Origin: Eledone cirrhosa | Lineage: Eukaryota | NCBI GenBank assembly: GCA_964016885.1 | Contig: OZ024740.1 | Span: 39,680,001-39,744,000, forward strand | Length of the DNA stretch: 64,000 bases | Reading direction: 5' to 3' | Part shown: positions 1 to 64,000 of the stretch, piece after piece | How the letters are laid out: every line of letters begins with the position of its first letter | How positions within the stretch are numbered: the first letter of the stretch is position 1 | Notes under the pieces: model-generated | What the model saw: only the letters and a program-made list of their open reading frames with translations | Databases searched by the model: none | What the model was told of the DNA's origin: nothing | Made by a program: the position numbers and the translations under genes

Positions 1-3000
1 TAGAAGAACTGTCATAACTGGTGATATTGTTCATTAGAAGAACTGTCATAACAACTGGTGATATTGTTTATTAGATGAACTGACATAACAACTGGTGATA
101 TTGTTTATTAGATGAACTGTCATAACAACTGGTGATATTGTTTATTAGAAGAACTGTCATAACAACTGGTGATATTGTTTATTAGAAGAAGTCATAACAA
201 CTGGTGATATTGTTTATTATAAGAACTGTCATAACTGGTGATATTGTTTATGAGATGAACTGACATAACTGGTGATATTGTTTATTAGAAGAACTGTCAT
301 AACAACTGGTGATATTGTTTATTAGAACGATCATAACAACTGGTGATATTGTTTATTAGAAGAACTGTCATAACTGATGATATTGTTTATTGAAGAACTG
401 TCACAACAACTGGTGATATTGTTTATTAGAAGAACTGACATAACAACTGGTGATATTGTTTATTAGAAGAACTGTCATAACAACTGGCGATATTGTTATT
501 ATAAGAACTGTCATAACTGGTGATATTGTTTATTAGAAGAACTGACATAACAACTGGTGATATTGTTTCTTAGAAGAACTGTCATAACAACTGGTGATAT
601 TGTTTATTAGAAGAACTGTCATAACAACTGGTGATATTGTTTATTAGAAGAACTGTCATAACAACTGGTGATATTGTTTATTATTAGAACTGACATAACA
701 ACTGGTGATATTGTTTACGAGAAGAACTGACATAACAACTGGTGATATTGTTTATTATTAGAACTGACATAACAACTGGTGATATTGTTTATTAGAAGAA
801 CTGTCATAACAACTGGTGATATTGTCTACTAGAAGAACTGTCATAACTGGTGATATTGTTTACTAGAAGAACTGACATAACAACTGGTGATATTGTTTAT
901 TATTAGAACTGACATAACAACTGGTGATATTGTTTATTAGAAGAACTGACATAACAACTGGTGATATTGTTTACTAGAAGAACTGACATAACAACTGGTG
1001 ATATTGTTTATTATTAGAACTGACATAACTGGTGATATTGTTTATTAGAAGAACTGACATAACAACTGGTGATATTGTTTATTAGAAGAACTGACATAAC
1101 AACTGGTGATATTGTTTATTAGAACTGACATAACAACTGATGATGATGTTTATAATAAGAGCTGTCATAACTGGTGATATTGTTTATTACAAGAACTGAC
1201 ATAACAACTGGTGATATTGTTTACGATAAGAACTGTCATAACAACTGGTGATATTGTTTATTAGAAGAACTGTCATAACTGGTGATATTGTTTATTAGAA
1301 GAACTGTCATAACAACTGGTGATATTGTTTATTAGATGAACTCACATAACTGGTGATATTGTTTATTAAATGAACTGACATAACTGGTGATATTGTTTAC
1401 TATAAGAACTGTCATAACTGGTGATATTGTTTATTAGAACTGTCATAACAACTGGTGATATTGTTTACTAGAAGAACTGTCATAACTGAAGATGATGTTT
1501 ATTAGAAGAACTGTCATAACAACTGGTGATATTGTTTATTAGAAGAACTGTCATAACAACTGGTGATATTGTTTATTAGAAGAACTGACACAATAACTGG
1601 TGATATTGTTTATTAGAAGAAGTGACATAACAACTGGTGATATTGTTTATTAGAAGAACTGTCATAACAACTGGCGATATTGTTTATTAGAAGAACTGAC
1701 ATAACAACTGGTGATATTGTTTATTAGATGAACTGTCATAACAACTGGTGATATTGTTTATTAGAAAAACTGTCATAACAACTGGTGATATTGTTTATTA
1801 GATGAACTGACATAACTGGTGATATTGTTTATTAGAACTGTCATAACAACTGGTGATATTGTTTACTAGAAGAACTGTCATAACAACTGATGATGTTTAT
1901 TAGAAGAACTGTCATAACAACTGGTGATATTGTTTATTAGGAGAACTGTCATAACAACTGGTGATATTGTTTATTAGAAGAACTGACATAACTGGTGATA
2001 TTGTTTATTAGAAGAACTGTCATAACAACTGGTGATATTGTTTATTAGAAGAACTGACATAACAACTGGTGATATTGTTTATTAGAAGAACTGTCATAAC
2101 AATTGGTGATATTGTTTATTAGAAGAACTGTCATAACAACTGGTGATATTGTTTATTAGAAGAACTGTCATAACAACTGGTGATATTGTTTATTAGAAGA
2201 ACTGTCATAACAACTGGCGATATTGTTTATTAGAAGAACTGACATAACAACTGGTGATATTGTTTATTAGAAGAACTGTCATAACAACTGGTGATATTGT
2301 TAGAGAAAAGCTGTCATAACTGGTGATATTGTTTATTAGAAGAACTGTCATATCAACTGGTGATATTGTTTATTAGAACTGTCATAACAACTGGTGATAT
2401 TGTTTATTAGAAGAACTGTCATAACAACTGGTGATATTGTTTATTAGAAGAACTGTCATAACTGGTGATATTGTTCATTAGAAGAACTGTCATAACAACT
2501 GGTGATATTGTTTATTAGATGAACTGACATAACAACTGGTGATATTGTTTATTAGATGAACTGTCATAACAACTGGTGATATTGTTTATTAGAAGAACTG
2601 TCATAACAACTGGTGATATTGTTTATTAGAAGAAGTCATAACAACTGGTGATATTGTTTATTATAAGCACTGTCATAACTGGTGATATTGTTTATGAGAT
2701 GAACTGACATAACTGGTGATATTGTTTATTAGAAGAACTGTCATAACAACTGGTGATATTGTTTATTAGAACTGACATAACAACTGGTGATATTGTTTAT
2801 TAGAAGAACTGTCATAACAACTGGCGATATTGTTATTATAAGAACTGTCATAACTGGTGATATTGTTTATTAGAAGAACTGACATAACAACTGGTGATAT
2901 TGTTTCTTAGAAGAACTGTCATAACAACTGGTGATATTGTTTATTAGAAGAACTGTCATAACAACTGGTGATATTGTTTATTAGAAGAACTGTCATAACA

Positions 3001-6000
3001 ACTGGTGATATTGTTTATTAGAAGAACTGTCATAACAACTGGTGATATTGTTTATTAGAAGAACTGTCATAACAACTGGTGATATTGTTTATTAGAAGAA
3101 CTGACATAACAACTGGTGATATTCTTTATTAGAAGAACTGACATAACAACTAGCGATATTGTTTATTAGAAGAACTGTCATAACAACTGGTGATATTGTT
3201 TATTAGAAGAACTGTCATAACAACTGGTGATATTGTTTATTAGAAGAACTGACATAACAACTGGTGATATTGTTTATTAGAAGAACTGACATAACTGGTG
3301 ATATTGTTTATTAGAAGAACTGTCATAACAACTGGTGATATTGTTTATTAGAAGAACTGACATAACAACTGGTGATATTGTTTATTAGAAGAACTGACAT
3401 AACTGGTGATATTGTTTATTAGAAGAACTGTCATAACAACTGGTGATATTGTTTATTAGAAGAACTGTCACAACAACTGGTGATATTGTTTATTAGAAGA
3501 ACTGTCATAACAACTGGTGATATTGTTTATTAGAAGAACTGTCATAACAACTGGTGATATTGTTTATTAGAAGAACTGTCATAACAACTGGTGATATTGT
3601 TTATTAGAAGAACTGTCATAAGAACTGGTGATATTGTTTATTAGATGAACTGACATAACAACTGGTGATATTGTTTATTAGAAGAACTGACATAACAACT
3701 GGTGATATTGTTTATTAGAAGAACTGTCATAACAACTGGTGATATTGTTTATTAGAAGAACTGTCATAAGAACTGGTGATATTGTTTATTAGAAGAACTG
3801 ACATAACAACTGGTGATATTGTTTATTAGAAGAACTGTCATAACAACTGGTGATATTGTTTATTAGAAGAACTGTCATAACAACTGGTGATATTGTTTAT
3901 TAGAAGAACTGTCATAAGAACTGGTGATATTGTTTATTAGATGAACTGACATAACAACTGGTGATATTGTTTATTAGATGAACTGACATAACAACTGGTG
4001 ATATTGTTTATTAGAAGAACTGTCATAACAACTGGTGATATTGTTTATTAGAAGAACTGTCATAACAACTGGTGATATTGTTTATTAGAAGAACTGACAT
4101 AACAACTGGTGATATTGTTTATTAGAAGAACAGTCATAACAACTGGTGATATTGTTTATTAGAAGAACTGTCATAACAACTGGTGATATTGTTTATTAGA
4201 AGAACTGTCATAACAACTGGTGATATTGTTTATGAGAAGAACTGTCATAACAACTGGTGATATTGTTAGAGAAGAACTGTCATAACAACTGGTGATATTG
4301 TTTATTAGATGAACTGTCATAACAACCGGTGATATTGTTTATTAGAAGAACTGACATAACAACTGGTGATATTGTTTATGAGAAGAACTGTCATAACAAC
4401 TGGTGATGTTGTTAGAGAAGAACTGTCATAACAACTGGTGATATTGTTAGAGAAGAACTGTCATAACAACTAGTGATATTGTTTATTAGATGAACTGTCA
4501 TAACAACTGGTGATATTGTTTATTAGAAGAACTGACATAACAATTGGTGATATTGTTTATGAGACGAACTGTCATAACTGGTGATATTGTTAGAGAAGAA
4601 CTGTCATAACAACTGGTGGTATTGTTAGAGAAGAACTGTCATAACAACTGGTGATATTGTTTATTATTAGAACTGACATAACAACTGGTGATATTGTTTA
4701 CTAGAAGAACTGTCATAACAACTGGTGATATTGTTTATTAGAAGAACTGTCATAACAACTGGTGATATTGTTTATTATTAGAACTGACATAACAACTGGT
4801 GATATTGTTTACGAGAAGAACTGACATAACAACTGGTGATATTGTTTATTATTAGAACTGACATAACAACTGGTGATATTGTTTATTAGAAGAACTGTCA
4901 TAACAACTGGTGATATTGTCTACTAGAAGAACTGTCATAACTGGTGATATTGTTTACTAGAAGAACTGACATAACAACTGGTGATATTGTTTATTATTAG
5001 AACTGACATAACAACTGGTGATATTGTTTATTAGAAGAACTGACATAACAACTGGTGATATTGTTTACTAGAAGAACTGACATAACAACTGGTGATATTG
5101 TTTATTATTAGAACTGACATAACTGGTGATATTGTTTATTAGAAGAACTGACATAACAACTGGTGATATTGTTTATTAGAAGAACTGACATAACAACTGG
5201 TGATATTGTTTATTAGAACTGACATAACAACTGATGATGATGTTTATAATAAGAGCTGTCATAACTGGTGATATTGTTTATTACAAGAACTGACATAACA
5301 ACTGGTGATATGGTTTATTAGAAGAACTGTCATAACTGGTGATATTGTTTATTAGAAGAACTGTCATAACAACTGGTGATATTGTTTATTAGATGAACTC
5401 ACATAACTGGTGATATTGTTTATTAAATGAACTGACATAACTGGTGATATTGTTTACTATAAGAACTGTCATAACTGGTGATATTGTTTATTAGAACTGT
5501 CATAACAACTGGTGATATTGTTTACTAGAAGAACTGTCATAACTGAAGATGATGTTTATTAGAAGAACTGTCATAACAACTGGTGATATTGTTTATTAGA
5601 AGAACTGTCATAACAACTGGTGATATTGTTTATTAGAAGAACTGACACAATAACTGGTGATATTGTTTATTAGAAGAAGTGACATAACAACTGGTGATAT
5701 TGTTTATTAGAAGAACTGTCATAACAACTGGCGATATTGTTTATTAGAAGAACTGACATAACAACTGGTGATATTGTTTATTAGATGAACTGTCATAACA
5801 ACTGGTGATATTGTTTATTAGAAAAACTGTCATAACAACTGGTGATATTGTTTATTAGATGAACTGACATAACTGGTGATATTGTTTATTAGAACTGTCA
5901 TAACAACTGGTGATATTGTTTACTAGAAGAACTGTCATAACAACTGATGATGTTTATTAGAAGAACTGTCATAACAACTGGTGATATTGTTTATTAGGAG

Positions 6001-9000
6001 AACTGTCATAACAACTGGTGATATTGTTTATTAGAAGAACTGACATAACTGGTGATATTGTTTATTAGAAGAACTGTCATAACAACTGGTGATATTGTTT
6101 ATTAGAAGAACTGACATAACAACTGGTGATATTGTTTATTAGAAGAACTGTCATAACAACTGGTGATATTGTTTATTAGAAGAACTGTCATAACAACTGG
6201 TGATATTGTTTATTAGAAGAACTGTCATAACAACTGGTGATATTGTTTATTAGAAGAACTGTCATAACAACTGGCGATATTGTTTATTAGAAGAACTGAC
6301 ATAACAACTGGTGATATTGTTTATTAGAAGAACTGTCATAACAACTGGTGATATTGTTAGAGAAAAGCTGTCATAACTGGTGATATTGTTTATTAGAAGA
6401 ACTGTCATATCAACTGGTGATATTGTTTATTAGAACTGTCATAACAACTGGTGATATTGTTTATTAGAAGAACTGTCATAACAACTGGTGATATTGTTTA
6501 TTAGAAGAACTGTCATAACTGGTGATATTGTTCATTAGAAGAACTGTCATAACAACTGGTGATATTGTTTATTAGATGAACTGACATAACAACTGGTGAT
6601 ATTGTTTATTAGATGAACTGTCATAACAACTGGTGATATTGTTTATTAGAAGAACTGTCATAACAACTGGTGATATTGTTTATTAGAAGAAGTCATAACA
6701 ACTGGTGATATTGTTTATTATAAGAACTGTCATAACTGGTGATATTGTTTATGAGATGAACTGACATAACTGGTGATATTGTTTATTAGAAGAACTGTCA
6801 TAACAACTGGTGATATTGTTTATTAGAACGATCATAACAACTGGTGATATTGTTTATTAGAAGAACTGTCATAACTGATGATATTGTTTATTGAAGAACT
6901 GTCACAACAACTGGTGATATTGTTTATTAGAAGAACTGACATAACAACTGGTGATATTGTTTATTAGAAGAACTGTCATAACAACTGGCGATATTGTTAT
7001 TATAAGAACTGTCATAACTGGTGATATTGTTTATTAGAAGAACTGACATAACAACTGGTGATATTGTTTCTTAGAAGAACTGTCATAACAACTGGTGATA
7101 TTGTTTATTAGAAGAACTGTCATAACAACTGGTGATATTGTTTATTAGAAGAACTGTCATAACAACTGGTGATATTGTTTATTAGAAGAACTGTCATAAC
7201 AACTGGTGATATTGTTTATTAGAAGAACTGTCATAACAACTGGTGATATTGTTTATTAGAAGAACTGACATAACAACTGGTGATATTCTTTATTAGAAGA
7301 ACTGACATAACAACTAGTGATATTGTTTATTAGAAGAACTGTCATAACAACTGGTGATATTGTTTATTAGAAGAACTGTCATAACAACTGGTGATATTGT
7401 TTATTAGAAGAACTGACATAACAACTGGTGATATTGTTTATTAGAAGAACTGACATAACTGGTGATATTGTTTATTAGAAGAACTGTCATAACAACTGGT
7501 GATATTGTTTATTAGAAGAACTGACATAACAACTGGTGATATTGTTTATTAGAAGAACTGACATAACTGGTGATATTGTTTATTAGAAGAACTGTCATAA
7601 CAACTGGTGATATTGTTTATTAGAAGAACTGTCACAACAACTGGTGATATTGTTTATTAGAAGAACTGTCATAACAACTGGTGATATTGTTTATTAGAAG
7701 AACTGTCATAACAACTGGTGATATTGTTTATTAGAAGAACTGTCATAACAACTGGTGATATTGTTTATTAGAAGAACTGTCATAAGAACTGGTGATATTG
7801 TTTATTAGATGAACTGACATAACAACTGGTGATATTGTTTATTAGAAGAACTGACATAACAACTGGTGATATTGTTTATTAGAAGAACTGTCATAACAAC
7901 TGGTGATATTGTTTATTAGAAGAACTGTCATAAGAACTGGTGATATTGTTTATTAGAAGAACTGACATAACAACTGGTGATATTGTTTATTAGAAGAACT
8001 GTCATAACAACTGGTGATATTGTTTATTAGAAGAACTGTCATAACAACTGGTGATATTGTTTATTAGAAGAACTGTCATAAGAACTGGTGATATTGTTTA
8101 TTAGATGAACTGACATAACAACTGGTGATATTGTTTATTAGATGAACTGACATAACAACTGGTGATATTGTTTATTAGAAGAACTGTCATAACAACTGGT
8201 GATATTGTTTATTAGAAGAACTGTCATAACAACTGGTGATATTGTTTATTAGAAGAACTGACATAACAACTGGTGATATTGTTTATTAGAAGAACAGTCA
8301 TAACAACTGGTGATATTGTTTATTAGAAGAACTGTCATAACAACTGGTGATATTGTTTATTAGAAGAACTGTCATAACAACTGGTGATATTGTTTATGAG
8401 AAGAACTGTCATAACAACTGGTGATATTGTTAGAGAAGAACTGTCATAACAACTGGTGATATTGTTTATTAGATGAACTGTCATAACAACCGGTGATATT
8501 GTTTATTAGAAGAACTGACATAACAACTGGTGATATTGTTTATGAGAAGAACTGTCATAACAACTGGTGATATTGTTTATTAGAAGAACTGTCATAACTG
8601 GTGATATTGTTTATTAGAAGAACTGTCATAACAACTGGTGATATTGTTTATTAGATGAACTCACATAACTGGTGATATTGTTTATTAAATGAACTGACAT
8701 AACTGGTGATATTGTTTACTATAAGAACTGTCATAACTGGTGATATTGTTTATTAGAACTGTCATAACAACTGGTGATATTGTTTACTAGAAGAACTGTC
8801 ATAACTGAAGATGATGTTTATTAGAAGAACTGTCATAACAACTGGTGATATTGTTTATTAGAAGAACTGTCATAACAACTGGTGATATTGTTTATTAGAA
8901 GAACTGACACAATAACTGGTGATATTGTTTATTAGAAGAAGTGACATAACAACTGGTGATATTGTTTATTAGAAGAACTGTCATAACAACTGGCGATATT

Positions 9001-12000
9001 GTTTATTAGAAGAACTGACATAACAACTGGTGATATTGTTTATTAGATGAACTGTCATAACAACTGGTGATATTGTTTATTAGAAAAACTGTCATAACAA
9101 CTGGTGATATTGTTTATTAGATGAACTGACATAACTGGTGATATTGTTTATTAGAACTGTCATAACAACTGGTGATATTGTTTACTAGAAGAACTGTCAT
9201 AACAACTGATGATGTTTATTAGAAGAACTGTCATAACAACTGGTGATATTGTTTATTAGGAGAACTGTCATAACAACTGGTGATATTGTTTATTAGAAGA
9301 ACTGACATAACTGGTGATATTGTTTATTAGAAGAACTGTCATAACAACTGGTGATATTGTTTATTAGAAGAACTGACATAACAACTGGTGATATTGTTTA
9401 TTAGAAGAACTGTCATAACAACTGGTGATATTGTTTATTAGAAGAACTGTCATAACAACTGGTGATATTGTTTATTAGAAGAACTGTCATAACAACTGGT
9501 GATATTGTTTATTAGAAGAACTGTCATAACAACTGGCGATATTGTTTATTAGAAGAACTGACATAACAACTGGTGATATTGTTTATTAGAAGAACTGTCA
9601 TAACAACTGGTGATATTGTTAGAGAAAAGCTGTCATAACTGGTGATATTGTTTATTAGAAGAACTGTCATATCAACTGGTGATATTGTTTATTAGAACTG
9701 TCATAACAACTGGTGATATTGTTTATTAGAAGAACTGTCATAACAACTGGTGATATTGTTTATTAGAAGAACTGTCATAACTGGTGATATTGTTCATTAG
9801 AAGAACTGTCATAACAACTGGTGATATTGTTTATTAGATGAACTGACATAACAACTGGTGATATTGTTTATTAGATGAACTGTCATAACAACTGGTGATA
9901 TTGTTTATTAGAAGAACTGTCATAACAACTGGTGATATTGTTTATTAGAAGAAGTCATAACAACTGGTGATATTGTTTATTATAAGAACTGTCATAACTG
10001 GTGATATTGTTTATGAGATGAACTGACATAACTGGTGATATTGTTTATTAGAAGAACTGTCATAACAACTGGTGATATTGTTTATTAGAACGATCATAAC
10101 AACTGGTGATATTGTTTATTAGAAGAACTGTCATAACTGATGATATTGTTTATTGAAGAACTGTCACAACAACTGGTGATATTGTTTATTAGAAGAACTG
10201 ACATAACAACTGGTGATATTGTTTATTAGAAGAACTGACATAACAACTGGTGATATTGTTTCTTAGAAGAACTGTCATAACAACTGGTGATATTGTTTAT
10301 TAGAAGAACTGTCATAACAACTGGTGATATTGTTTATTAGAAGAACTGTCATAACAACTGGTGATATTGTTTATTAGAAGAACTGTCATAACAACTGGTG
10401 ATATTGTTTATTAGAAGAACTGTCATAACAACTGGTGATATTGTTTATTAGAAGAACTGACATAACAACTGGTGATATTCTTTATTAGAAGAACTGACAT
10501 AACAACTAGTGATATTGTTTATTAGAAGAACTGTCATAACAACTGGTGATATTGTTTATTAGAAGAACTGTCATAACAACTGGTGATATTGTTTATTAGA
10601 AGAACTGACATAACAACTGGTGATATTGTTTATTAGAAGAACTGACATAACTGGTGATATTGTTTATTAGAAGAACTGTCATAACAACTGGTGATATTGT
10701 TTATTAGAAGAACTGACATAACAACTGGTGATATTGTTTATTAGAAGAACTGACATAACTGGTGATATTGTTTATTAGAAGAACTGTCATAACAACTGGT
10801 GATATTGTTTATTAGAAGAACTGTCACAACAACTGGTGATATTGTTTATTAGAAGAACTGTCATAACAACTGGTGATATTGTTTATTAGAAGAACTGTCA
10901 TAACAACTGGTGATATTGTTTATTAGAAGAACTGTCATAACAACTGGTGATATTGTTTATTAGAAGAACTGTCATAAGAACTGGTGATATTGTTTATTAG
11001 ATGAACTGACATAACAACTGGTGATATTGTTTATTAGAAGAACTGACATAACAACTGGTGATATTGTTTATTAGAAGAACTGTCATAACAACTGGTGATA
11101 TTGTTTATTAGAAGAACTGTCATAAGAACTGGTGATATTGTTTATTAGAAGAACTGACATAACAACTGGTGATATTGTTTATTAGAAGAACTGTCATAAC
11201 AACTGGTGATATTGTTTATTAGAAGAACTGTCATAACAACTGGTGATATTGTTTATTAGAAGAACTGTCATAAGAACTGGTGATATTGTTTATTAGATGA
11301 ACTGACATAACAACTGGTGATATTGTTTATTAGATGAACTGACATAACAACTGGTGATATTGTTTATTAGAAGAACTGTCATAACAACTGGTGATATTGT
11401 TTATTAGAAGAACTGTCATAACAACTGGTGATATTGTTTATTAGAAGAACTGACATAACAACTGGTGATATTGTTTATTAGAAGAACAGTCATAACAACT
11501 GGTGATATTGTTTATTAGAAGAACTGTCATAACAACTGGTGATATTGTTTATTAGAAGAACTGTCATAACAACTGGTGATATTGTTTATGAGAAGAACTG
11601 TCATAACAACTGGTGATATTGTTAGAGAAGAACTGTCATAACAACTGGTGATATTGTTTATTAGATGAACTGTCATAACAACCGGTGATATTGTTTATTA
11701 GAAGAACTGACATAACAACTGGTGATATTGTTTATGAGAAGAACTGTCATAACAACTGGTGATGTTGTTAGAGAAGAACTGTCATAACAACTGGTGATAT
11801 TGTTAGAGAAGAACTGTCATAACAACTAGTGATATTGTTTATTAGATGAACTGTCATAACAACTGGTGATATTGTTTATTAGAAGAACTGACATAACAAT
11901 TGGTGATATTGTTTATGAGACGAACTGTCATAACTGGTGATATTGTTAGAGAAGAACTGTCATAACAACTGGTGGTATTGTTAGAGAAGAACTGTCATAA

Positions 12001-12010
12001 CAACTGGTGG
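1..12010. repeat. 37-bp AT-rich satellite (TAGAAGAACTGTCATAACAACTGGTGATATTGTTTAT; 34-bp variants) with multi-kb higher-order duplications, in p38 intron 6
   Basis: Period of 37 read directly (e.g. 3241 to 3278). Rare variant TAGAGAAAAGCTG recurs at 2301, 6358 and 9620. The array runs off the left edge. Confidence 0.98.
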
Positions 12011-12219
12011 TACTGGGGCTTTGTATTTTCTGTTAATTTAATAACTGATACTTTAGACAATCCCAGAACTGCTTCTGTACCAAGCTGTTGACTTCCTCCC
12101 AGTGGACCCAGGAACCTGTTCTCTGATCAGGCGAAGGGCAACCTGAGACAACCACAGTTTCATATGCAAAAAGAAATGTACTTAGTTGACATATGCTAGG
12201 AGAAGAACCAAGTCACCAA

Positions 12220-13415
12220 TCATCATCATCATCATCATCATCATCACCGTTTTACGTCCGTTCTTCCACGCTAGCATGGGTTAGACGGGTTGTCCTGTTG
12301 TGGGCAGTGTCTGGTCGGCTGACCATGCCTTGCTCATACAGGAACTGATCTGGCTTGATTTCTACAGCTGGATGCCCTTCCTAACACCAACCTCATTTAC
12401 AGTGAGTGCTGGGTGCTTTTTCGTGGCGCCTACACGTCCACTTTACAGTGTGGGCTGGGTGCTTTTTTGCCGTGGCACCTCCACGACCACCTTGCGGTGT
12501 GGGGGCATATTGTTTATATGCTTCAGCATGTACCCATGGGAGGTCGGGTACCCTGTATTACTGCGTGACGCCAGAAGTCACGGTCGTGTGTCATTGACTT
12601 TGAGAGGTGTAGTTGGGTAAGGTCGGCTTTTATCACCTCATCCCAAGTCATCTTGGGTCTCCCCACTCCGCGGTTTCCATCAACTTCTAGTGCTCTGCAC
12701 CTTTTTATGCAGCTGTCATCCTTCATACGCATCACATGTCCATACCAGCGTAACCGCCTCTCCTGCACGCAGCATTTGATTCCTCTTATGCTCAGTCTCT
12801 CTCTCAATTCATTTATGCTTTGTCGTTCACGTATATTACTGTTACACATCCATCGGAGCATGCAGGCTTCGTTTCTCTCTAATCTACGTAAGTCTTCCAC
12901 CTTCAGCGCCCAGGTCTCACTACCATGCAACATCGCTGTTCGGATACACGCATCATACAGTCTGCCTTTCATTCTGAGGGAGAAGCCTTTTGCAGCTAGC
13001 AGTGGTAGTAGTTCCCTAAACTTCTTCCATCCCGTTCTTACCCTAGTTATTGTACTTTCTGAGCACCCACCTCCGTTGCTAATTCGGTCACCTAGGTAGC
13101 AGAAGCTGTCTACTGTTTCTACAGGGCCCTCCCAGAGATTGGTGGTACTTGTTTCCTGTGGCTGTTTGCTTGCTGTTTCAGCACAGCTGCTGCATGTGAA
13201 TCCTACATTCTTAATTAAGCTTCCTGAGATCCCGCTACATCTCTTGTGTACCCATTGTTTGCATTTGGGGCAAAGAATGGAGTTCCTACCTACACCTTTC
13301 CTACATACTGAGCAAGGCCATTTCCCTGAGGGGATCTGGGTTCTGTTTTCTCGTCTACTTATAAGGACCTTAGTCTTTGTCATGTTGACTTTGAGGCCCT
13401 TTCTCTCTAGTCCCT
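12220..13415 (-). mobile_element. RTE-clade LINE, family A, 5'-truncated (end of RT, PHD, C-terminus, 3' UTR, (GAT)n tail)
   Basis: ORF 12523..13383 encodes the same residues as the C-terminus of the 831-aa ORF at 32894..35389. (CAT)n tail at 12220-12246. Confidence 0.95.
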
Positions 13416-13559
13416 ATTCCCAATAATATACAAACCTGAACTCCGATGTTATTGCCTCAACAACTATATGGAATAAAAACTAGGGACACTCCCTAAATTC
13501 CTTACTGAACTCACTGACAATCCTCTTAATCTTAATAAAAACACCTCAGGCTTATGATT

Positions 13560-13780
13560 CTCCCATTTACCTAGTTTTCAACCAAACCCCATCAAAGGCT
13601 TTCTCCAGATTGACATATGTAAAGAAAAGATACTTGTTCTTTTCTAGTTGTCTCACTAAAAATATAAACCACTCTTTGGCTTTCTCAATAGCATACTGAA
13701 GTTCAAAATTGCCTTAAATTATTCAGTAGTATGGCCCACCTTATGATGAACCACATCCTATGCAGTACACTGCCTCATAT
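13560..13780 (-). mobile_element. Old degraded RTE RT fragment
   Basis: Minus strand reads LVRQLE...YVNLEKAFDG with indels, resembling the LVRQLQEK...FVDLEKAFDR motif of the young copies. Confidence 0.5.
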
Positions 13781-14186
13781 AAACTGTTTAGTTCCACATT
13801 TGGCTGCAAATTGAAACTGTATCTTGTCCAAGTTAACCCTATCCAGTACCAATGGTTTGTCAGTCTAAGACATCTGTATTCTCTTCTCTCCAGGACAATT
13901 CATTTGCTCTTGTATCAGTTAACCATGTTACTACTATGCCAGTTATTGGGGATAACACTTGTACCAGTTGATGAACTAATACATGCAGTAAAGGTTAGTG
14001 ATAGGAAGAGCATTTAGCCAGAAAAAACATGCCAAAAATTATGAAATGTCCAAGCCGACACACATAAAAACAAATGTTAAAGTTCAAGCTATATACACAG
14101 AAAAACAGATGTAAAAGTTCAAGCTATACACACAGAGAAAAACAGATGTAAAAGGATGATAAATAATAAAAAGTGTAGATAATTAC

Positions 14187-14234
14187 CCGAAGTTCACAGT
14201 CTTCATTTATTGCCAGGTTTCCAGGCTTTAGATC
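14187..14234 (-). CDS. MAPK14: p38 MAP kinase internal exon (equivalent to MAPK14 exon 6): DLKPGNLAINEDCELR
   Basis: ttttcag|GATCTAAAG...CTTCGG|gtaatt. 48 nt, phase 0-0, kinase catalytic loop. Family-level call; orthology not established. Confidence 0.93.
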
Positions 14235-16456
14235 CTGAAAACAATATAATATTTCATTTAAAAAATAGTTTGAAACAAATCTTTAATTTCAGATTATGTT
14301 TTATATTTGAAATACATTTTATCAAAGAGAATTTTGTGTTTTCTATTTCGAGAAGGCTGAAAACTGAAAAAAAAACCAAATTCTATCTGAACTCTCTAAA
14401 CACACAAACATTCTGCTGGAAATTTAATCCATAATTAATATAAATCCAATTTAATCCATTAGAAAAATTCTAAAATCTTTAGATATTTTAAGTCTTTATT
14501 TGTATTCATCACAAAATGGATGAAGATGCTCAGATTTCAGAACCACTCAACTGATTTGGTATTGCTGTGTGGTTAAGATAGGTTCTAGATTGTATATTAG
14601 GGTAATATGGCTTGGTATGGCAATGTGGTTAACAAGTTTATGTTTTAGATTGTATCTTAGTATAATATAGCTTAGTATGGCTGAGTGCTTAAAATGAGAT
14701 TGTATCTTACTGTGCTGCATCTTAGACAAGTGTCTGCTAAATCAGGAATTAGTTAGACAGGTCCTAGAGAATGTCATATTTCAAATCATCCTTATATCTC
14801 TTGCTTTCATCAGAAAAAAAAACACCATTGCACTAACCACTACACTAAAGATACCCCAAGAGCCAGATAATAGTGTTAAACTGGACAAAAGAGTCGACTA
14901 CACTAAAGGTACCCAAGGGTCAAGTGGTAGTGTTAAACCAAGCAATGGATTAAGTCTGCCACCCAAATAAACTATAGCTGGATTTGAACTCAGAATTCAA
15001 TTGCTGGAATAATTGATGTCAAACCTCTCATCCGATGCTCTAATAATTCTGGACTATATTTTATCAACCCCAAAAGAATGTAAGACAAAACAAACACAAG
15101 AGAAATTGTAACTACGGAGAGAAAGTGAATGTCACACACCAATTTACCTCCTAAAAAATACTGAGGTTTCAGATCCTGTTCATTTAATATTTATGAAATC
15201 AATTTTTATTGAATTTTTTTAAATATTTATATAAAATCATCCAATAAAAAATAAACCAAACAAAGAGAATAGATTATTCAATACTAACTTAGTCCTAAAT
15301 AAGGTATATAATTCAAAGATAAATCACTTGTCTACTTTCCCTGCTAGCAAGGGTTGACCGGGTCTTCAGAGACTAAGTCAGTACTGAAGTTGGCTACTGA
15401 CCTCCCAGACAGGCCAGGGGGTCTGCATTTTGCTTATATATGCTCTCACAACCAACCAAGAGCACAGGAGAGGTTGTCATATCTTTGACTCAACTGAAGA
15501 GTCCTCTAAATCTGGAAAGCTTTCTATGGCTGGATATCCTTCCTAATATAATTCAAAGCTATAAAAGGTAAGTAATTTAAATAGTTCTTGACACAGTTTC
15601 TTTCTGCAGGATTTGTATTAGCAGAATTTCCAGTGTAGATTTATTCCTCCTTAGCAACAAATATATTTTACATTTGACCCACCCACAAAGAACTCCATTC
15701 ATTATAGATATGTTTGTATAAATAACAGTATCCTATCTACCTAAACACAACTCTATATTTAACTTTAATCAAAGAATATTGTTTTCAATTAATAACATGC
15801 ACACCCTGGAAGACCACATTCAGTATAACAGAGCCTTTGTAAAACTAAATAGGAATTAAGTCAGAAAGAAATTCATTTTTTGTAATGTTAGTTAACACAT
15901 TGTTAACTATTTTTAATGAAATACACTATTGAAATTAGTGTAGGTTCATGACTTAGTGGTTAGAAAGTTAGATTCACAATCATGAGGTTGTGAGTTTGAT
16001 TATGTGGGCAGGCGATGCATTGTATCCTTGAGCAAGACATTTTATTTCACATCGCTCCTTCTGCCAGGTGTTGTGCCCGGTAGATAGTATTAACAATTGG
16101 AAAGACCAATGGAAACGTGTCTTGGTAAGTGAATGAGGTCTGGGATCTTTTTGAATGTAAATTTGTTATTGAAGAATTTGGAGGGATTTACCAAAGTTAT
16201 TAAATATCTAATTATCAAGATGGTATTTTGTAAAGTAATTTGACAAAAGGTAAATTACGCTGGAAAGTTTTAAATAGGACCCCCCGCCCCTTAAAATGAG
16301 AGGTTTTATTTCACAGAACCAGAGACGGTTTGGAGCAGATGTGAGTATCAAAAGAGTCAATTGTTTGGAAATTGAAATCTGTTTCTTTTTAAAATATATT
16401 ATACACAAGGAATATTTAAATATAATATATAAAAGGAATATTTAAATATAATATAC

Positions 16457-16899
16457 GTGAAGGCGCATGGCTTAGTGGTTAGAGCATTGGGTTTGCAATC
16501 GAAAGGTGGTGAGTTCAATTCTCAGACCGGGTGATGTGTTGTTTCCTTGAGCAAGACACTTTATTTCACATTGCTCCAGTTTACTCAGCTGTAGAAATGA
16601 GATAATAGAACTGGGGTCCCTATCATTCCACTGCAAAGTGGTCATGGAGGTGCCACGGCAAAAAAAGCACCCAGCCTACACTGTAAAGTGGCCATGTAGG
16701 TGCCATGGAAAAAAAGCACCCAACACTCACTGTAAATGAGGTTGGTGTTAGGAAGAGCATCCAGCTGTAGAAATCAAGCCAGAATCAGTTCCTGTATGAG
16801 CAAGACAAGGTCAGCCGACTGGACACTGCCCACAACAGGACAACCCATCTAACCCATGCTAGCGTGGAAGAACGGACGTAAAACGGTGATGATGATGAT
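16457..16899 (+). mobile_element. tRNA-derived SINE with CORE-like body and RTE-A-derived 3' tail
   Basis: A-box TGGCTTAGTGG (16468), B-box GAGTTCAATTC (16511), body CCTTGAGCAAGACACTT...CTGTAGAAATG. The 3' half matches the RTE-A 3' UTR. (GAT)n tail; ATAC flanks both ends. Confidence 0.9.
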
Positions 16900-16942
16900 A
16901 CAAAAGGAATATTTAAATATAATATACAAGAGGTATATTTAA

Positions 16943-17141
16943 CCCTTTAGCATTTACATTACTCTATATTTACTATTGCATTTTCATAGTTAAGGCTTTA
17001 TCTCACATAATATTGAATCTACGAGATTTTTATATTTTTTTATTTTGAGATCAATACCTTAACATCTGCATGAGCAGCCAGTTACGGCTGGTTTGAACAG
17101 AAAGAGGTGAGAGAATTATGGCGAGTTTAAATGCTAAAGTG
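16943..17141. mobile_element. piggyBac-type MITE
   Basis: TTAA|CCCTTTAGCATT...AATGCTAAAGTG|TTAA. Homologous copy at 53091-53309. Confidence 0.85.
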
Positions 17142-17556
17142 TTAAATATAATATACAAGAGGTATATCTAAATATAATATACAAGAGATATATTTAAACT
17201 TAATATACAAGAGGTATATTTAAATATAATATACAAGTCTAGATTCTGTCTGAACCCCAGAGATTCATTAAGCCACTGCTTATCCGGATTTCCTCAGCAT
17301 TAAGCGACTGAGAATACAAGACTTCCTCCAGTCCATTGTTACAGCTGGTACTCATCATACTAAATATACTGAAGCTATGTGAAATGAAGTGTTCTGCTCA
17401 AGAACACAACACGCAACCAAGTCTGGCAATCGAACCCATGACATCATGATTGTAAGTCCAACACCCTTACCACTAGGCCATGTGACTTCACTATACAAGA
17501 AGAATATTTAAATAAAATTTTTAAAATCACAAATGGGGAATTAAAAACAAACTCAC

Positions 17557-17586
17557 CCTATGAGTTATTTCAGCAGAATGTACATA
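17557..17586 (-). CDS. MAPK14: p38 MAP kinase internal exon (equivalent to exon 5): YVHSAEITHR
   Basis: ttttccag|TATGTACAT...CATAGG|gtgagt. 30 nt, phase 0-0; joins the next exon to form HRDLKPGN. Confidence 0.92.
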
Positions 17587-18214
17587 CTGGAAAATAAAGA
17601 TAAAATACACATAAAATGTTTATATATTTACATACTGAAAAATAAAGGTAAAATATATATAAAATGTTTATATATTTTCAAAATGAATGAAAAATAAAAT
17701 TTATTTCTTAATTGCATGAAGATAGACTTTAGCATTAATGAATTTAATTTCTAATTAACATTACCTGCCTTTTTACTAACTTTCTATAGAACAAGTTCCA
17801 AAAAATATGGTTAATTGCAATTTTTTTCATACAGCTTATAGTAACATAGCTTCTACACAGCAACTCAACATTGTATCATCTCATATATTGTTACAGCTCA
17901 CACTTAGGTAGGATTAGCTGGCCTCTCAGGTGTGTTAATGATTGGACCACCACCCATACACCCGTCATATCAAGAAAAGTCTGTTCCAAGGATTAATTCC
18001 CACATGCTACTGTTAAAACTATTTTTTTTTTTTCTGGACTGGAGAAACCGAAAATGAAGGTCACAACACACTACTAGCTCCAGAAATCGAACCTACAACC
18101 ATATGATTGTGAGTCCAACACCCTAACCACTATACCAATATTGCAACTAAACACTGCCATCTCATATGACTAGACAGTCATTTGAAATTTCTGCTCCTTC
18201 CCACATCATCTAGA

Positions 18215-18690
18215 TCTAACTTTACTTTACATACGACCACCATAGTTGGTCTAACTTTATCTAACATAACATCAACTACCACCAGAGTTAGTCTAACTTT
18301 ACCTAACATACCATCAAATACCACCAGAGTTGGTCTAACTTTACCTAACAGACCATCAACTACCACCAGAGTTGGTCTAACTTTACCTAACAGACCATCA
18401 ACTACCACCAGAGTTGGTCTAACTTTACCTAACAGACCATCAACTACCACCAGAGTTGGTCTAACTTTACCTAACAGACCATCAACTACCACCACCACCA
18501 GAATTGGTCTAACTTTACCTAACATACCATCAACTACCACCAGAGTTGGTCTAACTTTACCTAACATACCATCAACTACCACCACCACCAGAATTGGTCT
18601 AACTTTACCTAACATCAAACCCCCACCCGAGTTGGTCTAAGTTTACCTTACATTCAATCAACCACCACCACTAACTTTACCTAACATCAT
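18215..18690. repeat. 42-bp minisatellite (48-bp variants)
   Basis: ACCAGAGTTGGTCTAACTTTACCTAACAGACCATCAACTACC repeated about 10 times with degenerate edges. Confidence 0.95.
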
Positions 18691-19487
18691 CCCCCACCCC
18701 CAGAGTAATATTCTCTATCATTTATTTGTTTGTCAATGATTAAAAGATTCTTCTAAAATTAGGCTAATCACAAATAAATTGTGAGAGCAGGTAATTCTTT
18801 CACAGTTGACTGCACTTGGTACTGACTAAACTACACTAGGGTCATTCTTCTAATAGAATTACTTCTCTGCCCTAATTGAAATGAATTAATATTTCTTATC
18901 TGAACAAGTAAGCAACTAGCAGTTTTCTATAAATACTCAATTATGGATACTATACGGTCTACTAACAACAAAATACTCTCAGCAAAACTCATTTATCTAG
19001 TTGTCTCAATTAGTCAGTTGAAAAGAAAATAACACCATTATGGCTTTGTTAACCATCTTAATTGTTTAGATGTAAATTCGAAAAATATACCACATTATCA
19101 TACATGTATATAACGTAACATGATAAAAGTACATCATGTATATATATATAATGTAACATGACAGAAGCATATTATATCTATGTATATATAATTCTAACAT
19201 GATATAAGTATATTATATATATATATATAATGTAACATGATTGAAGTGTATTATATCTATATATACAATGTAACATATGTATTATATCTATATATACAAT
19301 GTAACATGTATTATATCTATATATACAATGTAACATGTAATATATCTATATATACAATGTAATATGTATTATATCTATATATACAATGTAACATGTATTA
19401 TATCTATATATACAATGTAACATGTATTATATCTATATATACAATGTAACATGTAATATATCTATATATACAATGTAACATGTATTA

Positions 19488-20049
19488 CAATAATAATAAT
19501 AATGAAATTATTGTGTAAAGTGCTCAGGTGCACTACAACTCGTCAATATAGTACATAGAATAATACACAAATGTCAGGGAAGTACATGTTTGTATGTGTT
19601 AGCTGTAGTGTTGGCGGATCTCGGGAAGCATGGAGGCCTTAAAGGATGCAGTGTCTCGACAGCTAACAACTGATGCAGGTAGTTTGTTCCATGCTTCAGC
19701 AACTCTGAGCGTGAAAAAATGTTTCCGAAAGTCATGGGAACTGTGCTGTTTTCTTACTTTGTGGGCATGTCCACGTGTGTTAGACACATGGAAATCGAAA
19801 AGGCACTCAGGGTTGTTGTTGGCAACATGGTTAACAATTTTGTGGGTGTTTACCAAGTCAGTTGCCAGGCGTCGGAGCTTCAATGAATCCATGCCCAGGG
19901 AAGCAAGGGGCTCAGAGTAAGGTAGATGCCTGATGGAGGGTATTCGCTTGGTTGCACGTCTCTGAACAGTTTCCAGGCGGTCAATGTCCTGAGCAAGATA
20001 GGGGTTCCAGACTGGTGATGCAAATTCTAAGTGTGGTCGCACCATAGCT
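19488..20049 (-). mobile_element. CR1-group LINE 3' fragment with (TTA)n tail
   Basis: YKAMVRPHLEFASPVWNPY...LETVQRRATK...TRGH...FFTLRVAEAWNKLP is typical of the CR1-group ORF2 C-terminus. The ORF's N-terminus is translated satellite. Confidence 0.9.
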
Positions 20050-20401
20050 TTATATCTATATATACAATGTAACATATGTATTATATCTATATATACAATG
20101 TAACATGTAATATATCTATATATACAATGTAACATGTATTATATCTATATATACAATGTAACATGTATTATATCTATATATACAATGTAACATGTATTAT
20201 ATCTATATATACAATGTAACATGTATTATATTTATATATACAATGTAACATGTATTATATCTATATATACAATGTAACATGTAATATATCTATATATACA
20301 ATGTAACATGTATTATATCTATATATACAATGTAACATGTATTATATCTATATATACAATGTAACATGTATTATATCTATATATACAATGTAACATGTAT
20401 T

Positions 20402-20923
20402 CATCATCACCGTTTTACGTCCGTTCTTCCACGCTAGCATGGGTTAGACGGGTTGTCTTGTTGTGGGCAGTGTCTGGTCGGCTGACCATGCCTTGCTCAT
20501 ACAGGAACTGATCTGGCTTGATTTCTACAGCTGGATGCCCTTCCTAACACCAACCTCATTTACAGTGAGTGCTGGGTGCTTTTTCGTGGCGCCTACACGT
20601 CCACTTTACAGTGTGGGCTGGGTGCTTTTTTGCCGTGGCACCTCCACGACCACCTTGTTTATATGCTTCAGCATGTACCCATGGGAGGTCGGGTACCCTG
20701 TATTACTGCGTGACGCCAGAAGTCACGGTCGTGTGTCATTGACTTTGAGAGGTGTAGTTGGGTAAGGTCGGCTTTTATCACCTCATCCCAAGTCATCTTG
20801 GGTCTCCCCACTCCGCGGTTTCCATCAACTTCTAGTGCTCTGCACCTTTTTATGCAGCTGTCATCCTTCATACGCATCACATGTCCATACCAGCGTAACC
20901 GCCTCTCCTGCACGGCGGTTACG
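20402..20923 (-). mobile_element. RTE family A short 3' fragment with fold-back 5' junction
   Basis: Matches the 12220 copy apart from an 18-nt 3' UTR deletion and a point change. Confidence 0.95.
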
Positions 20924-22078
20924 TATTATATCTATATATACAATGTAACATGTATTATATCTATATATACAATGTAACATATGTATTATATCTATATATA
21001 CAATGTAACATGTAATATATCTATATATACAATGTAACATGTATTATATCTATATATACAATGTAACATATGTATTATATCTATATATACAATGTAACAT
21101 GTAATATATCTATATATACAATGTAACATGTATTATATCTATATATACAATGTAACATATGTATTATATCTATATATACAATGTAACATGTAATATATCT
21201 ATATATACAATGTAACATGTATTATATCTATATATACAATGTAACATATGTATTATATCTATATATAGAATGTAACATGTATTATATCTATATATACAAT
21301 GTAACATATGTATTATATCTATATATACAATGTAACATGTATTATATCTATATATACAATGTAACATATGTATTATATCTATATATACAATGTAACATGT
21401 AATATATCTATATATACAATGTAACATGTATTATATCTATATATACAATGTAACATGTAATATATCTATATATACAATGTAACATGTATTATATCTATAT
21501 ATACAATGTAACATGTAATATATCTATATATACAATGTAACATATGTATTATATCTATATATACAATGTAACATGTAATATATCTATATATACAATGTAA
21601 CATGTATTATATCTATATATACAATGTAACATGTATTATATCTATATATACAATGTAACATGTATTATATCTATATATACAATGTAACATGTATTATATC
21701 TATATATACAATGTAACATGTAATATATCTATATATACAATGTAACATATGTATTATATCTATATATACAATGTAACATGTAATATATCTATATATACAA
21801 TGTAACATGTATTATATCTATATATACAATGTAACATGTATTATATCTATATATACAATGTAACATGTAATATATCTATATATACAATGTAACATGTATT
21901 ATATCTATATATACAATGTAACATGTATTATATCTATATATACAATGTAACATGTATTATATCTATATATACAATGTAACATGTAATATATCTATATATA
22001 CAATGTAACATATGTATTATATCTATATATACAATGTAACATATGTATTATATCTATATATACAATGTAACATGTATT

Positions 22079-24717
22079 CATCATCATCATCATCAACGTT
22101 TAACGTCCGTGTTCCATGCTTGCATGGGTTTGGACGGGGGTAGTCCCACTTGAGGCAAGAGTGATTGTCTTGCTCGCATAGGACTGTCTGGCAGGTTTTC
22201 TACAGTTGGATGCCCTTCCTAACACCAACCACATTTACAGTGTGGGTCTGGGAGGTTTTTACCGTGTTGCCTACACGGCCACATTACAGCGTGGACTGTG
22301 TGTTTTTTTGTCGTGACACCTACACGATCTCATTTGTTTCGGCCTGGATGGCGCGGCACCAACATAACTTTACATAGAACGGGGTGGTGTGGATGGGGTG
22401 GGGGTGGTGGCGGGACGGGGTGTATTTTGTTAGAGATGCCTACTGGCAAGGCGGGTCTTCTCTGTTACTGAGTACCGCCAAAGGTCTCGGTCCAGTGACA
22501 TTGTCTTGGAGAGGTGTAAGTGTGTGAGGTCGGAGTTTATCAGCTCATCCCAGGTTTTTCTAGGTCTGCCTATTCCGTGGCTACCGTCTATCTTCATTGC
22601 CCTGCACTTTGTTATACAGCTATCGACTTTCATGCGCATCACGTGTCCATACCAACGCAGCCTTCTCTCGAGTAAACAACATCTGATCCCTCTTATCTCT
22701 AATTTTTTCCTTAGTTCGTTTATGCTTTGCCGTTCACGTATATTACTGTTACACATCCAGCGGAGCATGCAAGCTTCGTTCCTCTCTAGTCTGCGTATAT
22801 CCTCTGCACACAATGCCCAGGTCTCACTACCATGCAACATTGCTGTTCGTATGCAGGCATCGTACAACCTGCCTTTCATTTTTAGGGAGAACCCTTTAGC
22901 AGCTAATAGTGGTATAAGCTCTCTGAACTTTTTCCACCCAGTTCTGACTCTAGCTACAGTACTTTCAGAGCATCCTCCCCCACTGCTGATTTTATCGCCC
23001 AGGTAACGGAAGCTGTCCACTATTTCTATAGAACCCTCTGCGCAATTGAAAGAGCTAGTATTTTGTGGGCACTTGCTGCTACTTATTGCACCAGAACACC
23101 GGCCACATGTAAAATCTATGTTCTTAGTTAGCTTACCTGTGATCCCACTACATCTTTTATGCACCCATACTTTGCATTTAGGACATAAAATGGAGTTTCT
23201 ACCTACGCCTTTCCTACACACCGAGCACGACCATTTCCCAGAAGGGACCGCCGCCTTGTTTTCTTTCCTACAAACTAGAACTTTGGTCTTAGCCAGGTTA
23301 ATTTTAAGTCCTTTTGACTCTAGGCCGTGCTTCCATGTTTGGAATTTCTTCTCTAGCTCGGCCATTGATTCCGCTATGAGTGTCAGGTCGTCTGCGTATA
23401 GGAGTTCCCATGGGCAGCCTGTCTTGATCTCCTCTGTTATAGCCTGAAGGGCAATAATAAATAGTAGGGGGCTGAGAACAGAGCCCTGATGGACACCAAC
23501 TTTTACGCTAAACTCTTCACTATATTCGTTGTTAATTCTAACCTTGCTGACTGCTTCTTTATACATGGCTTGTATAGCCCTCACAAGCCATTCGTCAACG
23601 CCTAGTTTTCTAAGAGCCCACCAGATAATGGAGCGGGGGACTCTGTCGAAGGCTTTCTCCAGGTCGACAAAAGCTAAGTAGAGGGGTTTACCTTTAGCTA
23701 GGTACTTCTCCTGTAGTTGTCGTACTATGAACAGAGCGTCTGTGGTGCTTTTGCCCGACACAAACCCGAACTGCATTTCATCTAGGTCAATTCTCTCTCT
23801 GATTAGTTGCGCTATTACTTTTTCCGTGACCTTCATGACCTGGTCGATTAATTTAATGCCTCTATAGTTACTCCTATCTAGGGCGTCTCCTTTACCCTTA
23901 TAACAGTTAACGATGATGCTGCTATGCCAGTCCTTCGGAACAACCCCATTCTGTACGACTTGGTTAACTATGCGGGTGACCATGGTGTGTCCCACCGTGC
24001 CAGATGCCTTCAGCATCTCAGCAACTATTTCCGAAGGCCCAGCCGCCTTACCCGTCTTCATATCCTTGATTGCCTTACTTATTATACTCCCCTCGACTAA
24101 CACTGCTGGTCCCTCTATTGGGTCGATATGGGGGAGACTGTCTTTCTCCCATTTGTTCTCCTCATTTAGTAGCCTTTCATAGTGACACTTCCAAGCTACC
24201 TTCTTATCAGTGTCGGTGATGGCAAGTATGCCATCATCGTTAAGTACACACTTCTCCCCGACAATATCACGGTTTTCCTTGACGCATTGCCTAGCAATCC
24301 TGAACACCTCACGTTTTTGGTCATCGCGTTGTAGAACATGCTTGAACTTTCTTTCCTCAGCTTCCCTTCTTGCTAAGTACACTTCTCTCCTAGCTTCCCT
24401 CCTGGCCACTTGATAGTCTACTCTACTTCCCCCATCCCGCCATACTTTCCAAGCCTGCTTTTTGGCCTTAATTGACCCCTCCACCCTACTGTTCCACCAC
24501 CATGTTACTCTCCTCCTGCCTACAGGCCTGCTCCAGCCACAAACTTCGTCTGTCGCCAACAGCAGGTTTGCTTTCAGAAATTCCCACTCTCCCTCTATAT
24601 TGTCCGACTCTAGATGCTCTTCCTTACTGTCGAAAGCATCAAGTAATATGCTTTGAAATTTATTTCTGGCTGTGGGGTCCTTTAGTTTCCATATTTTCCT
24701 CCTGAGGATAGTCCTCT
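22079..24717 (-). mobile_element. RTE family B, 5'-truncated, with uninterrupted RT and PHD reading frame
   Basis: ORF 22430..24772 contains NYRGIKL, QFGF, FVDLEKAFDRV, GVHQGSVLSP, YADD and YLG. No endonuclease. A 28-nt deletion removes the normal stop codon. The first about 18 aa are satellite. Confidence 0.96.
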
Positions 24718-26124
24718 TTATATCTATATATACAATGTAACATGTATTATATCTATATATACAATGTAACATGTATTATATCTATATATACAATGTAACA
24801 TGTATTATATCTATATATACAATGTAACATGTATTATATCTATATATAGAATGTAACATGTATTATATCTATATATACAATGTAACATATGTATTATATC
24901 TATATATACAATGTAACATGTAATATATCTATATATACAATGTAACATGTAATATATCTATATATACAATGTAACATATGTAATATATCTATATATACAA
25001 TGTAACATGTATTATATCTATATATACAATGTAACATGTATTATATCTATATATACAATGTAACATGTATTATATCTATATATACAATGTAACATATGTA
25101 TTATATCTATATATACAATGTAACATGTATTATATCTATATATACAATGTAACATGTATTATATCTATATATACAATGTAACATGTAATATATCTATATA
25201 TACAATGTAACATGTATTATATCTATATATACAATGTAACATGTAACATGTAATATATCTATATATACAATGTAACATGTATTATATCTATATATACAAT
25301 GTAACATGTATTATATCTATATATACAATGTAACATATGTAATATATCTATATATACAATGTAACATGTATTATATCTATATATACAATGTAACATGTAT
25401 TATATCTATATATACAATGTAACATGTATTATATCTATATATACAATGTAACATGTATTATATCTATATATACAACGTAACATGTATTATATCTATATAT
25501 ACAATGTAACATATGTAATATATCTATATATACAATGTAACATGTAATATATCTATATATACAATGTAACATGTATTAAATCTATATATACAATGTAACA
25601 TGTAATATATCTATATATACAATGTAACATGTATTATATCTATATATACAATGTAACATGTAATATATCTATATATACAATGTAACATGTAATATATCTA
25701 TATATACAATGTAACATGTAATATATCTATATATACAATGTAACATGTAATATATCTATATACACAATGTAACATATGTATTATATCTATATATACAATG
25801 TAACATGTATTATATCTATATATATACAATGTAACATGTAATATATCTATATATACAATGTAACATATGTATTATATCTATATATACAATGTAACATGTA
25901 ATATATCTATATATACAATGTAACATATGTATTATATCTATATATACAATGTAACATGTATTATATCTATATATACAATGTAACATGTAATATATCTATA
26001 TATACAATGTAACATGTATTATATCTATATATACAATGTAACATGTATTATATCTATATATACAATGTAACATGTATTATATCTATATATACAATGTAAC
26101 ATGTAATATATCTATATATACAAT

Positions 26125-27828
26125 CAAAAGTACCACAGACGCTCTTTTCATAGTACGACAACTACAAGAGAAGTACCTAGCTAAAGGTAAACCCCTCTAC
26201 TTAGCTTTTGTCGACTTGGAGAAAGCCTTCGACAGAGTCCCCCGCTCCATTATCTGGTGGGCTCTTAGAAAACTAGGCGTTGACGAATGGCTTGTGAGGG
26301 CCATACAAGCCATGTATAAAGAAACAGTCAGCAAGGTTAGAATTAACAACGAATATAGTGAAGAGTTTAGCGTAAAAGTCGGCGTCCATCAGGGCTCTGT
26401 TCTCAGTCCACTACTATTTATTATTGCCCTTCAGGCCATAACAGAGGAGTTCAAGACAGGCTGCCCATGGGAACTCCTATACGCAGACGACCTGACACTC
26501 ATAGCGGAATCAATGGCCGAGCTAGAGAAGAAATTCCAAACATGGAAGCACGGCCTAGAGTCAAAAGGACTTAAAATTAACCTGGCTAAGACCAAAGTAC
26601 TAGTTTGTAGGAAAGAAAACAAGGCGGCGGTCCCTTCTGGGAAATGGTCGTGCTCGGTGTGTAGGAAAGGCGTAGGTAGAAACTCCATTTTATGTCCTAA
26701 ATGCAAAGTATGGGTGCATAAAAGATGTAGTGGGATCACAGGTAGGCTAACTAAGAACATAGATTTTACATGTGGCCGGTGCTCTGGTGCAATAAGTAGC
26801 AGCAAGTGCCCACAAACTACTAGCTCTTTCAATTGCGCAGAGGGTTCTATAGAAATAGTGGACAGCTTCCGTTACCTGGGCGATAAAATCAGCAGTGGGG
26901 GAGGGTGCTCTGAAAGTACTGTAGCTAGAGTCAGAACTGGTTGGAAAAAGTTCAGAGAGCTTATACCACTATTAGCTGCTAAAGGGTTCTCACTAAAAAT
27001 GAAAGGCAGGTTGTACGATGCCTGCATACGAACAGCAATGCTGCATGGCAGTGAGACCTGGGCATTGTGTGCAGAGGATATACGCAGACTAGAGAGGAAC
27101 GAAGCTTGCATGCTCCGCTGGATGTGTAACAGTAATATACGTGAACGGCAAAGCATAAACGAACTAAGGAATAAATTAGAGATAAGAGGGATCAGATGTT
27201 GTTTACTCGAGAGAAGGCTACGTTGGTATGGACACGTGATGCGCATGAAAGTCGATAGCTGTATAACAAAGTGCAGGGCAATAAAGATAGACGGTAGTCA
27301 CGGAATAGGCAGACCTAGAAAAACCTGGGACGAGCTGATAAACTCCGACATCACACACTTACACCTCTCCAAGACAATGTCACTGGACCGAGACCTTTGG
27401 CGGTACTCAGTAACAGAGAAGACCCGCCTTACCTAAATATATAGTAAAACCTACTCCAGCCAGTAGGCATCTCTAACAAATACACCCCGTCCCACCACCC
27501 CCACCCGATCCACACCACCCCGTTCTATGTAAAGTTATGTTGGTGCCGCGCCATCGAGGCCGAAACAAATGAGATCGTGTAGGTGTCACGACAAAAAAAC
27601 ACACAGTCCACGCTGTAATGTGGCCGTGTAGGCAACACGGTAAAAACCTCCCAGACCCACACTGTAAATGTGGTTGGTGTTAGGAAGGGCATCCAACTGT
27701 AGAAAACCTGCCAGACAGTCCTATGCGAGCAAGACAATCACTCTTGCCTCAAGTGGGACTACCCCCGTCCAAACCCATGCAAGCGTGGAACACGGACGTT
27801 AAACGCTGATGATGATGATGATGATGAT
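26125..27828 (+). mobile_element. RTE family B, 5'-truncated
   Basis: ORF 26072..27436 is nearly identical to the 22430 ORF. (GAT)n tail; target duplication ATACAAT. Confidence 0.96.
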
Positions 27829-27946
27829 ACAATGTAACATGTATTATATCTATATATAGAATGTAACATGTATTATATCTATATATAGAATGTAACATGT
27901 ATTATATCTATATATAGAATGTAACATGTATTATATCTATATATAC

Positions 27947-30672
27947 TAGTCAGTTAGATTTTATCCTCATCAGAGGACGTGACAGATGGACGGTCGTAAA
28001 CACAAAAGCCTTCCCTAGTGAGGAATGTACATCCCAACATAGCTTAGTTGTCAGCGACCTCACGGTCAGAACTAGACGAACCCGGAAACAGAGGCCAACC
28101 TGGAGAAGAAAGATCTGGAAGCTGAAAGTCCCCTCAACCAGTAACAGATTTAACAATATTTTACTCAACGCCTACGACAGTAAAGAAGAACAGATAGAGA
28201 CATTTAACGTAGAAGAGAACTGGGAGTTCCTAAAAAATAATTTACTAGAGGCGACGGATGAGGTCTGTGGCTGGAGTAAGACCTCAAGCAGGAGGAGAGT
28301 GACTTGGTGGTGGAACAATAAGGTAGATGAAGCAGTTAAGGCCAAGAGACAGGCATGGAAAGAATGGAAGAACGGGGGGAGCTGGGTACATTACATAGAG
28401 ACCAAGAGGGAAGCTAGGCGACAAGTATACTTAGCTAGGAGGGAAGCAGAGGATAGAAAATTCAAGCATGTTTTACAACGTGAGGACCAGAAACAGGAGG
28501 TATTCAAGATTGCGAGGCAGTGTGTCAGAGATAGTTGTGATGTCATTGGAGAGAAGTGTATCCGGAATGATAAAGGTGAGCTTGCCCTCACAAGTACTGA
28601 GAAGAAAGATGCATGGAAGAGTCATTATGATAGATTACTAAATGAGGAGAATGCATGGGAAGAAGAGACCCTACCCCAAGTCGACCCTATAGAGGGACCA
28701 GCAGTACAAGTCAGCAGCAGCGTGGTAAGTAAGGCAATCAAAGATATGAAGATAGGGAAGGCAACCGGTCCATCGAGTATAGCTGCCGAGATGCTGAAGG
28801 CATCTGGGTCTGTAGGTCACACTATAACCACACGTATCGTTAACCAGGTAATACTAGAAGGGGCCATACCAAAAGATTGGTGCAGTAGCATCATTGTCAA
28901 CTGCTACAAAGGTAAAGGTGATGCACTAGATAGAGGAAACTATAGAGGTATAAAGTTGATGGACCAGGTCATGAAAGTAACAGAAAGAGTTATAGCACAG
29001 CTGATTAGGGACCGGGTGAAAATAGACGAGATGCAATTTGGGTTTGTACCAGGAAGAGGCACCACTGATGCCCTCTTCCTTGTGAGGCAATTACAGGAAA
29101 AGTACCTAGCTAAAAGTAAGCCACTCTACTTGGCATTTGTCGACCTTGAGAAAGCCTTTGACAGAGTTCCACGTGTTGTAATCTGGTGGGCTCTTAGAAA
29201 ACTAGGAGTAGATAAATGGCTTGTGAAAGCGGTACAAGCCATGTATAGGGGAGCAGTCAGCAAAGTTAGGATTAGCAATGAGTATAGCGAGGAATTTAGC
29301 GTACAGGTTGGGGTCCACCAGGCCTCTGTTCTTAGCCCTCTCCTGTTCATCATAGTCCTGCAGGCAATAACGGAGGAGTTTAAGACCGGATGCCCATGGG
29401 AACGCCTGTATGCTGATGACCTCGCACTCATAGCTGAATCTATGGTAGAACTAGAGAATAAATTCCAAACCTGGAAGCAGGGACTAGAAAGAAAGGGTCT
29501 CAAAGTCAACATGACAAAGACTAAGGTCCTTGTAAGTAGACGAGAAAACAGAACCCAGATCCCCTCAGGGAAATGGCCTTGCTCAGTATGTAGGAAAGGT
29601 GTAGGTAGGAACTCCATTATCTGCCCCAAATGCAAACAATGGGCACACAAGAGATGTAGCGGGATCTCAGGAGGCTTAACTAAGAATGTAGGATTCACAT
29701 GCAGCAGCTGTGCTGAAACAGCAAGCAGCAAACAGCCACAGGAAACAAGTACCACCAATCTCTGGGAGGGCCCTGTAGAAACAGTAGACAGCTTCTGCTA
29801 CCTAGGTGACCGAATTAGCAACGGAGGTGGGTGTTCAGAAAGTACAATAACTAGGGTAAGAACGGGATGGAAGAAGTTTAGGGAACTGCTACCACTGCTA
29901 GCTGCAAAAGGCTTCTCCCTCAGAATGAAAGGCAGACTGTATGATGCGTGTATCCGAACAGCGATGTTGCATGGTAGTGAGACCTGGGCGCTGAAGGTGG
30001 AAGACTTACATAGATTAGAGAGAAACAAAGCCTGCATGCTCCGATGGATGTGTAACAGTAATAAACGTGAACGACAAAGCATAAATGAATTGAGAGAGAG
30101 ACTGAGCATAAGAGGAATCAAATGCTGTGTGCAGGAGAGGCGGTTGCGTTGGTATGGACATGTGATGCGTCTGAAGGAAAACAGCTGCATAAAAAGGTGC
30201 AGAGCACTAGAAGTTGATGGAAACCGCGGAGTGGGGAGACCCAAGATGACCTGGGATGAGGTGATAAAAGCCGACCTTACCCAATTACACCTCTCAAAGA
30301 CAATGACACACAACCGTGACTTCTGGCGTCACGCAGTAATACAGAGTACCCGACCTCCCATGGGTACAAGCTGAAGCATATAAACAATATGCCCCCACAC
30401 CGCAAGGTGGTCGTGGAGGTGCCACGGCAAAAAAGCACCCAGCCCACACTGTAAAGTGGACGTGTAGGCGCCACGAAAAAGCACCCAGCACTCACTGTAA
30501 ATGAGGTTGGTGTTAGGAAGGGCATCCAGCTGTAGAAATCAAGCCAGATCAGTTCCTGTATGAGCAAGGCATGGTCAGCCGACCAGACACTGCCCACAAC
30601 AGGACAACCCGTCTAACTCATGCTAGCGTGGAAGAACGGACGTAAAACGATGATGATGATGATGATGATGAT
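27947..30672 (+). mobile_element. RTE family A, 5'-truncated, slightly diverged
   Basis: Frame continuous with ORF 28299..30374. Motif changes QGSV to QASV and WELL to WERL. (GAT)n tail; ATAC flanks both ends. Confidence 0.96.
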
Positions 30673-31305
30673 ACAATGTAACATATGTATTATATCTATA
30701 TATACAATATAACATATGTATTATATCTATATATAGAATGTAACATATGTATTATATCTATATATACAATTTAACATGTATTATATCTATATATACAATG
30801 TAACATGTAATATATCTATATATACAATGTAACATATGTATTATATCTATATATACAATGTAACATGTAATATATCTATATATATACAATGTAACATGTA
30901 TTATATCTATATATACAATGTAACATGTATTATATCTATATATACAATGTAACATGTATTATATCTATATATACAATGTAACATGTAGTATATCTATATA
31001 TATACAATGTAACATGTATTATATCTATATATACAATGTAACATGTATTATATCTATATATACAATGTAACATGTATTATATCTATATATACAATGTAAC
31101 ATGTATTATATCTATATATACAATGTAACATGTATTATATCTATATATACAATGTAACATGTATTATATCTATATATAGAATGTAACATGTATTATATCT
31201 ATATATACAATGTAACATGTATTATATCTATATATACAATGTAACATGTATTATATCTATATATACAATGTAACATGTAATATATCTATATATACAATGT
31301 AACAT

Positions 31306-31497
31306 CCAAGGGTGGTGGATTGGCAGTATCGGTAGAGGGTCGGACGCCATGCTTTCAAGCATAGTTACGTCCCTTTATGATCTGAGTTCAAATCCCGCCG
31401 AGGTTGACTTTGCCTTTCATCCTTACGGGGTCGATAAAATAAAGTACCAGTAATGCACTGGATAATTGCTGGCCTTGTGCCTAAAGTAGAAACAATT
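31306..31497 (+). mobile_element. tRNA-derived SINE with a Deu/Nin-like central domain
   Basis: B-box GAGTTCAAATCC followed by GTTGACTTTGCCTTTCATCCTTACGGGGTCGATAAAATAAAGTACCAG, which resembles the Deu/Nin domain as I recall it. Inserted in the satellite. Confidence 0.75.
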
Positions 31498-32492
31498 ATA
31501 TCTATATATACAATGTAACATATGTATTATATATATCTATATATACAATGTAACATGTATTATATCTATATATACAATGTAACATGTATTATATCTATAT
31601 ATACAATGTAACATATGTATTATATATATCTATATATACAATGTAACATATGTATTATATCTATATATACAATGTAACATATGTATTATATCTATATATA
31701 CAATGTAACATATGTATTATATCTATATATACAATGTAACATATGTATTATATCTATATATACAATGTAACATATGTATTATATCTATATATACAATGTA
31801 ACATGTATTATATCTATATATACAATGTAACATATCTATATATACAATGTAACATGTATTATATCTATATATACAATGTAACATATGTATTATATCTATA
31901 TATACAATGTAACATATGTATTATATCTATATATACAATGTAACATGTATTATATCTATATATACAATGTAACATGTATTATATCTATATATACAATGTA
32001 ACATATGTATTATATCTATATATACAATGTAACATATGTATTATATCTATATATACAATGTAACATATGTATTATATATATCTATATATACAATGTAACA
32101 TGTATTATATCTATATATACAATGTAACATGTATTATATCTATATATACAATGTAACATATGTATTATATATATCTATATATACAATGTAACATATGTAT
32201 TATATCTATATATACAATGTAACATATGTATTATATCTATATATACAATGTAACATATGTATTATATCTATATATACAATGCAACATGTATTATATCTAT
32301 ATATACAATGTAACATGTATTATATCTATATATACAATGTAACATGTATTATATCTATATATACAATGTAACATATGTATTATATCTATATATACAATGT
32401 AACATGTAATATATCTATATATACAATGTAACATGTATTATATCTATATATACAATGTAACATATGTATTATATCTATATATACAATGTAAC

Positions 32493-32565
32493 GCACTGGG
32501 GTTGATTTAATCGATTTACCCTACCACCAAAAATTGCTAGCCTTGTGCCTAAAGTAGAAACAATT
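32493..32565 (+). mobile_element. 3' fragment of the same SINE family as 31306
   Basis: Shares GCACTGG and AATTGCTRGCCTTGTGCCTAAAGTAGAAACAATT with the 31306 copy. Confidence 0.75.
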
Positions 32566-32590
32566 ATATCTATGTATATAATGTGACATG

Positions 32591-35554
32591 ATCATCATCA
32601 TCATCATCATCACCGTTTTACGTCCGTTCTTCCACGCTAGCATGGGTTAGACGGGTTGTCCTGTTGTGGGCAGTGTCTGGTCGGCTGACCATGCCTTGCT
32701 CATACAGGAACTGATCTGGCTTGATTTCTACAGCTGGATGCCCTTCCTAACACCAACCTCATTTACAGTGAGTGCTGGGTGCTTTTTCGTGGCGCCTACA
32801 CGTCCACTTTACAGTGTGGGCTGGGTGCTTTTTTGCCGTGGCACCTCCACGACCACCTTGCGGTGGGGGGGGGGGGCATATTGTTTATATGCTTCAGCAT
32901 GTACCCATGGGAGGTCGGGTACCCTGTATTACTGCGTGACGCCAGAAGTCACGGTCGTGTGTCATTGACTTTGAGAGGTGTAGTTGGGTAAGGTCGGCTT
33001 TTATCACCTCATCCCAAGTCATCTTGGGTCTCCCCACTCCGCGGTTTCCATCAACTTCTAGTGCTCTGCACCTTTTTATGCAGCTGTCATCCTTCATACG
33101 CATCACATGTCCATACCAGCGTAACCGCCTCTCCTGCACGCAGCATTTGATTCCTCTTATGCTCAGTCTCTCTCTCAATTCATTTATGCTTTGTCGTTCA
33201 CGTATATTACTGTTACACATCCATCGGAGCATGCAGGCTTCGTTTCTCTCTAATCTACGTAAGTCTTCCACCTTCAGCGCCCAGGTCTCACTACCATGCA
33301 ACATCGCTGTTCGGATACACGCATCATACAGTCTGCCTTTCATTCTGAGGGAGAAGCCTTTTGCAGCTAGCAGTGGTAGTAGTTCCCTAAACTTCTTCCA
33401 TCCCGTTCTTACCCTAGTTATTGTACTTTCTGAGCACCCACCTCCGTTGCTAATTCGGTCACCTAGGTAGCAGAAGCTGTCTACTGTTTCTACAGGGCCC
33501 TCCCAGAGATTGGTGGTACTTGTTTCCTGTGGCTGTTTGCTTGCTGTTTCAGCACAGCTGCTGCATGTGAATCCTACATTCTTAATTAAGCTTCCTGAGA
33601 TCCCGCTACATCTCTTGTGTACCCATTGTTTGCATTTGGGGCAAAGAATGGAGTTCCTACCTACACCTTTCCTACATACTGAGCAAGGCCATTTCCCTGA
33701 GGGGATCTGGGTTCTGTTTTCTCGTCTACTTATAAGGACCTTAGTCTTTGTCATGTTGACTTTGAGGCCCTTTCTCTCTAGTCCCTGCTTCCAGGTTTGG
33801 AATTTATTCTCTAGTTCTACCATAGATTCAGCTATGAGTGCGAGGTCATCAGCATACAGGAGTTCCCATGGGCATCCGGTCTTAAACTCCTCCGTTATTG
33901 CCTGCAGGACTATGATGAACAGGAGAGGGCTAAGAACAGAGCCCTGGTGGACCCCAACCTGTACGCTAAATTCCTCGCTATACTCATTGCCAATCCTAAC
34001 TTTGCTGACTGCTCCCCTATACATGGCTTGTACCGCTTTCACAAGCCATTCATCTACTCCTAGTTTTCTAAGAGCCCACCAGATTACTGCACGTGGAACT
34101 CTGTCAAAGGCTTTCTCAAGGTCGACAAATGCCAAGTAGAGTGGCTTACTTTTAGCTAGGTACTTTTCCTGTAATTGCCTCACAAGGAAGAGCGCATCAG
34201 TGGTGCCTTTCCCTGGAACAAACCCAAATTGCATCTCGTCTATATTCACCCGGTCCCTAATCAGCTGTGCTATAACTCTTTCTGTTACTTTCATGACCTG
34301 GTCCATCAACTTTATACCTCTATAGTTTCCTCTATCTAGTGCATCGCCTTTACCTTTGTAGCAGTTGACAATGATGCTACTGCACCAATCTTTTGGTATG
34401 GCCCCCTCTAGTATTACCTGGTTAACGATACGTGTGGTTATAGTGTGACCTACAGACCCAGATGCCTTCAGCATCTCGGCAGCTATACCCGATGGACCGG
34501 TTGCCTTCCCTATCTTCATATCTCTGATTGCCTTACTTACTACGCTGCCGCTGACTTGTACTGCTGGTCCCTCTATAGGGTCTACGTGGGGTAGGGTCTC
34601 TTCTTCCCATGCATTCTCCTCATTTAGTAATCTATCATAATGACTCTTCCATGCATCTTTCTTCTCAGCACTTGTGAGGGCAAGCTCACCTTTATCATTC
34701 CGGATACACTTCTCTCCAATGACATCACAACTATCTCTGACACACTGCCTCGCAATCTTGAATACCTCCTGTTTCTGGTCCTCACGTTGTAAAACATGCT
34801 TGAATTTTCTATCCTCTGCTTCCCTCCTAGCTAAGTATACTTGTCGCCTAGCTTCCCTCTTGGTCTCTATGTAATGTACCCTGCTCCCCCCGTTCTTCCA
34901 TTCTTTCCATGCCTGTCTCTTGGCCTTGACTGCTTCATCTACCTTATTGTTCCACCACCAAGTCACTCTCCTCCTGCTTGAGGTCTTACTCCAGCCACAG
35001 ACCTCATCCGTCGCCTCTAGTAAGTTATTTTTTAGGAACTCCCAGTTCTCTTCTACGTTAAATGTCTCTATCTGTTCTTCTTTACTGTCGTAGGCGTTGA
35101 GTAAAATATCTTTAAATCTGTTACTGGTTGAGGGGACTTTCAGCTTCCAGATCTTTCTTCTCCAGGTTGGCCTCTGTTTCAGGGCTCGTCTAGTTCTGAC
35201 CGTGAGGTCGCTGACAACTAAGCTATGTTGGGATGTACATTCCTCACTAGGGAAGGCTTTTGTGTTTACGACCGTCCATCTGTCACGTCCTCTGATGAGG
35301 ATAAAATCTAACTGACTAGAGTGCTCCCCTGATCTATAGGTGATCAGGTGGTTGTCGGGTTTTTTAAAGTTTGTGTTACATATCGACATGTCATTGGCGT
35401 CGCAGAATTCTAGAAGTCTGAATCCTTCCTCATTCCTTGTGCCAACTCCATGGCCTCCATGTACTCTATTGAAGCCGTCGCAGTGTTTACCTACGCAGTG
35501 TTTACCTACGCAGTGTTTACCTACGCAGTGTTTACCTACGCAGTGTTTACCTAC
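32591..35554 (-). mobile_element. Longest RTE family A copy: partial APE endonuclease, RT with PHD, 3' UTR
   Basis: 831-aa ORF 32894..35389 (NTNFKK...ITY...SQLDFIL...SQHSLV endonuclease end; YADD). The frame extends upstream through VGKHCDGFNRVHGGHGVGTRNEEG; truncated within the endonuclease. Confidence 0.97.
35480..35554. repeat. Five perfect copies of the 15-mer GCAGTGTTTACCTAC at the LINE 5' junction
   Basis: Units start at 35480, 35495, 35510, 35525 and 35540. Confidence 0.97.
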
Positions 35555-35629
35555 ATTTTATTTATATATAATGTCCTGGAGTGGATGCATAAAGATTGTG
35601 TATTACAAGACCCCAGAAAGAGTTCAAAA

Positions 35630-36475
35630 GAGAGCAAACATTAACAATTGGAACCTGGAACATGACAACCCTTACAGGTTGTGGCTATAGTACTGTAGAT
35701 TTGGATGGAGGATGGAAACTCCCCTATTCAGGTGTGGCGCCAGAAATGACTGCACAGATGGGGTGGGGATACTCACAAGCCCCTGGCTGTCAGAATGTGT
35801 TATGAACTGGATCACATTAGGAAGGAGAACTTGCCTCTTGAAGTTTAAGCTGAAAGATAGTTTATGCACCAAACAAGGAGTTTGAATACAGATTGTTCCA
35901 TGATGAAGTCACTGCAGCATTAAATGTAGTTAAGACCGAGTCATATATCCTGATGGGAGACTTCAATGCACATGTTGGCACTGATGACCTCAAATGGAAA
36001 GGAGTGATTGGAAGGAACGGCAACCCCGATCTAAATATGAATAGAGAGGCTTTATTAGACTTCTATTCTAGCAATGGACTGTATTATTAACACCTTCTGG
36101 CAGGTCCAGGTTGATCTACAGGATAAAGTGGGAAGTGTTGGGGGATAAGGAAGTCAGGACAGGTATGCAGATACTATTGCATCCAAATTCAGAGAACTCA
36201 CTGAGCAAACTGAGGACCTTGAGACTGAGTGGAGATTGTTCAGCTCAGCAGTTTTTGTTTCAGCTGTTGAATGATGCAGGCAAAAGAGGCTTGGTGTGGT
36301 GCCTGATAACAAGAAAGCCTCTTGGTTCAATCAAGTGGTCATAGGTGCCATCTGAGCAAAGAAGGAAGCCTACAAAGCTTGGTTTGGAAATAAGTCCTCC
36401 TTGCACTTACGGTATAAGCAGGCACAAAAAAAACGCAGCAGAGACAGTAAAGGCGTCCAAAGCTAAGACATGGTT
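35630..36475 (+). mobile_element. Degraded RTE (Expander/Rex3-like) endonuclease region
   Basis: Fragments LTIGTWNMTTLTG and ILMGDFNAHVGTD..WKGVIGRNGNPDLN..LLDF, broken by frameshifts. Confidence 0.8.
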
Positions 36476-36534
36476 CTTATATGAAATTATATTTTTATTT
36501 AAGTTGGAAACCTTTGAAATGTGTAGTTTCATTT

Positions 36535-37468
36535 CATCATCATCAACGTTTAACGTCCGTGTTCCACGCTTGCATGGGTTTGGACGGGGGTATTCCCACT
36601 TGAGGCAAGAGTGATTGTCTTGCTCGCATAGGACTGTCTGGCAGGTTTTCTACAGTTGGATGCCCTTCCTAACACCAACCACATTTACAGTGTGGGGCTG
36701 GGAGGTTTTTACCGTGTTGCCTACACGGCCACATTACAGCGTGGACTGTGTGTTTTTTTTGTCGTGACACCTACACGATCTCATTTGTTTCGGCCTGGAT
36801 GTTGTGGCACCAACATAACTTTACATAGGAGGGGGTGGTGTGGATGGGGTGTGGGTGGTGGGACGGGGTGTATTTTGTTAGAGATGCCTACTGGCTGTAG
36901 TAGGTTTTACTATGTATTTAGGTAAGGCGGGTCTTCTCTATTACTGAGTACCGCCAAAGGTCTCGGTCCAGTGACATTGTCTTGGTGAGGTGTAAGTGTG
37001 TGAGGTCGGAGTTTATCAGCTCATCCCAGGTTTTTCTGGGTCTGCCTATTCCGTGGCTACCGTCTATCTTTATTGCCCTGCACTTTGTTATACAGCTATC
37101 GTCCTTCATGCGCATTACGTGACCATACCAACGTAGCCTTCTCTCGAGTAGACAACATCTGATCCCTCTTATTTCTAATTTTTTCCTTAGTTCGTTTATG
37201 CTTTGTCGTTCACGTATATTACTATTACACATCCAGCGGAGCATGCAAGCTTCGTTTCTCTCTAGTCTGCGTATATCTTCTGCACACAATGCCCAGGTCT
37301 CACTGCCATGCAACATTGCTGTTCGTATGCAGGCATCGTACAACCTGCCTTTCATTTTTAGGGAGAACCCTTTAGCGGCTAATAGTGGTATAAGCTCTCT
37401 GAACTTTTTCCACCCAGTTCTGACTCTAGCTACTGTACTTTCAGAGCACCCTCCCCCACTGCTGATTT
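36535..37468 (-). mobile_element. RTE family B 3' fragment
   Basis: ORF 36918..37487 matches the family B C-terminus. (GAT)n tail; ATTTCAT at both junctions. Confidence 0.95.
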
Positions 37469-37794
37469 CATAGAAATAAAACCACACATTTTCACACTAG
37501 TGAAAAGAGCTTTGTAAAACTTTGCAGTAAACTAATGTAAATGCTAACTTTTAATATGATAGTCATTGTGTGGCTTTACTCATGTGGTTTCATGTGGTTC
37601 AGGATGTTAAAAGTTAAGTTACTTCTACTCAGAGAAACAAAAAGAAAAGACAGAAGCCTGGAAACATATCATTTGATGGAGAAAATCTTCAGGCAAATAA
37701 ACTATAATCAATATACCAAAAGTGATGAAAATGTTAAAAATGCAAAAAAATATTTAAAGTATGATTAAAATATTTTTTAAAATGTGAAACTTAC

Positions 37795-37906
37795 CTTAAG
37801 TCCTCTTAAAATCTGATAAACAAGGAACTGTATATGATCATCGCTGAGACGTTGAGTTTTTAATATGTTGTTAAGATCAGCTCCCATTAATGGTGTGATT
37901 AAATAT
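37795..37906 (-). CDS. MAPK14: p38 MAP kinase internal exon (equivalent to exon 4): (V)[37 protein letters not shown]
   Basis: tttag|ATATTTAATC...CTTAAG|gtaagt. 112 nt, phase 2-0. Confidence 0.96.
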
Positions 37907-38169
37907 CTAAATATATACAACAATATTATAAATAATATATATACAACAATACAATATATACAATATACAACCCTGCCAGATACGAGCGAGACACGGTCAC
38001 TCGACCAATCTTGCCTCAAGTGGGACAATTCCCGTCTAACTCATGCTAGTGTGGAAGATAGACGTATGATGATGATGAATAAGTATAATATATACAATAT
38101 AACAATCCATATTATGAAAGATATACAGCAATAACAACAAACAGATTATATACAACAATAACTGTAACA

Positions 38170-38555
38170 TTAAGCATGACTTGGATGCTGCAGGCTTCCC
38201 CTCCCAGCTTGAGCCAGCGGGGCTGGACCGAGGGGACTACAAAAGGCCGGACAACATGACCATCTTCCACGCTGGTAAACCCCTCATCTGGGATGTCACA
38301 TGCAGCGACACATCCTACAACAGCAACCTGGTGCAGTCTGCGACTAATCCAGGTCCTGCTGCACTTCAGGCAGAGGATGGGAAAACTCTCCAAGCCCATG
38401 GCAGTGGAGACTTCTAGAGTCCTTGGCCCTAGGACCACCCCCCTACTCAACACCATCGGAACAAGATCAGCTAACTGCAGGTGAGCCTTGCAAGCTGGAA
38501 TGGCTCTTCCAGTGTGTCTCCCTCACCATCCTCCGGAGAAACACCTATTTTGTCA
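38170..38555 (+). mobile_element. Relic of a CRE-like non-LTR retrotransposon (restriction-like endonuclease)
   Basis: EPAGLDRGDYKRPDNMT...GKPLIWDVTCSDT...AALQAEDGK, then LFQCVSLTILRRN in another frame, matching the RPD..D..E..K and FQRLSxAIQRGN pattern. Confidence 0.72.
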
Positions 38556-38600
38556 GCTGGGGTCACGAGGCAGCCAGAGCATATAACTACAACACAGGTT

Positions 38601-38989
38601 ATCATCATCATTTCATTTTACGTCCGCTTTTCCCTGCTTGCAAGGGTGAGACGGGAACTGATTCTGGCTTGATTTCTACAGCTGGATACCCTTCCTAACA
38701 CCAACCTCATTTACAGTGAGTGCTGGGTGCTTTTTTTCCATGGCACCTAAACGTCCACTTTACAGTGTGGGCTGGGTACTTTTTTGCCGTGGCACCTCCA
38801 CGACCACTTTGCAGTGGAATGATATGGACCCCAGTCCCTATCATCTCATTTCTACAGCTGAGTAAACTGGAGCAATGTGAAATAAAGTGTCTTGCTAAAG
38901 GAAACAACACATCACCCGGTCTGAGAATTGAACTCACAACCTTTCGATTGCAAGCCCAATGCTCTAACCACAAAGCCATGTGCCTCCAT
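38601..38989 (-). mobile_element. tRNA/CORE-like SINE with RTE tail (short-tail subfamily)
   Basis: Homologous to the 16457 copy. Target duplication AGGTTAT (38596-38602 and 38990-38996). Confidence 0.9.
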
Positions 38990-39099
38990 AGGTTATATAC
39001 AACTATAACTACAACAATAAATATAGATTAATAGATTTTCTTTTCACATTAAATATTAGCAGAGAACAAGAAACAATGACAGTTAATCACCATCATCAT

Positions 39100-39445
39100 C
39101 AATCACATCTCAATATGGTGATATTGGTTAGAGGCAGATGAGGTAGGTCATTACAAACAGGTGAGGTCGTTACAGAAAGGGGAGGTTATTTCTGACAGGT
39201 CAGGAGACATCTCAATATGATTGTATTGGATAGAGACAGGTTAGGAGACCACATCTCAATATGATTGTATTGGATAGAGACAAGTTAAGGGACCACATCT
39301 CAATATGATTGTGTTGGTTAGAGACAGGTTAGGGGACCACATCTCAATATGATTGTGTTGGTTAGAGACAGATTAGGGGACCATATCTCAATATGATTGT
39401 GTTGGTTAGAGACAGATTAGGGGACCACATCTCAATATGGTCATG
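39100..39445. repeat. 44-bp minisatellite
   Basis: TTAGGRGACCACATCTCAATATGATTGTRTTGGWTAGAGACARR, period 44 (39241 to 39285), about 6 copies. Confidence 0.9.
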
Positions 39446-39704
39446 TTAATGTGTTAGGTAAGGTCATTAGAGACCAATTCAAAACTACTGACCGGTCAGA
39501 ACACATCTCACTTATCTGTTGCCATAGTTACAACAGTTTGGGCCTGATGGACATGTGTGTATGTATCAGTGTGCATCTGTGTGTGCATGTAGGTTTTAGT
39601 GAACATGATTTCATTTATTTATTCACATCCTATTTACAAATATTTTATAAAGAAAAGAAGAAGCAGAAATTTGTTACTAATTACAATCTAAATTGATTAC
39701 TTAC

Positions 39705-39763
39705 ACATCTCTGAATGTACCTAATGTTTTGTCAGGTGTGAATGCATCCAATAAACCAATTAT
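39705..39763 (-). CDS. MAPK14: p38 MAP kinase internal exon (equivalent to exon 3): IIGLLDAFTPDKTLGTFRD(V)
   Basis: aatatag|ATAATTGGT...GATGT|gtaagt. 59 nt, phase 0-2. Confidence 0.94.
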
Positions 39764-40077
39764 CTATATTTGTAGGAAAAGAGAAAGAAAAAACATGTAT
39801 TAGTCACAATATTACATGCTTAAATCCACATATATATATATGTGAAAAATGGCGTGCTGCGTGGTTGCACATGGGTTACATATGAATAAAATTAGTCCAT
39901 CAGTGATCTTCCAACCTTCATTGGTATTTCTTCGCTTTAAAGATCATATACCTCTGGTTGGTGCGAGCAATAACTAAAGAAAGTTATTGGGACATGTAAA
40001 ATAGGGTGAAGCGAGAGAGACATGTAAACAAACATAGATGGTAATGCAATGGAAAGAGAGGAAGAGAAGAGACAAGT

Positions 40078-40131
<54 letters not shown>

Positions 40132-40580
40132 CAAAGTAGATGTTAAAAAATCCTTTAATAAAGCTGTGATACACATTTCAATAGCAATCACAGCTACATA
40201 ATGTACCTATCATGTAACTGGGTCACGCTTACTCATCAGACACCATCTGATGTAATAAGGTTACATTTCCAGGGCAATCCAATCTAAAGACAAGAGAACG
40301 GACAGATGTGATGTTTTCATTGCTAATGCCTGTTCCCCTGTGGACTTTAGTTCCACTCTACAGTTGTGTACAGGTATGGAGGTGGAGGCTTGACTGACCA
40401 TCCACCAATCTATCATCCACTCCTTGCCAGCAGCTAGAAATATGGAGTGAAGATCTCACACAGCTGGTGAGATATTATGGTCAAAGAGTTCAATTCAGCC
40501 CAAGATGTTTTACTTTACTGCTGGGTTCTTATCCAACAGATGCCAATAGTATTAAATTAGAATTCCAGAAGTGGCATGTA

Positions 40581-40615
<35 letters not shown>

Positions 40616-40663
40616 AAAGAATGAAGAATAACGTGGTCGGCTGTACAATAGGGTTTATTTAAA

Positions 40664-40772
40664 GCATAAACAATTGTTTCATTAATCCATTGTGTCTAAA
40701 AGTCACTGATCGTTAGAAGTTACATCACACGACCTTAATTACACTCAATACCCGATCAAATCATCAGAATAC
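40664..40772 (-). ncRNA. Degenerate type I hammerhead ribozyme (Penelope pLTR-like remnant)
   Basis: Minus strand reads GTATT CTGATGA T TTGATC..GATTAA T GAAA CAATTG TT TATGC. Palindromic stem III, followed by AATAAA and then (TA)n. Confidence 0.55.
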
Positions 40773-41052
40773 AGATTTGTGTACATGATACAGTGCACTA
40801 GTATTTATAGATACATGGGAGAATAACATAAATGGAAACAACAATAATAATAAGAAGAAGATTAACTACAATAATAATAGTAGTAGTAGTAGTAGTAGTA
40901 GTTGCAGTGATGAGTGGATAGAAGCGTAAAAAAGTAATGATAATAATAACATGGAGAAAGTGAGGGAAGTGGTATGAAAAGATGATATGATAAGGGAGAT
41001 ACTTGGATAATGTAATAAATAAATAAATGAATAAAAATATATATATATATAT

Positions 41053-41574
41053 CAACTAGAAATTGATTGGCACCCTTAACTCACAGTTGGGTGCGGATGC
41101 ATTCATGTATATATGTGTGTGTCCGCATGTATCTGTGTGTTTCTTAATATATTAATAACTCCCTCTGGTCGAGCAATCTTTGAAGTGTGGGGACAACTGG
41201 AAAGCTTCCATTACTCATACTTCTCGCCTTCTTCACTACCTCTTCTACGGCCTCGATATGAATACCCCCTCCGCCTCCGTGGTATTTTCTTCGTGGTTAT
41301 AAGAGGCTTAGCTCTGTTTCTCGACCGTTATATCGCGTGACTATCTCCCCCTCCGCCTTTTGGGATTCTTTCTCACGTCGTGTAGACGCGTTCTTGAGAC
41401 TAGTAAAATGAGGTATCCTCTTGATAAGTCGGCAGACCTCGCAGGGACTCTATATCTTTGATATATTGTTTTTGTTTATGCCACGAAACTACGTAGTCGA
41501 GGAATTTAGGAACAGTTTAGGTATGATACATTTTATTACTAATTATATCTAAATGTTTCTTCTCTCTTCATAAT
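41053..41574 (+). mobile_element. Putative Penelope-like pLTR or non-autonomous ribozyme-bearing retroelement
   Basis: CpG-rich block of about 520 bp bounded by (TA)n on both sides and containing a hammerhead. No ORF homology seen. Confidence 0.6.
41416..41503 (+). ncRNA. Type I hammerhead ribozyme with U3-A8 core variant
   Basis: TCCTC-TTGATAA-GTcGGCA...TGCCAC-GAA-ACTACGTAGT-C-GAGGA. All three stems and the GUC cleavage triplet are present. Confidence 0.82.
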
Positions 41575-41577
41575 GTA

Positions 41578-41619
<42 letters not shown>

Positions 41620-41709
41620 TTTATTATGGCTAAGTAGTGAGCCTTGTTACTCTAAAGTTTCACCACCTGTACACTGGCAGGATCTCCTCCAACTGCATAC
41701 GTGTCTGTC

Positions 41710-42005
41710 TAAAGTTGTGTTGGTGCCGCGCCATCCGGGCCGAAACAAATGAGATCGTGTAGGTGTCACGACAAAAAAACACACAGTCCACGCTGTAATG
41801 TGGCCGTGTAGGCAACACGGTAAAAACCTCCCAGACCCACACTGTAAATGTGGTTGGTGTTAGGAAGGGCATCCAACTGTAGAAAACCTGCCAGACAGTC
41901 CTATGCGAGCAAGACAATCACTCTTGCCTCAAGTGGGAAAACCCCCGTCCAAACCCATGCAAGCGTGGAACACGGACGTTAAACGATGATGATGATGATG
42001 ATGAT
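41710..42005 (+). mobile_element. RTE family B fragment, 3' UTR only
   Basis: Near-identical to 27530-27828. (GAT)n tail runs into (TA)n. Confidence 0.92.
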
Positions 42006-42393
42006 ATATATATAGATATATATAGATATATATATATATAGATATATATATATATATATCCAGTGAACCAATCATGTTCAAACTTGGCATGTGAGCTTCT
42101 TAGACACAGGAATAGGTTTTTCCTCACTGAAATTAATGCATGCAAGATTTCACAGCTCTAGAATCACTTCTTCATAGTCAGCCTATGAACGTTTCAGTTT
42201 AGCCTCATGCCTGTGTGTGTATCATCATCATCACCACCATTTAACATCCATTTTTCCATGCTAGCATGGGTTAGACAAGTTGTCCCGTTGTGAGAGAAGC
42301 CAGGTCTGATGACCATGACTTGCTCATACAGAACACTGATTTGGGGTTGGTTTCTACAGCTGGAAACCCTTCCAAACAACAACCAGATTTACA

Positions 42394-42429
<36 letters not shown>

Positions 42430-43479
42430 GGGTAAAAACATATATATATATATATGTCAGGTCGCTTTTCAGCGCTACTGGTAACGTGTAACCCAATACA
42501 ACTTGTGTATGGTCAGGTCATCGGTGGCTAAACTGGCAACCCCACCAAGCTTGCTTGGTGAGGAGGGTGATTTTGGACACCCTGTGGGATGAAAAACAAA
42601 ACCTGTCAAAAGGCAGAACTCAGTAAAGTCAACGGCCACAGCCATCCAATAAAATATATATTTTTTTTGGAGCGAGAGACTCCTAGTCTTCATTAAGGTC
42701 ACTCTGATATAAAGCCTATAATTTAATTTGCATCTAATGAAGTAGACCTGTTCTTCTTTTTGGGCAAATGCATTTGATATTCAGAGATTGGGATTGGCCC
42801 TGTGCAAAGCCTTTCTTCACTTAAAAAAGCTTCAAGCACATACATCGCTTGATATGTGTCATTTTTGGCAATGCATGGCATTGCTGGCCATAGGTAAGTC
42901 TATACAGAACTAAAAGGCCACATCTGTGATGCTCATGCTTAAGTATCAAACAATAGCATTACTCAAAATTGAGTTGCACCATTTATATATCTGTGTGCGA
43001 GATGAGTGAAGAAGTGAGAATTTGAGAGACAGCACATGTGAAATTAAATAGAGTGCTGAAAGTCAAAGATGGAACTCAGCAAGTAAGTTAACATTACATG
43101 AAGGAGGAGATAAAAAACAGAGATAAAGAAAACATAGAAAGTGAGCAACACATGTTCAATTTGTAGCCGACACTAAAGCAACAACACATGCTTGCTTCAG
43201 TATTGAACACCCCCCCCCCTCTCTCTCTCCTCTATTGTCATACATTCTTTATATCTCTTCTGTGTGTGTATATATGTCATATCTACTTAATATTTAGCCC
43301 ATGAAAAAAGACCTTCATACAGTTTGAGGGGATTGTGTTTGTATTTTAAGGCACACTCAGGAAAGAAACTCTGAGTAAGTCATGTTTGTAGTTGGCGGTG
43401 ACACTATTGACGTCTCACCATTACCATGACTACCAACGTTATTTTTCCAAACACAAGAAAGCTTCTAGATATAAGTTTG

Positions 43480-44060
43480 AAATCAGATTCCAACTAGATC
43501 CTTCTTGTTCTTCACCCACTTATTCCTGAGAGAGACATGAGCACAGTCCTCAAACACTCCCTCCAGCGAATCTGTCAGAACCAACCGTCTCCAACTGATC
43601 CGGCTGAATCTCCAAGTGTGACCAGCCACACTCATGGATGTTATCCCATCATCTTGCTCGGGGTCTACTCCAGTAAAATCTGTCCAGCAATTCTTTCCTG
43701 AAACATTCTAACCATATGCCCATAATTTCAGAGCTGTGATCTCTCAATTCGGAGAAGTAGCAGCTTTACCTGGAGTGACTCTCTGATCTCCATGCTATGC
43801 ACTCCAAGTAATGTTACTCCAAAGACCTTCGGAGGAACCCCATTTCAGCTGCTTGTATTTGTGATCGTATTCTTTTGGTCATTACCCAAGATTCATGACC
43901 AATACCAAACTGAAAATAGTGAGTTTGGCTTTTACACCTACCTCCCTTCTTCTGATTACCGAATGCTGAAGCTAGTGCATTACTGCATTAATTCAGCCTC
44001 CTGCCTTCGTGAACACGGCCTTGAGATACTTGAACTTCTCCACCTGCTTCAGTGGAACAA
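43480..44060 (-). mobile_element. Degraded RTE (Expander/Rex3-like) 3' region
   Basis: Minus strand reads GHESWVMTKRIRSQIQAAEMGFLRR. Confidence 0.75.
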
Positions 44061-45738
44061 AATCTCTATGCAGCTTAATTGATCTGGATGTGGCCTAGCC
44101 CCCTTAAAGTGTAAGAAGTTAAGGGTCAAAAAACTTGCATGAGGTGTGTGGGGGGAGGGGTCTTCTCTGAAGACTTTCTGCTGTCCAGCTCTCCTGAGAG
44201 TTTCTGACTACTATCCTCTTCATATCTTTCCCGTGTGTGTGTATTTCTGCCATGTTTACTTATACAGCTCCATGTGTATATGTGTGTGTGTGTGTGTCAG
44301 CCTCTCATTAAATTTGGGGTTCATTTGATTTATGGAAACACTACTAAAAATAACACGTGAAACCTGTAATATTTTTTGCATATTCATTTCTGTTAGTTTT
44401 TGGTTGTTGTTTCCGAAAAATAATTGAAAGTTAATGCAGTGAGTCCTCATACAATGAAATTTGACTCAACTTAGATCCATCATTAACAGAAAAATTTTCA
44501 ATTTTTAGATAAATAATAGTGACATTTGGAAGATGCAAGCAAAAAATGCTACCGAAGAATAGACCTTCATTTGGAAGAAAATCTCAAAGTTATGGCAAAG
44601 CAGCTACAGAGGGAGAATGAAAATGAAGAGCAGTGACTAGAAAGACTCCAAAAACTCAAGAAAAGCAACAGCGAAATATAGACAAAATGAATCAGAACAA
44701 AGATCAAAAATGCTTGCTGATGATATTGTTATTTTGATTTACAAAATATATGCTAAAATCAAACACTTTCATTCCAACCAGATACATACTAACTGATAAC
44801 TTTAGTGTTCAGTTGCTAACTCAAATGTGACAGTAGGTATCAAGTGTACATATAGATGGCTGTTGGGTACAGAAGACTGAGGACATACTATATAGATAGT
44901 AACAGGGTACAGAAGACTGAGGAGGATATACTGAAGAGGGAGAATGCGTCAATTAAAGTACTTGTATGTAGTCACTGAACTTGCTGGAGAAAACAGTCAC
45001 ATAACCCTCAAATTATAGTTAACTATCTCTAAATAAAGGATGATATATTGGACAATATAGTTCCCGATATAGAAACAGGTCAAGGATGGAACAGCTTTGA
45101 TCGTAAGTCTGTTAGATCATGGATCAACTAGATCAGGAATCACTCAGGCTACAACTACTTGCCTATCACTACTCTTGTCTCTCCTTATCACTACTACCAT
45201 ACCACTAAAATTTTCTGATCCTATCTCCAAACCTCAAGGACTCTCTTCTATTCCATATTTTCCCTACATACATCAACATGTACAAGTTGAAGCTAAGCAT
45301 CAACCATAATTACTTCACTAGTCTGCAAATACTTGTAAAACACGAATGTTTCTTCTACTTGGACTAAATGAAAAAAAAATTAAAATTCCCAGTTTCCATG
45401 AATACTAATATTTGTTATTAAACAGAAACATTTAAAATAACCCAGTAGAAGAAGGCTACAGTGGAGGTAGACCAAGGAAGACCTGAGCAGAGGTGGTGAG
45501 AGGTGACCTGATATCGCTGACACTCAGAGGAAATAAGTAAAGAACGCAGCAAGTGGAGAAATGCTGTGATGAAATGGATCTGTCCAACCCATGCAAGCAT
45601 TGAAAACATGTAAAAACCATGATGATGATGATGATGATAGCGGAGCTGATAGAGTAGAGGACAGTAGTTGTCTATAGATAGCTGATGATGGTGATCATGA
45701 TCAGTTGAGTTATATAAAACTGTTTTAGCATAGCTTAC

Positions 45739-45868
45739 ATTTTCATGTGTCATATAACGTAACATACGTATTTCCCTGTAGGTTCTCTTGGCATGGATGG
45801 ACGTTAGGAATGGACGACTTAGTTTCTTTATAGCAACATCTTTTCCTGTCACTACATCGTAAGCAGAG
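45739..45868 (-). CDS. MAPK14: p38 MAP kinase internal exon (equivalent to exon 2): [43 protein letters not shown]
   Basis: tgttgcag|CTCTGCT...GAAAAT|gtaagc. 130 nt, phase 2-0; contains the VAIK lysine and the alphaC glutamate. Confidence 0.97.
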
Positions 45869-46204
45869 CTGCAACAGAAAAAAACAATTTATACCATTAG
45901 AAACACATAATAATAATTGCTATAGAAATTTTACTGAAAACTAACAGCAATACAAATAGCTACTAAACTGTACAATGTAGTAAGTCAAACTTTTCATTAC
46001 ATAACTTATTTAGATCAATTAATTCGAGATAATAATAGAAAAACAAATATGTAAACAAGACAGTAACCAAACTTGTATAGTTTCTCCATCTAAATAAAAA
46101 ACATCTGTGTTGACCACTGTTAGTTGAAACATCAATTTTATAGTGCTCCCACTACATATAAATATTGTAGCACATGTTTGAACCTATTTATTTCTATTAA
46201 TTAA

Positions 46205-46498
46205 CAAATACCACTACTTAATTACCAAACTGACTTCCACTTAATTACCAAATACTTCCACTTAATTACCAAACAGACCTCCACTTAATTACCAAAGAGA
46301 CCTCCACTTAATTACCAAAGAGACCTCCACTTAATTATCAAATACACTTCCACTTAATTACCAGATAGACCTCCACTTAATTACCAAATATACTTCCACT
46401 TAATTACTAAGTAGATTTCCACTTAATTACCAAATACTTTCACTTAATTACTAAGTAGGTTTCCACTTAATTACCAGACTTCCACTTAATTACCAGAT
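46205..46498. repeat. Degenerate minisatellite of about 20-24 bp (CCACTTAATTACCAAA...)
   Basis: About 13 copies of the CACTTAATTA core. Confidence 0.88.
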
Positions 46499-46584
46499 AG
46501 AGTTATGAATAAATTACACATTGTTCCATGAAAATATGACATGACAAAGCAGCATGCGATACCTTAATTCAAAATATATCGTAC

Positions 46585-47270
46585 ATGCCTGTATACGAAC
46601 AGCAATGTTACATGGCAGTGAGACATGGGCATTGGGCTGCGCAAATTGGAAATAGTAATATACACGAATGGCAAAGCATAAATGAACTTAGTGAGAAATT
46701 AGGCATAAGAGGGATCAGATGCAGTATACTAGAGAGGAGATTGCTTTGGTATGGTGATGTAATGCATTCGAAGGATGACAGCTGTATAAAAAAAATGCAG
46801 AGCAATTGATGGAAGCTACAGAGTAGGAAGACCTAGAAAGTTCTGGGTCGAGGGGATAAAAGCTGACCTTGCACACTTGCACCTTTCTAAGACAATGACA
46901 CAGGATTGAGATCTTTGGCGCTATGCAGTAATACAGAAGACCCGCCTTCCCTTGTACACGGACTTTAACCTACAGTCAGTTGGGACCTTTTAATCCCATA
47001 TACACCCCCACACCCCTACATCTCACTCCCACTTTCACCCACACCACCCTTACACTGTAAAGTGGCCGTGTAGGTGTCACAACAAAAGGCACCCAGCCCA
47101 CACTAAATGTGGTTGGCATTAGGAAGAGCATCCAGCCATAGACAATCAGTCAGAAACAGTCCTATATGAGCAAGACACAGTCACCCAACCCAACTTACCT
47201 CAAATGGGATAAACCCGTCTAACCCATGCTAGCGTGGAAAGTAGACGTTAAATGACGATGATGATGATGA
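46585..47270 (+). mobile_element. Older degraded RTE 3' fragment related to families A and B
   Basis: Fragments ACIRTAMLHGSETW and SINELSEKLGIRGIRC with indels; homologous 3' UTR and (GAT)n tail. Confidence 0.9.
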
Positions 47271-47319
47271 TAATGATTGTAAAAGTTGTATTTAAAATGG
47301 ATGTGAGACTTGAACCAGG

Positions 47320-48165
47320 AGACTTATAGCAGAAGAATATACAGTATATCATACCTTTGACAGCTCGGTGTATTTGTCAAATTTGATATAAACCACAAGT
47401 ACAGTGGAACGTCAGTGCATGAACGCCTCTCATCACAAACAAATTGGTTCAAAAACTACTTTCCTGAACATAAAATGTCTCAGGTGACGAACAGCCTTCA
47501 GGAACAAATTAAGTTTGTGAACCAAGGTTCTACTGTATATGCAATATATTCTACCGTTGACAGCTCAGTGTATTTGTCAAGAATTGACTTATAGCACAAG
47601 AGTATACAGTATATTGTACTGTTGACAGCTCAGTGTATTTGTCAAGAATTGACTTATAGCACAAGAGTATACAGTATATTGTACTGTTGACAGCTCAGTG
47701 TATTTGTCAAGAATTGACTTATAGCACAAGAGTATACAGTATATTGTACTGTTGACAGCTCAGTGTATTTGTCAAGAATTGACTTATAGCACAAGAGTAT
47801 ACAGTATATTGTACTGTTGACAGCTCAGTGTATTTGTCAAGAATTGACTTATAGCACAAGAGTATACAGTATATTGTACTGTTGACAGCTCAGTGTATTT
47901 GTCAAGAATTGACTTATAGCACAAGAGTATACAGTATATTGTACTGTTGACAGCTCAGTGTATTTGTCAAGAATTGACTTATAGCACAAGAGTATACAGT
48001 ATATTGTACTGTTGACAGCTCAGTGTATTTGTCAAGAATTGACTTATAGCACAAGAGTATACAGTATATTGTACTGTTGACAGCTCAGTGTATTTGTCAA
48101 GAATTGACTTATAGCACAAGAGTATACAGTATATTGTACTGTTGACACCTCAGTGTATTTGTCAG
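47320..48165. repeat. 65-bp tandem repeat, about 9 perfect copies with degenerate edges
   Basis: Period of 65 (47581 to 47646). The unit has two inverted repeats: TTGACA-N12-TGTCAA and ACAGTA-N5-TACTGT. Confidence 0.96.
47402..47535. mobile_element. Tc1/mariner (Tigger/pogo-like) MITE
   Basis: TA|CAGTGGAAC...GTTCTACTG|TA, inserted in the first degenerate 65-bp unit. Confidence 0.75.
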
Positions 48166-48377
48166 TGATAAAGGGCAACAGAGGGGACAAAATATGAAGC
48201 AATAATCTCCAGTTTATATGCTAGCAATATATAAACTTATTGAACTACATTGCAATAATTACACATTAATGAAAGATGTCAAAAAATTCACTTAAGTAGG
48301 GTAATTAAAGCAAGTTGATTGTTCTATCATTAGTTAATAAGATAAATTATGGAAGTTGGGATATGAAAAAGGAATTT

Positions 48378-50940
48378 CATCATCATTATCGTTTAACCTC
48401 TATCTTCCACGCTAGCATGGGTTTAGATGGGAATTATCCCACTTGAGGCAAGGTTGGTCGTCTTGCTCGTATAGGACTGTCTGGCAGGTTTTCTACAGTT
48501 GGATGCCCTTCCTAACACCAACCACATTTACAGTGTGGACTGGGAGGTTTTTACTGTGTTACCTACACGGCCACATTACAGCGTGGACTGTTTTTTTTTT
48601 GTTGACACCTACATGACCTCATTTATTTAGGACTGGATGTTGTGGTACCAACATAACTTTACAGAGAAAGGGGTGGTGTTGATGGGGGTGGAATTGAGGT
48701 AGTGGAATGGGGGTGTATATTTGATTAAGAGGTGCCTACTGACTGTAGGTTTCGCTTTGTACTTTAGCAAGGCAAGTCTTCTGTATTACTGCGTAGCGCC
48801 AAAGATCTTGGTCCAGTGACATTGTCTTAGACAGGTGCAAGTGTGTAAGGTCGGAATTTATCAAATCGTCCCAGGTTTTTCTGGGTCTGCCTAGTCCGCA
48901 ACTTCCATCAATTTTGATCGCCCTGCACTTTTTTTATACAGCTGTCGTTTTTCATGCGCATCACGTGACCATACCAACGTAGAGTAAACACCATCTGATC
49001 CCTCTTATTTCTAATTTCTCACTTAGTTCATCTATGCTTTGCTGTTCACGTATATTACTATTACACATCCAACGGAGCATGCAAGCTTCGTTCCTCTCCA
49101 GTCTGTGCAGATCCACTGCACACAATGCCCAAGTCTCACTGCCATGTAACATTGCTGTTCGTATGCAGGCATCATACAGTCTGCTTTTCATTTTTAGAGA
49201 GAAACCTTTAGCGGCCAATAATGGTATAAGCTCTCTGAACTTTTTCCATCCCGTTCTGACTCTAGCTACTGTACTTTCAGAGCACCCTCCACCACTGCTG
49301 ATTTTGTCACCCAGGTAACGAAAGGTGTCTACTATTTCTATAGAGCCATCTGGGCAATAGAAGGAGCTAGTATCATGTGGGCACTTGCTACTTATTGCAC
49401 CTGAGCACTGGCCACATATAAAATCTATGTTTTTAGATAGCTTACCTGTGATCCCACTACATCTTTTATGCACCCATACTTTGCATTTGGGACATAAAAT
49501 GGAGTTTCTGCCTACTCCTTTCCTACACACTGAGCATGGCCATTTCCCAGAGGGGACCTGTGCCCTATTTTCCTTCCTACATACTAGAACTTTAGTCTCA
49601 GACAAGTTAACTTTAAGGCCTTTTGATTCTAGGCCATGCTTCCATGTTTGGAATTTCTTCTCTAGTTCAGCCATCTGCAGCCGATCTTGAACTCCTCTGT
49701 TATAGCCTGAAGGGCAATAATAAATAGGAGGGGGCTAAGGAGAGAGCCCTGATGAACAACTTTTACGCTAAATTCTTCACTATATTCATTGTTAATTCTA
49801 ACCTTGCTGACTGTTTCTTTATACATAGCTTGTATAGCTCTCAAAAGCCATTCATCAACTCCTAGTTTTCTAAGGGCCCACCAGATAATAGCGCGGGGGA
49901 CTCTGTCAAAGGCTTTCTCCAAGTCGACAAAAGCTAAGTATAGGGGTTTACTTTTAACTAGGTACTTCTCCTGTAGTTGTCGTACAAGGAAAAGGGCATC
50001 TGTGGTACTTTTACCTGCCACAAACCCAAACTGCATTTCATCTAGATCAATTCGCTCTCTGATTAGTTGCGCTATAACTTTTTCTGTGACCTTCATGACC
50101 TGGTCAACTAACTTAATGCGTCTATAGTTTCCCCTATATAGAGCATCTCCTTTACGCTTATAGCAGTTAATGATGATGCTGCTACGCCAGTCATTTGGTA
50201 TGACCCCGTTCTGTATGACTTGGTTTACTATCCGGGTGACCATAGTGTGTCCCACCGTTCCAGATGCTTTCAGCATTTCAGCAACTATCTCCGAAGGCCC
50301 AGCTGCCTTGCCTGTCTTCATATCTTTGATTGCTTTACTTATTATACTACCTTCAACTAGCACTGCTGGTCCCTCTATTGGATCGATTTGGGGCAGACTA
50401 TCTTTTTCCCATTTATTCTCCTCATTTAGTAGCCTCTCGTAGTGACACTTCCAGGCTATCTTCTTATCAGCATCAGTGATGGCAAGTACACCATCATCAT
50501 TACGGACACACTTCTCCCCGACAATATCACAGTTTTCCTTGATACATTGCCTAGCAATCCTGAACACCTCACGTTTTTGGTCCTCGTGTTGTAGAACCTG
50601 CTTGAACTTTCTTTCCTCTGCTTCCCTTCTTGCAAAGTACACTTGTCTCCTAGCTTCCCTCCTGGCCACTTGATAGTGTTCTCTACTTCCCCCATCCCGC
50701 CATACTTTCCAAGCCTGCTTTTTGGCCTTGATTGTCTCCTCCACCTTACTGTTCCACCACCATGTTACTCTCCTCCTACCTACAGGCCTGCTCCAGCCAC
50801 AGATTTCATCCGTCGCCTTCAGCAGGTTAACTTTCAGGAATTCCCACTGTTCCTCTATATTGTACGTCTCTAATTGCTCTTCCTTACTGTCAAAAGCATC
50901 AAGTAATATGCTTTTAAATTTGTTACTGGCTGTGGGGTCC
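48378..50940 (-). mobile_element. Older RTE family B-like copy, inactivated
   Basis: Split ORFs 49662..50744 and 48961..49674. A deletion near 49675 removes WELLYADD; further indels elsewhere. Confidence 0.94.
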
Positions 50941-51737
50941 TAACGGACGACCTTAAGAAGCTGAATCTCACAAAAGACAAGACAAAGGACTGTGAGTATT
51001 GGTGGCACGTGGTACTTTCGAGAAAGTTATAATTAATAGAAAGCTTTTACTATCTAGGTGCCTTCATTAGCAGTGGTGGTGGATTTACCAAAAGTGTTAC
51101 AGCCACCAGAGTGAGAACAGAATGGAAGAAATTTAGGATAAGGCAATGGTGATAGTGGTGGTAATGATGGTGGTAGTGATGGTGATGGTGGTGGTAGTTG
51201 TGGTGGTGTACTTTTCACACAAAGTTGAAAAAGAAAATTCAAACACAACTTTAAACTTGATAAAGTAGATCTTATCTGCTAATATTTGTAATTTTCCTTT
51301 CCCTGGTGAATGGTCCCATCCCAAAACACAAAGAATGTTTATATTTCCCTATATTATTTAGTAATAAATATTTGACCACTCCTAGGAAGTTCTGAAAGGA
51401 TACAATAACATATACATTAATACTTAAAGTAGAGTAAATTGCTCACTTTGCTGTGTTAATTTATTCTTTAAACTGTCTTTTATGAAACTCTTTCGATACT
51501 AAACCACTTAAAACTGTCCCTGATTTTATGATACAAAACTGTTTGTTTTAAAATGTTTAGATTTATCTAAAAGCCTTCCATCATAATTTTATCTAAGGAC
51601 CTTTAAGTTAATGTTGCAAACACCATCTTAATAATGAGAAAATTAGATATAATACTATACCTTATTTTCAAAATTATTTTAAAATTATAGGCAGTGTCTT
51701 GCATAAGAAATATGCTAACAAAAGGGTTAAAGTGATT

Positions 51738-52152
51738 ATCATCATCATCATCATCAACGTTTAACGTCCGTGTTCCACGCTTGCATGGGTTTGGACGGGG
51801 GTAGTCCCACTTGAGGCAAGAGTGATTGTCTTGCTCGCATAGGACTGTCTGGCAGGTTTTCTACAGTTGGATGCCCTTCCTAACACCAACCACATTTACA
51901 GTGTGGGGCTGGGAGGTTTTTACCGTGTTGCCTACACGGCCACATTACAGCGTGGACTGTGTGTTTTTTTGTCGTGACACCTACACGATCTCATTTGTTT
52001 CGGCCTGGATGGCGCGGCACCAACATAACTTTACATAGAACGGGGTGGTGTGGATGGGGTGGGGTGGTGGTGGTGGGACGGGGTGTATTTTGTTAGAGAT
52101 GCCTACTGGCTGTAGTAGGTTTTACTATGTATTTAGGTAAGGCGGGTCTTCT
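51738..52152 (-). mobile_element. RTE family B 3' UTR fragment
   Basis: Near-identical to the 22079 and 36535 3' ends. (CAT)n tail. Confidence 0.93.
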
Positions 52153-52350
52153 ATTTATCTAAAAGATTTCAATATGCATTGACTGGGATGTTTTCTATAC
52201 AAAATATGTGAATGTCATAAAAATTGCTGCTTACTACTATTACTGCAGTTCAGAGAGTTCACTGCCAATCATGACCTCACAATTAACCTCTTTACATCTG
52301 GAATGGACCACTTATTAAATAATCTACTCACACCTAGTTTCTTCATTAAC

Positions 52351-52742
52351 ATCATCATCATCATTTCATTTTACGTCCTCTTTTTCCCTGCTTGCAAGGG
52401 TGGGACGGGAACCGATTCTGGTTTAATTTCTACAGCTGGATGACCTTCCTAACACCAACCCCATTTACAGTGAGTGCTGGGTGCTTTTTTGCTGTGGCAC
52501 CTCCACGACCACTTTACAGTGTGGGCTGGGTGCTTTTTTGCCATGGCACCTCCACGAGCACTTTGCAGTGGAATGATATGGACCCCAGTCCCTATCATCT
52601 CATTTTTACAGCTGAGTAAACTGGAGCAATGTGAAATAAAGTGTCTTGCTCAAGGAAACAACACATCACCTGGTCTGAGAATTGAACTCACAACCTTTCG
52701 ATTGCAAGGCCAATGCTCTAACCACTAAGCCATGTGCCTCCA
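52351..52742 (-). mobile_element. tRNA/CORE-like SINE with RTE tail (short-tail subfamily)
   Basis: Homologous along its length to 38601-38989. Confidence 0.9.
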
Positions 52743-53090
52743 CCAAACTAAAAACTCAAGCAATCTAACAAATTGAAAATATAGATTATTTAGCTCAAAT
52801 ACTACTCTTGGTACCCGTATTATATATTTCTGAAAAGTATTAAGAGACATAAATAAAGTAAAATTAGGTGAGGCAGAGATGAAAACGAGGTCATGATTTC
52901 AAACATAATAACGAACACGATACAGAAATAATTACTATAAAGAAGGTGACCCTGAAAGCACAACGGTTAATTAGTAATGGTGATGCGGTACTGAAACAAA
53001 TATCGAAATATTCATATGTTGGTGTTATACTGTGTATAGTTTTATAGGTGACAGTCATTCAACTACAGCCATTCTGGGACACAAACTTAA

Positions 53091-53309
53091 CCCTTCAGCA
53101 TTTACATTACTCTATATATACTATTGGATTTTCATGGTAAAGGCTTTACCTCATATAATTATCTCACATATCAAATCTACGAGATTTTGATATTTATATA
53201 TTTTGAGAACAATACCCTAACATAAGTATCAGCAGCCAGTTATGGCCGGTTTGAAGAGAAAGAGGTGAGGGAATTCTGGCCGGATACAGCTGGTTTCAAT
53301 GCTAAAGGG
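53091..53309. mobile_element. piggyBac-type MITE
   Basis: TTAA|CCCTTCAGCATT...AATGCTAAAGGG|TTAA. Confidence 0.87.
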
Positions 53310-53459
53310 TTAACGGGATTTAGTTGATCATATCAAGCCCAATACTTATTTTTTTCAATTTTCGTATTTATTTTATCAATCTCTATTTGTTGAATCACTA
53401 AGTTATGGGATATAAACAGTTTATGTAAACACAAACACAGATACACAGACATGATAGCT

Positions 53460-53616
53460 TTGATGGGCTTCCACACAGTTTCTGTCTACCAAATTTCATT
53501 CACGAGGCATTAGTCAGCCCAAGACTATAGTAGAAAATACTTGCTCAGGGTGCCAGGCAGTAAGACAACCTGAAACCATGTGATAAATGAAACTTTTTGA
53601 CCACACACCCATACCT
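53460..53616 (-). mobile_element. Degraded tRNA-derived SINE whose 5' head merges into the satellite
   Basis: Minus strand reads CAGGTATGGGTGTGTGGTC...CACATGGTTTCAGGTT...GGCACCCTGAGCAAGTATTTTCTACTATAG...TTTGGTAGACAGAAACTG, resembling abundant octopus SINEs from memory. Confidence 0.7.
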
Positions 53617-56600
53617 GATATCACTTTCATCACACAACCATACCTGATATCACTTTCACCACAGCCATACCTGGTATCACTTCCACCACACAGCCATACC
53701 TGATATCACTTTCATCACACAGCCATACCTGATATCACTTTCACCACAGCCATACCTGGTATCACTTCCACCACACAGCCATACCTGGTATCACTTCCAC
53801 CACAGCCATACCTGGTATCACTTCCATCACACAGCCATACCTGATATCACTTTCATCACACAGCCATACCTGGTATCACTTCCACCACACAGCCATACCT
53901 GGTATCACTTCCACCACACAGCCATACCTGGTATCACTTCCACCACACAGCCATACCTGATATCACTTCCACCACACAGCCATACCTGGTATCACTTTCA
54001 CCAGAGCCATAGCTTGTATCACTTCCACCACACAGCCATACCTGATATCACTTCCACCACACAGCCATACCTGATATCACTTCCACCACACAGCCATACC
54101 TGGTATCACTTTCATCACACAGCCATACCTGGTATCACTTCCATCACACAGCCATACCTGGTATCACTTCCACCACAGCCATACCTGATATCACTTTCAT
54201 CACACAGCCATACCTGGTATCACTTTCATCACACAGCCATACCTGGTATCACTTTCATCACACAGCCATACCTGGTATCACTTCCATCACACAGCCATAC
54301 CTGATATCACTTTCATCACAGCCATACCTGGTATCACTTTCACCACAGCCATACCTGGTATCACTTCCACCTGAAACCATGTGATAAAGGAAACTTTTTG
54401 ACCACACACCCATACCTAATAATGTACATCACTTTCATCACACAGCCATACCTGATATCACTTCCACCACACAGCCATACCTGATATCACTTTCATCAAA
54501 CAGCCATACCTGATATCACTTCCACCACACAGCCATACCTGATATCACTTCCACCACACAGCCATACCTGATATCACTTCCACCACACAGCCATACCTGA
54601 TATCACTTTCATCACACAGCCATACCTGATATCACTTTCACCACAGCCATACCTGGTATCACTTCCACCACACAGCCATACCTGATATCAGTTCCACCAC
54701 ACAGCCATACCTGATATCACTTTCATCACACAGCCATACCTGATATCACTTTCACCACACAGCCATACCTGATATCACTTTCACAACACAGCCATACCTG
54801 CTAATATATATCACTTCCTTCACACAGCCATACCTGCTAATATATATCACTTCCATCACACAGCCATACCTGGTATCACTTTCACCACACAGCCATACCT
54901 GGTATCACTTTCACCACAGCCATACCTGGTATCACTTTCATCACACAGCCATACATGGTATCACTTCCACCACACAGCCATTCCTGGTATCACTTCCACC
55001 ACACAGCCATACCTGATATCATTTCCACCACACAGCCATACCTGATATCACTTTCACCACAGCCATACCTGGTATCACTTCTACCACACAGCCATACCTG
55101 ATATCACTTCCATCACACAGCCATACCTGATATCACTTTCACCACACAGCCATACCTGATATCACTTTCACCACACAGCCATACCTGATAATATACATCA
55201 CTTCCATCACAGTCATACCTGGTATCACTTCCATCACACAGCCATACCTGGTATCACTTCCATCACACAGCCATACCTGGTATCACTTCCAACACACAGC
55301 CATACCTGGTATCACTTCCACCACACAGCCATACCTGGTATCACTTCCACCACACAGCCATACCTGGTATCACTTCCATCACACAGCCATACCTGGTATC
55401 ACTTTCACCACACAGCCATACCTGATATCACTTTCACCACACAGCCATACCTGATATCACTTTCACCACACAGCCATACCTGATAATATATATATCACTT
55501 CCATCACACAGCCATACCTGGTATCACTTTCACCACACAGCCATACCTGATATCACTTCCACCACACAGCCATACCTGGTATCACTTCCACCACACAGCC
55601 ATACCTGGTATCACTTCCACCACACAGCCATACCTGGTATCACTTCCACAACACAGCCATACCTGATATCACTTTCACCACAGCCATACCTGGTATCACT
55701 TCCACCACACAGCCATACCTGATATCACTTCCACCACACAGCCATACCTGATATCACTTTCATCACACAGCCATACCTGATATCACTTTCACCACAGCCA
55801 TACCTGTATCACTTCCACCACACAGCCATACCTGATATCACTTCCATCACACAGCCATACCTGATATCACTTTCACCACACAGCCATACCTGATATCACT
55901 TTCACCACACAGCCATACCAGATATCACTTTCACCACACAGCCATACCTGATAATATACATCACTTCCATCACAGTCATACCTGGTATCACTTCAATCAC
56001 ACAGCCATACCTGATATCACTTTCACCACACAGCCATACTTGATATCACTTTCACCACAGCCATACCTGATAATATACATCACTTCCATCACACAGTCAT
56101 ACCTGGTATCAGTTTCATCACACAGCCATACCTGATATCACTTTCACCACACAGCCAAACCTGGTATCACTTCCACCACACAGCCATACCTGGTATCACT
56201 TCAACCACACAGCCATACCTGGTATCACTTCCACCACACAGCCATACCTGGTATCACTTTCACCACAGAGCCATACCTGGTATCACTTCCATCACACAGC
56301 CATACCTGGTATCACTTCCACCACACAGCCATACCTGGTATCACTTCCACCACACAGCCATACCTGGTATCACTTCCACCACACAGCCATACCTGGTATC
56401 ACTTCCACCACAGCCATACCTGATATCACTTTCATCACACAGCCATACCTGGTATCACTTTCATCACACAGCCATACCTGGTATCACTTCCATCACACAG
56501 CCATACCTGATATCACTTTCATCACACAGCCATACCTGGTATCACTTTCACCACAGCCATACCTGGTATCACTTCCACCTGAAACCATGTGATAAAGGAA

Positions 56601-59600
56601 ACTTTTTGACCACACACCCATACCTGATAATGTACATCACTTTCATCACACAGCCATACCTGATATCACTTTCATCAAACAGCCATACCTGATATCACTT
56701 TCAACACAGCCAAACCTGGTATCACTTCCACCACAGCCATACCTGATATCACTTCCACCACACAGCCATACCTGATATCACTTTCATCACACAGCCATAC
56801 CTGATATCACTTTCACCATAGCCATACCTGGTATCACTTCCACCACACAGTCATACCTGATATCACTTCCACCACACAGCCATACCTGATATCACTTCCA
56901 CCACACAGCCATACCTGATATCACTTCCACCACACAGCCATACCTGATATCACTTTCACCAGAGCCATACCTTGTATCACTTCCACCACACAGCCATACC
57001 TGGTATCACTTCCATCACACAGCCATACCTGGTATCACTTCCATCACACAGCCATACCTGATATCACTTTCATCACACAGCCATACCTGGTATCACTTCC
57101 ACCACAGCCATACCTGGTATCACTTCCACCACACAGCCATACCTGGTATCACTTCCACCACACAGCCATACCTCGTATCACTTCCTCCACACAGCCATAC
57201 CTGGTATCACTTCCATCACACAGCCATACCTCGTATCACTTCCACCACACAGCCATACCTGGTATCACTTTCACCACAGCCATACCTGGTATCACTTCCA
57301 CCTGAAACCATGTGATAAAGGAAGCTTTTTGACCACACACCCATACCTGATAATGTACATCACTTTCATCACACAGCCATACCTGATATCACTTCCACCA
57401 CACAGCCATACCTGATATCACTTTCATCAAACAGACATACCTGATATCACTTTCACCACAGCCATACCTGGTATCACTTCCACCACACAGCCATACCTGG
57501 TATCACTTCCACCACACAGCCATACCTGATATCACTTCCACCACACAGCCATACCTGATATCACTTTCATCACACAGCCATACCTGGTATCACTTCCATC
57601 ACACAGCCATACCTGGTATCACTTCCACCACACAGCCATACCTGGTATCACTTCCACCACACAGCCATACCTGGTATCACTTCCACCACACAGCCATACC
57701 TGGTATCACTTCCATCACACAGCCATACCTGGTATCACTTCCACCACACAGCCATAACTGATATCACGTCCACCACACAGCCATACCTGATATCACTTCC
57801 ACCACACAGCCATAGCTGGTATCACTTTCACCACACAGCCATACCTGATATCACTTTCACCACACAGCCATACCTGATATCTCTTTCACAACACAGCCAT
57901 ACCTGCTAATATATATCACTTCCTTCACACAGCCATACCTGCTAATATATATCACTTCCATCACACAGCCATACCTGGTATCACTTTCACCACAGCCATA
58001 CCTGGTATCACTTCCACCACACAGCCATACCTGGTATCACTTCCACCATAAAGCCATACCTGATATCACTTCCACCACACAGCCATACCTGATATCACTT
58101 TCATCACACAGCCATACCTGGTATCACTTCCATCACACAGCCATACCTGGTATCACTTCCACCACACAGCCATACCTGGTATCACTTCCACCACACAGCC
58201 ATACCTGATATCATTTCCACCACACAGCCATACCTGATATCACTTTCACCACAGCCATACCTGGTATCACTTCTACCACACAGCCATACCTGATATCACT
58301 TCCATCACACAGCCATACCTGATATCACTTTCACCACACAGCCATACCTGATATCACTTTCACCACACAGCCATACCTGATAATATACATCACTTCCATC
58401 ACAGTCATACCTGGTATCACTTCCATCACACAGCCATACCTGGTATCACTTCCATCACACAGCCATACCTGGTATCACTTCCTCCACACAGCCATACCTG
58501 GTATCACTTCCATCACACAGCCATACCTCGTATCACTTCCACCACACAGCCATACCTGGTATCACTTTCACCACAGCCATACCTGGTATCACTTCCACCT
58601 GAAACCATGTGATAAAGGAAACTTTTTGACCACACACCCATACCTGATAATGTACATCACTTTCATCACACAGCCATACCTGATATCACTTCCACCACAC
58701 AGCCATACCTGATATCACTTTCATCAAACAGACATACCTGATATCACTTTCACCACAGCCATACCTGGTATCACTTCCACCACACAGCCATACCTGGTAT
58801 CACTTCCATCACACAGCCATACCTGGTATCACTTTCATCACACAGCCATACCTGATATCACTTCCACCACACAGCCATACCTGATATCACTTTCATCAAA
58901 CAGACATACCTGATATCACTTTCACCACAGCCATACCTGGTATCACTTCCACCACACAGCCATACCTGGTATCACTTCCACCACACAGCCATACCTGATA
59001 TCACTTCCACCACACAGCCATACCTGATATCACTTTCATCACACAGCCATACCTGGTATCACTTCCATCACACAGCCATACCTGGTATCACTTCCACCAC
59101 ACAGCCATATCTGGTATCACTTCCACCACACAGCCATACCTGGTATCACTTCCACCACACAGCCATACCTGGTATCACTTCCATCACACAGCCATACCTG
59201 GTATCACTTCCACCACACAGCCATAACTGATATCACGTCCACCACACAGCCATACCTGATATCACTTCCACCACACAGCCATAGCTGGTATCACTTTCAC
59301 CACATAGCCATACCTGATATCACTTTCACCACACAGCCATACCTGATATCTCTTTCAAAACACAGCCATACCTGCTAATATATATCACTTCCTTCACACA
59401 GCCATACCTGCTAATATATATCACTTCCATCACACAGCCATACCTGGTATCACTTTCACCACACAGCCATACCTGGTATCACTTTCACCACAGCCATACC
59501 TGGTATCACTTCCACCACACAGCCATACCTGGTATCACTTCCACCACACAGCCATACCTGGTATCACTTCCACCACACAGCCATACCTGGTATCACTTCC

Positions 59601-62600
59601 ACCACACAGCCATACCTGGTATCACCTCCACCACACAGCCATACCTGGTATCACTTCCACCACACAGCCATACCTGATATCATTTCCACCACACAGCCAT
59701 ACCTGATATCACTTTCACCACAGCCATACCTGGTATCACTTCTACCACACAGCCATACCTGATATCACTTCCATCACACAGCCATACCTGATATCACTTT
59801 CACCACACAGTCATACCTGATATCACTTTCACCACACAGCCATACCTGATAATATACATCACTTCCATCACAGTCATACCTGGTATCACTTCCATCACAC
59901 AGCCATACCTGGTATCACTTCCATCACACAGCCATACCTGGTATCACTTCCATCACACAGCCATACCTTGTATCACTTCCACCACACAGCCATACCTGGT
60001 ATCACTTCCATCACACAGCCATACCTGGTATCACTTCCACCACACAGCCATACCTGGTATCACTTCCACCACACAGCCATACCTGATATCATTTCCACCA
60101 CACAGCCATACCTGATATCACTTTCACCACAGCCATACCTGGTATCACTTCTACCACACAGCCATACCTGATATCACTTCCATCACACAGCCATACCTGA
60201 TATCACTTTCACCACACAGTCATACCTGATATCACTTTCACCACACAGCCATACCTGATAATATACATCACTTCCATCACAGTCATACCTGGTATCACTT
60301 CCATCACACAGCCATACCTGGTATCACTTCCATCACACAGCCATACCTGGTATCACTTCCAACACACAGCCATACCTGGTATCACTTCCACCACACAGCC
60401 ATACCTGGTATCACTTCCACCACACAGCCATACCTGGTATCACTTCCATCACACAGCCATACCTGGTATCACTTTCACCACACAGCCATACCTGATATCA
60501 CTTTCACCACACAGCCATACCTGATATCACTTTCACCACACAGCCATACCTGATATCACTTTCACCACAAAGACATACCTGATAATATATATCACTTCCA
60601 TCACACAGCCATACCTGGTATCACTTTCACCACACAGCCATACCTGATATCACTTCCACCACACAGCCATACCTGGTATCACTTCCACCACACAGCCATA
60701 CCTGGTATCACTTCCACCACACAGCCATACCTGGTATCACTTCCACAACACAGCCATACCTGATATCACTTTCACCACAGCCATACCTGGTATCACTTCC
60801 ACCACACAGCCATACCTGATATCACTTCCACCACACAGCCATACCTGATATCACTTTCATCACACAGCCATACCTGATATCACTTTCACCACAGCCATAC
60901 CTGTATCACTTCCACCACACAGCCATACCTGATATCACTTTCACCACACAGTCATACCTGATATCACTTTCACCACAAAGACATACCTGATAATATATAT
61001 CACTTCCATCACACAGCCATACCTGGTATCACTTTCACCACACAGCCATACCTGATATCACTTCCACCACACAGCCATACCTGGTATCACTTCCACCACA
61101 CAGCCATACCTGGTATCACTTCCACCACACAGCCATACCTGGTATCACTTCCACAACACAGCCATACCTGATATCACTTTCACCACAGCCATACCTGGTA
61201 TCACTTCCACCACACAGCCATACCTGATATCACTTCCACCACACAGCCATACCTGATATCACTTTCATCACACAGCCATACCTGATATCACTTTCACCAC
61301 AGCCATACCTGTATCACTTCCATCACACAGCCATACCTGATATCACTTTCACCACACAGTCATACCTGATATCACTTTCACCACACAGCCATACCTGATA
61401 ATATACATCACTTCCATCACACAGCCATACCTGGTATCACTTCCATCACACAGCCATACCTGGTATCACTTTCACCACAGCCATACCTGATATCACTTTC
61501 ACTTCACCACACAGCCATACCTGGTATCACTTCCACAACACAGCCATACCTGATATCACTTTCACCACAGCCATACCTGGTATCACTTCCACCACACAGC
61601 CATACCTGATATCACTTCCACCACACAGCCATACCTGATATCACTTTCATCACACAGCCATACCTGATATCACTTTCACCACAGCCATACTTGATATCAC
61701 TTTCACCACAGCCATAACTGATAATATACATCACTTCCATCACACAGCCATACCTGGTATCACTTTCACCACAGCCATAACTGATAATATACATCACTTC
61801 CACCACACAGCCAAACCTGGTATCACTTCCACCACACAGCCATACCTGGTATCACTTCAACCACACAGCCATACCTGGTATCACTTCCACCACACAGCCA
61901 TACCTGGTATCACTTTCACCACACAGCCATACCTGGTATCACTTCCATCACACAGCCATACCTGGTATCACTTCCACCACACAGCCATACCTGGTATCAC
62001 TTCCACCACACAGCCATACCTGGTATCACTTTCACCACACAGCCATACCTGATATCACTTTCACCACACAGCCATACCTGATATCACTTTCACCACAGAG
62101 CCATACCTGCTAATATATATCACTTCCATCACACAGCCATACCTGGTATCACTTCCATCACACAGCCAGACCTGGTATCACTTCCATCACACAGCCATAC
62201 CTGGTATTACTTCCACCACACAGCCATACCTGGTATCACTTCCATCACACAGCCATACCTGGTATCACTTCCATCACACAGCCATACCTTGTATCACTTC
62301 CACCACACAGCCATACCTGGTATCACTTCCATCACACAGCCATACCTGGTATCACTTCCACCACACAGCCATACCTGGTATCACTTCCACCACACAGCCA
62401 TAACTGGTATCACTTCCACCACACAGCCATCCCTGGTATCACTTCCACCACACAGCCATACCTGGTATCACTTCCACCACACAGCCATACCTGGTATCAC
62501 TTCCACCACACAGCCATACCTGATATCACTTTCAACACAGCCATACCTGGTATCACTTCCACCACACAGCCATACCTGGTATCACTTTAATCACACAGCC

Positions 62601-64000
62601 ATACCTGGTATCAGTTCCATCACACAGCCATACCTGGTATCACTTCCACCACAGCCATACCTGATATCACTTCCACCACACAGCCATACCTGGTATCACT
62701 GCCATCACACAGCCATACCTGGTATCACTGCCATCACACAGCCATACCTGGTATCACTTCCACCACACAGCCATAACTGATATCACTTCCACCACACAGC
62801 CATACCTGGTATCACTTTCACTACACAGCCATACCTGATATCACTTTCACTACACAGCCATACCTGATATCACTTTCACCACACAGCCATACCTGATATC
62901 ACTTTCACCACACAGCCATACCTGATAATATACATCACTTCCATCACACAGCCATACCTGGTATCACTTCCATCACACAGCGATACCTGGTATCACTTCC
63001 ACCACACAGCCATACCTGATATCACTTTCATCACACAGCCATACCTGGTATCACTTTCATCACACAGCCATACCTGGTATCACTTCCACCACACAGCCAT
63101 ACCTGATATCACTTCCACCACACAGCCATACCTGATATCACTTCCACCACACAGCCATACCTGGTATCACTTCCACCACACAGCCATACCTGGTATCACT
63201 TCCACCACACAGCCATACCTGGTATCACTTCCATCACACAGCCATACCTGGTATCACTTTCATCACACAGCCATACCTGGTATCACTTTCATCACACAGC
63301 CATACCTGATATCACTTTCACCACACAGCCATACCTGATATCACTTTCACCACACAGCCATACCTGATAATATGCATCACTTCCATCACACAGCCATACC
63401 TGATATCACTTCCACCACACAGCCATACCTGGTATCACTTCCACCACACAGCCATACCTGGTATCACTTCCACCACACAGCCATACCTGGTATCACTTTC
63501 ATCACACAGCCATACCTGGTATCACTTTCATCACACAGCCATACCTGGTATCACTTCCATCACACAGCCATACCTGGTATCACTTTCATCACACAGCCAT
63601 ACCTGGTATCACTTTCATCACACAGCCATACCTGATATCACTTTCACCACACAGCCATACCTGATATCACTTCCACCACACAGCCGTACCTGGTATCACT
63701 TTCATCACAGCCATACCTGATATCACTTCCACCACACAGCCATACCTGGTATCACTTTCATCACACAGCCATACCTGGTATCACTTCCTCCACACAGCCA
63801 TCCCTGGTATCACTTCCACCACACAGCCATACCTGGTATCACTTCCACCACACAGCCATACCTGGTATCACCTCCACCACACAGGCATACCTGGTATCAC
63901 TTTCATCACACAGCCATACCTGGTATCACTTTCATCACACAGCCATACCTGGTATCACTTCCACCACACAGCCATACCTGGTATCACTTCCACCACACAG
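53600..64000. repeat. 27/29-bp satellite (CCACACAGCCATACCTGGTATCACTTCCA) with higher-order blocks, in p38 intron 1
   Basis: Period of 29 (55321 to 55350). The array runs off the right edge. Confidence 0.98.

What the first reader, a model, noticed from the sequence alone, without database searches (positions are those of the whole stretch)
19090..35575. Satellite acting as a retrotransposon landing pad with fixed insertion registers
Seen: eight insertions from four families lie in or at the edge of one 29-bp array. Both plus-strand RTEs (families B and A) end ...GATG|ATACAATG (27826, 30670). Both internal minus-strand RTEs (A and B) end ...GATG|AATACATG (20402, 22079), and the CR1 tail lies about one base from that site (19488). 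Both Nin-like SINEs end at ATT|ATATC. So each orientation uses one register, and the RTE tails abut ATACA on either strand. The two other satellites of more than 10 kb contain no insertions. Inference: sequence-preferential target-primed insertion (nick preference plus tail microhomology) by a clade usually regarded as non-specific.
Basis: partly seen in the sequence, partly recalled or inferred. Interest (0 to 1): 0.75.

Follow-up and report, generated by a model that had tools for sequence, protein, structure and literature searches.

The report
LINE pile-up in TA-rich intronic minisatellite
Eight jumping-gene copies sit in one 5-kb AT-rich repeat found nowhere else in this genome; the five RTE-type copies likely landed there because their family cuts next to alternating TA runs all over the genome, so the repeat is probably an incidental hotspot and not a dedicated target.

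Summary
The eight insertions and shared registers are real and independent. The 29-bp array is a single-locus minisatellite (109 of 109 genome hits lie in this window), inside a p38-like kinase gene. The two RTE families have over 20,000 young copies. In 45 of 73 rebuilt sites elsewhere they sit at a T|A step in alternating TA DNA (3.4% of background positions). ATACA is not the signal: 255 of 3,067 junctions carry it, and a neighbouring 62.6-kb array with 1,492 ATACA sites is empty. Both array registers read TATAT-NN-ATAT|A on the element's strand, though only two copies per orientation support this. An unrelated 18-bp satellite gives the power: 48 of 51 and 4 of 4 insertions in register, with 4-6-bp duplications. 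The SINE register is its own ATTAT end. Pile-ups of 3-4 copies recur in other TA arrays; this one still exceeds a crude model. RTE target preference is in print (Tn-TA); here the upstream T-run was not found outside the 18-mer. The scan had already noted this preference on other DNA of this genome.

The parts
19094..19246 (+). Degenerate 38-bp AT-rich units at the left edge; likely the older repeat from which the 29-mer grew (inferred)
19247..19487 (+). 29-bp array block 1 (8 units); unit TGTATTATATCTATATATACAATGTAACA
19488..20049 (-). 5'-truncated CR1-like LINE end with (ATT)n tail; apparent 3-bp duplication TAA plus one extra G (modulo the unit)
   Evidence: family label recalled
20050..20401 (+). 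array block 2 (12 units)
20402..20922 (-). RTE-A 3' fragment, 0.5 kb; junction GATG|AATAC; apparent duplication AATAC (5 bp); about 9 nt inverted internal copy at the 5' end
20923..22078 (+). array block 3 (39 units, 29/31-bp variants)
22079..24717 (-). RTE-B, 2.6 kb, 5'-truncated, open frame of 781 aa with RT and PHD finger; junction GATG|AATAC; apparent duplication AA; 99.1% to the nearest fetched copy
24718..26124 (+). array block 4 (48 units)
26125..27826 (+). RTE-B, 1.7 kb; junction GATG|ATACAATG; apparent duplication ATACAAT (7 bp); 99.9% to the nearest fetched copy
27827..27945 (+). array block 5 (4 units)
27946..30670 (+). RTE-A, 2.7 kb, open frame of 818 aa; junction GATG|ATACAATG; apparent duplication ATA(C), 3-4 bp
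30671..31305 (+). array block 6
31306..31499 (+). Near-complete SINE of a family with at least 40,012 copies; its own end ATTAT overlaps the only ATTAT of the unit; no duplication, 2 nt of unit missing
31495..32492 (+). array block 7 (many 31-bp variants)
32493..32567 (+). 3' 75 nt of a related SINE subfamily; same ATTAT overlap; 4 nt of unit missing
32564..32590 (+). degenerate unit at the right edge, like the left-edge 38-mers
32591..35554 (-). RTE-A, 2.9 kb, junction GAT|CATGTC (neither register); five tandem copies of a 15-nt internal piece at its 5' end (35479-35554); 99.8% to the nearest fetched copy
45736..45867 (-). Exon of a p38-MAPK-like kinase gene (approximate bounds); later exons (DFGLARMTDSEMTGYVATRWY) lie about 6.8 and 8.8 kb left of the window, so the array is intronic
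   Evidence: 'p38-like' is recalled

Best explanation
The five RTE copies sit at T|A steps beside alternating TA DNA because their endonuclease likely binds and nicks such sites anywhere in the genome, and the repeat, which offers that site once per strand per unit, likely turns this loose preference into fixed registers and a local pile-up. Shown: both families insert mostly into pre-existing TA runs; duplications are short (4-6 bp) and start at an A that usually follows T; in this array both registers have the same 5' context on the element's strand, TATAT-NN-ATAT|A, that is the two ends of one 10-bp near-palindrome (ATATCTATAT). Inferred: the APE domain nicks the strand opposite that A, and the freed 3' end pairs with 1-3 bases of the (GAU)n RNA tail, which sets whether the junction reads GAT|AC or GA|AT; pairing does not choose the site. 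The SINE register is likely a separate effect of a 5-base match (ATTAT) to the SINE's own end; the CR1-like copy is a single event.
For: Array is single-locus while the families have at least 8,829 and 11,436 young tails. 1,674 of 3,067 five-GAT tails continue ATAT. 77 of 110 fetched tails outside the satellites have alternating 3' flanks. 45 of 73 rebuilt empty sites score at least 12 of 16 on an alternating-TA template against 13,717 of 399,360 background positions, about 18-fold; 5' flanks are TA runs too, so the runs are targets and not tails. That score ranks this array at 2.4 times the genome mean and the four empty neighbouring satellites at 0.24-0.50, and puts the observed plus site at the top score (13, tied) and the minus site third (12). 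In an unrelated 18-bp satellite 48 of 51 plus-orientation and 4 of 4 minus-orientation independent insertions use one AT (46 by pattern, 2 variant units added by eye), and the A/G variant of the duplicated unit matches on both sides in 18 of 19. The unit's 3-base tail matches (ATG, GAT) are not the sites used. Eleven clusters of 3 or more and three of 4 or more tails within 16.5 kb among 129 listed tails, against 1.0 and 0.04 for uniform placement; of the ten cluster regions fetched, most are TA-rich arrays.
Against: The crude model expects only 0.12 young RTE copies in 5.1 kb, or 0.6-0.8 after a 5-6-fold local excess; five are seen (P about 0.001 at 0.76). The same model gives the 18-bp satellite 0.6 times the mean though it holds about 4 times the mean (66 listed tails in 2.35 Mb, counted by eye). 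The minus junction type GA|A is rare genome-wide (287, against 3,067 plus 685), and higher-scoring minus sites were not used. ATAT is only 2.0-fold enriched over background AT+H words, no more than ATACA (1.8-fold), so the signal is the long run and not a short word. Only two copies per orientation. A 1.47-kb TA run 46 kb left of the window has no tail. No biochemistry was done. Rebuilt sites inside TA runs are ambiguous in phase-length, and 13 of 73 showed no duplication.
Confidence: 0.72

Rival explanations
1. The array is a special, array-specific landing pad (ATACA recognised, or a chromatin or structural state of this repeat that draws in several LINE machineries).
For: Five young RTE copies in 5.1 kb exceed the simple model even after local correction; three element types are present; it lies in an intron of a kinase gene that may be open chromatin.
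Against: Single locus. ATACA follows 255 of 3,067 tails, and 22 of 30 fetched ATACA junctions are simply in alternating runs. A 62.6-kb neighbour with 1,492 ATACA sites has no tail, this array has 291. Similar clusters occur in other TA arrays.
Confidence: 0.12
2. The endonuclease is nearly non-specific and registers come from tail-to-target pairing alone.
For: Explains the two SINEs well (ATTAT once per unit); most RTE tails overlap the target by A, AT or ATG.
Against: The unit's longer tail matches (ATG twice on plus; GAT and ATG on minus) are unused, and the minus RTEs overlap by one base only. The 18-mer has many AT and GAT words but one is used, with a 51:4 strand bias.
Confidence: 0.06
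3. This is the published Tn-TA signature unchanged (three or more T one helical turn upstream of TA).
For: Duplications start at A after T, as for Bov-B (PMC13295347 section 3.2). In the 18-mer TTT lies at -11 to -9 on the favoured strand only, which would explain the strand bias. The plus site here has TT at -12/-11.
Against: The minus site of this array has no TT near -10. In 24 non-alternating flanks TTT at -13 to -8 occurs 4 times against 10.6% background (P 0.25, small sample, 10 without a duplication to fix the nick). Most targets are TA runs without T stretches. Duplications are 4-6 bp against 7-15 bp quoted for RTE in PMC6007223.
Confidence: 0.25
4. Shared registers or density are artefacts of array expansion, duplication of one junction, or mis-assembly.
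For: Duplication of element plus flank does occur in tandem arrays here (identical copies in the 18-mer; ten tails at about 1.9-kb spacing at C1:40.00-40.03 Mb). No contig bridged the tested junction, so the assembly was not checked independently.
Against: Each shared register joins an A copy and a B copy that are 75% identical with different 5' ends; the array keeps one orientation throughout; each insertion has its own 5' junction.
Confidence: 0.05

Closest known systems
RTE-clade LINEs and SINEs with the Tn-TA insertion signature (PMC6007223: abstract, Results, first Discussion section; PMC13295347: abstract, Results, section 4.1)
   Same: Single ORF with APE and RT, microsatellite tail, duplication starting at A after T, first target base matching the tail, loose genome-wide preference.
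   Different: Upstream context is mostly an alternating TA run, not a T stretch (T stretch seen only in the 18-mer); duplications 4-6 bp; PHD finger after the RT; preference strong enough to give single-base registers and pile-ups in tandem repeats.
Microsatellite-targeting non-LTR elements: Waldo (ACAY), Mino (AC), Kibi (TC), Koshi (TTC), Dong (TAA) (PMC3812793 passages; PMC4640811 passages)
   Same: Most copies lie in one class of simple repeat; cleavage preference is thought to drive it.
   Different: PMC4640811 places target-specific families mainly in R1, Tx1 and early-branched groups, not RTE; here about a third of copies lie outside TA runs and no fixed long target exists.
Lepidopteran RTE elements with (TGA)n tails (PMC2887409 passages)
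   Same: Same tail triplet, many 5'-truncated copies, multiple opposite-orientation insertions close together in microsatellite loci.
   Different: The passages seen treat the microsatellite as made by the element's tail; here the TA runs flank both ends and pre-date the insertion.
RTE-2_OV of Octopus vulgaris (PMC9115989, section 6 and passages)
   Same: Single ORF of about 1,100 aa with EN, RT and a zinc finger, microsatellite 3' end. The window's repeats look octopod-like (recall, not tested).

Membership tests
RTE-clade LINE | Single long ORF with APE endonuclease then RT | tested here: met
   Intact 1,040-aa and 1,166-aa frames in copies L078 and L116 with Exo_endo_phos and RVT_1
RTE-clade LINE | Short 3' UTR ending in a microsatellite tail, no poly(A) | tested here: met
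   (GAT)n tails in the listed copies
RTE-clade LINE | RT phylogeny groups with reference RTE elements against other clades | tested here: inconclusive
   RT 37-48% identical to Bombyx, Solanum, nematode and fish proteins and far from L1/R2, but no row was labelled RTE by its source and no outgroup clades were in the quick tree; RTE identity of those rows is recalled
Tn-TA signature | Duplication starts at A preceded by T | tested here: met
   T at -1 in 85% of 60 rebuilt sites, A fixed by construction; 18 of 19 variant-matched duplications in the 18-mer
Tn-TA signature | Run of about three T one helical turn upstream | tested here: inconclusive
   Present in the 18-mer, absent at this array's minus site, TT only at its plus site; 4 of 24 unique flanks against 10.6% background, P 0.25
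Tn-TA signature | Duplication length in the 7-15-bp range quoted for RTE | tested here: not met
   Peak at 4-5 nt in the 18-mer (16 of 50 assessed 5' junctions); 2-7 bp in this array
Site-specific or satellite-targeting LINE | Most copies in one defined multicopy target | tested here: not met
   5 of more than 20,000 copies are in this array; the array is single-locus
Microsatellite-targeting LINE (Waldo/Mino/Kibi/Dong type) | Near-exclusive insertion in one simple repeat | tested here: inconclusive
   55% of GAT|H junctions read ATAT; 77 of 110 flanks alternating: strong bias, not exclusive
Microsatellite-targeting LINE (Waldo/Mino/Kibi/Dong type) | Endonuclease cleaves the repeat specifically in vitro | not testable with these tools
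   needs a nicking assay
Nin-domain SINE | Conserved Nin central domain | not testable with these tools
   No Rfam match; passages of PMC5804259 gave no sequence
CR1-group LINE | RT phylogeny and domain set | not tested
   Only a 150-aa C-terminal piece, no Pfam hit; label recalled

The most novel reading that the evidence does not exclude
A widespread PHD-finger-bearing RTE lineage has, in this animal, become a TA-microsatellite-seeking retrotransposon whose endonuclease reads about one helical turn of alternating TA upstream of a T|A nick with single-base precision and leaves 4-6-bp duplications: an RTE counterpart of Waldo, Mino and Dong, with tandem arrays as ready-made footprints of its specificity.
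Probability: 0.4. Interest if true: 0.55.

Novelty: new variant of a known kind. Interest (0 to 1): 0.3.

Why it matters
The locus itself is a by-product. The underlying preference matters modestly: it would extend RTE target selection from Tn-TA to TA runs, explain why these abundant young LINEs cluster in and break up AT-rich repeats, and give exact predicted nick positions on two short monomers (29 and 18 bp) and intact ORFs, which makes an endonuclease assay easy to design and to falsify. RTE specificity has been inferred from logos, and PMC13295347 itself calls for retrotransposition assays.

Tried and rejected
ATACA as the target word: rejected. Other arrays of the monomer: none exist. 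One duplicated junction behind the shared registers: rejected. An internal deletion in SINE 1 paired with SINE 2: rejected, SINE 1 is the normal form (97.9% over 193 nt to L138). Inversion between the inverted RTE pairs: no sign, the array keeps one orientation. Laying public contigs on 27700-28100: contigs break in the repeats and none bridges the junction, so neither assembly nor polymorphism was tested. Rfam scan of the SINEs: no match. Tn test in unique flanks: not significant. Literature searches for RTE plus satellite monomer position and plant homeodomain plus RTE returned no papers; searches listed no paper on TA-run targeting by RTE elements; subscription journals and Repbase were not searched, and no supplements were read (those of PMC6007223 and PMC13295347 may hold further logos). 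The careful RT tree did not finish; the quick tree was used.
Full report
What is there. The window is G000:C1:39,680,001-39,744,000 of a 3.0-Gb animal genome. Between 19094 and 35554 a 29-bp AT-rich repeat (about 5.1 kb in eight blocks, with 31-bp variants) is interrupted by a CR1-like end, three RTE-A copies, two RTE-B copies and two SINEs. The repeat is unique to this place: 63 of 63 matches of a 49-mer and 109 of 109 matches of a 22-mer lie in the window, all on one strand. A kinase exon at about 45.8 kb and later exons 6.8 and 8.8 kb left of the window, all on the minus strand, put it in an intron of a p38-like gene (name recalled; the exons between were not located).

The observation. The junctions are as stated, and the insertions are independent: shared registers join A and B copies that are about 75% identical, and every 5' end differs. 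The copies are young, 96.4-99.9% identical to the nearest fetched copy. Apparent duplications, modulo the unit, are 5, 2, 7 and 3-4 bp for the four internal RTEs. The SINE junction is mis-split: 27 of 30 fetched copies end CAATTAT, and ATTAT occurs once per unit, on the plus strand only. The fifth RTE at the edge uses neither register. With two copies per orientation and three or four near-equal sites per strand, the registers in this array alone are not beyond chance.

The elements. Intact copies elsewhere encode one frame of 1,040 aa (A) or 1,166 aa (B) with APE endonuclease, RT and a PHD finger right after the RT. A PHD-type motif is present in 64 of 122 proteins examined and these cluster in a quick RT tree of 109 rows (13 short rows left out). 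At least 8,829 A and 11,436 B tails match a strict anchor, so 5 of more than 20,000 copies are in this array.

Genome-wide preference. Among tails with five GAT units, 3,067 continue with A, C or T; 1,674 of these read ATAT and 255 read ACA; 685 end at GA plus A, C or G, 287 of them GAA (the class G plus non-A was not counted). Against AT words in 200 kb of background from 20 places, ATATAT is 2.0-fold and ATACA 1.8-fold enriched, and 22 of 30 fetched ATACA junctions lie in alternating runs. Of 110 fetched tails outside the two satellites, 77 have alternating 3' flanks (mostly from the first 18 Mb of C1; 40 stretches were chosen partly for unique flanks; two rows were in fact 18-mer). Of 87 with a 5' end I dropped 14 whose 5' flank was element-derived, mis-classed or tailless; 45 of the remaining 73 rebuilt sites score 12 or more of 16 on an alternating-TA template, against 13,717 of 399,360 background positions. 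The 5' flanks are TA runs as well, sometimes with a non-repeat 3' flank (L244, L265), so the runs pre-date the insertion and the upstream side matters.

An independent test of registers. In an unrelated 18-bp satellite at C1:7.2-9.6 Mb, 55 independent events remained after collapsing copies of equal family, orientation and length. Of 51 in one orientation, 46 matched one register by pattern and 2 more are variant units in the same register by eye; 4 of 4 in the other orientation use the same AT. Where the 5' junction lies 3-7 nt past the site, the A/G variant matches on both sides in 18 of 19, so 4-6-bp duplications are real; the other 5' junctions are scattered and suggest target deletions. 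The region holds 66 listed RTE tails (about 16 expected), one listed SINE end (about 31 expected, in a non-satellite island) and one CR1-like end, at the RTE's minus site (counted by eye). A 35-bp minisatellite at C1:3.06 Mb has two RTE-B copies of different length at one register, at the end of its TA run.

Why this array. The template score gives it 2.4 times the genome mean and the four empty neighbouring satellites (33, 18, 11 and 63 kb; no tail in any) 0.24-0.50. The 62.6-kb neighbour has 1,492 ATACA sites against 291 here. On the element's strand both registers read TATAT-NN-ATAT|A, the two ends of one near-palindromic 10-mer (noticed after the fact, n = 4). The unit's longer tail matches are unused, so pairing does not pick the RTE site. 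Pile-ups are common: 11 clusters of three or more and 3 of four or more within 16.5 kb among 129 listed tails, against 1.0 and 0.04 under uniform placement; this array has four tails under the same filter. Most of the ten fetched cluster regions are TA-rich arrays. Against my reading: the model expects 0.12 copies here, or 0.6-0.8 with the 5-6-fold local excess (this uses an assumed 0.7 pass rate for the search filter), and five are seen; it also under-rates the 18-mer. Picking the best of many arrays, a crude model, or open intronic chromatin could each fill the gap; none was tested.

Mechanism. Shown: site preference, short duplications starting at A, 1-3-base overlap with the tail. Inferred from established target-primed reverse transcription: the APE domain nicks the strand opposite the A at a T|A step after about one turn of alternating TA (or, in the 18-mer, TTT one turn upstream), the 3' end pairs briefly with the (GAU)n tail, and second-strand cleavage 4-6 nt away or a small deletion completes it. 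A tandem repeat repeats the best site, giving registers and density.

Known and new. An RTE insertion signature (Tn-TA) and a tail-target correlation are published (PMC6007223 and PMC13295347, sections read). The T|A part is met here; the T run is inconclusive (4 of 24 unique flanks against 10.6%) and the duplication length is shorter than quoted. Microsatellite-targeting LINEs are known from other groups (PMC3812793, PMC4640811, passages). My searches listed no paper on TA-run preference of RTE elements or on PHD fingers in RTE ORFs; PMC9115989 (section 6, passages), PMC13282606 and PMC2887409 (passages) did not show it. The scan had already reported the 18-mer registers several times and one TA pile-up in this genome; I had seen the 18-mer pattern before that look-up, and those notes are not independent support.

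Verdict. Real observation, partly right reading: a loose but sharp TA-run preference of two RTE families made visible by a single-locus minisatellite. New variant of a known kind; interest 0.3.

Noticed in passing
L078:882-4001 and L116:435-3932; window 22430-24775, 26042-27436, 27918-30374, 32894-35557: Both RTE families carry a PHD finger inserted just after the RT domain; 64 of 122 proteins examined have the motif and cluster in an RT tree. Two literature searches found no description; it could read chromatin and bias insertion.
   Followed up: partly
window 45736-45867 (-) and about 6.8-8.8 kb left of the window: A p38-MAPK-like gene spans the window; the 29-bp array and the 17.9-kb 37-bp satellite lie within it.
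   Followed up: partly
G000:C1:7.2-9.6 Mb (L069-L128): 18-bp satellite with RTE tails about 4-fold enriched, 51:4 strand bias, and SINE ends about 30-fold depleted.
   Followed up: yes
G000:C1:40,002,036-40,025,959: Ten RTE tails, same strand, mostly about 1.9 kb apart: probably a tandem amplification of a unit that contains an RTE end.
   Followed up: no
window 35479-35554; L018, L069, L086, L126, L229: 5' junctions with short tandem copies of an internal piece of the element (five 15-nt copies here), suggesting repeated template jumps during 5' joining.
   Followed up: no
L059, L068, L104, L267: RTE-B 3' ends of exactly 206 nt preceded by a duplicated or related piece of RTE 3' UTR in four loci: possibly a non-autonomous or chimeric subfamily.
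   Followed up: no
window 22079-27826 and 27946-35554: Two pairs of long inverted repeats (96% and 98% identical) 1.4 and 1.9 kb apart, with no inversion of the array between them.
   Followed up: partly
L189-L208 (90 kb left and 110 kb right of the window): Nearly half of this 264-kb region is large single-unit satellites (27, 37, 29 and 37 bp), all free of the three element types scanned.
   Followed up: partly

What the first reader, a model, noticed from the sequence alone, without database searches (positions are those of the whole stretch)
30396..30650. Repeated, covarying GNRA-hairpin plus H-type pseudoknot module in RTE and SINE 3' UTRs
Seen: RTE-A has cacc-GCAA-ggtg, then GTCGTGG-a-GGTG-CCACGGC-aaaaaag-CACC (30410-30439), then cact-GTAA-agtg and a second similar unit. 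Compensatory changes occur between families. Stem 1 is CGTG/CACG in RTE-A, CCATG/CATGG in the SINE (about 16692) and TCGTG/CACGA in RTE-B (27575). Stem 2 is GGTGC/GCACC versus GTGT/ACAC in RTE-B. The terminal hairpin is CCATGC/GCGTGG versus CCTTGC/GCAGGG. The A-rich linker fits minor-groove triplex pseudoknots. It is followed by GGTTGGTGTTAGGAAGGGCATCCAGC, which I recall as Ceph-domain or RTE UTR-like. Inference: a selected RNA structure shared by LINEs and their SINE, perhaps for RT recruitment, nuclease blocking or catalysis.
Basis: partly seen in the sequence, partly recalled or inferred. Interest (0 to 1): 0.7.

Follow-up and report, generated by a model that had tools for sequence, protein, structure and literature searches.

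The report
Movable RNA module of jumping genes
A short, strongly conserved motif, predicted to fold into hairpins and small RNA knots, sits at the tail of two jumping-gene families, at the head of a third and inside a parasitic short element of this genome, and likely serves as a handle that the jumping gene's own protein grips.

Summary
The sequence is as described. It is the 3' UTR of a young, very abundant single-ORF LINE (RTE-type). The first unit can form a hairpin plus an H-type pseudoknot (0 of 200 shuffles as good); the second cannot. GNRA is not the general loop. No pair covaried significantly under a tree-aware null. The motif is not the Ceph-domain. The conserved core is the 3' 'anchor' (33 of 34 nt identical between families whose four-fold sites are 38% identical). 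A sister family, RTE-E, carries the module just before its start codon and has no 3' UTR. So do two distant relatives, so it likely moved to the 3' UTR once. Twenty of 24 SINE copies join the module to RTE-E's tail. Best reading (0.45): a position-independent cis handle for the element's own protein. Main rival (0.25): a ribosome-engaging element. Rfam gave no match and insertion ends give no sign of a ribozyme or nuclease block. This scan noted the same module several times before in this genome. New variant of the bipartite RTE-UTR theme; the fold is unproven.

The parts
27946..30672 (+). 5'-truncated copy of young LINE family RTE-A; ORF frame 27918-30374 with RT and PHD-like finger
   Evidence: full-length copies have a 1040-codon open frame
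30398..30409 (+). Hairpin of unit 1 (GCAA tetraloop in this family)
   Evidence: in the MFE fold
30410..30442 (+). Unit 1: predicted H-type pseudoknot (stem 1 30410-30416 with 30422-30428; stem 2 30418-30421 with 30436-30439; A-rich loop)
   Evidence: 0 of 200 shuffles as good; stem 1 in the MFE; covariation not significant
30444..30488 (+). Unit 2: hairpin with CTGTAAA-type loop plus a degenerate knot (4-bp stem 1, mismatch in stem 2)
30491..30505 (+). Third hairpin, CTGTAAA loop; stem differs on both sides between RTE-A and RTE-B
   Evidence: pair ranks 2 of 1485 but E=14
30506..30545 (+). Conserved anchor: stem 30506-30510 with 30526-30530, AGGAAG loop, A-rich linker and GCC arm (30543-30545) that could pair with 30521-30523
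   Evidence: 33 of 34 nt identical A vs B; present before start codons in L140-L146, E2 copies and L341
30610..30642 (+). Terminal two-helix stem-loop, the likely priming signal of the LINE
30649..30672 (+). (GAT)n tail
16457..16899 (+). tRNA-like-headed SINE: box-like head, CORE-like body hairpin (about 16576-16615), two units, anchor, RTE-A-type tail
   Evidence: ARAGORN calls no tRNA, head assigned by eye
27573..27828 (+). RTE-B 3' UTR: two units, hairpin, anchor, tail
38600..39000 (-). SINE with two units, anchor and RTE-E-type tail (ends approximate)

Best explanation
The stretch is the 3' UTR of a young RTE-type LINE and carries a conserved module that is predicted to fold into hairpins and small pseudoknots and likely acts as a position-independent handle by which the element's own protein loads onto its RNA. 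Shown: the module is conserved; it lies before the start codon in RTE-E, RTE-E2 and two distant relatives, in the 3' UTR in RTE-A and RTE-B, and next to the tail in SINEs. Inferred: it began in the leader, moved once to the 3' UTR in the A/B ancestor (probably by recombination with a short leader-plus-tail RNA), and its 48-nt upstream unit duplicated. The newly made ORF protein would bind the anchor in cis and then prime on the separate terminal stem-loop. SINEs would keep the module to compete for that protein. Untested: the fold, the binding and which unit matters.
For: Anchor core 33 of 34 nt identical between A and B, against 38% identity at four-fold sites and 31 of 63 in the spacer behind it. 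Each of the three young families examined has the module at exactly one end. RTE-E has it in the leader in 7 of 7 full-ORF copies and in the tail in 0 of 12. A and B have it in the tail and not in the shared leader. The quick tree puts E sister to (A,B), SH-aLRT 99-100, and the outgroup element L341 has it in the leader only. 24 of 24 classed SINE copies keep at least one unit plus the anchor, and 20 of them end in the RTE-E tail, the leader-piece-plus-tail layout of Kojima 2018 (PMC5786205). SINEs are not translated and a 3' UTR needs no promoter, so an RNA-level, position-free role fits best. Precedent: R2Tg protein binds a small 3'-UTR pseudoknot (PMC12222951, passages). A, B, E and the SINE each keep one knot-competent unit.
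Against: No significant covariation: best E=19 for units and 1.9 for anchors; 199 and 225 of 500 shuffles as high. Nested folds are no more stable than shuffles (z -1.56 to +0.75). L340, a full-ORF relative (43% identity), has no anchor in 609 nt upstream or 263 nt downstream, so the clade does not strictly need it. All elements have a terminal stem-loop that could be the whole RT signal (PMC4176376 abstract). The tight link to the start codon (+6 to +41 nt) is not required by this reading. Recent exchange of UTR pieces between families could inflate conservation.
Confidence: 0.45

Rival explanations
1. The anchor is a ribosome-engaging element. It would help initiation at the nearby AUG of long leaders, act as a 3' translation enhancer in A/B, and let SINE RNAs dock on ribosomes that make the LINE protein.
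For: An ATG follows the GCC arm at +6 or +7 in 13 of 14 RTE-E2 rows, +11 and about +20 in two distant elements, and +41 in RTE-E. It is in frame with the endonuclease where checked. The RTE-E leader has 32 ATGs in 1500 nt. The elements end in (GAT)n, not poly(A). Analogies to the HCV IRES knot, the tobamovirus upstream pseudoknots and Alu docking are recalled, not tested.
Against: RTE-A and RTE-B lack it before their AUG yet are heavily amplified. The spacing varies from 6 to 41 nt. No RNA run was available.
Confidence: 0.25
2. The module acts as DNA or as a linear sequence motif (promoter or factor-binding site). The pairings are incidental or relics.
For: No significant covariation. The most conserved letters are invariant. 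Kojima 2018 suggests transcription-factor binding for another conserved RTE leader domain.
Against: It is kept in 3' UTRs and inside Pol III-type SINEs. Several family-level two-sided, non-CpG changes keep stems: the third hairpin in A vs B, the hairpin and stem-1 top pair in E, and one pair of the E-type long stem.
Confidence: 0.12
3. The 48-nt units are slippage duplicates with no job of their own, and the module's likeness across families comes from recent template switching rather than selection.
For: Eight arrays of 7-20 units in 1.234 Mb. Second units are degenerate in A and B. Unit number varies. This may well be true of the extra units even if the anchor is functional.
Against: The anchor recurs before start codons in elements only about 47% identical in protein. 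A and B UTRs differ strongly on both sides of it.
Confidence: 0.08
4. The knots block exonucleases and stabilise these poly(A)-less RNAs (xrRNA-like).
For: Compact knots with A-rich loops. Short elements in host-animal DNA of metagenome contigs start sharply about 28 nt before the motif.
Against: True 5' ends of 65 young copies are spread, with no pile-up at the module. No Rfam match.
Confidence: 0.07
5. The module is a self-cleaving ribozyme.
For: Other RTE elements carry twister or HDV-like ribozymes (PMC8501958 passages; PMC5786205).
Against: No Rfam match. RTE-E copies share more than 1.5 kb upstream of the ATG, across the module. A and B copies run through it, and cleavage there would sever the template.
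Confidence: 0.03

Closest known systems
Bipartite RTE-derived SINEs and the conserved RTE 5'-UTR domain (Kojima 2018, PMC5786205; parts 1-4 of 5 read, supplement searched)
   Same: A conserved internal leader piece of an RTE LINE reappears in tRNA-headed SINEs next to the LINE's tail, and can be duplicated.
   Different: Different sequence from the Ceph/RTE domain printed there. Here autonomous LINEs (A, B) carry it in the 3' UTR. In the parts I read no pseudoknot is proposed.
R2Tg 3'-UTR pseudoknot (PMC12222951, passages)
   Same: A small pseudoknot in a non-LTR element's RNA bound by its own RT; the model for how this may work.
   Different: R2 is an RLE-clade element and its knot is the priming signal within the last 67 nt. 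Here the knots lie 65-230 nt upstream of the end, a separate terminal stem-loop exists, and the module also occurs in leaders.
LINE 3'-tail stem-loops shared with SINEs (ZfL2; PMC4176376 abstract; PMC3747384 passages)
   Same: The terminal stem-loop at 30610-30642 is of this kind and is shared with the SINEs.
   Different: The upstream module is additional to it and not tied to the 3' end.
CORE-SINE body hairpin (MIR1_AMi in Kojima's supplement) and Nin-domain 3' half (PMC4758252 supplement)
   Same: MIR1_AMi shows a hairpin with the same CTGTAAA loop. The Nin 3' half shows a similar knot-like layout ending in an A-rich linker and ACCCAGCA.
   Different: By-eye likeness of short words only; homology not tested. 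No Nin-type 21-mer found in this genome.
Twister and HDV-like ribozymes at RTE 5' ends (PMC8501958 passages)
   Same: Pseudoknotted RNA in RTE UTRs.
   Different: No Rfam match, no defined end at the module, and it occurs inside 3' UTRs.

Membership tests
RTE-clade LINE (host element) | Single ORF with endonuclease and RT domains | tested here: met
   1040-, 1133- and 1024-codon open frames; RVT_1 in window copies; homologs carry PF03372 and PF00078
RTE-clade LINE (host element) | Short tandem-repeat 3' tail instead of poly(A) | tested here: met
   (GAT)n tails
RTE-clade LINE (host element) | RT phylogeny groups with named RTE elements | not tested
Ceph-domain / Kojima's conserved RTE 5'-UTR domain | Sequence similarity to the SepiaSINE/OegopSINE RTE-derived part | tested here: not met
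   Module words absent from the supplement text and printed Ceph sequences are different by eye
Bipartite RTE-derived SINE | tRNA-type head, then a piece of a LINE leader, then that LINE's tail | tested here: met
   20 of 24 classed SINE copies have module plus RTE-E tail, and RTE-E has the module in its leader; the SINE's letters are A-type and its head is assigned by eye
H-type pseudoknot | Two crossing stems with compatible loop lengths | tested here: met
   RTE-A unit 1, RTE-B unit 1, RTE-E unit, one SINE unit; not met for unit 2 of A or B
H-type pseudoknot | Significant covariation in both stems | tested here: inconclusive
   None significant, but stem 2 is nearly invariant and most changes are neutral decay, so power is low
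H-type pseudoknot | Probing or structure shows the fold and the minor-groove triples | not testable with these tools
   needs SHAPE, NMR or cryo-EM
GNRA tetraloop hairpin | GNRA loop closed by a conserved stem in all units | tested here: not met
   Fits A and SINE units; closing pair T-T in RTE-B unit 2, poor in RTE-E and the third hairpin
Known self-cleaving ribozymes (HDV-like, twister, hammerhead) | Match to an Rfam covariance model | tested here: not met
   0 at gathering score; 3 chance hits outside the module at E up to 10
Known self-cleaving ribozymes (HDV-like, twister, hammerhead) | Element ends defined by the cut site | tested here: not met
   Copies run through the module
xrRNA | Rfam match or pile-up of 5' ends at the structure | tested here: not met
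   insertion ends are only an indirect read-out
xrRNA | XRN1 resistance in vitro | not testable with these tools
   bench assay

The most novel reading that the evidence does not exclude
An ancient start-codon pseudoknot of PHD-bearing RTE elements is a portable RNA device that works from either end of the transcript. It was transplanted from leader to 3' UTR in one LINE lineage and is used by SINEs to dock on ribosomes or on nascent RT, an invertebrate counterpart of Alu's docking trick built from a LINE's own leader.
Probability: 0.2. Interest if true: 0.75.

Novelty: new variant of a known kind. Interest (0 to 1): 0.45.

Why it matters
How RTE-type LINEs pick their RNA, and why their SINEs keep a piece of the LINE leader, is open. 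This genome offers a natural transplant: three young families with near-identical full-length copies carry one module at opposite ends, and a SINE joins it to one family's tail. That makes the question directly testable with swaps and compensatory mutants. RTE elements are also being developed as gene-insertion tools whose UTRs affect efficiency (PMC13708176, passages). The finding also shows how CpG decay mimics covariation in repeat copies.

Tried and rejected
Rfam scans: nothing. Viral contigs: 8 and 4 pattern hits, read as chance; no RT relative there. No RNA holder listed, so expression and RNA ends were not tested. Laying runs: X22 and, on RTE-E, X6 gave no reads; the other contigs showed related variants but no linkage. 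Relic of an old tail after the A/B stop codon: not above shuffles (114-799 of 1000). A hairpin before the anchor in distant animals: not above chance (Fisher p=0.76 over 17 representatives, several being decayed copies of one family). The GCC-arm pairing in those 17: p below 0.07 in 5, absent in the dominant family, combined p=0.06. Pile-up of 5' ends at the module: none. Nin-type 21-mer in this genome: 0. Rank 1 of 903 for hairpin pair 3-10 by MI/APC did not survive the tree-aware null (E=27). A profile comparison with published CORE and Nin consensus sequences was left out because those sequences are not held as loci. The careful tree did not finish; the quick tree is used. Literature searches finding no description of this module: 0 papers; 0 papers. 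The library lacks most subscription papers (for example Ohshima and Okada 1994, Akasaki 2010, Gogolevsky 2008). Supplement file 1 of PMC4758252 and of PMC4824008 could not be searched and may bear on the CORE/Nin likeness.

Full report
What is in the window. The stretch follows the stop codon of a 5'-truncated LINE copy (27946-30672) whose frame encodes an RT and a PHD-like finger. The genome is 3.0 Gb and has many identical full-length copies of this family, RTE-A, and of two relatives, RTE-B and RTE-E. A and B are about 74% identical in protein, and E about 65% to both. The RTE label rests on the single EN-RT frame and (GAT)n tails; I did not test it against named references. The UTR reads: hairpin + knot unit (30398-30442), a second unit (30444-30488), a third hairpin (30491-30505), a conserved anchor (30506-30545), a spacer, a terminal stem-loop (30610-30642) and the tail. 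A sample of 117 ten-kb regions plus the window gave 113 anchor hits, 110 kept. The 93 outside the window extrapolate roughly to 240,000 per genome. The same sample gave 249 unit hits, in runs of 1-4 inside elements and in 8 arrays of 7-20.

Can it fold as claimed? With a simple scanner, RTE-A unit 1 forms an H-type knot (estimate -11.9 kcal/mol against -11.3 for the nested fold; 0 of 200 shuffles as good). So do RTE-B unit 1 (2 of 200), the RTE-E unit (5 of 200) and the SINE unit at 16690 (0 of 200). RTE-A unit 2, RTE-B unit 2, the SINE unit at 16640, the unit at 47066 and the RTE-A anchor gave none; the B and E anchors did (11 and 1 of 200). These windows were picked by eye, so the counts flatter the fold. 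Nested folding is not better than shuffles (z -1.56 for the whole UTR, -1.18 to +0.75 for the parts).

Is the covariation real? Among unique units, double decays are 26 compensatory and 27 not (31 and 28 in all 207 near-full units). The CCATG/CATGG state is 1 of 70 units, and a sister copy has only the 5' change. The GNRA register suits A and the SINE, with one two-sided change at the closing pair. It fails in B unit 2, in E and in the third hairpin, where the stem closes a CTGTAA(A) loop instead. With a tree-aware null modelled on R-scape (my own script), no pair was significant: best E=19 on 260 of 340 unique units, best E=1.9 on 126 of 158 unique anchors. In the anchor set two hairpin pairs and one stem pair ranked 2, 5 and 8 of 1485, a hint only. 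On 20 chosen anchors the covariation score was matched by 199 and 225 of 500 shuffles for the hairpin and knot folds. Power is low, since most differences are decay of dead copies and stem 2 hardly varies. At family level there are a few two-sided, non-CpG changes that keep stems, and also breaks in the second units. The terminal hairpin does show it: 35 of 35 cells paired in 7 sequences, 7 of 500 shuffles as high.

Is it under selection? Four-fold sites differ at 62% between A and B and 67% between A and E. The anchor core is 33 of 34 identical between A and B, hairpin plus anchor 50 of 57, the units 27 of 35 and 38 of 49, the spacer behind it 31 of 63, and the spacer before it does not align. 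Recent exchange of just this piece cannot be excluded.

It is not tied to the 3' end. RTE-E has no 3' UTR: its frame runs into the terminal stem-loop in 12 of 12 copies. It carries hairpin, long stem, knot unit, hairpin and anchor just before its ATG in 7 of 7 full-ORF copies. An older sister, E2, has three such units in its leader and an ATG 6-7 nt after the GCC arm in 13 of 14 rows printed from 15 loci. RTE-A leaders (8 examined) had no anchor hit within 3.4 kb of the ATG. RTE-B leaders had single unshared hits in 3 of 7, about 0.9 kb or more before the frame. 28 of 31 A- or B-assigned C-terminal rows had an anchor within 450 nt downstream (some copies counted twice). Contig L341, likely animal DNA inside a bacterial bin, holds two relatives (47% identity for the complete one). 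Each has the anchor shortly before an in-frame ATG, and the complete one has none in its tail. L340, another full-ORF relative, has none at either end. A quick tree places E sister to (A,B). The leader position is therefore likely ancestral and the 3' position derived once. Of 24 SINE copies with a recognisable body junction, all keep at least one unit and the anchor; 20 end in the E tail, 2 in the A tail and 2 were unclassed. They start about 28 nt before the motif and keep the anchor hairpin but have no knot units and no GCC arm.

How it most likely works. A piece kept at either end of the LINE RNA and in untranslated SINEs fits an RNA-level, position-free job. I favour a loading site for the element's own protein (0.45), used together with the terminal stem-loop that primes. 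The R2Tg pseudoknot is a precedent (PMC12222951, passages). RT-binding sites at a start codon are known to me from group II introns and hepadnaviruses (recalled, not checked). The main rival is a ribosome-engaging role (0.25), favoured by the start-codon spacing and 32 upstream ATGs in the E leader, and weakened by A and B thriving without it there. A DNA-level or linear motif (0.12) stays open because covariation is not shown. Insertion ends give no sign of cleavage or nuclease arrest: of 188 untargeted anchor copies, 65 were young enough to map, and their true 5' ends were spread; the clusters at -68 and -82 are one-unit SINEs and a duplicated B subfamily.

What is known. Rfam has no match. 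Kojima 2018 (PMC5786205; parts 1-4 of 5 and supplement searches) describes SINEs built from an RTE leader piece plus tail, but the Ceph-domain sequence there is different. The hairpin loop resembles the CORE hairpin of MIR1_AMi, and the unit resembles the Nin 3' half, by eye only. Passages of two octopus repeat papers (PMC13282606, PMC9115989), PMC4758252, PMC4824008, PMC8501958, PMC3747384, PMC13708176 and bioRxiv 10.1101/2022.11.04.512097 do not describe this module in what I saw. Ten searches listed no paper on it. Earlier notes of this scan report the same module at least four times in this genome and twice in other genomes. They are not independent support; two gave me leads (start-codon spacing, CORE likeness) that I then checked.

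Verdict. A real, selected and mobile cis element of an RTE-type LINE/SINE system. New variant of a known kind; interest 0.45.

Noticed in passing
L147-L154 (RTE-A leaders): The RTE-A 5' region is several kb of roughly 510-nt tandem monomers with nested shorter repeats, variable in number between copies; possibly a monomeric promoter.
   Followed up: partly
L107, L157, L099, L169, L170, L178, L333: The 48-nt unit forms arrays of 7-20 copies at single loci.
   Followed up: partly
L088, L337, L141, L007, L400: An RTE-B subfamily has a duplicated unit + hairpin + anchor, joined at a short repeated word.
   Followed up: partly
L140:3750-3790 and L356-L370: RTE-E-type units have an extra 8-bp stem with an inner hairpin before the knot; one pair differs on both sides among E2 units.
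   Followed up: partly
L371-L395: An old family carries 2-3 E-type units with anchors directly before an E-like tail, possibly a bipartite non-autonomous element.
   Followed up: partly
L140:3870-3915: Young RTE-E appears to have lost the ATG that E2 has just after the anchor and uses one 41 nt downstream; a 26-codon upstream frame starts inside the GCC arm.
   Followed up: partly
L140-L146, about 190 nt before the ATG: A run of 13-25 T precedes the module in RTE-E leaders.
   Followed up: no
window:1-9000 approx.: A 37-bp tandem array occupies the start of the window.
   Followed up: no
window:30672-31310, 27828-27945: An AT-rich minisatellite follows several LINE tails in the window, suggesting repeated insertion into it.
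   Followed up: no
window:27946-29727 with 33538-35319; 22445-23753 with 26125-27433: Close inverted pairs of young LINE copies, 98% complementary over 1.3-1.8 kb, could form long double-stranded RNA if transcribed.
   Followed up: no
anchor alignment columns 24 and 53 (window 30513 and 30542): These two positions are mostly T-A or A-T across families, the top pair (E=1.9); unexplained, perhaps lineage or a tertiary contact.
   Followed up: partly
L340-L345: Contigs in bacterial genome bins that encode RTE-type RTs and SINE-like repeats are probably animal contamination.
   Followed up: partly
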